From: Guillardia theta CCMP2712
Lineage: Eukaryota; Protista; Cryptophyta
Reading direction: 5' to 3'
Assembly (NCBI RefSeq): GCF_000315625.1
Contig: NW_005434635.1
Coordinates: forward strand, 441,071-505,070
Length of the DNA: 64,000 bases
The translations under genes and the position numbers were made by a program. Of the stretch, positions 1-64,000 are shown in pieces. The notes under the pieces were generated by a model. The model had not been told where the DNA came from. It saw only the letters and a program-made list of their open reading frames with translations, and made no database searches. Positions within the stretch are counted from its first letter, which is position 1. Each line of letters starts with the position of its first letter.

Positions 1-163
1 CATCCTTATGATTTCATGACCCCTGTTATACTACGGAAAATATCAGTACCCTATGTATCTCATCATCCTCCCTCACTCTGGTGACCCGGTACCTCGACTA
101 CCCCTACCTCCTCTCAGTTTTGGTCTGAACTCGGAAGAGAGTGAGAACGGAATCAGGGTCAGG

Positions 164-216
<53 letters not shown>

Positions 217-375
217 AGGAGATCGAAGGAGATCAGGGGGAAGGGAAGAAAGAGAAGAAGATGCGGCTCAATGATGCTGTACCCTGAGGACGATCCATTT
301 CCTGGACTAAAACATTTGAAGTTGGAGAAAGAGTCCACGTAAACCAACAATCGTGTTGACCGTTTCCTCTGCATC

Positions 376-2428
376 ATGGAGCACAAACTACATTCAATGG
401 AGCCGTCATGGGCTCGAGATGCCGGGTATTCTGACAGGAGGTTCAGCAACACAAATTTCCCCATCGCAACAAAGCTGAGATCTGAGTTTTTGATGGACAA
501 GGAGAGAGCGTTTGATACCCCAGATGTGAGATGCAAGGGGAGGCAAGGGCCACCCTCACCAGCAGAGAGCATGAAGGAGGCCTTGAATGCGATCAAGAGG
601 TATGACGTCATCTCGGACATGGGGAAGATGCAGGATAGCCTGTTGAGAATTATCGAGGAGCAGGTCCGGTTGAGAATGCAGCAGCAGGTTGAAAGGAACG
701 TGAGCGGAGAGGAGGAGACTGAGATGGGTGCAGACAAGAGCGAATCGAGAAAATGTGATGGACTACGCGTCGACGGATGGATCTCTGATCAGAGAGTATC
801 AGATCCAGAAGGAGGAGCTCTTCTCTGAGATCTCTCGCCTGCAGGTCTGACTTGGATCCCGAACTCCCCCTCACAACCCCTTGAACGGCTGCTGAGGTCC
901 TGATGCAGACGGAGATCATGAGCTTGAAGGAGAAGAACCTTCGGCTCAAGGCTGAGAATGAGCAAGCATACAACCTCGTGAAGATGGCAAGGGCATCTGA
1001 AACCACCCTCCAGGTGAAACGATGACGATGATTTGTGTGCTCTTGTGAAAGATGTCTCCAAGCATGTGCTGGAAGAACGACAAGTCTCGCTGGACCTGCT
1101 CAAGAATGCCAAGAATGAGGCGGAGAAGCAATTGAAAGAGCAAATGGTAACATCCTCGCATCGACTGTCTCTTGCTGATTTCCCTCAAGGAAACAGCTAG
1201 GTACGAACTACAGGTGAGAAGGAAACTTGTTCGATTGATAGACCCTTCCGACCGTCATGCAGAGAGTTCGACTTGAGTTCGAGACAGAGCTGATGTCCTT
1301 GCGCGCCAAGGTCAGGTCACGCTAGTATGCATTCTGCTGATTGTTTGCGACAGAATCTAGAGCTTCAGGAGCAGAACAAGAAGAACGATGTCAAGTAAGT
1401 CCTTGATGCGTCTTGAAGCGATCATGGCAGTGGCTAACGAGAGTTGCTGCAGGCTGGCCGAGGCGTCTGAAAAAGTGAAATCAGGACGGAGGGTTTGTAG
1501 ATGCTGATGTCGGAACAGTCAAAAGTTGCGGTGCAAGAGATCGAGCAAGCAAAGAACGCTGTGTCGGAAGCAGTGCTACAGGTCAACCAGGCTGACTCAG
1601 TCGTCGCATGCCTGACAAGAACGCAGGCCAAGAAGTACAAGTCGCTGCTGGAGCAGGAGACGACGGACAAAGAGAGGCTGCAGGTAAGGGATTGGAGGAG
1701 ATGGTCGGCGGGAAAAGACTCCCCTCTGGGAACGATTGTTCGATGCAGGAAGAAAACTCGACGCTGAGCGAGAACTTGGAATCGTATCAGAAGATGTTGT
1801 CTCACGAGCAAATCAAGAGAGAGGAGACGTCTGCAGAGATCCTCGAGCTCCGCGCTGCCCTCCGGACGGTCAAGGCTCAGTTGATGGTTGCAAAACTCGT
1901 TGACGTTTGCGCTCGTGACGAGGATCACAGGCCGCAGAGAAGACGAGGGAGGAGCTGAGAAATCGACACGAGACGGAGATCAGCTCACTGAGGTGAACCC
2001 CTGCTGGACTTGCCTTGCTCACTTGCCCCCAAGGACGTCGCACAGGTCGGCAAGGATCGAAGCGGAGCAGCTCCGGTCGAGACTGAACGCCACGAGCTCG
2101 GCGTTGCAGGTGGGAAGGGAGGAGAATGTTGGGCGATGGGAGTGAAGGGGATGGCAGGCGCACCTGAACGGGCTGAGTAACCCGATGAAGAGCATCGAAC
2201 ATGTGCTGGAGGTAGCCACGAGTCCCTTCTTGTCTTTCCTCCCTGATCTCCTCTCAGTTGAACGGGAAGTTTTGCGATGCCTCAAACGCATCCCGCGACT
2301 ACGACAGCCAACGAGGCTCGCCGACGGACCGGTCGGCTGTCCCTCCTCATAGATCGCCAGGTGTAGGGTCGCCGGTAATGGAGGGCCCGGATGAGAAGCA
2401 GGAGAAGGAGGAACATCCAGGATATTAA
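376..2428 (+). CDS. Multi-exon coiled-coil protein of unknown function
   Basis: Successive short exons with GT..AG boundaries give E/K/Q/L-rich heptad-like peptides (MQTEIMSLKEKNLRLKAENEQAYNLVK, EQAKNAVSEAVLQ, YKSLLEQETTDKERLQ, EENSTLSENLESYQKMLSHEQIKREETSAEILELRAALRTVKAQL). Both ends are approximate. Confidence 0.6.
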
Positions 2429-2504
2429 CCTCAGCTGGTTCAACGTGGAACCTTGCGTCCTTGCTGTGTGAGATTAAAGATACCTTGAAGGCCTTCGCCA
2501 TACC

Positions 2505-2670
2505 GTTAATTTGCCGAGGGGCGGCCAGTCAGTGACACTGGTTGGGACTTAACTCGGGCCGGGACTCCGGCGGCCTGAGCCTGGCCACGGCCGACCCGGT
2601 GGCCGGGCTCCGGCTTCGGAAGCCTAAGGAGTCTGGCCGCAGTGCTCTGACTAGCCCAAAAAAAAAGGTT
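2505..2670. promoter_or_regulatory. GC-rich CCGG/GGCC patch ending in an A-tract; putative promoter region of the GT90 gene
   Basis: Dense ggcc/ccgg/ctgag words followed by poly-A, ~220 bp upstream of the ATG at 2886. Similar patches occur at ~31290-31450 and ~41290-41800. Confidence 0.35.
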
Positions 2671-2885
2671 TTACAATCAACGATTGACAAGACAAGATGG
2701 ATGGTGATGCGAGATAGGAATGCGATCCATGGCGAACGAGGAGGAGGAGGAGGAAGGGGCAAAAGAAGAGGAGAGGGGGGGAGAGGAGCGAGAAGGAGGG
2801 AGGAGATGAAGACACGAGGTGAGTAGCGATGGGACAAGTCGAGTGAAGGCAGGAAGAGGAGGAGAGTGGCAAGGTATCCTCTAAC

Positions 2886-5647
<2,762 letters not shown>

Positions 5648-5747
5648 NNNNNNNNNNNNNNNNNNNNNNNNNNNNNNNNNNNNNNNNNNNNNNNNNNNNN
5701 NNNNNNNNNNNNNNNNNNNNNNNNNNNNNNNNNNNNNNNNNNNNNNN
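5648..5747. other. Assembly gap (100 N) between two convergent genes
   Basis: Run of N flanked by (CAG)n/(GAG)n microsatellites. The final exons of both neighbouring genes appear to be missing. Confidence 0.99.
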
Positions 5748-5809
5748 GAGGAAAGGCAGGAAGAACAGACGGAGGAGGAGGAGGAGGAGGAGGAGGAGGA
5801 GGAGGAGGA

Positions 5810-5849
<40 letters not shown>

Positions 5850-5850
<1 letters not shown>

Positions 5851-7395
5851 TATTTGACTTCACCTTCATGGACGAGCGACTCTGCGGTATCGCCATGAGG
5901 GAAGCACAAGACGCATCCCTGCCGGGGCTCAACCCCGCGGAGCTCGAGGCATCCCTCGACACGAGCTGGAGTGAAGAAGGTGGTACAGCCTCCGTCGAAG
6001 TCCTCCGTCAAGTAGATTACGAAAGTCAGGCGCGACCAGCGATCTCCTGTCTTGTCGTACACATAGTTCCCTTCCTCGTCGATCCCTGCTCCTCGTCATT
6101 GACTCCTCCTCTTCGTCACTGATTCCTCTTCCTCTTCCTCTTCCTCCCTCCCTCCCTCCCTCCCTCTTTACTCCTGCTCCTCGTCTTCCTGTCCCCCTCA
6201 ACTCCCTCTCGTCCCCCTCTTCCTCACCCCCCTCCTCCTCGTCTCCTCCTCCTCCTCTCACCCGAGCCCGGCCATGCTCCATCCACGTGCGGCCGGTAGA
6301 CGTTGCCCGTGGTGTAACGGTAGAGGCGCCAGCGGGCGTTGAGGCCTGCGAACTTGCCGTCCCCCAGCACAGGAGGCATGAGATGCTCCATCCTGTCAAG
6401 CAGCTTCCGCTGTAGACCAGGATGAGCGGGAGGAGAGCGGGAAGGAGGAGAGGGAGGGGAGCAGATAGAGGAAGAGGGAGGAGCGTGGCAGTGGGAGGAC
6501 TGACCTGGATCTGCTCGTCCACCAGCCACACGCATCCGTCAGCGCGCGAGTCAATGGCCTTGTCAAGCGGCTCATCGGGGGAAAAGCCCATGGCCTCAGC
6601 GACGGAGATGATTTGCCAGCACTCGTGGGGGGTCAGGACGCCCGAGAGGAAGAAAGCGCCGGGGACGGAGGGGAAGTCGAACCTTGTGGCCTGAGGGAGG
6701 TCCTGCTGGAAGTGGAGGAGGGAGGGAGGAGCATACCAGATGTTCAGGTCGTGCTTGTTGGGCGGGCGGCGCTCGCAAGCCATCTCGTGCCCGATGATGC
6801 GGAGGCTCGACTTGTCTACTTCGAGGAACTTGCTAGCGTCGTAGCTCCCGCCCTCCTGCTTCGGCACCGGGCACCATGCTGGAAACCGGCGCACCATCCC
6901 GCTCCCCTTGAGCAGCTCAGGAGCTCCCTCCTGCCCCTCCTGCTTCGCGTTCGCCGCTGCTGATGCCGCGAGACCGAACCAGTCCTGACCTGCCGCTCTC
7001 AGAATGGCGTCCAGCACCCGCAGCGCCTGAGGGTCGTTGGCAGCCGTTGCTCCCAAGTCGCAGTCCCGCACCCAACGCTGGACGGCCCCGAGCTTGGGGA
7101 TCTCACGAGGAGCCCGCATGGCTTGCAGCAGCTCGATCGCGTCCTCCCACCTCTGATCTTTGAGCGCCTCGCTGATCTTACCGCTCAACGACCCTCCCCC
7201 TGCTGCATGCGGGACCTTGTTCCCTGCCGTCTGCCGTATCCGCTCCTCCACAATGGGATGCAACGCAGATCTCAAGGGCTTCATGCGCTTGTCACGGAGC
7301 ATGTCGAGATGCTCACCGATGACGCTCAGTGTCCTCAAGGTAACCCGAAGCTCCTCGTCTGAGATGAGACTGGTGATGTCGTCCTTGCCGCTCAT
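5850..7395 (-). CDS. Prolyl 4-hydroxylase-like 2OG-Fe(II) dioxygenase; last exon probably lost in the gap
   Basis: AFFLSGVLTPHECWQII, GLNARWRLYRYTTGNVYRPHVDG (HxD), RLTFVIYLTEDFDGGCTTFF, VEPRQGCVLCFPHG and LVHEG (distal His). The N-terminal region has PKLGAVQRWVRDCD. The terminal R-containing strand is not seen before the gap. The start could lie further upstream. Confidence 0.85.
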
Positions 7396-9010
7396 CTCGT
7401 CAGTCTCAGGAGAATCGTGAGTCTGTTCAGTCTCGTCAGCTTCCTCTTCGACGGCAGATGTTCATAGATGGACTTGTCAGCCAGCAAGCTCCTCTTCTTC
7501 GACATCTGCTGCTGCTGCTGCTGCTGCTGCTTCCATTTCCTCTTCTTGGTCTTTGCCATGCTGGATCGAACAGATCGTCAGAGAAACAACACATTGAAGA
7601 GCTGAATGCATGAGGAGGAGTTTGCTGCTTGCAAACAGAAACAAAGAGATGCGAAGAAAAATCGACTTAACATGTTTGGAGCACATCAAGATAAGCGGTG
7701 AGTTTAGATTTGACCTCAAAATGGGGTTCTAAAGAAGGCAGAGCCTTGACAGCATGGAGGACATAAACATGAAAGCATGTTGAGAGCATGTTGAAGCCCA
7801 GGAGTGCATCGAAAGCATGAGCGAGAGGAGCGAGAGGACAGAGCGGGGATGGCGGGCATGGCGGGCATGGCGGGCATGGCAGTAGATAGGTGGCATGCTG
7901 TTTGCATTTGCCATAGAGGGCCAGATCCTAGGAAAGCTTAGCGATGGATAGCTGGTCCTAGCAATCGCCCTAGGAAATGTGTTCCGAAAGGGGTGGGTTC
8001 TTGGCCGAAAGTACCCCTGTGCGAGGAGGATTCAAGTACCCCTACCCACACTTTGACCAGTGAAATGAGTAGTAATATCGCATTATTGGGGGTCCTTCCA
8101 TGTACCACCCCTTCTTTGAGATTTTTTGGTTGACCCCTACCCGGTCATTTTGAACCCTTTGGTCTACCATCTTCCTGGTCGTCGGAAGTTTTCGCTTACA
8201 AAAATGCTGGGGCGGGCCCACATGGATTGGGTTTGTTGGGGATGAGGGCAAACACGGCTATTCTGGTGACTCACACGCAATGCACAGCTGCCGCGATGAA
8301 CCTCCTCGTCCCCATGATCGTCAACCATGTCCTCTCTCCCTCCTACTCGCTCTCCTCCTCCTTCCCCACTCCTGTTTCTCCCTTCCTCGACCTCCTCCTG
8401 GATTGCATGCCACGTTTCACCCGGTTTATTCCTTACTCCATCTCTTCCATTTTCTTTCTCCCTACTCATCTTCCTCTCCCAAGGCGAAATCACTTCAATC
8501 GAATCCTGCATGCTTCTGTCCATCTCCTCCTACCCTTCAGCCCTGCTTTGATTTTCCTCTCCCTGGCGTTCCAACTGCGATGTTACCATACTTTGATCCT
8601 CCGTCCCTCAGCGGCATCTTCCATTCTTACAGCATGGGAGCATATGAGAGATGCTCTCCTCAGCTAGATAATCCTCATGCGTTCCTGTCCTGCAGACTGA
8701 GGGATGATTGATGCTCATCTCATCTGATCTATGTCTGTTTTTGTACTTCCTTGAATCCTCGTTCTCGTCCCCATCTACAGTCAATCTTAGTCTCTTATCT
8801 CAGTGCTGTTAGTCTCTTATCTCAGTGCTGTTAGTCTTTTGTACCTTGCGTCTATCTTACCTGTTTAGCTCTACATCCTCAGCACATGCTCATACCCAAA
8901 CACACTTTGCGCACCCTGCGCTCATTGGTGCCGTGAACATTTTAGAGCATCTCCTGCTTGGAATCGTCTCGTTCCTACCTGCTAGTGGAGGCTGACAGGT
9001 TTGATCGCAG

Positions 9011-9265
9011 ATGTTCACCCGAACGTCTTTGTTGGCGCTCGTTGTCTTGCTCAATGTGAGCCACGTGCGTGGTGAGAGCAAGGTGCGCACGGCGGGTTTC
9101 AGAGCCCAAGGAAACTGACGTGTGTCCATAGAACTGCGACCCGAAGAAAGACTCTGGTTGCAACAAGTTCATCCGTCCTTTCTATCCCCACGAGTGCTGG
9201 GCTGCGTATCCTGGGGGGCCAAACTGCACCAGGCAAGGCTCTGCGAGAATGGGCGGGCGGGGGTG

Positions 9266-9342
<77 letters not shown>

Positions 9343-11715
9343 GGGGGAGGAGAAGGATCAGCGGGACATGCGGGGGGGGCTGGGGGGAGGAAGGGGACGA
9401 GTCCAGGAGGAGGAGGAGGAGGAGGAGGAGAGGTAACGGACGATTCAGGTTCGATCCCACCAAGTCCAAATCGATTCGCTACATCAAGCACGGGCAGTTC
9501 TTCCTCCAGTATGCCGATAACTCCAACCTCAAGGGGTGAGAGCCGGCCTCAGCATTCGGCGAGCCTGACGGGCGGCAGGTACGAGGCGACCGACATCGTT
9601 CAGTTCGGCGACTTCTACACAGTCACCAAGTTCGGAGGCATCACGACATGCAACAGCCCTGACTTCCAGCGCGTCAACGGCATCCTCGGCTTCGGTCTTC
9701 CACAGCAGATGCCGGTGCCTTCCTTTCCCTCCTCTCCCCTCCTCTCTCCCCTCCTCTCTCCCCTCCTCCTTTTTCCTTCTCTCCCTCTGCCTCTTTTTCC
9801 CCTGCTCTCTCCCCTGCTCTCTTCCTACCCCTTTTCCCCCTCCTCCTTTTCCCTTCTCCCCTCCTCCTCATCTCACATTCTTCTCAGATGGAGCTTCCCG
9901 GAATGCCCAGCCCACAGGTGCCGCGTGCTTCCCGCTAGCAGGAAGGAAACTGACTCCACTCATGCAGCTGCCGCTTCCTCTGCTCTTCGATCTCACAGAC
10001 CCCAGGGTCAAGGACAACGCCAAGAACCACATGCTCAGGTACCTGTCGATCCCCCGCCTCCCGCCGCGCTTGCTGAAGTCTGCGGGGACGCAGGAAGAGA
10101 GCCTTCTCCTTCTTTTCCACCGATGACCAGGTGGGGTTCAGGTGGGAAAGGAGGTAGGGCGGTGCCTGACAGCAACGCGATGACAGGCTGAGATCCAGCT
10201 GGGCGGAGTCGATCCAGAGTCGATCATCGGCAAGATGCACTTGACAACCACCATCCAGGTACAGCTCGACTTGAGCTGGGGTCCACAACCTTTGAACCCT
10301 CGGCGCAGCCAAACGACTATGCCGTTCCTGTTCACTCGATCAAGTTCGGAGACGTGGAGCTCCTGCAGTTCTCCAACCCCAACCTGGTCGGCTGCTCCAC
10401 TGCCAGCTCCTGTCCAGCTGACGCCCTCCCTTGCAACGTGCAGAAGGTCCCCATCGGCTGTCAGGGAGACGAATGCCACCCTCCCTTCCTTGCTGGCATT
10501 CTTGACAGGTACAGCTAAAGTTCCCTTCCTCTCCTCGCTCCCCACCCTCCCTCGTCCTCTCCTGTTCTCTCCTCTCCTCTTCACTTCCTCCTCTCTTTCT
10601 GCTTTCCTCTCTCCACCTCTTCTGACTGCTATCAAGTGGAACTTCATGCTTGGTTCTCCCCGATGCTCCTGTCCCCGGCATGTTGAGCAACAAGCCCTTC
10701 ACTCAGGTTCCTCTCCCCGGCCCTCCTCCTCCTTCCCCTATTGCTGCTGCTCCTCCATCTCCCTCCTCCTCATCCTCCCTCCTTCTCTTCCTCCTGACTG
10801 ACGGCCGTTGGCAGTGGAAGCACATGATTGGAGGAAACACAAAGGCCCCCAAGAAGCATGACACTTTCCACGTTAACATCGCAGGCACAGTTGTAAGTAT
10901 CTCCTCCTCCTCCTCTTCTACCTCGCTCTCTCCTCCTCCCCGTCTCTCTCGGCTCCTCTTCCTTCTCCCGCTCTCTCTGCCCCATTCATGTCCTCTTATT
11001 AATGTTTTCTTCCAGTACGACATTCCCTTCTCGGACTGGTACATCACCCAAGGCTCCGACTCGGATCAGTCTTGCGTACAGGTGAGACAGGGAGGAAGAG
11101 GAAGAGGAAGAAGAAGAAGACTAGGGGGAGGACGAGGACGAAGACAACAATATCGGAGAGGAGGAGAGAGGAGCGCTAATGATGTCAACGCAGAGGATGC
11201 CTGGAGGCATGCCAATGGTGCTTGTCGGGGACGTTCTTTTCCGTCGCTATGTGGTGAGCATGCAGCGGGTTGTTGACTCCTCGTCTCAGTGCTGCCCGCT
11301 AGGTCATGTTCGACCTCTCCACCTTTCCCGGCCCAGTCACCATCGGTATCGGAAAGAGAAATCCCAACTACAAGGTCCTTCTCCTCCTCCTCCTCCTCCT
11401 CCTCCTCCTCCTCCTCCTCCTCATCCCCCTCGTTCCCCGGGGCCTGCACCGCTCGTCCTTTCCTCCTGCTGATCCTCCACCCTTGCAGCTCGCTACCAAG
11501 CATGAGACGATCAGCAAGATCACCGCGCACAAGCAGCCTGCACAGGTGAGGAGAGACACAGAGACACAGAGACAGAGAGAGAGAGAGAGCGAGAGCGAGA
11601 GGAGGAGTACTCAAGTCCATGGTTGCAGGTGATTCAGGAGACGAAGGCCATCAGGAGGAACTACCACTACCCCATCGCTGCTGACCGAGTACCGGTGGTG
11701 AGTGCGCGAGCTGAA

Positions 11716-11775
<60 letters not shown>

Positions 11776-11794
11776 AAAAGGCAGACAGTGGAAG

Positions 11795-11875
<81 letters not shown>

Positions 11876-12788
11876 AGCAGGACTATCGCAGAGGAGAGGA
11901 AGGAGACGACTTGTGACTCGCTGGCCAGGTGAACCATGAGAGCACGCAGTATTTCGTCAACGTCTCTATTGGCACTCCCAGGCAGAAGATGCCTGTCATC
12001 TTCGATACCGGTACTCCTTCACTGCCATCAACATCATCATCATCAGCAGCAGCAGCAGCATCCACTCCCGTTCTCCTCCTCCTCCTCCTCCTCCTCCTCC
12101 TCCTCTACTCGTGCTGAACCCCAGCAGGGAGCAGCGTGTTCGGGGTCTTCTCCAAGTGCATGTCGGAGAACGTAGCCGCAGACATTGGACTGCCGGGAAT
12201 TCAGTGCGACTTCGGGCAGGTAGAGGAGGAGGAGGAGGAGGAGGAGGAGGAGGAGGAGGAGGAGGAGAAAGTATGGGAGGTGTTTCAGGATGAAGAAAGG
12301 AGGAAGGGATGTGTGTGTGTGATTGGTCTTCAGGCTTCAGAGAAGACTTTGCTGGACCGCAAGGACATTCTTGACCCAGTGCACTTGAAGGAAAAAAGAA
12401 AGGTAGAGGAGGAGGAGGAGGAGGAGGATTCTGAATGTGCTCCTGCAGGCGCAGCTCAAGAGCCTCGGGGAGAGGAGTCAGGAGCTCCGTGCTGGTATGG
12501 GGAGGAGAAGAGTGAGAAGGGGAGCTGATCGGAGTGACAGGAGGGCCCAAGGCGCTGCTGCAGACTGGAGAGCAGAGCTCGAGGAGCGAATCAAGGTCTG
12601 CTGAGAGAGGAGGGGATGGGGAATGGGGAGGAGAGATGGGGCAGGACGGTGGGAAGGAGAGAGGGGGAAGGAGGAGGGAGGGGAAGGAGAGGAGCGGAGC
12701 TGACATGACATGCAGCAGCATGCTGGTCCCTGTTGCGTTCGTGGGAGTCGCGATGTTGGCTGTCATGCTCGTCAAGTTTCGATCTTGA
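9011..12788 (+). CDS. Pepsin-family (A1) aspartic protease with signal peptide and C-terminal TM anchor; apparently circularly permuted
   Basis: Spliced product: MFTRTSLLALVVLLNVSHVRG.., CTRFDPTKSKS, FFLQYADNSNLKGYEATDIVQFG, NGILGFG, IQLGGVDP, AGILDSGTSCL (split at 10508/10637), LVGDVLFRRYVVMFD..IGIG, then QYFVNVSIGTPRQKMPVIFDTGSS (11929-12135) and a hydrophobic tail MLVPVAFVGVAMLAVMLVKFRS*. Confidence 0.9.
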
Positions 12789-13130
12789 AGTTTTTGAGTC
12801 TTCAAATTGGAACAAAACAAAATTGAAAATCTACCGCATTACCGTTGCCCTCATGCTCCTTCTCCTCTCACCATCTCCGGTATCTCCCCCTTTCCTCTCT
12901 TGCTTGTCTTGTTTGTGTTGTATTCATGTGTGTATTCGTCATTCATTCACATTCAAAAGATAATCTGTACAAATCACTCTCCTCCCAAATTCTCTTTCCT
13001 CGTCCTTCCTTCCTATTTCACAGTCTTCCATCCTCCATCCTAGCCGCTCCTCCCTGTTGAATCCTGTAGTTCCCTCCCCTCCCCTCCCCTCCTCTTCCTT
13101 CCCTTCCCCTCTCAGTCTCCCCTCACACTC

Positions 13131-13892
13131 TCATACGGCGCATCGGATGACGACGAGAAACTCCGAGCAGCGCTTAGCGATGGCCAGGATGTTCTGCTTC
13201 AAGTCAGCCTAAACTTTTCCCTCCTCCTCCTCCTCGTTCCCTCCTCCTCCTCCTCGTTCCCCTCCTCCTCCTCCTCGTTCCCCTCCTCCTCCTCCTCCTC
13301 CTCGTTCCCGTCCTCCTCCTCCTCGTTCCCGTCCTCCTCCTCCTCGTTCCCCTCCTCCTCCTCCTCGTTCCCGTCCTCCTCCTCCTCGTTCCCCTCCTCC
13401 TCCTCCTCCTCTCACCTCTGCACGCAGGTTGATCTCTTCGCACATGTACTGCAGGGTGTGACGCCCATCGAGGAAGGGGAGCATTCTGATTGACATGCAG
13501 CATCAAGAACAGCAGGAGGGAGAGAGGCTAACGGGGGAAGGGCAAGAGGACAAGTAGCAGCAGCAGCAGCAGCAGCAGCAGGAGAAGGAGGAGGAGGACG
13601 AGGAGGAGGAGGAGGAGCAGCAGCAGCAGCAGGAGGAGAAGGAGGAGCAGCAGTGGCAAGGACAGAAGCGCTTCCAGGAGGTCTCACCTCTTGAGGCGGG
13701 ACCACAATCTCGCCTTTCCCTTCTTTGACAGACTGCCAAACCCGGGGGGAGAAGGAGAGGAGAGGTGCCTGACATGAAAGCGCGAGCAGCAAGAGCAATG
13801 GAATCAGAGGACATGAAGGAACAGCACGAGCAGACGAGGGGCAGAGGGAGGGACAACAGGAAGACGAGGACGAGGACGAGGAGAAAATGGAG

Positions 13893-13966
<74 letters not shown>

Positions 13967-14998
13967 ACATGAGCAGGCGGTGGACTTTGAGATGGGGGCA
14001 GGAAGAAGAGGAAGGGAAGGGGAACAGTCAGAGTAACCTTATCCAGGAGTTCACGAGCTTCCTACGGAGAGTCCTTTCTGCCTCCGACTTTGCCTCCTTC
14101 AAGACAGTCAAGCTTGAGAAAGAGATTGAAGATGAGGAAGGAGGAGGAGGAGGAAGGGGGAGGAGGAGGAAGGGGGAGGAGGAAGCAGGAGCCAAGGGCG
14201 CAGCAGCAACAGTAGCAGGAGAAGACCAGCAACAGAAGGTGGAAGCGGGAGGGGAGGACAGGAGGAGGATGAAGGGGGAGGAGGAGGAAGGGAGGGGAGG
14301 ACAGGAGGAGGAGTTCAATCAACCTCGATCCATCCCTCGTCGCCCTCTTCCTTGGGGTCAACCTGAGCGAGGCTGCCATACGACATCCTCCTCCTCGCAG
14401 CCGCGTCCTGCTCGTCTACCTTCCTCTGCTCCTCCTTGAGCGCCATCCTCATGATGGCGACCAGCAGGTCCTCCAAGGACCGACGCGAGCTGCCTTGACT
14501 GGCCTCCGCGTTGGAGCGGAACTGAAGCTCGGCAAGGAGCATCAGAGGACTTCTCTCTCCTATCCTGGGGTGTAGCCCCATGCTCACTGCAGCCCCGTCA
14601 GAGGAGTGGAGAAGAGGAGGAAGCAAGAGAGCGAGAGAAGAGTAGTGGAAGGGAGGAGGAGAGGAGAGGAGAGGAGAGGAGAGGAGGGAGGGAGGGAGGG
14701 AGGGAGGTGAGGAAGGAGAAGGAGGAGGAGGATCTGGTGGAGGAGCAGGAGGAGGAAGGAGAGATACCTGCGAGCATGATCTCTTGCGCAGGAGTGAGGA
14801 CGACCTCCTCCTTCTCCTCCTCGCTTGAGCTCGGCAGATCCTCCGACACAAACTCGACATAAGTCTGCAGCTCGACGACCAGATTCTTCTCTAGCAGCCA
14901 CGCTGAGATGCAGCGAGTGAGCAGAAAGAAAGCGATGGCACGGAGCGAGAAGCAGGAGGAGCTGGAGGAAGAAGAGTAGGAGGAGCAGGAGCAGGAGT

Positions 14999-15044
<46 letters not shown>

Positions 15045-17318
15045 AGACAATAACTATCCATGAAAGCAGCAGTATCATGAGGAAGAAGAGACATGCCGGC
15101 AACTCTCGCGAGGTCGCTCTTCTTCCTCCTGATCAGCTTGATGACGCTGCTCTCAAGCTCATCCCAGCGCGACACATTGAGCTCTGCCTGCTGGTCAGCT
15201 CCTCTCCTCCTCTCGCTCAAGGCGCATGCTCCACCTGCCAGCGTCTGGATCTCCACGTCATGCTGCAACGCCTCTAGAGTCTTTCCCTGCGAGAAGACTT
15301 GCAGCGCTTTCTGCAGGCGCAGCTTCGGAGAGCCTTGAGCCCTCCATCCCCTGCTGACCCGCGAGCTCTTCCTCCTCGTGCTTCTTGCCCTCTCCTCCTT
15401 GCCCTTGTCCTCCTTTCCTCTCTCCTCCTCCCCCTTGCGCGAAGGCTCTTCCGCGGGCATGAAACGATCGAAGGACTCGGCGATGTTTTCTCCTTCTCTC
15501 TCCGAGACTCCGACGGTCGAGAGGTTCACCTCGGGCGCAATCAAGTAGATGCTCGCCTTGCTCACGCTCTGAACCACTCGTCCCTTAGACCATCTCTCCT
15601 GCTCTCTTGGTAAATAGGAAGGTGAGGAGAACAAGAAGGGAGGAGAACAAGAAGGGAGGAGAGAGAAGAGAGGAGACGACGAATACATATCGTTGACGGG
15701 AAGGAGGGGTGGAAGGGGAGGAAGAGAAGGGGAGGAGGAGAAGGGGAGGAGGAGAAGGGGAGGAGGAGAAGGGGAGGAGGAGAGGGGAAGGAAGCAACGA
15801 GGAATTTCTCTCAGCGACACATTGATATTCGTCCTCACCAGGTGCTGGGACAGCACGAACACTCGCTGCAACGGGATGTCAAGCTCGTCTGAAAGTCTCT
15901 TGAGCGTCTGCCATTGCCAAGTCACTTGACGTCTCGCCCTGCCAGCAGACCTTCAAGGGATCCGCCTTGCGCACTACCAGCGCCAAGTCCAACGAGCAGT
16001 CGGCCTGTGCGCAGCCCTCAGGGATGCCGGATGCAGCGGAGGAGAGGAGGGGAGGAGGGGAGGAGGGGAGGAGAGGAGGAGGGGAGGAGGAGGAGAAGGA
16101 TTGGAGGTCGAGGGGAGGAGGTGGAAAGGATCAGTTGAATGGGTGAGCAGGTGGAGAGGACGTGGTAGAGGGGACGAGGAGAAGTAGAAGAGGTGGAGGG
16201 AAAGGGGTAGAGGAATGGAGGCGGATGAGAGACGGAGGAGAGGAGAGGGTGGAGGGGAGGCGGAGGGGAGGAGGACCGGGAGTTCTCTTAAAATCTCATC
16301 TCTTGGCTGCAGAAGGAGCAAGGTGTCGTACTTCCGCGGTGACGGAGCGTTTGCTGCTGTCGCGGCTCCGACCCGCACGTGCAGGTTGAGCCATGAGTTG
16401 ACGAGGACGCTCGCAGACCCGTGGACATTCAAGCTCTCGAACACCTGGGAAGTGCTGAGGAGAGCAGGAGGAGGGAGGGAGGGAGGGAGGGAGGGAGGGA
16501 GGGAGGGAGGGAGGGAGGGAGGGAGGGAGGGAGGGAGGGAGGGAGGGAAGGAGGGAGGGAGGGAGGGAGGGAGGGAGGGAGGGAGACAGGATCAGAAAGA
16601 GGATCAGTACCTCGACGACTTCGGCCACCAGCGAGCTTTTCTGTCGCTCAATCTCGACATGGCTGGGGTTGTTCCCCACTAAGTCAGTGCTGCTGCCCTC
16701 GAGCTTCGGCTCGTTCTCTTTCGACGCTCGTTCCTGCGACGAGATGTTCCCCTGCACGAGGTCTTGGATGCGTTGAACCTCCATGCTCAGATACCCGCTG
16801 CGAAGCTGCTCATGCACCCAAACCAGCCCCGCCGATCGAGCCACCTCTTTCCAATGGTTCAGCGACTTGCAGCCATGATGCACCACCAGCACGAACGTGA
16901 ACGTCGTCAGCCTCTCGTGTCTCTGCGAGAGCTGCTTAGAGCCTCGCAGGATCTGGTGACTCTCCTGGCTTATGCTCCCCTCGCTGTACGCCCGCTGGTC
17001 CAGGGAGATCGGGTGCCCAACAAACACAAGAGCATCGAACGTGACCTCGATGTCTTGCCCGCAGAGCGCTGGCTTAGGAGCCATCAGCTTGGCTATCCCG
17101 TTCGCAGGAACACCGAGGACACTTTGAGGAAGCAGCTGGACTGCCGATCGCCTGCTCACGAGCTCCCGTCCTGCTTCCTCCACCTTATCCAACGCTGGCG
17201 CCTCCGAACCGCCTGCCATAGTGACCGACATGACTATACGATGACCGCTATCACCTTTGACGACGATAGCGCCTGCTAGGAGATGGTGGCTGGTGCTGTG
17301 CAAGAAGCAACCTCCCAT
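13131..17318 (-). CDS. NPRL3: GATOR1 complex subunit NPRL3/Npr3 homolog
   Basis: N-terminal longin-like AIVVKGDSGHRIVM, KLMAPKPALCGQDIEVTFDALVFVGHP, HEQLRSGYLSMEV, YDTLLLL, LSDELDIPLQRVFVLSQHLV-WSKGRVV and C-terminal RMLPFLDGRHTLQYMCEE, recognised from memory of the family. The start Met is uncertain. Confidence 0.8.
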
Positions 17319-17750
17319 CCCTCCTCCTTCTCCTCCTCCTCCTCCTCCTCCTCCTCCTCCCACGCCTCCTTCCTCTTTCATCCTTGTGGCCTTCCCCGAG
17401 GGTCTCAAGTGGATGTTCCTTTCACAGAACATTTCAGGTAAATCGATTGTTCTTTGACAGAACATTTACTTGTTCTTCGTACGGAACTTTTTAATCGGTC
17501 GCCTGCCTACAGGCCCTACGAGCCGAAGCGACACGGGAGAGCCGCCATGGTCAGGGAAGATGAGAGGAGGAGGAGGAGGGGAAGAGAAGCGGGCTAGAGG
17601 AGGAAGAGGGAGAGGGAGAGAGCACAGAGAACAGAGAAGAGAGAACAGAGAAGAGAGCAGGAAGTAGCTGAGTCAAGTCTGAAACTGTAGACCTGAAGTG
17701 CAAACCTGCAAGTCTCCCTTGTGTTGCATTCTTTGCGCTAAGATTGCACG

Positions 17751-20700
17751 ATGCAACTGCGAGACATCTCAGTTCGAATATCGTTGGGTATTTTTCTCGC
17801 CAGCCTTCATTTGTGCTCTTGTCAAACTTCGCCATGGTTTAACGCTTCAGAAACTGTCGCATACCTTGCAAGAGATTGGAAGGGCTCGGGGTATGCAGAC
17901 GGCAGTACAACAGGAGCAAGCTATCTATACTCACCTTTGTCCAGTGGCTCCTGCCTTCCTCAACCTGGCTGGCCTTCGCCTTGCCCGGTAGATCAGATCG
18001 ACTTGATCTTACTCGACCCAGCGCAATATGTGGGGACGGAACAAGTGAAGATGAACTTGACTTTGAGGTTCCACGGAGACGTGTTTCAGAGCTCACCGGG
18101 GGCAGACAACTACTACGGTATGCCAGATGGTTGTGCGTATGAGCGAAACCATACTGTCCATGCAGACTTTAACGTTTCAGATGGAACTGTAATCATGACT
18201 ATTCAGAAAACAACAAGTGACTATATCGCTTGCGCTCTCAACTTCGGGACCTCTTACTCACAGCATAAATCGTGGAACGATAACTCAAAGGCAGAGACCA
18301 TCCCCTATCAGAGATGTTCGAGCAACGCTGCCTGCTATCCCAGCTTGGATGGAACTCAATTCAAAGGAAAGTTCCGATTAGGCAAGAGCACAGCCATTGA
18401 TCCCCGGGGTTCGGAGTACAGACTCGACCTGGTCCTTGGGTTTCCTTATGACAATGCAGGCTCAAATTCTTTCAGCTTCAGCAGCAATTGGATTCTCGCC
18501 TACTCTCCCACTAAGAATGTCATGACCTCTTTCCCGTCCTCCTTCGCCACTGTCGCCGCCTCGCAGACATTCTTGTACACGTTGACTTGGAGGGATCGGT
18601 TTGAAGGTCCGAACAATGAGTGGTTCAAGAACTACATGGCTACCATCAACTCAGTCAACCCGCCCTTCGGCCCTCAGGATGGAGGAACGCACATCACGGT
18701 GTACGGGAGCTACTTCCCTCCGACGGATGTCACACACACCAGGAATGGCTCCATCGTACTGATCAACGGAACGAGTGAGCCTCAGGAGTGCTGTGACAGT
18801 CGGTACATCAGTCAGAACATGTTCGTCTGCCGCCTGCCCCGAGTCGCTTGCCTTAATAACAACCCGCCAAACTTCGCTTGCGCGCAACCGGGCGTTTCGT
18901 TTGAAAACAAGACCGTCGCTCTGGGAATCAGGCCGTTTGCAAAAGGCTACAACGGAACCATTCCGGCTTCGAAACTCGATGAGTTTGTGGAACACGAAGG
19001 CACATGGGAGCTGATTGACGAGGACATCTACGGGGGGAAGTACATCGATCCAGCCAAACGAAACCCCAACCAGACCCAGATCCTCCAGGCCTCCAGCTCG
19101 CAGGCTTTGACGACTTGCTGTCCTGTTTGCATCTCCCCAGGAGACCCCAAGTGCAGGTTCACCATCACGCAACTGAGCCCTGGGGTTTACAACGTCAGCA
19201 TTCCTGCCATCATGTCGCCAGGCAAGCCGGGACCGTGCGACCCCGCCACCAACATGATCAACAACTCCTTCATCGCCGGGATCGATCGCTCCCTCGACAA
19301 CTTCTCGGCCAGCGTTCCCTTGTCCATCACCTCCTGCTCAAGTCTGAGCGGTACATGTAGCAAATATCCAAGGATAAGTATCCGGACGTCTTGCAAGAGA
19401 CTCTACTGGTCTTTGGGCTCCATCTCGTCCTACACCCCTTCTGGTCAGACAGTAGCGATATACAACTGGGTGAGCAAGCAGACGTGCGAACGGAGGATGA
19501 GATGTGTTGCTGGACCCTGCATGCTTACCTTCCTCGCTCCTCAGAGCAGTTCTGTGACGGAGTTTCAATGGAGGACCTCTTCGCCTCAAGTTGGAATCTA
19601 CACGCAGTATCCTTCTTCTTCGTTTGACGTAAATGGATTCCTCATGAACCTTGCTATGCTCATCAACGCAGAAGATTGGCGGCGCCTTCAGCTTGTTGTA
19701 AGTTACTCACTGAAGCCAGCGAGTGCACTCACGCTTCTGACAGACATTGGTCTCCTCCTCGAGCCTTCAGAGTCAAAGTATTGGGACCTTGTTTGCTGTC
19801 CGCTCGTACGAGAAGAGCAGCCCCATCACGTGTGTGCCGACCATGGCTGGCGGGTCTTGCTATGACTTCAACATGATCATCTACATCGTGAGCGAAGGGC
19901 CCGGGGGAGCCTCAGCCTCGGTCTCCTTGAAGAACCTGACCACGAGGAGCAAAGCGGCCACAGGCGACCCGTCGCTGAGAATGCTCAACATCATGGAGAT
20001 CTACATCGACCAGGGGTTGAGCAGCAAGTCGACGCTGCCGTCCGGGCACATCATTGTAAGTGTTGGTGTCTTGCTGCTTCGGTTGCCATGACTCTAGACC
20101 CACCAGGAATTCATCAAGGTTCAGTATCCTGGCGTGCTTCAATTCCAAAACCTCCAGATTCAGTATTCTGCTGAAGTGATTGCGATTCATGGTGATCCAA
20201 GCGCAGGGTGAAAAAGCAAGTTTGGGGCTATGCAGCGTTGGGAGTGACCAGGACGGGCGGAAGCGATCTGACAGCAACCGGTGCAGCAGCGTCTTGCGCC
20301 AACCTCAAGCTGACCTGATTCCCCTCAGTGAATTACGAGACGATACAGTACAACACAACATCATCTGCAAGGGTGACGGAGACAGAGAAACAAACTGTCG
20401 ACTGACACTCGTGATGAAGGGGCTTGGAGAAGATTTCGCTTCCAAACAAGGGCAACTTCGATGGAACAACGGAGACTCGGCGACCAAGTTTGATCGTCTT
20501 GCGAGTCGATCTCCACATGACTGCCATGCAGACAGATCATCATTCCTATCCATCAGAATGGACTTATGCAGCAGTCGCTGACATTTGAGGTCTGTCAATG
20601 TTTCCTCTTGACATCTCTCAGTTGAAATCTCCAGGTCCGCATTTTCACCGCCGTGAACTCAAGTCTGCTTGTGGACCCTCAGGTCTTTCTCACGGAGGTA

Positions 20701-21034
20701 AAGGCTCAGCGTTGACTGTGCCCAGAACGCCACTGTGACGATCGTTGGAATCAACGACGTGCCGGAGCCCCAGTACCTGGGAAACATGATGAGCATCGTC
20801 GGAGCTGTGAGATCAGCGCTGTGACATGTGACTTGCTGATTCTTGTGTGCAAAGGTTTGCGGAGCAATCACTTCTCTCACGTGCATGCTCTTCATAGCAC
20901 GAATCATCCGCAGCTTCAGAAAAGGTTTCTTGTATCTGCTCGGGGATGCGCTGACCAAGTGTTCAGAACAAGAGGAAGACGTGTACGAGGATGAATTTGA
21001 CGAGAACAAGCTTTCAAAACCTTTGGTTAACTAG
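17751..21034 (+). CDS. Type-I single-pass cell-surface protein with an IPT/TIG domain, Cys-rich segments and a membrane-proximal Ig/cadherin-like strand
   Basis: Signal peptide; ATINSVNPPFGPQDGGTHITVYGSYF (IPT signature); many Cys and N-glycosylation sequons; ATVTIVGINDVPEP; TM SIVGAVCGAITSLTCMLFIARII followed by an acidic tail EEDVYEDEFDENKLSKPLVN*. Confidence 0.75.
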
Positions 21035-21134
21035 TGACCTCTGATGATACTTTAATTTATCCATCTCTTCTCACTCTACAATACAATGTATTTTCAAAAA
21101 TATAACCATGGTAATCAAAAAAGGCAAGAAACAA

Positions 21135-22564
21135 ACGAACTCCAAAACCAATCCAGCAAAAACAACTCAAGCTTTACCAGGAGCGATACAACATTCTCCC
21201 TCATGTCTATACCTCTGACTCGCACCTGCCCGACAACTCAGTCTCTCCTTCCATCCCTCGAGCTCGTACCTGACTCCCCTCCTCCCTCCCTCTACTCTCC
21301 GCTCGTCACCTTGGCCCACGTGTCTCCGTTCCTGCCGACATGCTCAGCCATCTACCGCTCCAGCCCCCGTCGGCTGCCGTCGAGATCCGCTCAACGCGTC
21401 TCACCAGATGTCCCGTATCGTCTTCTGACTCACTCCGTACTGCTTGGCGAGCTCGATCGACAGCCTCGTGCTCGTTCCTCGCTTCTGCGGGGGTCCTGCA
21501 TCAGCTCCGCACAGAGCACGCGAGACGAGCTACCGCGTGGGCCTTGTCCGGTCTTTGGAGGAAGATGTGCTTGGCCTGCACAACCGGCTCTCACGCCTGC
21601 GCTCCCCCCCAGCACAGCTCTGACAGACCTCGACCTCCGTCAGGGCGATCTTCCAAGGCTTCCTTCGCTTGGACTGCTCTGCTTGCTGTCCCAGCCTGGG
21701 GCTGCTGACTCGCAGCGCTTGGTCGAGCTGGTGACGCCTCATGGCTTCCGCGGCCTCTTCGCCGGATCGGACTGTGCTACGCTGCTCCTCGCGCTGCCCG
21801 TCGATCGCCGAGGTAGCGACGAGGCCTCGATGGAGATCGGCTGGCAGGCTGCGGGTCGACCACGAGCCGGCAGTGTCCGGGTGCAGGCTGAGCAAGAGCG
21901 GACAGGCTGGCGGCGCTTGTGAAGGCTCCGCCAAGAGCTGCGCCCGGCGATGCGCGTGCGGGCATGCAGGAGCTGCCAGGGCTGCTGAGCACGGGGTCAC
22001 TCATGCCTAAAGCCATGTCACCAGATCAAGCATGTCGCTCACCCTGCTCAGCATGGCCGCTTCCTCCGAGAGGCACCGAGCCGCCGCCGGGATGCTTGTT
22101 GTCCTGCGCGATGCTCACGAGCCAGACGGCGCATGGCTGCTGCACGGCGTGACTCAAGGCAGGAATGAGCATCAGCGGGGTAGGACGAAGCGGGATAGGA
22201 ACCAGCGGCATGCGAGGCTGTGGGTCCGGGGCGGTCTGTTGCATGCTATGCGCCATGGGCGCTGGGGCCGGGAGAGACACACGAGGCAGGCAATCAAGAC
22301 CTCACGAGGACGCAGCCAAGGCGAGCACGAGCGAGCGAGACCGAGAGAGATCAAGAGAGACTCGAAGAATAGACCGAGACGACTACAGCCACGCAAGACC
22401 ACCGCACGGTGACGACCAAGATGCGATCACCAAAGGTCTTGAGCGCAGAGCCTGGGCGGAGAGAGAGGAGAGGCTGCGGGCACGAGCAAGTCAGGGAGGG
22501 AGGGGAGGGGGTAGAAGGAGCCAACAACAAGAGGGGCATTCACGAAGGGTGTTGCAGGAAGTAG
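21135..22564 (+). repeat. Interspersed ~1.4-kb element, copy 1
   Basis: The ORF track gives identical peptides at offsets +2826 (copy 2) and ~+17724 (copy 3). No transposase/RT motifs and no clear TIR or TSD are visible. Confidence 0.9.
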
Positions 22565-23637
22565 TAGTTGAATACTCTGGGTTGTTTTACAGGTACACGA
22601 GCAGACAGGAAGATGAGATAGGATGGGATATGATAAGAAAACTTGGGAGCAAGGTGAAGAAAGGGAGGAATGTTTCGAGAGCTTCTGCTGCAACGAGAGT
22701 TTGGGAAGCAACTGCTGAGAGGATGAGGGAAGAGTTCGTAGTGATGGTTGGAAACAAGACAAGGACCGTGAGGGGGGTCAATGGAGCAGGGACGAGCTGC
22801 GGCGCAGGGAGCAAGGGGCAGAGAAGGAGCAGAGGAGCGAACGGGGGCGAGAGAGGATAAGCGACGTTGTAAACATAATTAATGGAGGTAGTCGCTTATA
22901 GAATTCCTGGAGGGGTGGTACTAAGTGTGGGAAAGCTGCGGGTCATGAGTCATGTTGATGGGGTGGTCAAATCCTACCAAGAGCGTGCCTACTGAGAGTC
23001 CCAAGGGGGTGGGGTACTCTCAAAAGTAAAACTGAAGGTTGATCGAGGAGGAATCGAGGGGGTAGGGGTACAAGTGCAGTACAAGTGCTCTTCCTAAGAG
23101 GGGTGGGGTTGCAAACTGTGTCCCTGGAATGCCACGAGAAGAAGAGGAATGAAGATCAAAGAGACAGTCTTGCTTTGTTGAGACATCACATACTGACAGT
23201 CTCACTTGTTGTCAGTTTTAAATTCCTGAAAGCAATGTGATTTGTTGGTTGTATTGTATGAATTTATGATCCTCCCAACAACATACATACTGAATGGAAC
23301 GAAAACATGTTTGCAATCAAGCAATCCCCCACAACAATTTTTCAGTTCCCCAGGAGCTTCAGTAACAGTTGTAAGCGCAGAATTGGACTAAAAGATTTAA
23401 GCGACCGATGGAAAGATTTTCATAATCGTGAACTCTCTTAACACGCATCGCCTTGATTTTGTGCAACAGGGGCAACCAAATCGAAAAGATTTCAACTCTT
23501 CACATAAAAGCAGACAAGAATCGTGATGAAACTTGAGGTTCTGCCCTATGTGAGCTTGATTTCTATGGGAATACCTGACGATTTCTCTCAGCTCAAAATT
23601 CAAGTCTCATGTCTCAGTCAAATTGCTACTGAGACTG

Positions 23638-25430
23638 CAACGCTGTGCTTGCCATGCTCTGCTCACATGATGATCTAATCTTTCATCGATACGCACACCG
23701 ATCGAGCAGTCCTCCATGCCCTCTTGCAACCTGATGTACGACAGTCTACTGCTGCCGGCTAGGACATAAACCTATTCCCCAACAGATGCCGCGCACTGTG
23801 TGCGGTATAAGTCTTTGGTCTGGTGTACCAAACAACCTTTGAGGAGGGCTAGGGATCTTGATACTGTATATTCGAGCCAACAAGGACAACATGCGACTGT
23901 AGAGTAGAATATTGCAGAGCAAATAAAACAACGAACCAAAAAAAACAATCAACAGAAAACGATGATCCAACAACCAATCCAGCAAAAACAACTCAAGCTT
24001 TACCATGAGCGATACAACATTCTCCCTCATGTCTATACCTCTGACTCGCACCTGCCCGACAACTCAGTCTCTCCTTCCATCCCTCGAGCTCGTACCTGAC
24101 TCCCCTCCTCCCTCCCTCTACTCTCCGCTCGTCACCTTGGCCCACGTGTCTCCGTTCCTGCCGACATGCTCAGCCATCTACCGCTCCAGCCCCCGTCGGC
24201 TGCCGTCGAGATCCGCTCAACGCGTCTCACCAGATGTCCCGTATCGTCTTCTGACTCACTCCGTACTGCTTGGCGAGCTCGATCGACAGCCTCGTGCTCG
24301 TTCCTCGCTTCTGCGGGGGTCCTGCATCAGCTCCGCACAGAGCACGCGAGACGAGCTACCGCGTGGGCCTTGTCCGGTCTTTGGAGGAAGATGTGCTTGG
24401 CCTGCACAACCGGCTCTCACGCCTGCGCTCCCCCCCAGCACAGCTCTGACAGACCTCGACCTCCGTCAGGGCGATCTTCCAAGGCTTCCTTCGCTTGGAC
24501 TGCTCTGCTTGCTGTCCCAGCCTGGGGCTGCTGACTCGCAGCGCTTGGTCGAGCTGGTGACGCCTCATGGCTTCCGCGGCCTCTTCGCCGGATCGGACTG
24601 TGCTACGCTGCTCCTCGCGCTGCCCGTCGATCGCCGAGGTAGCGACGAGGCCTCGATGGAGATCGGCTGGCAGGCTGCGGGTCGACCACGAGCCGGCAGT
24701 GTCCGGGTGCAGGCTGAGCAAGAGCGGACAGGCTGGCGGCGCTTGTGAAGGCTCCGCCAAGAGCTGCGCCCGGCGATGCGCGTGCGGGCATGCAGGAGCT
24801 GCCAGGGCTGCTGAGCACGGGGTCACTCATGCCTAAAGCCATGTCACCAGATCAAGCATGTCGCTCACCCTGCTCAGCATGGCCGCTTCCTCCGAGAGGC
24901 ACCGAGCCGCCGCCGGGATGCTTGTTGTCCTGCGCGATGCTCACGAGCCAGACGGCGCATGGCTGCTGCACGGCGTGACTCAAGGCAGGAATGAGCATCA
25001 GCGGGGTAGGACGAAGCGGGATAGGAACCAGCGGCATGCGAGGCTGTGGGTCCGGGGCGGTCTGTTGCATGCTATGCGCCATGGGCGCTGGGGCCGGGAG
25101 AGACACACGAGGCAGGCAATCAAGACCTCACGAGGACGCAGCCAAGGCGAGCACGAGCGAGCGAGACCGAGAGAGATCAAGAGAGACTCGAAGAATAGAC
25201 CGAGACGACTACAGCCACGCAAGACCACCGCACGGTGACGACCAAGATGCGATCACCAAAGGTCTTGAGCGCAGAGCCTGGGCGGAGAGAGAGGAGATGC
25301 TGCGGGCACGAGCAAGTCAGGGAGGGAGGGGAGGGGGTAGAAGGAGCCAACAACAAGGGGGGCATTCACGAAGGGTGTTGCAGGAAGGAGTCGTATGGAC
25401 ATGGACTCACGAGCGGGAGGGAGGGAAGAC
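23638..25430 (+). repeat. Interspersed element, copy 2, with a ~330-bp 5' extension shared with copy 3
   Basis: The core is near-identical to 21135-22564. 23638-23970 matches 38546-38875. Confidence 0.9.
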
Positions 25431-26215
25431 GAGAAAGCAGTGATGTCACAAACAGATGAGAATCTACCTGCAACTGCCAATGGATATGCAATAAACAATA
25501 CTCAGATAGGAGGAATATTCGCCAGGTAGATCAGTACAAGGATGCTCACACAATCAGTGCAGGAACAAGCGGGGGTCAGGAAAAGAGGGTGGGGATATTT
25601 AATAGAAGGAGAGAGGGAGAGTCGAACAAGGGCAAGAAGTTTGAGGCTGGTTGTGAATCGGGAGACAGCAAGGCGGGGGGGGGGGGGAGGGGGTGACTCG
25701 CCTGGAGGAGCGGAGGGCAATCAACTATAAATTAGGGAGCAGGTGCAGATGTTAATTTAAAAGTGAAGTTTGAGGTAGGTAGGGGTGGTCAAATCCTACC
25801 TTGATTCCAACAAAATTGAGATCCAAGGAGGGTCCCAGGGGTCCTTGGACTGAGTGGGGCCTACCTTCCCTGTAGTAAGAACCCTCGTGATAAATAACTG
25901 ACGCTCACAACATGTCTGTTTGTCTGCGCAAGGAGGGTCAGGCCTCTTGGCCCGCTCGGACAGCACCCTGCTATGACGCCGACTGACTCATACACCCAGG
26001 CAGTGCCGGTTATCACAGCTAGCATAAGCGTTGCGATATGATTTTATGGACTAGCCCTCTAACCCTTTTTTTTCTTTTTTTTTTCTGGGATGTTTACAAC
26101 ACAACACGGCCAGTAGTAACGAAGAATCAGATTTGACCCACGCGATCACCGATCAAGACTCCCGGGGTCTGACAAAAAGCCCGCCAAAAGCAAAGTTTGT
26201 GGGAAGGCAGACAGA

Positions 26216-29200
26216 AATGTCGCCAAGACGCTTCTTGGCTCCTCAAGCTCATCAGCTCCTTCCTCTCAATCACTCCCCATCCTTCCAAGTATCAGCCCTC
26301 TCACACAATCCTCTCTCTCTCCTTCCGCCTCCCAGGAAGGTCGTGGACGTCCCTCCCGCACTCCAAGGGATTTTCAAGCACGTCTTCGACTTCGACGCTT
26401 TCAACGACATGCAGGTACACATGCTGCAGCGATGAATGGTCAAGGCCTCCCTCAATCTTTCCATGTAGAGCCAAATGCTCGATAGAGTCCTTCTTTCAGA
26501 TCATAGCATCGCCTTGGGTGCTCCGACTGGATCCGGCAAGACTGCTGTCTTCGAGATGTGTGTCTTCCTTTAGTGTGTGGAGAGGCTTCTGATCTTGATT
26601 TCTTGTGGTGGAACCTGTTGGGAAATATCAGGGCCATCTGCAAACTGTTTGCCGAGCGAAGAGGCAGCAGGAAATATCCGGAGAAGGCCATCTTCCTTGC
26701 ACCGGCCAAGTTCTTGGTTTCTCAAAAATACGAATCTTGGAAACCCAAGTTTCAATCTTCAATGCAAGTAAACGTTGTCATGTTGACAGGAGACACAGAA
26801 ATATCCGTCAGCGATCTCATGGCAGGTGAAGAACGCTGAGAACCTTTGAGCACTGCAACTGACTGAACGCGTTGGTATCCGGGGCAAAGCTGACCTTGTT
26901 GTATCGACGCCTGAGAAATGGGAAAGCACGACGAGGAGATGGAAGCAGATTGAGCCTCTGATTAGTGCCATAAGATTGCTAATGGTGCGCTTCACTTCAT
27001 GCAGAGATCAGCTTAAGAACTGTTCTGACATAGATTGACGAGATACATCTTGTGTCCGACGAGTCAAGAGGCGCTTGCTTAGAAGCATGTATCTGTCGGT
27101 AACAAAATGTGATGCAATGGTTCAGGCTGCTGAAAGTCAGGCAAGCATGAAATCTATCAGGAAATGGCAGGAAGAAACAAATTTCAACCATCAAACAAGC
27201 CACCCTCTACGAATAATTGGAGCCTCTGCAAGCGTTCCCAATTTGGATGACATTGGTTCTTGGATTGGTGCTCCCTCATCGCATGTTTGCCTGTTCGGAG
27301 AAGAATATCGTCCGACTCCCTTAGAGTATAAGGGTATGAGTTTTTGAATTCTGACGTGCAGAGGTCGATGACAGCGCACTCAGTACTCGGATACCCAAGT
27401 ACTGGGAAAAGTGAGTTCGTGTTCGACAAGAATCTGAACTTCAAGATTCCAGGAAATCTCCTCTAAATCCCACAAACCTTGTTAAAATGATACTTGTGTG
27501 CAGATCTCATAAAATTGCATTCGCAAGGAAGGCCAGTACTGGTGTTTTGTTCAACACGGAGTTCAGCAAGTCAAGCAGCGCTGTACATGAGCAAACAGAA
27601 TCTTAGGCCGGACCCCTATCAACAGGAGCAGCTGAGACTGCGGTCGAGAGACATAGGTCGTGTGAAAGACAGGACTTTGCGTGAAGTACTTACACATGGG
27701 TATTCCTCGCATTAATTCAAAGTCGACCACTGTGCAACAATAGCTGTTTCAGGTTCGGATTCCATAATGGATCGCTTGAGAGTGAAGATCGGAAAATTGT
27801 AGAAGGCCTATTTCAATCCAGACTTCTAATATGGTATCAAAATATTTGAGTCGCAAAAGAGATTTGGAGTGAGAGCTTTTTCAGTCTCTTTACAACTACA
27901 ACGCTTGCAGTTGGAGCAAATCTTCCAGCATACTTAGTAATCATCAAATCCACTCTAACGTACGACAGCAACACGAAGGCCTGGAAGGTTGTTTTCTGAT
28001 GTACTCAATAACTTGAACTTAAGTTTGAATGTTTTCCATGACAGGAATATGATGCTACCTCTATACAGCAAATGGCAGGAAGGGCTGGTGCACACCTACG
28101 CAAATTCCAAGTTGCCTGTCCTTAAGAAAACGATTGAATTGGCAGGGCGACCAGGCTACGACGTGGAAGGAAAAGTAATAGGTGTCTTCCATCGTTTTCC
28201 GTAATACCGATCTTACCCATTTTCAGTTCTAACGCAACAACATACTGCTGGAATGTATGAAGATTCGATTTGTTCAAAGGTTTGAGAAAAACTTGTACGT
28301 TTGCCGTGGTAATCGACTTGTATGAGGAAGACGCCTCTCGAAAGCCAACTTCATCTTGCCTTGATCGAGCATCTGAACAGTGAAATCGTTCTAGAGACCA
28401 TCAAAGACATAGATACCATGCTCGCATGGGCTTCGGAGTAAGTTGCACATAATCTGAATTCTTCCTGAGAATATACAACGTGCAGGACATTCTTATGGGT
28501 TCGAGCGAAGAAAAGACCAAAATTCTATTTTCCAGCTCTTATGTCTTCCAAGTGCGAGATTTCAGATTCTAGAATAGAACAGCACATCAAGCACTTGATG
28601 ATGCAAGAATACAACAAATTGAGAAACGCTGAGCCTCCATTTGTGGTGCCTTTAGACAGAGACGCACTTACATTTTCAAGCACGGTAATTCTGATATGAA
28701 TGTTGAGAAACACTAATGTGATATCAAGCCATTGGGAGCTATCATGGCTAAGTACTGTATTGCATACGAAACTATCTTGAGCTTTCGTACCGTTCCTGAG
28801 ACAGCTCAAACAAGTGAACTAATCGAAGTGATCTCCTATGCTCAAGTAGGCGCATCGAATCGGGGCAGGATGATGTCTGACATCCAGCAGGAATTTTCTC
28901 CTTTCCATTGTAGAAATGAACAAAAAAAGATACTTGAGAATGCCAACAAGGACAGCAAGCTTGTACGGTCATCACTAATCAACATTATGTTTGTTGACAG
29001 AAACATCTAAATCACTTCCAGATTCAAGATTTGCAAGAAATCCAATACTGGAGGTTGGACTACACCGAGAAAAGTCAACTGCTTGCTACAAATCGCCATC
29101 AGCACCGGAACAATCGAAAACTTCACGTTGCGACAGGAAATGCAGGGAATATGTGACACTGGATGTCGAGTCTGCGAGGCATTGATAGGTTCGTGGTCGA

Positions 29201-30504
29201 TCCTAATTCAAAGTCGTTTACTACATTTCCGGCAGAGTATTGTTCGACCAAAGGGATGCTAACTCCTACCTTAAACGCCATGCATTTATATCAAGTACAA
29301 CTCTTTCTCTCTGTGTGAAATCAATGATGCTTCTATCCAAGTCGATCAGGCAGAAGACATGGCATGATGATAAGAATGGAAGGATACTTCAGCAGCTTCC
29401 TGGTGTACTCTGATATCACGGTATATGAAGGGATGACTGGTGCAATTAGGTATTGGAGATACGTTCTCCAGAAAACTTGTAGCTTCAGGAGTGAAAGATC
29501 TTGAGGATCTCAATCAGCTGGGACCAGGGAAGTTTGAATCTCTTGTTGGTAGACATACAGGAGGTTTTGGATCTAAAGTCATGGAGGAATTGCGATCAAT
29601 ACCTTCGTTTTCAGTACAATATAGCAAGGCTTTCGACGGCAAGAAAGCTGACATCGACTTGAGAATAACAGCTGTTTCGGTGTGCAACTTCAAGAAGAAA
29701 ACATTTTTACCAGTTCTTTTGGTGGGTTCAGAACAAGGAGGGATCATCCTCAAGAAAGCATTGCAATTCCCGGTAGGGTCCCGTGACATCAAAATTCAAC
29801 TGCATGTCCAAGACATTGAGCTTCACAAAACGCTTGCGATTCACGTGAAAAATTGTACATTCTACATTTCGTGCGCTGATAATGCACAGGTTATAAACAA
29901 GAATTTCGTGGGCAGGGATGCTGTCCTTGAGATCGTGCTCTTCGTGAGAAGCAACATCAATCCAGTCACTACAGCTGATCATGCCAGCAAGGAAGCAGAT
30001 CCAGAAAACCATCATCATGACATCAAACGGAAAGTGAAGAGGCCAAAACAAGATTCGATCGTCAGAGAAGCTCTAGAAAACAAAGTATCCGTCAAGAAAG
30101 TCAAGCTGCTCCACAGCTCCCTATCCGAGACCACCAAGGCTATTCATCGTACCCGCGAGGAGTCAGAACCATTCAACTGGGATATCGAGAGATTCGCCTA
30201 CAGAGGCTCCCAAGCCCCCTCGCGATGTGACCGCCCAGGGTCAATGCAGTCATATGGACGTGAGGCTTTGCAGGGTTACATCAGTCATACAGTCGATACG
30301 CCAAGGAAAGAAGTTGCAGGAATCAACGGGAAGTTGTCAATGAGCTCTGTTGTCGAACCTCACGCTTCCAGATATCCGCTTCAGTTACAAAAGTCAGTGT
30401 TTGCATTTCTAGCTGCCACCAACGACGAGGTGCCTGCAAGGAGTTGTAATTTGGAAGCCAAGCATCACTCGTTTAGCTACGACTCTTTCTTCGAGGAGTT
30501 TTGA
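26216..30504 (+). CDS. HFM1: Meiotic Ski2-like DExH helicase MER3/HFM1
   Basis: FNDMQ (Q motif), GAPTGSGKTAVFE (Walker A), STPEKWESTTRRW, IDEIH, IIGASASVPNLDDIGSWI, FGEEYRP, VLVFCSTR, FHNGSL, TTTTLAVGANLPAYLVIIKST, QQMAGRAGRPGYD, LESQLHLALIEHLNSEI, then a Sec63-like region. About 25 short introns. Confidence 0.9.
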
Positions 30505-30595
30505 ATGAGCGCGCTGAGGGAGAAACAAGATATGTCTCAATACAACTGATTTAGATGAATGCTGATATCTCTTCCACCAACAGTTTACGAGCTTC

Positions 30596-31217
30596 TTAGT
30601 ACCAGCTGTAGGAGTAATGAGGAGATCCATAGCTCGCAGCAGAGTATCCGTCAGCAATGGGAGTCTCTCCTCCGCTGAAGCTGGTAGTGCCAGACCCTCC
30701 GGCATAACGGGTGTCAATGTTGGTCCAGGACTGCCTCCACGGCTGGCTTGACCTGAAGTGGATGATCAGCATAGGCCGACAAGGCCGAAAGAAAGAAATG
30801 ATGGGAAGACTTACGGGGAGTTGTAGCTGTCTACAATCCAGAAGCCGTACTGGCCTAGACAACGTGTCATTCACAAGTGATTATCGAACAGAGCAGGTCA
30901 TAGTCATACTAGGAGTTCCATCAAAGGTGGTCCCATCCTCACGAGTGAAGGAGGAGGAGAGGAGAGGAGCGAGTGGCACGATCTTGAACAGCATTTCCTT
31001 GACTTTTACAACCTTTCGCGAACAGGCAATATTGATCACATTCCCCGAACTCTTTAAAAACCAATTTAACGGACATCGTATTGACATTTGCAACCAGTAC
31101 CTTTGTTTGTATCAGATATCTACAAATAATTGGGATCTGGTTGAAAACTAAACTTGTTGCAGTACTTCGGTTTGTTAACTTCGAGCGACAGATGTACCAG
31201 CTTACTTTTTCCTCCAA
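30596..31217 (-). CDS. Possible small spliced hypothetical gene convergent with MER3
   Basis: Minus-strand donor/acceptor sites (e.g. 30810, 30753) and a GC-rich promoter-like patch upstream at ~31290-31450. The reading frame is ambiguous and I recognise no motif. Confidence 0.3.
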
Positions 31218-31453
31218 TTTTTAAAAGAGGTTCAACTTCTTTTCTCCGTGACTTCTTTTTTGTTGAAAAACTGAAAAAAAAGCACGGGCCAACCCCAGCA
31301 TTTTACAGTTATTGAGGCACCGGTGAACTTCCCGGGCCTCGGTGGCCGGGCCCGGCCCGCGTGACTGAGGACCGAAGACCTGGTTCGCCTCAACCTAAAC
31401 GATGATGAACTAAACTGCGTGCCGGGGACATGCCCAGCGAAGGACAGTCCAGG

Positions 31454-33678
31454 ACCAGTGCTTGAGAAGCTAGCAACCAGTGCTCGAGAAGCTAGCAACC
31501 AGTGCTTGAGAAGCTAGCAACCAGTGCTTGAGAAGCTAGCAACCAGTGCTTGAGAAGCTAGCAACCAGTGATTGAGAGGCTAGCAACCAGTGATTGAGAA
31601 GCTAGCAACCAGTGCTTGAGAAGCTAGCAACCAGTGATTGAGAAGCTAGCAACCAGTGCTTGAGAAGCTAGCAACCAGTGATTGAGAAGCTAGCAACCAG
31701 TGCTTGAGAGGCTAGCAACCAGTGATTGAGAAGCTAGCAACCAGTGCTTGAGAAGCTAGCAACCAGTGCTTGAGAAGCTAGCAACCAGTGCTTGAGAAGC
31801 AGGCACTCCTGACTGAGAAGCTAGCAACCAGTGATTGAGAAGCTAGCAACCAGTGCTTGAGAAGCTAGCAACCAGTGCTTGAGAAGCTAGCAACCAGTGC
31901 TTGAGAAGCTAGCAACCAGTGCTTGAGAAGCTAGCAACCAGTGCTTGAGAAGCTAGCAACCAGTGATTGAGAAGCTAGCAACCAGTGCTTGAGAAGCTAG
32001 CAACCAGTGCTTGAGAAGCTAGCAACCAGTGCTTGAGAAGCTAGCAACCAGTGCTTGAGAAGCTAGCAACCAGTGATTGAGAAGCTAGCAACCAGTGCTT
32101 GAGAAGCTAGCAACCAGTGATTGAGAAGCTAGCAACCAGTGCTTGAGAAGCTAGCAACCAGTGCTTGAGAAGCTAGCAACCAGTGCTTGAGAAGCAGGCA
32201 ACCAGTGCTTGAGAAGCAAGCTACCAGTGCTTGAGAAGCTAGCAACCAGTGCTTGAGAAGCTAGCAACCAGTGCTTGAGAGGCTAGCAACCAGTGATTGA
32301 GAAGCTAGCAACCAGTGCTTGAGAAGCTAGCAACCAGTGCTTGAGAAGCTAGCAACCAGTGCTTGAGAAGCTAGCAACCAGTGCTTGAGAAGCAAGCAAC
32401 CAGTGCTTGAGAAGCTAGCTACCAGTGATTGAGAAGCTAGCAACCAGTGCTTGAGAAGCTAGCAACCAGTGCTTGAGAAGCTAGCAACCAGTGCTTGAGA
32501 AGCAAGCAACCAGTGCTTGAGAAGCTAGCAACCAGTGCTTGAGAAGCTAGCAACCAGTGATTGAGAAGCTAGCAACCAGTGATTGAGAAGCTAGCAACCA
32601 GTGCTTGAGAAGCTAGCAACCAGTGCTTGAGAGGCTAGCAACCAGTGCTTGAGAGGCTAGCAACCAGTGATTGAGAAGCAAGCAACCAGTGCTTGAGAAG
32701 CTAGCAACCAGTGCTTGAGAAGCTAGCAACCAGTGATTGAGAAGCTAGCAACCAGTGCTTGAGAAGCTAGCAACCAGTGATTGAGAAGCTAGCAACCAGT
32801 GCTTGAGAAGCTAGCAACCAGTGATTGAGAAGCTAGCAACCAGTGCTTGAGAAGCTAGCAACCAGTGCTTGAGAAGCTAGCAACCAGTGATTGAGAAGCT
32901 AGCAACCAGTGATTGAGAAGCTAGCAACCAGTGCTTGAGAAGCTAGCAACCAGTGCTTGAGAAGCAAGCAACCAGTGATTGAGAAGCTAGCAACCAGTGC
33001 TTGAGAAGCTAGCAACCAGTGATTGAGAAGCTAGCAACCAGTGCTTGAGAGAGCTAGCAACCAGTGCTTGAGAAGCTAGCAACCAGTGCTTGAGAAGCAA
33101 GCAACCAGTGCTTGAGAAGCTAGCAACCAGTGCTTGAGAAGCAAGCAACCAGTGCTTGAGAAGCTAGCAACCAGTGCTTGAGAAGCTAGCAACCAGTGAT
33201 TGAGAAGCTAGCAACCAGTGCTTGAGAGGCTAGCAACCAGTGCTTGAGAAGCTAGCAACCAGTGCTTGAGAAGCTAGCAACCAGTGCTTGAGAAGCTAGC
33301 TACCAGTGCTTGAGAAGCTAGCAACCAGTGCTTGAGAAGCTAGCAACCAGTGCTTGAGAAGCTAGCAACCAGTGATTGAGAAGCTAGCAACCAGTGATTG
33401 AGAAGCTAGCAACCAGTGCTTGAGAAGCTAGCAACCAGTGCTTGAGAAGCAAGCAACCAGTGCTTGAGAAGCTAGCAACCAGTGCTTGAGAAGCTAGCAA
33501 CCAGTGATTGAGAAGCTAGCAACCAGTGCTTGAGAGGCTAGCAACCAGTGCTTGAGAAGCTAGCAACCAGTGCTTGAGAAGCTAGCAACCAGTGCTTGAG
33601 AAGCTAGCTACCAGTGCTTGAGAAGCTAGCAACCAGTGATTGAGAAGCAAGCAACCAGTGCTTGAGAAGCTAGCAACC
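31454..33678. repeat. Tandem satellite, 22-bp unit ACCAGTGCTTGAGAAGCTAGCA, ~100 copies
   Basis: Directly visible head-to-tail array with no spacers and a few recurrent single-base variants. No ORFs are called inside it. Confidence 0.98.
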
Positions 33679-33736
33679 AAGTCAAGGCGGGTGGGATACG
33701 AGGAAAGCTGAACGAGAAGGTAGAGACATAGACATT

Positions 33737-33773
<37 letters not shown>

Positions 33774-33949
33774 ACAAAGACAGAGACGCAGGGATGGTTT
33801 CTTGAGTTAAGTTTTCAGATGAAGGTGTGAGGAGGAAACAATTGTGTGAAGGTCCTTGCTAAATCTCTCTCCATCTGAGTGTTGCTTGCTCAGCACAGAT
33901 TGTTTTGCGCGCACATGACCTAAGATAAGTATCTTGGTTGCCGATTGCT

Positions 33950-35164
33950 ATGTCAGGGCAGGAGCGGAACGTATCGGCAATGCATGAGGGCGAGGGAGAC
34001 GCTCGGGGAAAACCTCGCATGCGAGCCTACGTGTGGTGGTATAAAAGAGCCCTGCAGACTTTGAGGAGCTCGTCAGGGGTCGCCTCTTCTGCCTTCACCA
34101 GTGTTGTTGCCCTCACAGCTTCTGTTCTGGTTGCGATTTTTCTGTATGCAAAGCCTGCGATCTTGAGCAATGGGCTGCTTTCGGTATAGAGGTCGATCGA
34201 TCTCCTCCAATCGCTGATGCTCTGACAGAACTCTTCCGATGCATACATCGGGCAAGTCGCTTCCTCTGCTCAGTGCCGACGGTTCGTCAACTTAACCGAG
34301 CATGTGGATTCCATGCTACTTGCTGCACACTTTCTACTTTATAGCCAGCGGGTCGAAGGTTTCTTCATCCCCCAATACAACATGGAAGATCGCGTTGCTC
34401 CTGTTCGTGATCGCTGCCTTGAGATCAAGCAGTGACGTTTGTACTTGTGTGATTTCAGGATGTGCAAGAAGACGAGGTAGAGCAAAGTAACGTGCTCTTG
34501 ACGTTGTCTCAATTCTATCGCGAGGTTTCTCGTTTGCTGCCTTTCCCTCCTCACTTCTCTCGATCTGCAGGTGCGGAGAAGACCTGACAAGTTTCCTGTC
34601 GGGCTGCAGACGAGAATCCATGAGGCGTTTCTCCACAGCTTCTCCTTCTGGGAAGCGTGAGAGCTCGTGGGACGCTGGACCAGCGCTGATGACGTGGCAG
34701 ACACTCGCGGTCGACCAAGTCAGGCGTGAGATACATCATGTGAGCACCGGCACATGGCGGACCCGCCTCGTCGCCCCTGACGCGCTGGTTCCTCCAGCTA
34801 CCCGCGGGCTCAGATCGGTCGGCTCGAGACTCTCAGTCAGGTGAAGCAGCTGGCGACTCGCTGGCCCTGACCCTCCCAAGGTGATTCTCTCTCTCCTCCA
34901 CTTCCACCGAAGTCTCGATGCCGGCGCGTGAGTCAAAATCTCTTGTGTCTCTTCCTGCATGCCCATCATGGACGTTGCAAGGCTGCCGAGGGGAGTCGGG
35001 TTGAACGCTCCCTCCTTCGCTCAGACGAGTCAAGGCTGGCGAGTGAAGCGAGCGGTGCGTGCTACCCGCTGAGTGCCGCTCCTGAGTGCCGCACAGCTCG
35101 ACGACTACTCGGAGTACTTCCTTCGCCTGCGATTGAGCTCCGGTCGCTTCGTGCGGACACTTGA
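33950..35164 (+). CDS. Hypothetical spliced protein with one or two hydrophobic (TM) segments
   Basis: MSGQERNVS...VVALTASVLVAIFLYA and WKIALLLFVIAAL segments plus GT-AG introns. It may be joined to the downstream gene. Confidence 0.4.
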
Positions 35165-35299
35165 AGGTCTGTGAGGAGAGAGAAGTGGAATGGAGATGAG
35201 ATGGGAAGGAACGGGGGAGAGAGGGGAGGGGAGAGAAGGAAGCAGGAGAGGCGCAGAGGTGTCAAGGAGAGGGGACGGAGCAGCGGGATCTTGACGAGC

Positions 35300-38134
35300 A
35301 AGCAAGGGAATGGCAGGCCCCGCAAGCAGCACAAGCTGAAGATGCATGAGGCTTCGTCGGAGGGGGCAGCTCTTCTTGCTATGGTGAGGAGGCAAGGGGA
35401 GACGGGGTGACTGAGGAAGCTTTAGATCTCCCTTGCCAAGTACTACAGGAGGGGAGACCTGTGGCACAAGATCGGAGAAAGCACCCGGGCGATGCTGGAC
35501 GCTTATGCTGCTTCCTCTGACGTCGAGGAGGATGGAAAACGATCGGACCTGAGGGACTTCTATGAGGTTGAACGTCCACCCCCCCTTCGTCCTCTCTCTC
35601 TTCCCCTCCCATTCACCATCCTTCCCCATCTTCTCCTTCCAAGGTTTCCTCCTCCCTTGACCCTTTCCCTGTCTTCCTTTCGAGGGGTTTACACTGACCG
35701 CTTGCTGGCATGCAGCATGGTGCGCTAGCGCTCATGGAGATCGCGGACTCGATCGATCCTGTCGGGGGGCAGCGAGCAGAGGGTGACCTGCCGGAGGTAG
35801 CAGCGAGAGGGCTGCTGGAGATGAGCATCAAGATTGCTTCAAGTTTGTCGGGGGAAGGAGGAGGAAAGAAGCAATCAGAAGATCAGGAGAACTGGTCTCG
35901 AATACCCTCGATTCTCCTCCTCCTCATCATCATCATCACCACCACCACCACCACCACTACCATCATCATCATCATCATCATCATCAACAACAACAACAAG
36001 AACAACATCAACATCAACATCAACATCAACAACCATGTTCACAATGATCAGTTGTCCTCCTGGCACTCTGCTGCCTCTCTCCCCCAACCATGGACATCCC
36101 ACTGACAGGTCGCTCACTTGTGCCCCCTAAGGCGTCTCGCTCCTGGCTTGGCTGCGGCTGCTCGACTTGCGGCAGTGAAATCGCGAGGAGGAGAGGAAGA
36201 CCTGGAAGCTGAGCTGACACTTCAATTCCTCTGCCTCACTAGGAGGATGCTCACTGCAATGAGCAAGCTGCAGGTAGAATGCTCCTCTCTTTGCTTTCCT
36301 CCTCCCTTCTCCCTCCTCTTCTTCCATCCTTTCCTCCTCCTCCTCCTCCCTTCTCCCTCCTCTTCTTCCATCCTTTCCTCCTCCTCCTCCTCCCTCTCCT
36401 TCCTCTCTCTTCTCTCACCCTCCTCCCTCTTCTTCTTCCCTCCCTTCCTCTTCCCTTCCCCCTTACTGGCTATCAAGGTCGGAGGATTGCTGGCAGACCC
36501 TGCCTCGGCACAGAGTACTAAGAACAAGATGATGCGAGGACTTCGAGGTATCAGATTGAGGAAAAGGAGGAGGAGGAGGGAGAGAAGGAGGGGGAGGAGG
36601 AGGAAGGGGAGGAGGTTGATTTTCTGGCAGGAGCTCCATCTTTCAACCTCACCAAGTGTATTGGGCATGTGCAGAAAAATCTTGTAGGAAGCATCAAGGG
36701 AAAGAAGGAGAAGATGAAGGTCGATGACAGGAGAGAGAGGGAAGGGAAGAGGGAAGGGTCACAGGGAGGAGAGAGGAGGATGAGAACGAGGAGGAAAAGA
36801 ACTTGGTTGAGGGGTGAGGAGCTGATATGTTGAAGCAGAAGGAAAGAGATGAGAAGGAGATGGCGCGTGCGAAGGCGAGGCTGATTGAAGTGAAACCTGG
36901 GGAACCAATCTCAATCGCTGAGATGATTCAGAGATCCAAAGTCAGACCCATGACTCAACTTTCTTCCCGCCTCGCTCCTCTCTCTTCTCTCTCCCCCTGT
37001 CCCACCCTCCTCCCCTAGTCTCCTCTCCTCTCCTCTTTCACCGTCGCTCTCCTCGCCTTCCTCCTCTCTTTACTCACTCCCCCCTCTCGTCTCTTGTCCT
37101 TCCTCTCCTTTTCCTCCCCTCCTATCACTCCTCTCCTCTCTTACCATCTCTTTTCACAATTGCATCAACCTCCTCCTCCCCCCTGATGAAATTTCCAGAA
37201 TCTTTCCAACGAGCAAGAGGAACAGACGTTGACTGAGTGCGACAGAGCCATGCATGCCCATCAGAGGTTCCTCCTCCTCCTCCTCCTCCTCCTCCTCCTC
37301 CTCCTCCTCCTCTTCTTCCTCCTCCTCCTTGACCACCTCCTCATCTTGCCTCTTCCGCAGGTGCACCAACGACAACCCGGTGGGCAAGCAAGGGTTCATG
37401 GCCTGCTGCAGGTGTTCTTCTCCTCACCCTTCCCTTCCTCCCTCGCACCCTATTCCCTTCTTTCACACTCTATTCCCTGCCTCCCACTCGCCTCGCCCCC
37501 TCTCACCTCCTTTCCTCCCTTCTCTCCAGCGTTGCTCTCTCCTCTCCTCTTCTCCATACTTGTCATCCTCTCCTCTCCCTCCTCCCCTCTTCTCCCTCAT
37601 CTTCGTGCTCCATTTTCCTCCCTTCTCCTGCTCCTCCTCAGTTTCTCCTCCAGACAGCTTAGCGGATATCTGTTCTCCTGCGTCGAAGACTACAACAACC
37701 TTCCCAATCACCTCCGCACCCTCTACGTCCCTTCCTATACCCACTACTGCGTCCCTGACGGCCATAGCCCTCTGCCCAAGGGTGAGGAGCGTTGAGCGAG
37801 GAGAGGGGCAGGGAGGCGGAATGCAGGAGCGAAGGAGGGGAGGAGAACGGGATGGGAGAGTTAGGGACAGGGGAGGCGAGACAGAGGGCAGAAGGTTGGG
37901 TGTGGGAGCTTGACATATGTCTCAGGGTTCGGCCAGCAGGACCATCCTCCTCGCGAGAGCGAGTTCGAGCACAGGAAGGTCAGGGCAGAGCTGGACTCGT
38001 GCGACCTCGCTGCTATGGGAGGGATCCCGTCAGAGGGCGGCGGGTCGACCCTCCACTTGGCTTCCACTGCTCGAGCCCTTCGCGCCTGGCAAGCCTCTCT
38101 TGAGTTTCTCCTCCCGCAAGACCTAAGGGGCTAG
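35300..38134 (+). CDS. Hypothetical multi-exon protein with a Cys-containing C-terminal region
   Basis: Exons between microsatellite introns splice into a plausible frame (..TLTECDRAMHAHQRCTNDNPVGKQGFMACCRQLSGYLFSCVEDYNNLPNHLRTLYVPSYTHYCVPDG..LPQDLRG*). The 5' end is undefined. Confidence 0.5.
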
Positions 38135-38161
38135 CTCCTCCCGCAAGACCTAAGGGGCTAG
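38108..38161 (+). repeat. 27-bp perfect tandem duplication spanning the predicted stop codon
   Basis: CTCCTCCCGCAAGACCTAAGGGGCTAG x2. Confidence 0.9.
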
Positions 38162-38291
38162 CGCGGCGACGTCGAAGCTCCTGGCCTCCTCTAGTTAACG
38201 TGACGTATAGTACAGACATCGATGATAAGACTGTCCGGTGCCTCCGTCCTCAGTCTCCAGTCATGCACTCTTGCTTAATGACAACAAGCCC

Positions 38292-38506
38292 ATCGATCGC
38301 CGAGGTAGCGACGAGGCCTCGATGGAGATCGGCTGGCAGGCTGCGGGTCGACCACGGGCCGGCAGTGTCCGGGCGCAGGCTGAGCAAGAGCGGACAGGCT
38401 GGCGGCGCTTGTGAAGGCTCCGCCAAGAGCTGCGCCCGGCGATGCGCGTGCGGGCATGCAGGAGCTGCCAGGGCTGCTGAGCACGGGGTCACTCATGCCT
38501 AAAGCC
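38292..38506 (+). repeat. Internal ~215-bp fragment of the interspersed element
   Basis: Matches ~21801-22015 (tcgatcgccgaggtagcg...catgcctaaagcca). Confidence 0.9.
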
Positions 38507-38545
38507 AAGGAATATCTTGATGATTATGTGAACAACCTTGAAGCG

Positions 38546-40312
38546 AACGCTGCGCTTGCCATGCTCTGCTCACATGATGATCTAATCTTTCATCGATACG
38601 CACACCGATCGAGCAGTCCTCCATGCCCTCTTGCAACCTGATGTACGACAGTCTACTGCTGCCGGCTAGGACATAAACCTATTCCCCAACAGATGCCGCG
38701 CACTGTGTACGGTATAAGTCTTTGGTCTGGTGTACCAAACTTTGAGAAGGGCTAGGGATCTTGATACTGTATATTCGAGCCAACAAGGACATCATAAGAC
38801 TGTAGAGTAGAATATTGCAGAGCAAATAAAACAACGAACCAAAAAAAAAAAAAAACAGAAAACGATGATCCAACACCAATCCAGCAAAAACAACTCAAGC
38901 TTTACCAGGAGCGATACAACATTCTCCCTCATGTCTATACCTCTGACTCGCACCTGCCCGACAACTCAGTCTCTCCTTCCATCCCTCACGCTCGTACCTG
39001 ACTCCCCTCCTCCCTCCCTCTACTCTCCGCTCGTCACCTTGGCCCACGTGTCTCCGTTCCTGCCGACATGCTCAGCCATCTACCGCTCAAGCCCCGTCGG
39101 CTGCCGTCGAGATCCGCTCAACGCGTCTCACCAGATGTCCCGTATCGTCTTCTGACTCACTCCGTACTGCTTGGCGAGCTCGATCGACAGCCTCGTGCTC
39201 GTTCCTCGCTTCTGCGGGGGTCCTGCATCAGCTCCGCACAGAGCACGCGAGACGAGCTACCGCGTGGGCCTCCGGTCTCTGGAGGAAGATGTGCTTGGCC
39301 TGCACAACCGGCTCTCACGCCTGCGCTCCCCCCCAGCACAGCTCTGACAGACCTCGACCTCCGTCAGGGCGATCTTCCAAGGCTTCCTTCGCTTGGACTG
39401 CTCTGCTTGCTGTCCCAGCCTGGGGCTGCTGACTCGCAGCGCTTGGTCGAGCTGGTGACGCCTCATGGCTTCCGCGGCCTCTTCGCCGGATCGGACTGTG
39501 CTACGCTGCTCCTCGCGCTGCCCGTCGATCGCCGAGGTAGCGACGAGGCCTCGATGGAGATCGGCTGGCAGGCTGCGGGTCGACCACGGGCCGGCAGTGT
39601 CCGGGTGCAGGCTGAGCAAGAGCGGACAGGCTGGCGGCGCTTGTGAAGGCTCCGCCAAGAGCTGCGCCCGGCGATGCGCGTGCGGGCATGCAGGAGCTGC
39701 CAGGGCTGCTGAGCACGGGGTCACTCATGCCTAAAGCCATGTCACCAGATCAAGCATGTCGCTCACCCTGCTCAGCATGGCCGCTTCCTCCGAGAGGCAC
39801 CGAGCCGCCGCCGGGATGCTTGTTGTCCTGCGCGATGCTCACGAGCCAGACGGCGCATGGCTGCTGCACGGCGTGACTCAAGGCAGGAATGAGCATCAGC
39901 GGGGTAGGACGAAGCGGGATAGGAACCAGCGGCATGCGAGGCTGTGGGTCCGGGGCGGTCTGTTGCATGCTATGCGCCATGGGCGCTGGGGCCGGGAGAG
40001 ACACACGAGGCAGGCAATCAAGACCTCACGAGGACGCAGCCAAGGCGAGCACGAGCGAGCGAGACCGAGAGAGATCAAGAGAGACTCGAAGAATAGACCG
40101 AGACGACTACAGCCACGCAAGACCACCGCACGGTGACGACCAAGATGCGATCACCAAAGGTCTTGAGCGCAGAGCCTGGGCGGAGAGAGAGGAGAGGCTG
40201 CGGGCACGAGCAAGTCAGGGAGGGAGGGGAGGGGGTAGAAGGAGCCAACATGGGGAGCACGAAGAAGGCGTATGGACATGGACTCACGAGCAGGAGGGAG
40301 GGAGGACGAGAA
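38546..40312 (+). repeat. Interspersed element, copy 3
   Basis: Near-identical to copy 2 with a few small indels. The tail diverges after ~40250. Confidence 0.9.
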
Positions 40313-40441
40313 GTTGTCAGTGACGCATGGCCTCGGAAGTTTACAGGATGAACACGCGGAGGAATTTTTAAAGGGACCAGAAGAGTAATAATTGTTGAAA
40401 GTACAAAAATGGATCTCAAAAAAAAAAACTCTGCATGCGCA

Positions 40442-40488
40442 TCTGCTGTCTGTCTGTCTGTCTGTCTTTCTGTCTGTCTGTCTGTCTT

Positions 40489-40533
<45 letters not shown>

Positions 40534-40563
40534 TTGTCTGTCTGTTTGTCTGTCTGTTTGTCT
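40442..40563. repeat. (TCTG)n microsatellite
   Basis: Directly visible. Confidence 0.95.
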
Positions 40564-40673
40564 ACCAGGGCTTCTGCCCGGCAGTTCCCCACCGATATTG
40601 ACTCACAGGACCGACCCTGATCACCCTGATCACGGCGGCTGACCAGCGGAACCCGACATCACAGCTAGCTGGA

Positions 40674-41370
40674 GATGTTTACAACACCGGACGACCCCGA
40701 TGGTGTCCGGGCCACCGCCAGTAGTAACGAGGACTCGAATTTGACCGACGCGGTCGAGCCATTGGTAATCTTGACGAGGGAGGGGGTAGGGTACTCTGAC
40801 AAAAAGCCCGCCAAAAGCAAAGTTTGTGGGAAGGCAGACAGAAATGTCGCCAAGACGCTTCTTGGCTCCTCAAGCTCATCAGCTCCTTCCTCTCAATCAC
40901 TCCCCATCCTTCCAAGTATCAGCCCTCTCACACAATCCTCTCTCTCTCCTTCCGCCTCCCAGGAAGGTCGTGGACGTCCCTCCCGCACTCCAAGGGATTT
41001 TCAAGCACGTCTTCGACTTCGACGCTTTCAACGACATGCAGGTACACATGCTGCAGCGATGAATGGTCAAGGCCTCCCTCAATCTTTCCATGTAGAGCCA
41101 AATGCTCGCATGATAGAGTCCCTCTTTCAGATCAAATGATCGCCTTAGGACGGTCTTCGAGATACCAGTGTGTCTTCCTTTAGTGTGAGGAGAGACTCAT
41201 ACGCCCAGGCAGTGCCGGACATCACAGCTAGCATAAGCGTTTTATGGACTAGCCCTCTTAACATTGTTTTTTCTTTTTTTTTTCAGGGCTACCGGCCGTG
41301 ACACCTCAGTTGCCATCAGATGTTTACAACTGACACCGGACAAGCCCGACACTGCCAGTAGTAACGAAGA
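40674..41370 (+). pseudogene. Truncated, rearranged duplicate of the MER3/HFM1 5' end and upstream region
   Basis: ~40796-41107 appears identical to ~26167-26478, including introns. This is followed by a 4-bp insertion and loss of the GAPTGSGKT codons. 41195-41290 matches 25985-26085. Confidence 0.85.
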
Positions 41371-41848
41371 TTTAGAATCGACGCGGCACGTTGTGTTGTA
41401 GTAAACGCAGCAGTGAATCTCTCTCGGTCAAATTTCTTCACTTCCTGGCCCATTACCACATGGTTCCGAATTTTTTTTTTTACCTCGGGCCGTAACACGG
41501 TTGAACAGCTGGTAGTACCCGGTGGGCCCGGACCGCCGCTTTCTTCGAGACGAAAAAATGTAGAGTGAAGCTCTACTGAGGCTTTAGTCGCCGAAGTCCG
41601 ATCGGACCGTTACTATGGATGATATAACTTAGTGGGGATCATGAGAGGTGGCCCGGGCTGAGCAGGGCTGAGCACTGCAGGGGCTAACAGAGCCTCGGGG
41701 GCCCGGCGCCTCGGAGGGGCTCATGGGCCCCCGGGTGCAGTGCCAGGGGCCAAGGCCTGGGTGGGGGCCGGGCGCTAGGCTAACTGCTGGCTAACTGAAA
41801 AGGAAACTGAAACCATGTGGGGATGAGGGGTCACTGGAAACCCACACC

Positions 41849-42483
41849 ATGGAGGAAGCAGAGGAGACGGCGGATCGACAGCTGCGACTGCTGGAGGAGG
41901 ACTACAGAAGGACGATCATGGCAGGAAGACAGAGATCAAGAGAGGAGGAGGAGGACACTGAGAGCCGAGATGCTCTGGCGGTGAGCTGAGAGTCACATAG
42001 TGGTGTTGCTGACCGTGGCTGCAGAATGGGTATCATGCGATCAACGGAGGTCTGGAGGAGGGAGAGGAGCAGGACGAGCAGGAGGGGGATGAGGACGACG
42101 GGGAATCGAGGCCTGTTCATGCTGGATATCAAACTCTTGATGGACTCAACGATGAAGCATCAGACGAGGACGAGGACGAGGACGAGGAGGACGAGGAGGC
42201 TGCCTGTGAAACCAGCGAGCAAGAGGCTTCCATGTCCGCCTCTACGAGCGATGAGTCTGGAGAGGAGCGACAGAGGGTTGGAATGTCTGAGGAAGACAAG
42301 GAGTGTATCAGAAACGCCATGAGTAATATCGACATGCAAGCGCCGGAATGGGCGAGGGACATCGATGTAAGTGTTGATGTCGGTTGTGTTTGTGTTGAAT
42401 CAACAATGCAGAATGCCGTCATCCTGCAGCAAGTCAACAGACTTCTCGCAGCCAACAACTTGGGCCACCTCGCATCGCAGTGA
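41849..42483 (+). CDS. MEA1: Male-enhanced antigen 1 (MEA1)-like small acidic protein
   Basis: Acidic protein with a GYHAI motif and C-terminal MSEEDKECIRNAMSNIDMQAPEWARDID..ILQQV, resembling the MEA1 C-terminal signature (..VKRTMAGVSLP..PAWAREISD). Two short introns. Confidence 0.6.
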
Positions 42484-42580
42484 GGTACTCCCTTCCCCTT
42501 CTCCCCCCCCACCCCTTCATTTCCTCGGTCGCTGCTTCGCATGCATGTCGACATTTCACGGTTTTAAGATTTCACGGTTA

Positions 42581-45500
42581 TCAGACAAAGAATACAGAGA
42601 TGCCCATCAGCCCACGTACTTGAGCTGTCCATCTTCGAACACAAACCCTGCAAACAGCATGAGAAGGAGGAGGAGGAGGAGGAGGAGGAGGAAAGAGGAA
42701 ATAGGATGAAGACGAGGAAGGCAAAGAAAACCAAAGGGGAGGGGCGAGGGGAGTAGAGAGCGGCTGACCTGGAGGTAGTTGTCCTCCCCCCATAGCTTTT
42801 GTCCCACTTCCCGCATCCTTTGTCTTCTCCATGCTCCCTCCCGCTGCCTGTCCTCCCGTCTCCTTCCCCTGCCCAGCTGATCCTTCGCTGCTGGACTCCT
42901 GCAGGGCTGAGATGTCCACGAGGTGCTTCCTGGTGGGCTTACCCGATGCGCGACCCCTGAACGGCAGTCAATACAAACACAAACATATAAACACACACAC
43001 GCACATCCTGCCCCTGTCCTGATTCCTACCTACCTCCTGTTCACTTCTCTTCCCTCCATCTTCCTATACTCCTTCCTCCCCCACTTCCAATCCTCCTCCT
43101 CCTCCCTTTTCTTCTTCGCTCCTTCCCTACCTTCGGATCGAAGGGATACTCGCAGCTCCCACACTGTCCGCAGCAGCTGTCACTTCTGCTGCCATGTTGC
43201 TTGTGCCCTGCAGGTCCGTCGACTCCTCTGAGAAAGCTGCAGCAGCAGGTCAGCGGCTAAAGTCACCGACCAAGGAGAAGCGAACATGATGGGAGCGCCG
43301 GTCGGACGCGCGCGTGGCCGACAATGCGAGGCCCTGGAGCAGCAGAGGAGGAGGAGCCAAGGGTGGAACCTCCAGCAGGAGCATGCGAGGGGGTTCAGCT
43401 TCCTTCGCATGCTCAACCGCCTTCTCCTGACGCGTCTTCTCCTCCTGACGAGCCTTCTCCTCCTGACGCGCCTTCTCCTCCTGACGAGCCTTCTCCTCCT
43501 GACGCGTCTTCTCCTCCTGACGCGCCTTCTCCTCCTGACGCGCCTTCTCCCCTGACGCGCCTTCTCTCCCTGACGCGTCTTCTCCTCCTGACGCGCCTTC
43601 TCCTCCTGACGCGCCTTCTCCTCCTGACGCGCCTTCTCCTCCTGACGCGCCTTCTCCTCCTGGCGAGCCATCAATTCTTGGTGTCTCGAAGCCTCTTCCT
43701 TCTTCCCGTCGTCTTTCGAGACTCCCATGCTCGACCCCTTACGTGGATCTTGCGATGCGGCAGCAGGAGCTGGAGAGGGGACGGAGGAGACAGCTTCCAA
43801 GTTTAGCTCGACCGCTGCTGTTGCTCCGCTCCTCTCCCTCCCCTTTTCCGATGGAGACTCAGGCACGGAGCCCGTGGTGCTGCAGCAGGGAACGTCAGCG
43901 GCTCTTTCACGTTCCTTCTCCTCCTCACCCGCTGGATGGGGCCATGGAAGCGCTCTGCTCAACACGTTCTCAGCTCCTCTGCACCTTCCCCGCATGTCAA
44001 ACCTGAATGACTCGAGAGCTCGCAGCTGGGGTCATGCTCAGCATGTTCGACAGCTCCTCCGGGGGGAAGACTTTGAGAGCGACGTACTCCTGCGAAGCCT
44101 TGTGAACTCTTGCACTTGCTCCATCCGCTTTTCTTCCTCTCCCCTTGTCCCCCCATGCTCCTCTCTCCCTAGGAGCGTTTGCCCCTTCTATCCCGCGTCA
44201 CATTCCCCTCCCTCAACCTGACTGTTGAACTCTGCAAGCAGGTAGGTGTGGAGTCGAGTGTAGGCCTGACAGTGGATGAGAAGGAGCGAGAGAAAGCGAA
44301 GGGCAAGAGGAGAGGAAAAGAGGAGGAATAAGAGGAGTGACGGGAGGAAAGGACAGAAAGGATGAGGGGAGAGAAGAGGAGAGAGGAGGAGGAAGAGGAG
44401 AAGGGAGGAGGAGAGGGAGGGAGCGGGGGGGAGGAGAAGAGCACACACCTCGAGGATGTTGGCTTTGATGGGATTAATCAGCACGCTCCTCGTCTGCACA
44501 TGCGTTTAATGTGGGGCAAGGAAGGGAAGGAGGACAAGTGAAGCAGGAACATAGGGCAGAAAGGATGGGAAAGGGAGGCACGAGGACATGGAGAGGAGGA
44601 CAAGGGTGGAAGGTTTAGGGTTTAGGGTGCAGGAAGTCCAGGAGAACGACTAGGGAGACGAAGACTGAGCTGAGGTTGAACCTGCGGGTTGGGGAGGTAC
44701 AACTCCATGGAAGCTTGTGTTTCTGTGACCCGAAACGTCATCGAAGTCGAGGATGCGAGGGAGGAAGGAGTGAGAGGACTCGGGACAAAGGAACGAGCTT
44801 GACACGAAGGAGGGGGTGGGGGTGGGGGTGGGGGTGGGGGACTGGAGGAAGAGGAAGGAGAGGAAGGAAAGGAAGAGGAATAAGCAAGACCTGTGCAAAA
44901 CTTGTTGACATTTGCTTTCAGGCCCTGCGCTGAAGTATGAATACAAGTTGAAAAGAGTAACCGAGAGGAGAGGAGAGGAGGCGAGAGGAGGCGAGAGGAG
45001 AGGAGTGGAGTGGAGAGGAGAGGAGAGGAGAGGAGAGGAGAGGAGTGGAGAGGAGAGGAGAGGAGAGGAGAGGAGAGGAGAGGAGAGGAGAGGAGAGGAG
45101 AGGAGAGGAGAGGAGAGGAGAGGAGAGGAGAGGAGAGGAGAGGAGAGGAGAGGAGTGGAGTGTATTGGAGTGTATTGGAGTGGAGAGGAGAGGAGAGGAG
45201 AATGCAGGTCATCCAACAAACCTGCAGGAGTTGCTGGACTTGATCTGGTTGAGCAAACGCGTGGAGTCGAAGAGAAGAATTTCCTCCTCCCGAATGCGCG
45301 AGCGCATCCGCTTTACGCACCCACGCTACCAGCGGATCTGCGACCTACCGACAAGGAGAAACAAATGAGGAGGGAGGAGAGAGGAGGGAGGAGAGAGGAG
45401 GGAGGAGGGAGGAGGGAGGAGGGAGGAGGGAGGAGGGAGGAGGGAGGAGGGAGGAGGGAGAGGACTGAGGAGGGAGGAGGGAAGAGGGAAGAGGGAGGAA

Positions 45501-48500
45501 CGAGGACTTTCTCAACCTGACTGGCGATAAGGTGGATAAGAGCTTCACAGCTCAGCTGAGGGGAAAGGACGAGTCAAGCACAAGAGAGAAGCAACGAGGA
45601 GAGAGAAGGAGAGGAAAGGAATGAGGACAAGACGAGCAGAGGAAGGGAAGATGAGATGGGTAGCAGAAGTAGGGAGGAAGAAGGGATGAGAAGGAGGAGA
45701 AAGTAGATGAGGAGAGAAAGGAGGAGGAGGAGAGAAAGGAGGAGGAGGAGGAGGAGGAGGAGTCACCTTGAGCTCTCGCTCCAGCTGTTTCTTGATGTTC
45801 TTCTGAGAGTGATAGAGCTGTTGGCACAATCCTCATTCACCCTGTCACTTCATCCCCTCTCCCTCACTTTGGGTTGAGCTCGGGCGAGATGAAGGAGCGC
45901 GTTGTCCTGCGGAGGCGTCAGTTGCCTCGCTCCTCCTCCTCCTCCTCCTCCTCCTCCTCCTCCTCCTCCATTACCGTGCTAAGCGAGAAGATGCTGGAGC
46001 GAGACTTGAGGAGGCGGGAGAGAGCGCCTTCAAGAGGAGGAGGACGGTGAGAAACTTCGAACGTGTGCTCTAGGAAGGGGAACCTCGAGTGTCCGTGAAG
46101 TCCAGCTCAACCTCTGCTCGACATCGTTAGCGCCTCCTCCTTCTCTCGTTGCCTCCTCACCCGTGGAGGCGAAGTCGATGTCGAAGGGAACGATCTGCGA
46201 TCGAGTCACGCACAGCAGACGAGCACAGGAGGCTGGACCTGCTCCCGGAGCTTCAGGAGGTGCATGACTAGGAACAGGTTCGCTTCCATCCTCCCCCTCG
46301 TCTTCTGCCATCCTCAACTCGTCAGCCTCCCACCTCCTCCGTCACTCTCCGACCTCGAGAGTCTTGCAGGCCGCCAGCAGAGACTCTGTACATGCTGGAT
46401 ATGGATATCCTCGTCAGAGAGAGGAGGGAGAGCGACAGCGAGAGAAAGAGCGAAAGCGAGAGCGATGATGGGGAAAAGGAGGAGGAGGAGGAGGAGGAGG
46501 AGGAGGAGGAGGAGGAGGCTCTGCGGGAGCAGCGAAGGGGAGGAGCTTCTTTCACCTTGCACCGCCTCCTGTGCGATCCCCTCGAAGATTTTCTTCTCAA
46601 CCGTGCGGTACAACTAGACCAACCTCAGCTGAACCTCTAGCTCTCACAGCACGTCACCTGCGCTAGACACGCCAACGTGCGGGGCAGCGTGGGAAACCAG
46701 AAGTTGGGGCCGTTGGATGACAAGCCTGCGATCCATCAGCAGGAGAGCAGCGAAGAAGAGAGATCGACAAAGGAGGGAAGGAAGGAGAAGGAGGGGAGGA
46801 GGAGGAGAGAGGAGGTAAAGAGAGGGAGGAGGAGGAGGAGGAGGAGGAGGAGGAGGAGGAGGCTACTGAAAGATGAATCTGACCATCGCTGCTCTTGTTG
46901 CCAAACTTTGCCGGATAGTCGAGATCCTGCTTGGAGGGGTGGTAGGCCTGCAAGAGGGTTAGATTTGCGATCGTTCACCTTGGGGGCACTGACTTGAATC
47001 TGATCTCTGATGAAGATCTGAGCGCGGAAGATGAGCCGCTCCTGCACCTGCTGCCTGTCAGCCGCTCCTCCCTCCTCCTTCCCGCTCACCTCGTGCAGGA
47101 TCATCCCACGCATGGCGACATGGCGGCAAGACTTGCGCCTCTGAGCAGACGATGTCATGCCATCGACTGAATACCAAGGGAAGAAAAAAAAGAGATGCAG
47201 ACGTAGAGGCAGACGTAGAGGTAGTGGTAGAACAAGGAGAAGTGGAAGAGGCAGAGGAAGGAGAAGTGAGGAAGAAGCAAAGAGGATGAGTGAGGATGGA
47301 GAGACCTGAGCTCGATTTGATCCTCCAAGACTTCTCCCTGCCATGATCTCAGCCGGAGCCAAGAGAAAAGGTCAAGGTCGACGAACCTTGAGCAGCGACG
47401 CGAGGGAGCACAAGACGTCCAGGTCCACAACCTGTCAAGGTCGATCAGCCGATGTGCAGCTGGGGATTCAGGTGTGCAGGAGCTGCAGGAAAGGAGGGAA
47501 GGGAAGTCAAGGCAGAAAATCACCTTCAAGTAGAGAGGACGGAGCGCATCTACCAGCATGTCGCACATGGGACCCATAAGAGCCTCGAGCCCGACGCTAA
47601 GGAGCAGGAGGGTCAAAGAAGAGCAGGAGGACGAGAAGGAGGGTCAAAGAGGAGGAGGAGGAGGAGGAGGAGGAGGAGGAGGAGGAGGAGGAGGGTCAAT
47701 CAGCAGGAGGTCAAGAGCCACCAGGTCAAGGACTGTTCGCACCTCTCTTCGATGGGTGGGAAGAACCTCTGATGCAGCTTGTACTCCCTTGGAGGCAGGA
47801 GGTGAGACGAGTCAGAGGAAAGACGATGTAGACAACCTGTGGCAGACATCGCACAGGTATGCACACCCAGCCCTTGCAATCTGCTGCAGAGTTGAGGAGG
47901 AGAGGAGGAGGAGGAGGAGGAGGAGGAGGAGGAGGAGAGGGCAGGCAGTTCGACCTGTCCGAGATCGCCGTCTCCATCCCTCAGCGCCGCGTTAATCTTC
48001 GACTGAAACATGCCAACTCACTTCACTGGTTCTTCTCCCCCCCACTTCCCCCCCTCCTTTTCCTCTACTCTGTTGTCTGCTCCCCTCTGCTCATCTTCTC
48101 GCCTTTAAGCTTCATTCTTCTCCCACTCTTCTCCCTCTCTTCTCTTCTTTCACTCCCTCTCCTCTCTTCTTTCTCTCCTCTCTTCCTTTCTCACCTTGAC
48201 TGTGTCTTGCAGGAGTGATCGTCGTTGTTGGAAGTATACGTCCTACGTGACATCAGCGATGAATCCAACAGCATCACATTCCCCACCTGAAGATCAACTA
48301 GCAGCGAGTAGTATTCCTTCCCCCAGCTTATTCGTGAGGAGATCTGTCGGACAACGTCACACGTCCCACCTGCTCGCGCGACGATCATGCTTCATACCTT
48401 CTCTAAGACATCGCGAACTCCTGGAGGGAGGAGGAGGAGGAGGAGGAGGAGTAGAAGTCAGCAGGTCTAGCATGCAGAAAGCGGTGGCTTGCCTTGAGCG

Positions 48501-50140
48501 ACAGACTGATACTGCACATAAGCAGCGAGAGCAAGCTCAACGTCCCCTCGAGTCGACGTCTGGCTCGTGTCCACGTCCCCGTTGTGCATGCTTCCTTCTG
48601 CCTGCTCTCCCGCATTCGCTTGCCCAGCGGAGTCTTTCAAGTGTTGCAGGACCTTCTCGGTAGCCGTCTGATCAGCAAAGAATCATTCCTCCTCGACCCG
48701 CCTCTTCTCTCCTCTCCCCCTCCGCTCTTCTCCTCCCTCTCCACTTGCTCACTTGCAGCGTCGCGGTCACGTACGCTCTCACCATTCCCAGCGCCTTCGC
48801 TTGAGCCTGCCAAGGGCGATGAGGTGGAGGCACAGGGGCAGCGGTCGGGGAAGCACCTGCTTGAACCTGTTCAAGTAGCTGCTGGTGTCCGCGAAGTTGT
48901 TGTTCTGCCGAGGGAGGCTGAGACGAGACGAGAGGAGGAACGAGAAATTGTTACCACTGAGAGCTGCCCAACAGCATCGTCGATGGAGTTCAAGACTTTT
49001 TCCTGCGCATATAGATCAGCAAGAGACCTTGAGGACCTCGGCTGATCTCACAAAAGAGGAGGAAGCGACGTCCACTTTCGGCTGTCAATGTGAAGTTGAG
49101 GAGGAAGGAAAGCGAAGGAGAGCGAAACAGATTTCATACCTGACTCAGCTGCCGTTGGACATTCTCAAGCTCGTCATAGATCTGAACTTGGATCAGGTGG
49201 TTATGTACATGTCCCTCCTTACTTGTAGTTTGGTCTCTATGGCTCCTGCTAGCTTTTCTAGTTCCACCTACGAGATCGTATCAGTTCAAGGAGCAAGAAA
49301 TTCACACAAAGGCTAGCCACCTTATCTGCCAGCAGCTTTTCGCATTCCACATGAAGCGTGCTAGTCTTCTCAACGACTGTGAGAGTCGTTAGTGAGAACA
49401 CACCAACCAATCATAGCAAGGATTTGCATGTTACACAAAGGATAACAGACAAGAGATATTTGAAGGTCTTCCTACCAAAATCGTGTTCACTCTGCAATCC
49501 TTGCAACGCTCCCTCAACAGAATCAAGCTTTACACTCGTCAGACGTCCTGTATCTCGTAGCAGGCGCTATTGGTCATACCTTGCCCAGGATTTGATCACA
49601 CAGACTGAGGACAGCGCGCATCCTCTTGTGATGCTCCTGCGGTCTCATCAATGCAAACTACAGACAAGCTTCATCGGCAATGTGAGCATCTGTTCTTACG
49701 TGGACTTCCACCAGTTCCTCACTATCATCCTTATGATCGTCCCTCTGCATCAACTCTAGTCAGACCATCCCACGAGCATCTGAATGGTTTCACCGTTGCA
49801 TCAGCAAGTCGAAGAAATAGCTGGGATATGCCGCCACTGTGCCAGTCATCTGACAGCCATATCCCTTTACACGGACCCAACCGATTTCTCGCACGCACCT
49901 GTTGTTGTCTTCTCGCTGACAACTTCATTCTCCCACTTCTTATTCGCCCATGGTCGCCTACAGACATTCGTTACCTCAAGGTCCATTTCTGACAATTACG
50001 ATCACTTGGAGCAGATGTTTCCCAGGTCTGCAATCAGTTCTTGTTGCTGTATCAGTGAAGTCAGCAGGAGAAAATCAAATCTTTCAATCTTTCATACATC
50101 TGAACTCAGCATCGCGCTAGCATCCCAAGCTATCAATGAA
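42581..50140 (-). CDS. COG3: Conserved oligomeric Golgi complex subunit 3 (Sec34), with a probable low-complexity C-terminal extension
   Basis: VVEKTSTLHVECEKLL, LVDALRPLYL, VQERLIFRAQIFIRDQIQAYHPSKQDLDYP, WFPTLPRTLACL, IFEGIAQEAV, QIVPFDIDF, KKQLERELKLSCE, MELYLPNPQTRSVLINPIKANI. The conserved core ends at ~44002. The 5' end may extend to ~50645. Confidence 0.85.
43424..43665 (-). repeat. 18-bp VNTR encoding (ARQEEK)n, with one 17-bp unit
   Basis: Unit CCTGACGCGCCTTCTCCT x ~13. The ORF track shows the frame switch ARQEEK -> RRRRRV at ~43550. Confidence 0.9.
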
Positions 50141-50756
50141 TGAGGACCACGAGAAAAAAGAAAGCCAAACAAACCTTTGCGACTAGACTTAGATGCGGTG
50201 TACTTGATCAATTCGTCTATTTGCCTGCTCGAACGTGTAAGCTCGGTACACAATCTGAACTCCTCTAGCATTTACTGAAGACTGCAACCACCAAATCTCC
50301 CCACATGACATCGATCGAGATTTCTACCCACAAAACATCGATCGAGGTTGCTAGCATTTGTCCCACACTACATGACCTACTTGGAGGTCTCCTCCTGCGA
50401 ATGCTGCACAGGCAGAGGATCGTCGATCTCGTCCGCCTGCTTGATACGTCACGACACATTTGAACGCATCAGGATCAACACAGACCGCGTTGAGATCCAT
50501 TTCTCCCAGCTGATCCTTCACAAATCAGGGCTGAGCGAAAGTCAGGGTATCGAATAACAAGACAGACTCAATCGTAAAGCCATGATGAGGCAACATTTGA
50601 TCATCAGAAATCATAGAGGCATCGTATGCTACTTTCAGATTCCATAGCGCCTGACAGCAACTCTCTTTCCTTCTCTTCTCTTCTGCTCTTCTGACCTCAG
50701 CTTATCTCAGCTCATAGCCAGATAAAGATCATGAGAGTTGTAATGGGAAGGGATGG

Positions 50757-50870
50757 GACGAGATGAGACGAGATGAGACGAGATGAGACGAGATGAGACG
50801 AGATGAGATGAGATGAGATGAGATGAGATGAGGTGAGATGAGATGAGATGAGGTGAGATGAGATGAGATG
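50757..50870. repeat. (GAGAT/GAGAC)n pentanucleotide microsatellite
   Basis: Directly visible. Confidence 0.95.
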
Positions 50871-51610
50871 AAAAATAAATCCCCAGATCACCTTCGACTA
50901 CTTTCCAGGTCTAAATACTCAATATCCTGCTATCAACTCATCGTGCTCTTCTCTTCACCTCATTCTCTGCATCTTTTTCAAGTTCTGACCTCTGTCATAA
51001 ACCCAGCCCCTGCTCAAGCTCTATTTCCCATCCCTCTCTTCTTCATTTCTCTTTATCTCGCCTGTATCCACTATCGGGTATCATCTGCCTCTTTCTGATT
51101 GCTCTCTCTCACTATCGTTTATTCCTCTCCATTGCCATCCCGCATATCCTACTCGCCATCTTCTCCCGCTGCTGCTTCCTTTACCTTGCGCTCCTCTTCT
51201 CCTCTCTCTTCTCGTTTCCCTAGCCCTCCGATGCCTTCTCCTCTCCTTCTCTCCCTCCTCTCCCTCTCCTCCTCCTCTGCGTTCATCGCTTCCTCGAACA
51301 GCATGTCGACCGTCATCAGGTGGAGAGAGGGGCAGCGGGGTGGTACCATTGGAAAATAAGGGGTGGTAAAAGAAGAATCGAGGGGTCATATCAGATTGCA
51401 GAAGGGGTGATACTGGGAAGATGGAGGGGTAGAAAAGTTCAAGGAGGGGGTAGGGGTGAGTCAAGTAAACGGTTATGTAGGTTGTTTCCAGTTATGAAAC
51501 CGTTTCATGAGGTGGGATGCGGGCCAGAAAAAATGCCTCTTCGCTCCATGTACCAAGTTTGATAGGAGGAGCAAGCGAGCGGGAGAGGGGGGAAGCGAAG
51601 CAGAGAGGAG

Positions 51611-51758
51611 GAGAGAGGAGAGGACAAGGCAGGAGAGCATCTGAGAGAGAGGAGAGGACAAGACAGGAGAGCATCTGAGAGAGAGGAGAGGACAAGACAG
51701 GAGAGCATCTGAGAGAGAGGAGAGGACAAGACAGGAGAGCATCTGAGAGAGAGGAGAG
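51611..51758. repeat. 34-bp minisatellite x4 just upstream of the TMEM184 ATG
   Basis: GAGAGAGGAGAGGACAAGACAGGAGAGCATCTGA repeated with period 34. Confidence 0.9.
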
Positions 51759-51811
51759 CAGGTCAGGGTGTTTGAGTGCTCGTTCACTCCTGAATCCGAA
51801 GACCGTCAGCC

Positions 51812-53918
51812 ATGCGTTTCTTGTCCACTTGTGTGAACTTCTCGTTTCTCCTACTCCTCGCAGCAGGCTCGGTCAGGTCAGAGGCTGCCGTGGGATCGCG
51901 ATCGTGGGACTCAGCCTTCGGACCTTATCACTTGAGAGGCGATGAAGTGCGAGACATCCTCGCTCATTCCTCGTCATCGTCAGACAATTATTGGGGGAAG
52001 GGGTGGGGGTTGCATGCGAGGCACGGGTCATCCAAGCGTCGAGCCACATGGAGCGTCGCACATCACCCGCAGCTCCGGCTCACAACGCAAGACGCCAAGC
52101 TGCCTGGAGCAGCAAGCACGCAGGCGGGGCACCGGGATAGCGAAGCTTGGATCGTTCCAGCACTGTCACGGGTGATGGAAGGGAAAGTGGTTCCCCACGA
52201 GCGAACAGGGAATTCATTGCTTCCTTCCTCCACTTCCCCCCCCACACCCATTGCTGCTCCTATCTCAGCTCCAGCAGTGGCGATCGGAGCAGGGAATAAT
52301 CAGCATCTGACAGCACGAGGGAGGAACGCAGCTCTGCCTGTCAGGTCAACGACGCTGGGAGAAGCAGAGGAGGAGGCCGAGTACTCGCCTGAGAATGCTC
52401 CTCCCAACGAGCCGCCTGAGGCACATGATAACCTGCAAGAAGATTTCAAAGGGAACGAGGGGTCAGTGAGCGAGGTGGACGTTGAGACGCGGGAGTTCGA
52501 GGACGACATGAAGAATGCCTTTGATTTGAACAAGATCACCTTTGCGCAAGTTCCTTTGCACTACTGGGCATGGTGGATAGCTCTTGTGTTCGCCGTGTTG
52601 ACCTGCTTGATCTCTGGCCAGCTCATCATGGCGCATCTGGAGAAATATGGTAACTCCTGACTGAGTTAGTTCTTATGTTTTTGACTGGTTGAACTTCAGA
52701 GAAGCCAGATGTGCAGAAGTATGTTGTCAGAATCTTATTCATGGCTCCGATCTATGCTATCGATGCCTTTCTGAGCCTGACGTTCGACAATGCTGCGGTA
52801 ATCTTGATGTAGCGAGGAAGTACCGCATGACCCTTGTATTCCCAGCCCTTCCTCAACGTCTTGAGAGACTGTTACGAGGCTTTTACACTTTACAACTTCA
52901 TCAAGATGCTGTATGAGTTGCTCGGCGGTGAGAGGACTGTGATCGAGATCATGTCCAAGAAGAAGCAGGTTCTTGCACCCTCTGGCTCCTTCACCCATCT
53001 CACCTCGCCCTTTCAGATTGCTCTTCCTATTCCGCTTCACTGGATAGAGCCGTGGGCTATGGGGGATGAGGTGGGAAGGAAGAGGGCCGATGAAAGCTCT
53101 TGTTGACACTCATGGAATATCAGATGTTTTACAACTGCAAGTTTGGAGTCTTGCAGTACATCGTTATCATCCCCATATGCGCCATCGTCACCTTCATCAC
53201 GGTAGCGGTGAGTTGTCTCCCGAGGGTGTCCCGCCGACGTGCCTTGTGACTGGGTGAGGCAGGCGGGGGCGTACGAGGGGCCGGAGTGGTACACGATGGA
53301 CTTATGGATCACCATAGTCAGCATCGCGTCGGCAACGTGAGCTGAGGGCGCTGGTGCTGGGCAGCTGCTGACGTGGCGGCGGCAGGTGGGCGATTTATTG
53401 CCTCATCACTTTCTACCTGTCGATGCAAGAGGAGCTTGAGGCCTCTGTGTCGAACGCCCTTGGGAAGTTTCTGGTGGTGAAGGCAGTTGTCTTCTTGTGC
53501 TTCTGGCAGGTAACTCAGCTTCCCGTCCTCACTGTCTTGCTCCTCCTCATACCTTCCTTTCCTCCTCTCCTGTCATTGCTCGGCAAGATCCTCCCTTATG
53601 CTGCCGTTTGACCTCTCTCTCTTGCTGCTTGCTCTCGGCCACCTTCTCCTCCCCATCTTGCTTGACGCTGTTCCTCTGCAGGGCGTTGCGCTCAACCTGG
53701 TCCTCATCATCGGCTACATCCCTGAGACGACTCAGTACTCGGCGAAACATTTCGTGGGGGCGATCGAGCAGTGGCTGATTTGCATGGAAATGCTTATCAT
53801 CGCCATCTGCTTCTATCTTGTGTACCCGGTGGAGGAATTCACAAACAAGACTGAGATGCAGACACGGACCTACGGGAGCACGGGAAAGAAACAGGAGGAG
53901 GGCACGAGTTTTGTATGA
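51812..53918 (+). CDS. TMEM184/organic solute transporter alpha (Solute_trans_a) family 7-TM protein with a long N-terminal extension
   Basis: HLEKYEKPDVQKYVVRILFMAPIYAIDAFLSL, LRDCYEAFTLYNF, CKFGVLQY, AIYCLITFY, KFLVVKAVVFLCFWQG, LICMEMLIIA. The exact stop is uncertain. Confidence 0.9.
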
Positions 53919-53950
53919 TAGGAGGGGCAGCAACTAGGTGAGGTCAAGAT

Positions 53951-54895
53951 TCATTCAAGTCGCCGATAAAGCCTAATGCTGAACTTCTTCAAGCTGCCAC
54001 CGGATGTCATGTGGGGGGAGAGGAGGAGGAGGAGGAGGAGGAGGAGCACAAGTTCAGGGGAGTAGGAGGAGGGGGAGGAGGAAGTAAGAGGGAGCGGGCA
54101 AGGGGGTCGATACCTCTCGCCTTCTTGTGGTGGCCGAAAGAACTTGAGCAAGACCGGCGTTCCTGAAGGACCCAGCACGCGCTTGTACCACCACAAAATC
54201 TTCTCTGCCCTGCTGAAGAGTTGAAAATCTTCTCTTCTGCCCCTGCTCCTCCCCCGCCCTCCCTTCTATCCACCACCATGTCCATACTCCTCCCTGCCTC
54301 CTCCTCCTTCTCCTCCAGTACCGTCCAGCTTGCAACGTGTGAGGCTGATCTTCTATTCTCTCCGACTCCACGCCTGCCAACTCTTAGATGAGATGGGAAC
54401 GTGGTAGAGCGGAAGAGAAGGGAAGGGGAATGACGGTGCGGACAGGAAGCGGAACAAGTAGGAGGAGAAGAAAGGAGGAAGGGGACAGGAGGAAGATGAG
54501 AGAAAGGTCACAGTGAGGAGTGAGGCGGCAGAGAGCAAGGGGGAGCAAGTGCAGGACCGATGAGTTTATCTCCTGTTCTGATCTCCTTGCTGTCATAGGC
54601 AGGAGAGTTGGGAAGGACTTCGACGACCTGAAGTTGAGCATGAGAACAGTCCTGGGGAAAGAGGCGAGGAGAGGGGATGAGAGGGGAGGGGAGAGGAGAA
54701 GAGAAGAGAGGAGAGGAGAGGAGAGGAGAGGATAGAGGAAAGCGCAATGAAATGGAAGCAGGACGAGAGCAAGATCAGGGAGGAGGGAGGAGTGAACATG
54801 CAGGAGGGAAAAGTTGGAGCAGGAGAAGCAGAAGAAGACGCAGAAGAGAAGGAGGAAGAGAAGCAGGATGAAGGGCAAGAGGAAATGGGAAGAGA

Positions 54896-54954
<59 letters not shown>

Positions 54955-56498
54955 ATGGGGAGAGGAAGAGGAGAGGACCTCCATATGGCTCTCAGAGTCA
55001 AGCTTCATGATGATTCCAACCCCACAGAGCTCGTTGGGATCGCCGCCGCGCGATTCTTGTGGAGGAGCTGTCTGCGTGACGGTTAGTAAAGAGGCGGAGG
55101 AGGGTGGAGGGGTCAACCAGCACTTCGAAGGAGGGGACCTGTATGCTATTGATGAAGCTCATGAAACCTTCACTTGCTGTTGGGAGGAGGTTGTTCTCGT
55201 CCCAAAAGATAGAAGGGAAACGATCACGCGCGACTTTGTCTTCCTGCAGGTCAAGGTGAGGAGACAAGGGAGCAGAGAGGAGAAGAGGAACAGGAGCAGG
55301 AGATCAGACCTCAGCCCTCTTGCGAGCTTCATCAGACTCCAGCTCCTCCTTGGTCCACAGGTAGTTGGCACCCTCTAAGATGATCTGCGACATCAGCTTC
55401 TCAGCGGCGACAGCTCGGGGCAGTACAACACTCACGTTCCCTCCTCGCACAATCCAGTTCATCGGCTTCGAGTAGATCTGTGGGAGGTAAGAGGGGGGAA
55501 GGGGAGGAGAGCAGGAGGAGGACGAGGAGGACGAGGACGAAAGGGAGGAGAGCGGGCGAGGGAGTGGGAGACGGACGTTGGTAGCAAGACTGTCACCTTT
55601 TCTGCATTCTTGAGGGCGACATAACCGTAGAAAGGATACTCGCGAGTGTCCTCTTCCTCTACATTTTCGTTGACCGTGAGAGTAGCTTGCATCATAGTTG
55701 CCTGCTCAATCTGATCATCTTTCTACCCACTCCAACTTCCACCACCTGCCCACCACCACCACCACCACCACCAACTCCTCCTCCTCCTCCTCCTCCTCCT
55801 CCTCCTCTTTCCAACTGCTCACCGTCAGCTGTCTTCTGAAGTACACGCGAAGTTTCCCTCCCTTCCTGGTGAGACGGAGCAGGAGAGGCTCCAGGGTGTA
55901 GAAGTCGCAGCGCTCATCTCCTACCTGCACTGCCATGTAAGAAGGCGAACAAGCGAGGAGATGGCAATTGAACCATCGAGGCTTTCTGTGGAGGGGAGGA
56001 AGTGGTGGAGGGAGGAATGAGGAGGGAGGAATGCGAAGAGGGAGGGACAAAAGGGGACGAAGTTGAGGGAAGTATACGAGGGTACGAGGGCAGAAAGGTG
56101 AGAGGGATAGGGAAAGGAAAGACAGCAAGGTAAACAGGACCGATGGGAGGAAGAGGAGGAGGACAGAGTACAGAGGGGAGAGAGGACGAGGAGAAAGAGG
56201 AGCAGGAAGACAGGGGAGGAGAACGAGGAGGAGACCTGAAGAAATTCATCGCCAGGGAGCAGCTTCTTGGACCCTCCTGCCTTCACCTCCTCCACGAAGT
56301 TCCCAGCAAAGGTGAGGCCGAGCGACCTGACCTCAAAGCAGGGGATCCAGCCGTTGGAGATGAACTTGTGCTGGGTCAGAGGAAGGATCACCTGCTGTAG
56401 GATCCTGAGAGGAGAGTCAGGGAGATGACAGTAATGTGAGGGGGCAAAGGACGAACGAGGAGGAGGAGCAAGAGGAGGAGCAAGAGGAGGAGGAGCAA

Positions 56499-56531
<33 letters not shown>

Positions 56532-59500
56532 TCAGACCTGATATCATGCGGGTCATGAGACCTCTTGTGGTTCAAATCCACGGAGCTCTGGGCGTGAACG
56601 TACTTGCTGAGGTTGTGCTGGAGACTTTCAGAACGCCTGAGAGGATCCCAGCTGGAGTTCACCTTGTGCTTGCCGGAGGTGGGGGTGACTGTGACAGGAG
56701 GACGTCAAAGGGGGAGGAGAGGCGGAACTGACGGTCTGACCGTCAGCCTTGTCGGGGAGCCACTTGAGGTCCAGGCGGGCGATGGCGAAGGAGCCCTGAA
56801 GGATGATAAGAAGAGAGGAGGGGGAGGAAGGGAATGGAGATGGAGGATGAGAAATGAAGGGCAGCAGGAGCAGGAGCAGGAGCAGCAAGAGCAGAAGCAG
56901 CAGGAGCAGACCTCATCGATGAGGATTCGTTTTGAGTTGCAATACTCGCACTCTCTCGTGGAATCGCAGAACTTGCAGGCGACGATGAGGGGGAGGGACT
57001 GAAATTCTCGTCCTCGAAGACTCAAAAGGTTTCGGAAGTCAACAAACTCCGACGCCACCACTCGTTCACCCCTGACATTCCGATCATTGATCCTCCTCCA
57101 CTGACCCGCCTCATCGTCTTTAAACACCTCTGCCACTTCCTCTTCTTCCTTCACTTCCTCCTCCTCCTCCTCCTCCTACCCATTTTTGTCGCATTCATAC
57201 AGGATTATCTGCACAAGCAGTTTCAATGACCATGGCGCAGCCTGCACCTCCTACCTCGATCCAGGAGCAGTCGGGCGGCGTGTCGAGGCTAAGAGACTGG
57301 TGCCATTCGCACTCCCAGTCTGTCTCGCACTCCTTGTCCCCTATCAGCTCCGTGTTCGTCCTGCCCCCGTTCGAGCTCGTCAGAGAGCTGGTAGTTTTCG
57401 TCCTCCCCTCACTTTGGGAACGGTCGCGCCTTTGCGGTAGCGGATCCGTTAGTGTCTCCTCTTTCTTCCCCGCCCTGGGAAGGGTCAGGAGGGAACTTCG
57501 CTTTCCTCCCTCTCACATGGCTTGTCTTTACTTTCATCTTCAGCACGCTGTTCTCTACGTCTTGCAGCAGCACCGTGCTCGAGCCGGCAACGCTCGAGAT
57601 CTGCGAGCGGCATGACGAGCATGCAGTCAAGGAGCAGGGGGCAGACCGTCACTTGGAGGGAGTCGAAGATGTCTTCTTGCATGCCCAGCTGAATGGTGAC
57701 TTGCGAAGTCTAATGTCAAACGTGTCAGCGCTGAGAGCGGAAGGAGAGGGCCCAAGGGCAGACGTTGGTCAGCAGGTCCAAGACTTGATATCGGTGCTCC
57801 TCCTCGTCGTTGACCCCTTTGATGATCTGGCAGGAGAATCAGATGATCTTCATGTTGCCCCTCGGACTCTCTTTTACCTTCCCGTTGTGATCGCGAACGT
57901 AGAAGACTCCTCGCCTTCCGCTTTGAATCAGAGCCGTGATCTCACTGGGCGAGACAGAAAATTCTCCGAGGTAGACGGGAGTTGCAAAGGAGTAGTCGAA
58001 GAATTGAAACTGATCGACAAGGAGGTTCATATCATAGATCCTCCCTCCTTTTCGCTCCCTCCTCCAACCCCCCCCTCCTCTCCTCCCCCCACCTCCTCCT
58101 CCTTCTCACCCGCAGCGGTGTATCCACTTGCCTCGTCCAAGCATCGGGCGAGTTGGCGGGGCCGGCGGAGTTCTCAAGGAGGTGATCCTGGTAGTGCGGG
58201 TCGTTCATGTTGACGGCGCTGACGCACAGCAGGGAGAGACAACTGTTGTCTATCGGGAACTCTGAGCATGACGCCGCCATCAGTAAAGGCAGCACAGGCA
58301 GCGGCAACTGACCGAGAGTCTGGTCGAAGGTGGGCGAGAAGGACTTGCCGGCGTATCGACTCTCAGCGTGGTGCTCTCCGAAGGAGACAAGACAACGGAC
58401 CTCTGCGACTCACTTGAGCTATCCAAGGACACCCCAGCAGGCCACCAGCTGCCTCTCACCTGGGGTCTGCTCGAACTGATCGGGAAGGAGCCTGTCGAAC
58501 TGCTGCCGGAGGTTCTTCCCCTCGATCAAGTGGACGTACAGCTTTCCTCGAAGAGGATACACCATCTCGTGGACCTCCTCGTTCTCCACCGGAAGAATCG
58601 TCTGCATCGGAGCAAACTCTTGCCCCTCCACGGCCCGATGATCGATGCTGAAATCATACCTCTTCCTGATCGCCTCGACAAACTGTGGCCCTTCTCCATC
58701 ACTCTCCGAAGAGCCCGCTCTGCAAAATCCGGTGAGCAAGGGAGAGTCTGGGAGAGCTTGCGCTACGATGTTGAGCTTGTGGTGACTGATCTTGACTTGG
58801 TGACTGACTGGAATCCAGGACAAGTCAACCCCAGCCCGACCAGACAGCATCTTCAAACCTTCCCTGACACAAGAACCGGAGCAGCCAGACGTTTCCTCAC
58901 GAAGTAGACTCGATTGCCTGCAGAAAGGGTCAACGAAGTACAAGGATAGCGCTTCAGCTCTGACCTCCCTGTCTCCAGCTCACGTAGTCACTTGGCAGCT
59001 TTCTGTTCACGAGGGCTGACAGCAAGCTAGACATCAGAGACAGCTCTCAGATCCTCTTTCATACCTCCCGCTGCTGGAACAACAGGATTCAAGGCCGCAT
59101 TGCTCTGCTTCTGCGCAGCCTTCTTCTCTTGCTCTCGCTTCACGTCCGGATGGTTACGATCGGCTCTACAGTTCGTTGATTCATGTATGTTACAATACAT
59201 TCCCCCTCCCTGCACAAACTTAACAAAACCGTCACTTATTTGTCTTTTCCCCGAAACTTTGCTGAGCTCGCTGCCAGGATCAGTTCAATACTCACAGTCT
59301 GTCCTCTACCCTGACTGACCATGTACGTGTCCTGGTCTAACTTGTTCTTCTCTTCATCATCGCTACCCTCCGCTTCCTCTTCCATTATCCTCCCTCTCCC
59401 CCTTCCCGTCGCTTCGTTGCCCAATCATGTTTTGACCTCTCCATCATAAAGGTTTCATTTCGGTCTGCCATCATTGTGGTTTCTAATAAATCCGGACCAC

Positions 59501-59612
59501 CAGCTATTGTGGTTCCAGCTTCTGCTCCATTTAGCATCCCGAACCACAGCAATGCGCTTGCAGCCGAGCTGATCGCGATGCGAGAAAGAAGAGTCAGGAC
59601 AGCAGCGAGCAT
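53951..59612 (-). CDS. Large multi-exon protein with a C2 domain and C-terminal PDZ domain(s)
   Basis: C2-like: GKLYVHLIEGKNL..VRCLVSFGEHHAESRYAGKSFSPTFDQTL..YLGEFSV. PDZ: CGVGIIMKLDSESHMEVVEVLPNSPAYDSKEIRTGDKLIELAG..VLGPSGTPVLLKFFR. Possible second degenerate PDZ: SLGLTFAGNFVEEVKAGGSKKLLPGDEFL. Ends are approximate. Confidence 0.7.
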
Positions 59613-59883
59613 GAGAGCAGAGGTAGACGTGCGAGCCGAGGCTTGCCTGCTAAAATGGACATCGTGCTCTGTCCACCCCGTCATAGGCAGTGACAGGAGA
59701 TCCCTTAACTTCAGTGGCGCATGCGATGAAGAAAGCAGAGAGAGTTCTAGAAGGATTATGCTTGGATGTGCTGGAAGAGAAACGATTTAGATGATAGCTT
59801 GCCAACAGTTCCCCTGTGTACCTGTCGCGTTCAGAAACGTATTATGGCAAAACCATTGACTCTGACCAAACTTGTGATACAGG

Positions 59884-60118
59884 ATGTTTGGTATTCTGGT
59901 ACAGTTCCATTCTTCCATGTTGCATTATGGCGACGAAAGTAAGCCCTTTTGATGGTCGAATGGATGCCATGTTCGTTTTACTCCTGTTGTTTGCAGAGAC
60001 TAAGTTTAGCGACGCGCCCGGGGAGGACTACTTGTTCAATGTGGAGGGCAACAACACCGACAACAAACTCAAGACTTTGGGTGTGAACGTCGATTCATGG
60101 GGCCTTGGCACCAACTGA
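59884..60118 (+). CDS. Two-exon 58-aa mini-protein
   Basis: Exon 59884-59938 + GTAAG..TTGCAG intron (58 bp) + exon 59997-60118 total 177 nt in frame: MFGILVQFHSSMLHYGDEKTKFSDAPGEDYLFNVEGNNTDNKLKTLGVNVDSWGLGTN*. Confidence 0.6.
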
Positions 60119-60137
60119 TTCACTCCTGATCGAAAAT

Positions 60138-63100
60138 TCACAAGTTGGGCGGCGGACATGTGCGGACATGTCCCCTTAGCTGATCGAATAAAGATTTTCG
60201 AATGATGATGTGTAAACAAGAATTCAGCTGTGAATCGCAACAATATTTGAGAAGTTGCAGTTCTTGGCATCTTTGATTTCTCTGTGCCATGCGATACTGA
60301 TTGAGAGTTCGCGTGAAGGAATGAACAAAAACGACCAAGAGATGAAACAAGTTCAAGGGGGCGGACCGGGTAGCGTTGAGCGGCATCAAGTCTTGCAAGC
60401 CGTCCCCAACCAATGAAACCTGTTACACTCTGACAGGAACTTGCTGAGTGCGGGGGGACACGTGGCAAGGAAGAGACGGACGTTCAGGTTGTTGCAATCA
60501 GGGAAGAACTCGCACTGCGAGGATGGAGCTGCGAGGAGGATGAGCGAAGAAGGAGAATGCCTCTGCTGATGGGTCAGCATGATGTGATGGAGCCTGAAAA
60601 CATGTGTCAGCTGAAACTCTCTCTCCTCTATTCTACACAGACTGCTACCTCAAGGTGCTGGAGTTCTGTCGGGTGCTCTCGTCAAGTACCGAATAGATGC
60701 AAAGAGATAGGAGCTTGAGAGGTCTGGAGCCTGTCTTGCTTTGATTGGAGCTGGTCGGAACAAAAGACTCATGAGGCTTACTTTCTTGTCTTCCAAACTT
60801 GTACATGGAGCTTTTCTTCCTTTGCCGCTACCATCTGAAGGCTTGATCACACTTCGACAAATCAATTGACGATGTCTGCACAATCTCACTGCAATCTTGC
60901 ACAAAAAAATGAAACCCAAAAGAGTTCAAGCTTAGGCTTATTGCCATGCACACTCATCAGATCAGCAGACATATTGTCTGCGTCATCTTCTATTGCTTCA
61001 TGCCACAAGTCAATGGGCATGGGCTCAAAGCCCTAAGCCTTCAGACAAAAACGACCAAGACTCAGAAATGAAACAATTTCCAGATGTCTTACCAACATTT
61101 CGCTCATCTTCCAGCATCAGCAACAACCTTCCTCCTCGAGGCAAAGCTTCAGCCCATCGCTGAATTTGAGAAGAAAGCAACGGATTCCAGCACGTGGCTG
61201 GGGCTGTGGGAGACGGGCTAAGGTTGACAGCTTAGACAACAGAGATCCTTCCTTCTGACCTCAGAACATCAACCACTTCAATGTCTACATATTTACTAAC
61301 TTTCAAGAGAAAAATACACCAAGGAGAGACTGATCGCTGACTACTAGGGAAGAAAGAGGTCTAAAAAGAAGCTGCCGATGACGCAAGGCAGGTTGGCAGT
61401 GAACTAGGCCACAGACTGGGAGAGCTCGGGAAACTCGATGAATTACAGCGGCATCCGTCTTATAAAGGCCAATAGTGAAGGGAGCGAAACCATAATCCCC
61501 GTGATTATCGTCATGATCGTCATTCTTGATCCGATGTTCTCTATTCCTGATTCGAGCTTGATCATTCTTGATCCGATGTTCTGTACGTGTTGCTCCATAC
61601 CCTGGCGCACATCGTCTATCAGTGTTCTCACAGCAAGGGCAGACCTGCTGCCCGATTACCTTGATAGACCCCCTCAGATCCAAAATCTCGCTGTACAAAT
61701 TACGACACCGAAAATAACAGAGAAAAAACGGGATCCGTTGGTCGATCAGCTTCTTGGATATCTCACGGTCCTTTGCTGCTTCGACAAAAAATTTCCTAAC
61801 TTTTTCCGCAGTTTCTTCAAATTTCTGCCTGTTTCCATTTACAATCCTCCGGACCCTTGACCCTGACACAACTGTCGCACACTCGGCCTGGGAGGCCGCC
61901 TTCTTGTGAATACAATCGTGAAAGGTGAAAGATCTTAGTGAGTGCTTTGTTGGAGGGCTTGGTGATCTCGAAGCAGATATACTCTCCTCGTTTGACAAGA
62001 ACGTTGTTGAAGCACTCATTGTTGCTACTAGCTACTGACTTCACATGATCGGGAGATGCAATGTGGCCCTGGAAGACGTCCCGCAGGTAGACGTCCTGCT
62101 CGAATTTCAAGCATAAGTCAGCCTGGTACGAGTCCCCAGCCCACGGCTTATTCTTCGTCCCATTGCCCGTCAGATTCTCAGAGGATGCCTTGTCCTTGCC
62201 GCGGCGGCCATATTTCTTTGGACCGGAAGACTTTGCCTGCTCCAGCTGCAGTTTTCCGGCAATACGATTGACATTGCTGAGATGTCCAGGTGAGCAAATC
62301 CCGCTTTTGTCCAGCTTGTCAGCACTCTCAACAGTCAAGATGATGCTTTCTCTTCTCACAACAGGCATGTTCCCTGGCATGAGTGCAAAGAAACGCTGCT
62401 CATAATCATTCTCTGTTTCACACTCTCGCGCTGAGTTAAGTCTTGTTACATCGCTTTGTCCCTGTTCTGCTCTGTCCACTTTCATCCCCGACCCTTCATC
62501 CTTGAGATCTGTCCCGCCGACCTCCCCCCGCTCCTCTCCCTCCTCCTTCTGCTGCCTGCGGCTGTCCTCCTCCCGCTCCTCTCCCTCCTCCTTCTGGGGG
62601 GGACGGGGGTTGCAATGCACTCGCCCGGAGGCGTCGCAGGCGAGGAGGTTGTCGCAGGCGAGGAGGTTGTCGCAGGCGAGGAGGTTGTCGCAGGCGAGGA
62701 GGTTGTCGCAGGCGAGGAGGTTGTCGCAGGCGAGGAGGTTGTCGCAGGCGAGGAGGTTGTCGCAGGCGAGGAGGTTGTCGCAGGCGAGGAGGTTGTCGCA
62801 GGCGAGGAGGTTGTCGCAGGCGAGGAGGTTGTCGCAGGCGAGGAGGTTGTCGCAGGCGAGGAGGTTGTCGCAGGCGAGGAGGTTGTCGCAGGCGAGGAGG
62901 TTGTCGCAGGCGAGGAGGTTGTCGCAGGCGAGGAGGTTGTCGCAGGCGAGGAGGTTGTCGCAGGCGAGGAGGTTGTCGCAGGCGAGGAGGTTGTCGCAGG
63001 CGAGGAGGTTGTCGCAGGCGAGGAGGTTGTCGCAGGCGAGGAGGTTGTCGCAGGCGAGGAGGTTGTCGCAGGCGAGGAGGTTGTCGCAGGCGAGGAGGTT

Positions 63101-63395
63101 GTCGCAGGCGAGGAGGTTGTCGCAGGCGAGGAGGTTGTCAGTCTTCAAGCCCTCAAGCGTCACATCCTCGATCCTCTGCATAGACCCTTCATTCGCCTCC
63201 TCTCCAGCTCGCTCTCACCTGCCCAATGCTTGCAAGGCTGCTATCCCGCTGCTCGTGCAGCTCTGTCGACATCTTCTGCGGGTCCCAGTCGCTGAACTGC
63301 ATCCTCAAAGAGGACGCAAGGCATGAGCTCCGGCACGACGAACCTACAGCTTGACTCTGCCGCTTCATCGTGAAGAAGCAGTTCCCTGAGCTCAC
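60138..63395 (-). CDS. Divergent kinesin-14-like (C-terminal motor-homology) protein lacking recognisable nucleotide-binding motifs
   Basis: Short coiled coil, then NLYSEILDLRGSIKVIG (kinesin-14 neck-like). Downstream exons give LHHIMLTH, SLILLAAP, LELVSSLGRFCSFL and KMPRTATSQILL in motor-domain order. The gene is clear, but its identity and ends are tentative. Confidence 0.45.
62634..63139. repeat. Perfect 18-bp VNTR (~28 copies), read as (LACDNL)n on the minus strand
   Basis: Unit TCGCAGGCGAGGAGGTTG with no visible variants. Confidence 0.97.
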
Positions 63396-64000
63396 AAGGA
63401 GGAAGAGGAGGAGAGTCTGCAGGAAATGTTAGATGCCCCTTCCTGACATCAGCAACAAGAACCTTGAAAGCGCTTTCGGACATGCTGAGGTCTGCTAGAG
63501 CCAAGCAATCTGACAAGCTGAGACAGACCGTTTGTCTTATTCGCCAATCACCCCACAGCCTCTTTTCCTTCCCTACCTCTGCCTCCCTACCTCCTAGCAT
63601 GCCTCCCTGCATCAACCTCCCTCCCTTCTGCTCCAACTCCTGCTCCTTCCTGCTTGCTGCTGCCCGCGATCATCCTCCTACTTTGAGAGATAAACACGGG
63701 TAGTTCTTTTCCAATCCTACTAGAAATTTTTTTTTAGCGAGAGAGAGGGAGAGGAGCGGAGGGGGTGGGTACCAGGTTTGTGGTTCAACAGATTAGTCCC
63801 TGATTGTCACAGATGCGAAAAAGGAAGGAGAAGAACAAAGGCACTACAATCTGATTAACAAGAACAGGGAGCTTCTCCCGGATGTTTCTTATTGCAGTGG
63901 GATGTAGCGCTCGTGCTTGACGGTGTGGGAGTTGATACGGTTGCGATAAGAAATGGCAGGGATCGTCCTGACGTTCCAGCCCACCTCGGAGAGGCGGTAG

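What the first reader, a model, noticed from the sequence alone, without database searches (positions are those of the whole stretch)
9011..12788. Circularly permuted pepsin-family aspartic protease: the first catalytic DTG segment is moved to the C-terminus
Established: A1 proteases run prosegment - Y.G.ISIGTP.Q.F.V.FDTGSS - C..C..FDPSKSST - flap Tyr - DGILGL - D(T/S)GTS - ILGDVF...FD..IG. Seen: after a signal peptide (ATG 9011), the spliced frame (exons 9011-9082, 9132-9232, 9449-9535, 9579..) begins at the Cys loop (ECWAAYPGGPNCTRFDPTKSKS..FFLQYAD) with no DTG before it. It continues through NGILGFG, ILDSGTS and LVGDVLFRRYVVMFD..IGIG. It then carries on without a stop through a ~50-aa basic linker into RVPVVNHESTQYFVNVSIGTPRQKMPVIFDTGSSVFGV (11690-12150), exactly the missing N-terminal piece, and ends in a TM helix. 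Both catalytic Asp and the flap Tyr are intact. Inference: a natural, probably active, membrane-anchored circular permutant, plausibly formed by tandem duplication, fusion and trimming. I do not know of a described natural permutation of the pepsin fold at this site.
Basis: partly seen in the sequence, partly recalled or inferred. Interest (0 to 1): 0.9.

Follow-up and report, generated by a model that had tools for sequence, protein, structure and literature searches.

The report
Circularly permuted membrane-anchored pepsin-type protease
This expressed Guillardia theta gene encodes a membrane-anchored pepsin-type protease in which the first ~42 residues of the fold, carrying one of the two catalytic aspartates, sit at the end of the chain. 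Every pepsin-type gene of this alga that I could read has the same order, and I found no paper describing it.

Summary
The gene at 9011-12788 (+) is GUITHDRAFT_109483 of Guillardia theta. Spliced transcript contigs from three studies cover it in one piece from 2 nt before the ATG to 49 nt past the stop. The product has 545 aa: signal peptide, then pepsin residues ~47-326 (flap Tyr79, Asp249-Ser-Gly), then a conserved basic 44-aa linker, then pepsin residues 2-42 (Asp433-Thr-Gly-Ser), a tail and a TM helix.

The order does not depend on splicing. Seventeen G. theta loci, many of them single open reading frames, have body then N-piece; none has the canonical order. Relatives in Teleaulax, Rhodomonas, Hemiselmis, Hanusia, Baffinella and one Ancoracysta transcript share the order, and both catalytic motifs are invariant in 61 aligned members.

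AlphaFold2 gives a pepsin fold (Z 22.3 to human pepsin) with the relocated strands modelled confidently. A two-chain docking test passed (0.80 against 0.02 for the best control).

Activity, the origin by duplication and a propeptide role for the linker remain unproven; linker profiles found no known propeptide.

Six literature searches found no description. This scan had already reached the same verdict on at least eight paralogues elsewhere in this genome.

The parts
9011..12788 (+). Whole coding region of the permuted A1 protease (GUITHDRAFT_109483 as re-modelled): 23 exons, 1638 nt, 545 aa. Exons: 9011-9082, 9132-9232, 9449-9535, 9579-9714, 9888-9917, 9968-10038, 10094-10130, 10187-10258, 10309-10386, 10444-10508, 10637-10706, 10815-10892, 11016-11081, 11194-11253, 11303-11374, 11489-11545, 11629-11697, 11929-12010, 12128-12219, 12334-12402, 12449-12494, 12541-12595, 12716-12788.
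   Evidence: model. (spliced contigs X1 rec2 1618 nt depth 335, X2 rec3 1689 nt, X7 rec4 1676 nt; 13 GT..AG joints listed). (constant +2 offset between contig and model over its whole length). (orthologues P0130-P0133 are collinear).
9011..9073 (+). Signal peptide, residues 1-21 (hydrophobic core SLLALVVLL, ending VRG).
   Evidence: Read from the sequence. Orthologues all begin with a comparable hydrophobic N-terminus followed by ESK[ND]CDP.
9074..9232 (+). Cys-rich N-terminal stretch (Cys26, 34, 46, 56). It includes the loop ECWAAYPGGPNC, which lines up with the pepsin Cys45-Cys50 loop. This is the new N-terminus of the fold.
   Evidence: Equating the loop with pepsin Cys45-Cys50 is my own reading of the sequence; the fold alignment starts the body at model residue 41 = pepsin 47.
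9449..11374 (+). Body of the protease, equivalent to pepsin ~47-326. It holds the flap Tyr79 (codon 9510-9512), NGILGFG (9676-9696), catalytic Asp249 in ILDSGTS (codon 10504-10506), LVGDVLF (11221-11241) and the last C-lobe strand IGIG (11342-).
   Evidence: Pfam Asp 33-306. VIA-align model 41-361 = pepsin 47-326, Z 22.3, rmsd 2.5 A, 261 aligned. Invariant columns. Coordinates.
10387..10443 (+). Reading through it would insert 19 residues.
   Evidence: joint 10385/10443 (cut +1) in X1, X2 and X7. The segment is absent from orthologues.
9233..9448 (+). GC-AG intron of 216 nt, in frame, made largely of a (GGAGCA)n repeat.
   Evidence: In one search table 8, pieces 9130-9229 and 9446-9534 are adjacent in all three contigs.
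11354..11682 (+). Linker, residues 359-402 (44 aa, 9 Lys/Arg against 2 Asp/Glu). It is encoded by the end of exon 11303-11374, exon 11489-11545 and most of exon 11629-11697. It joins the C-terminal strand of the C-lobe to the relocated first strand.
   Evidence: composition. (Tyr5, Lys16, Lys21 invariant and Tyr37 nearly invariant in 16 subfamily members). (low pLDDT at 376-386 in the orthologue model).
11683..12150 (+). Relocated N-terminal piece of the fold, equivalent to pepsin 2-42: DRVPVVNH...YFVNVSIGTPRQK...VIFDTGSSVFGVF. Catalytic Asp433 is at codon 12004-12006. The piece spans exons 11629-11697 (end), 11929-12010 and 12128-12219 (start).
   Evidence: phmmer against PDB: P0130 403-443 = human pepsin 1psn_A 2-42, E 3e-7. 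Pfam Asp 1-38. Six-frame hit at window 11947-12045. Four strands with block pLDDT 84-93. Docking test.
12151..12719 (+). Tail between the fold and the membrane, residues ~444-523. It holds Cys445 and Cys461 and a charged, probably helical stretch.
   Evidence: helices 448-453, 468-475 and 482-508 in the orthologue model.
12720..12788 (+). Transmembrane helix (residues 524-541, mean Kyte-Doolittle hydropathy 2.5 over 19 aa), a 4-residue tail KFRS and the stop codon.
   Evidence: Transcript contigs run on to 12838.

Best explanation
The gene encodes a type I membrane protein whose luminal or extracellular part is a pepsin-like (MEROPS A1) aspartic endopeptidase with a circularly permuted chain.

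After the signal peptide the chain starts at the equivalent of pepsin residue ~47. It builds the rest of the N-lobe (flap Tyr79) and the whole C-lobe (Asp249-Ser-Gly). A flexible, basic, conserved 44-residue linker follows. Then come the four strands that normally open the fold (pepsin 2-42), including Asp433-Thr-Gly-Ser, and the chain ends in a spacer and a TM helix.

The relocated strands insert into the N-lobe of the same chain. The usual two-aspartate cleft is thus restored, and the enzyme cuts peptides by the ordinary general acid-base mechanism next to a membrane.

Shown: the chain order, its transcription, its conservation across a family, and the invariance of both catalytic motifs and the flap Tyr.

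Predicted: the pepsin fold and the docking of the relocated piece against the DSG loop.

Inferred: catalytic activity, intramolecular rather than intermolecular insertion, and an origin by tandem duplication followed by loss of both outer ends.
For: Transcripts: single spliced contigs from three studies run from 9009 to ~12838 and are collinear with the model. Raw RNA reads confirm the last two junctions on the + strand.

Family: 17 G. theta loci show body then N-piece, many in a single uninterrupted ORF, and none is canonical. Of 120 database relatives, 87 are permuted by motif order and 0 are canonical. Orthologues at 76-85% identity from other cryptophyte transcriptomes are collinear over 1-545.

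Catalytic residues: Tyr79, Asp249-Ser-Gly and Asp433-Thr-Gly-Ser are invariant in 61 sequences.

Homology map: residues 403-443 = pepsin 2-42 by sequence. Residues 41-361 = pepsin 47-326 by structure, Z 22.3, rmsd 2.5 A, 261 aligned. Foldseek top hits are all A1 proteases with probability 1.00.

Fold: the AlphaFold2 model of the 85%-identical orthologue has mean pLDDT 80.1 and pTM 0.78. The relocated piece forms strands 403-410, 414-421, 426-433 and 439-443 at block pLDDT 84-93.

Docking test of body (55-362) with piece (398-447): score 0.80, best of 3 controls 0.02. That mark was reached by 51 of 78 solved complexes and 2 of 108 mismatched pairs. The runs agree in at least 93% of contacts and the partner's pLDDT is at least 81. 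The interface includes 247-253 (DSG loop) and 121-126.
Against: No biochemical data exist. I could not read model coordinates, so the Asp249-Asp433 distance was not measured.

The docking pass may partly reflect the model's memory of the A1 fold, since two-chain cathepsin D is solved. It was also calibrated mostly on microbial pairs.

Structure and docking were run on the orthologue P0130, not on the window's own protein. The transcript-supported sequence has no stored reference, and the annotated one (P0135) lacks an exon.

The flap reads Tyr-Ala-Asp rather than Tyr-Gly-Thr or Tyr-Gly-Asp.

By a simple D[TS]G[STA] pattern, some divergent environmental members show no second catalytic motif in the body. 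Inactive members may therefore exist in the wider family.
Confidence: 0.75

Rival explanations
1. The protein has the permuted pepsin fold but is not a protease. It would be a binding or regulatory protein, like the xylanase inhibitors (TAXI), pregnancy-associated glycoproteins or other inactive A1 homologues.
For: Activity is untested. By a simple D[TS]G[STA] pattern, some divergent family members show no second catalytic motif in the body (P0192, P0213, P0244, P0249, P0253, P0256, P0259). The large paralogue number (about 20 loci) would fit a recognition role.
Against: In the window's protein and in all 61 aligned members, both D[TS]G[ST] motifs, the flap Tyr and both hydrophobic-hydrophobic-Gly motifs are invariant. 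Known inactive A1 homologues usually lose these.
Confidence: 0.12
2. The relocated strand does not fold back into its own chain. It inserts into the body of a neighbouring molecule, so the active unit is a domain-swapped dimer or chain on the membrane.
For: The 44-aa linker is modelled as flexible (pLDDT below 50 at 376-386). The piece docks as a separate chain, so the contact does not need covalent continuity. The TM anchor would concentrate the molecules in two dimensions.
Against: The monomer model folds the piece into its own body with high confidence. In pepsin the chain's first and last strands lie in the same interdomain sheet (established knowledge of the fold), so a 44-aa linker is more than long enough for intramolecular closure. 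No evidence for oligomers was sought or found.
Confidence: 0.1
3. The permuted order is an artefact. Either two genes or mis-ordered exons were joined by the gene model or the assembly, or the N-piece exon belongs to a second, canonical protease gene downstream.
For: The gene has 22 short, repeat-rich introns, which makes a sequence-only model risky. The public annotation of this gene is indeed wrong in three places.
Against: RNA contigs from three studies carry the same order in one molecule through to the stop and 3' UTR. At least eight paralogues carry it in one uninterrupted ORF. Transcriptome-derived orthologues from other genera carry it too. The exons after the N-piece encode no further A1 sequence, and there is no other A1 match in the window.
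Confidence: 0.02

Closest known systems
Pepsin-like aspartic proteases (MEROPS family A1, Pfam Asp PF00026): pepsin, renin, cathepsin D, chymosin
   Same: Same bilobal fold in prediction (Z 22.3 to human pepsin). Same two D[TS]G motifs, flap Tyr and hydrophobic-hydrophobic-Gly motifs. Pfam score far above the cut-off.
   Different: The chain order is [47-326]-linker-[2-42] instead of 1-326. No N-terminal propeptide was detected. A family-specific Cys pattern is present (Cys254 and Cys319 invariant).
Membrane-anchored A1 proteases: BACE1/BACE2 (memapsins), plasmepsin V / Toxoplasma ASP5
   Same: Type I topology with a signal peptide, a luminal A1 domain, a single C-terminal TM helix and a short cytosolic tail (my knowledge of those enzymes). 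The likely mode of action is cutting substrates near a membrane.
   Different: Those enzymes have the canonical chain order. Here the strand carrying the first catalytic Asp lies about 90 residues before the TM helix, so the catalytic N-lobe strand itself is the part tethered to the membrane. No specific sequence relationship to BACE or plasmepsin V was found; the top PDB matches are renin, pepsin and cathepsin D.
Two-chain cathepsin D (light chain plus heavy chain)
   Same: It shows that the A1 fold works when the N-terminal part is a separate polypeptide held non-covalently. Cathepsin D light chains matched the relocated piece (1lya_A 8-43).
   Different: In cathepsin D the break arises by post-translational cleavage near residue 98 and the gene order is canonical. 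Here the gene itself is reordered at residue ~43-47.
Plant-specific insert ('swaposin') of plant A1 proteases
   Same: It is the circular permutation that the literature search returned in connection with A1 proteases (PMC8683733).
   Different: There the saposin-like insert is permuted relative to saposins. The protease fold itself is not permuted.
Concanavalin A and other natural circular permutants
   Same: A natural protein whose chain order differs from that of its homologues (bioRxiv 10.1101/2020.10.28.360099, listed).
   Different: Concanavalin A is permuted after translation, by cleavage and re-ligation. Here the permutation is in the gene and the mRNA.

Membership tests
MEROPS A1 / Pfam Asp (PF00026) pepsin-like aspartic proteases | Significant match to the family profile above the curated cut-off | tested here: met
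   P0135 (annotated product of this gene) scores 115.2 bits against a cut-off of 19.9; the orthologue P0130 scores 114.3 bits.
MEROPS A1 / Pfam Asp (PF00026) pepsin-like aspartic proteases | Two catalytic Asp in D[TS]G[TS] motifs, one per lobe | tested here: met
   ILDSGTS (Asp249) and FDTGSS (Asp433) are present in the window's protein and invariant in 61 family members.
MEROPS A1 / Pfam Asp (PF00026) pepsin-like aspartic proteases | Flap Tyr (pepsin Tyr75) and the hydrophobic-hydrophobic-Gly motifs that pack behind each catalytic loop | tested here: met
   Tyr79 is invariant. G121-I122-x-G124 and G333-D334 are invariant. Residues 121-126 contact the VIFD strand in the docking model.
MEROPS A1 / Pfam Asp (PF00026) pepsin-like aspartic proteases | Bilobal pepsin fold | tested here: met
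   The AlphaFold2 model of the orthologue has pLDDT 80.1. Foldseek probability is 1.00 to renin, chymosin and plasmepsin X. VIA-align gives Z 22.3, rmsd 2.5 A and 261 aligned residues to human pepsin 1psn. This is a prediction, not a solved structure.
MEROPS A1 / Pfam Asp (PF00026) pepsin-like aspartic proteases | Canonical chain order: N-lobe strand with the first DTG precedes the flap and the C-lobe | tested here: not met
   In P0130, Pfam profile positions 41-306 match residues 55-347 and positions 1-38 match residues 414-451; in P0135, positions 33-306 match residues 56-357. Pepsin 2-42 = residues 403-443. Pepsin 47-326 = residues 41-361.
MEROPS A1 / Pfam Asp (PF00026) pepsin-like aspartic proteases | N-terminal propeptide (zymogen form) | tested here: inconclusive
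   Only ~35 Cys-rich residues lie between the signal peptide and the body. No A1_Propeptide hit appeared at E up to 10 on linker pieces. Linker profiles found no zymogen propeptide in the PDB. Propeptides are short and divergent, so a blank is weak evidence.
MEROPS A1 / Pfam Asp (PF00026) pepsin-like aspartic proteases | Pepstatin-sensitive endopeptidase activity at acidic pH | not testable with these tools
   This needs the expressed protein.
Membrane-anchored A1 proteases (BACE-like topology) | Signal peptide plus a single C-terminal TM helix with a short cytosolic tail | tested here: met
   The N-terminal hydrophobic core is at residues 7-15. The hydropathy maximum is 2.5 over residues 523-541, followed by KFRS and the stop. 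The same layout is seen in paralogues.

The most novel reading that the evidence does not exclude
The conserved basic linker sits exactly where a propeptide sits in canonical zymogens, immediately before pepsin residue 1. It could be a relocated, internal propeptide: it would block the cleft until it is cut or displaced. The active enzyme would then be a two-chain protease whose small chain (first catalytic strand plus TM helix) tethers the large chain to the membrane.

Under this reading the family arose from a tandem A1 polyprotein of the kind still seen in dinoflagellate-like transcripts (P0333, P0436), by loss of both outer ends.
Probability: 0.3. Interest if true: 0.85.

Novelty: new variant of a known kind. 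Interest (0 to 1): 0.78.

Why it matters
The pepsin fold is among the most studied enzyme folds and drug targets (renin, BACE1, plasmepsins, cathepsin D). As far as my searches reach, a natural member with a rearranged chain has not been described.

- Fold tolerance. A whole, conserved, expressed family with the first catalytic strand moved to the C-terminus shows that the fold tolerates a break at residue ~43-47 and a join of its termini.
- Evolution. It offers a natural test case for how circular permutants arise, and for how the two-lobed A1 fold relates to its duplicated half-barrel origin.
- Regulation. It raises a concrete question about zymogen control: there is no N-terminal propeptide, and a conserved linker lies in the propeptide's topological place.
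- Annotation. Domain-order-blind labels ('Peptidase A1 domain-containing protein') hide the rearrangement, and profile tools report the family as a truncated Asp domain plus a stray TAXi_N fragment.
- Biology. This appears to be the only kind of A1 protease that cryptophytes have. Whatever A1 proteases do in these algae is therefore done by the permuted form.

Tried and rejected
1. Linker as a recognisable propeptide.
- Pfam on five linker-plus-N-piece segments at E up to 10 gave no A1_Propeptide hit.
- Profiles of the linker from two subfamilies (A2, A3) searched against all PDB sequences at E up to 10 found only chance hits (Atg3, DprA, NudI) and no zymogen.
- The idea is not refuted, only unsupported by sequence.

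2. Remnant duplication at the ends. I asked whether the C-terminal piece continues into a second copy of pepsin 45-75. Pfam matches end at profile position 31-38 in eight of ten tails. The two longer ones (1-54, 1-81) gain no score. There is no solid evidence.

3. P0220 as a tandem intermediate. This 704-aa protein, with the order DTG-DSG-DTG-DSG, ranked among the family profile's top hits. Its two units are 100% identical over 334 aa, and it is a canonical dinoflagellate-type cathepsin D. It is probably an assembly repeat and is not an intermediate of this family.

4. ESM Atlas structure search returned only canonical A1 clusters, TM by query at most 0.51. It added nothing on distribution.

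5. The look-up of encoding contigs for P0135 found no record, so annotated neighbours were not obtained that way.

6. Naming of distant hits. Most are unnamed environmental sequences. Named ones are cryptophytes, apart from one Ancoracysta twista transcript.

7. The tree used only one canonical lineage as outgroup. It says nothing about where in the A1 tree the family arose.

Full report
**What is in the sequence**

The window is C39:441071-505070 of an 87.1-Mb, 669-contig genome. The genome is Guillardia theta CCMP2712, because its ORFs are identical to GUITHDRAFT proteins.

Reading the three forward frames of 8000-13300, I built a GT-AG exon chain from the ATG at 9011 to the TGA at 12786-12788.
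- signal peptide;
- a Cys loop followed by FDPTKSKS;
- the flap LQYAD;
- NGILGFG;
- ILDSGTS;
- LVGDVLFRRYVVMFD...IGIG;
- a basic linker;
- DRVPVVNHESTQYFVNVSIGTPRQKMPVIFDTGSSVFGVF;
- a charged tail;
- a hydrophobic helix and KFRS.

**Transcripts**

Seventeen of the 21 listed public runs hold part of the stretch. I laid four of them on 7800-13300.

Three runs from three different studies each contain one spliced contig:
- X1 record 2: 1618 nt, depth 335;
- X2 record 3: 1689 nt;
- X7 record 4: 1676 nt.

These contigs run from exon 1 or 2 to about 12838. Thirteen junctions are listed as GT..AG joints, and each equals one of my exon borders after the stated cut offset. The other nine introns lie in repeats that the tool skips. 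However, the contig coordinates of all eight listed pieces differ from my spliced model by a constant +2, so every intron is removed as modelled.

The contigs brought two refinements:
- The intron 9233-9448 uses a GC donor.

Raw RNA-seq reads of a 2026 run (X18) are 3'-biased. They confirm the last two junctions with 25 and 33 reads, first mate on the + strand. The runs X1, X2 and X7 are only 'guessed' to be RNA, but contigs that lack all 22 introns can only come from mRNA.

The final model has 23 exons and 545 aa.

The public annotation of this gene (P0135, GUITHDRAFT_109483, 531 aa) differs in three places:
- ten spurious residues, from a GT donor used instead of the GC donor;
- exon 11629-11697 skipped, which encodes the end of the linker and the first relocated strand;
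- a 3-nt shift at the last acceptor.

Transcriptome-derived orthologues agree with my model at all three places. They are P0130 from Teleaulax (85% identical) and P0131 to P0133 (76-80%).

**The permutation does not depend on splicing**

A six-frame search of the whole genome with Pfam Asp found 29 matches at about 20 loci. No body match starts before profile position 37.

At eight loci, profile positions ~40-309 are followed downstream by positions 1-30 to 1-74, and both matches were reported with the same open-frame length, which one search showed to be a single uninterrupted ORF at each. Translating 14 fetched loci showed complete ORFs with this order: signal peptide, DSGT, then DTGS 160-290 residues later, then a TM helix.

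Six further loci, searched exon by exon with a family profile, gave the same body, linker, N-piece order wherever both pieces were within range.

In total, 17 loci are permuted and 4 show the body only in the stretch fetched. None has an N-piece upstream of the body.

The Asp profile from position ~33-43 to ~306-309 hits first, and the start of the profile (Asp or TAXi_N 1-25/38) hits some 100 residues later.

**Relatives elsewhere**

Two word-indexed searches found 161 and 147 relatives. Named ones come from Guillardia, Hanusia, Rhodomonas, Hemiselmis, Teleaulax and Baffinella. Most of the rest are metagenome or metatranscriptome proteins.

By motif order, 87 of the first 120 are permuted and none is canonical. 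The other 33 lack the N-piece pattern, and many of those are fragments.

A profile of 61 members was searched against 1.84 billion representatives. It gave 4859 hits at E up to 0.001 and 120 at E up to 1e-30. Among the best 150, the full-length proteins again have the DTGS after the body. The single exception is P0220, discussed below.

One permuted member, P0183, is from the transcriptome of Ancoracysta twista, which is not a cryptophyte. In a quick tree of the body region it falls outside the clade that holds all named cryptophyte sequences, together with several long-branched unnamed sequences. I cannot tell whether this reflects age, gene transfer or contamination.

The window's gene sits in a well-supported subfamily of eight sampled rows, next to its Teleaulax orthologue.

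**Is the fold restored?**

In the 61-sequence alignment the invariant columns include Tyr79, Asp249-Ser-Gly, Asp433-Thr-Gly-Ser, Gly121-Ile122, Gly124 and Gly333-Asp334. The numbering is that of P0130, which happens to coincide with my model at these residues.

By sequence, residues 403-443 align to human pepsin 2-42, and residues 63-221 align to renin in the canonical body.

An AlphaFold2 model of P0130, built with the family alignment, has mean pLDDT 80.1 and pTM 0.78. The relocated piece forms four strands at block pLDDT 84-93, and the linker at 376-386 is below 50.

Foldseek's best PDB matches are all A1 proteases, with probability 1.00 and target-normalised TM 0.55-0.69. VIA-align places model residues 41-361 on pepsin 47-326 with Z 22.3, rmsd 2.5 A and 261 aligned residues.

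Sequence and structure together therefore map the whole pepsin chain onto this protein as [47-326]-linker-[2-42].

Because model coordinates are not returned, I also ran a two-chain test of body (55-362) against piece (398-447). The result:
- score 0.80, best of three controls 0.02;
- that mark was reached by 51 of 78 solved complexes and 2 of 108 mismatched pairs;
- the runs agree in at least 93% of contacts, and the partner's pLDDT is at least 81.

The confident interface includes the DSG loop (247-253) and the GILGFG segment (121-126) against the VIFDTGS strand, as expected for an assembled catalytic centre.

This is a model's confidence, not a measurement. It may draw on memory of the A1 fold, since two-chain cathepsin D is solved. 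It was also done on the orthologue.

**The linker**

The linker is 44 residues long, with nine Lys/Arg and two Asp/Glu, and it is not free to vary. In the window's subfamily Tyr5, Lys16 and Lys21 of the segment are invariant and Tyr37 nearly so. In the larger subfamily the pattern K-L-x-L-L-[KR]-G-x-E-x-M-[YF]-P-A-E-H recurs.

Topologically it occupies the place of a propeptide, directly before pepsin residue 1. By eye, its [KR]-h-x-h-x-[KR] stretch and a Tyr next to a basic residue some eight residues before the first strand recall the pepsinogen propeptide. That comparison comes from my own knowledge of zymogens.

No tool supported homology. Pfam gave no A1_Propeptide hit, and two linker profiles found no zymogen in the PDB. 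I therefore keep the internal-propeptide idea as the most novel reading that is not excluded, not as the best explanation.

**Origin**

The textbook route to a circular permutant is tandem duplication, in-frame fusion and loss of both outer ends. I found no such intermediate inside this family.

P0220 looked like one, but it is two 100% identical canonical units and is probably an assembly repeat.

While collecting canonical A1 sequences I did meet in-frame tandem A1 proteins of dinoflagellate type whose units are 85% (P0333) and 72% (P0436) identical. In these, the C-lobe of one unit runs without a stop into the propeptide and N-lobe of the next. That is the arrangement from which trimming would give a permutant with a propeptide-derived linker. 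This shows the route is available in nature, not that it was taken here.

**Surroundings**

The neighbouring long ORFs match glycosyltransferase family 90 (2886-4355, +), NPR3 (16299-17465, -) and an IPT/TIG domain (17751-19862, +). There is no second A1 gene in the window, so the N-piece cannot belong to a neighbouring canonical gene.

**Literature and earlier notes**

Six full-text searches found no paper on a permuted pepsin fold or on cryptophyte A1 proteases. The only permutation linked to A1 enzymes was the plant-specific 'swaposin' insert (PMC8683733). The library lacks most subscription journals, so absence is not proof.

This scan's own notes show that at least eight paralogues on other pieces of this genome were followed up with the same verdict. 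Other first-stage notes on this same stretch raise the propeptide idea. I reached the family-wide conclusion, before opening those notes. They are not independent evidence.

**Verdict**

The gene is a transcribed member of a conserved family of circularly permuted, membrane-anchored A1 proteases, which appear to be the only A1 form in cryptophytes.

Activity, intramolecular assembly, the role of the linker and the evolutionary route are inferences.

I rate it a new variant of a known kind, with interest 0.78.

Noticed in passing
window 9233-9262, 11629-11697, 12713-12716: The public protein model GUITHDRAFT_109483 (P0135, 531 aa) is wrong in three places compared with the transcripts and orthologues. 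It has ten spurious residues (QGSARMGGRG) from a GT donor used instead of the GC donor at 9233. It skips exon 11629-11697 (23 aa, including the first relocated strand). It also has a 3-nt shift at the last acceptor.
   Followed up: yes
window 9233-9448; also 9716-9887, 11698-11928, 12011-12127, 12220-12333: The introns are short and largely made of microsatellites: (GGAGCA)n at 9270-9340, (GACA)n at 11712-11772, (GAGGAC)n at ~11797-11840, and long CTC/GAG runs. The 216-nt GC-AG intron is in frame with no stop, so retaining it would add 72 low-complexity residues rather than truncate the protein.
   Followed up: partly
window 8395-9015 and 9009-9011: The X2 and X7 transcript contigs start at 9009, two bases before the ATG and right at an acceptor-like cag|ATG (the X1 contig starts at exon 2). 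A separate low-depth contig (X1 record 1, depth 4.5 against 335) covers 8395-9015. The 5' UTR may lie in an upstream exon or vary between transcripts. The coding start itself is supported by the orthologues.
   Followed up: no
window 12753: In the raw RNA reads of run X18, position 12753 (A, inside the TM-helix exon) reads G in 5 of 30 and T in 4 of 30 reads. The three contig runs show A. This could be strain variation or sequencing error.
   Followed up: no
proteins P0333, P0436 (also P0320, P0220), not in the window: These are in-frame tandem A1 proteases of dinoflagellate type (nearest named relatives Prorocentrum and Oxyrrhis). The C-lobe of one unit runs without a stop into the propeptide and N-lobe of the next. 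The units are 85% identical in P0333 and 72% in P0436, which looks like real polyproteins. In P0220 they are 100% identical and in P0320 97% over 196 aa, which may be assembly repeats.
   Followed up: partly
protein P0183 (EukProt EP00164 Ancoracysta twista): A permuted A1 protease (DSGT at 201, DTGS at 490, linker ~100 aa) occurs in the transcriptome of a predatory protist that is not a cryptophyte. In a quick tree it branches outside the named cryptophyte clade. Age, transfer and contamination are not distinguished.
   Followed up: partly
proteins P0192, P0213, P0244, P0249, P0253, P0256, P0259: These divergent environmental members of the permuted family keep the C-terminal DTGS. By a simple D[TS]G[STA] pattern they show no second catalytic motif in the body, so they may be inactive derivatives.
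   Followed up: no
window 2886-4355 (+), 16299-17465 (-), 17751-19862 (+): The neighbouring long ORFs match glycosyltransferase family 90 (E 9e-13), the N-terminus of NPR3 (E 1.5e-8) and an IPT/TIG domain (E 1.8e-7). None is related to the protease.
   Followed up: partly
window 8168-8535 and 13136-13300: These are transcribed stretches flanking the gene (X1 depth 32-40 upstream, 257 downstream), with their own splice-like loose ends at 8348-8362 and 13220-13279. They probably belong to neighbouring genes.
   Followed up: no
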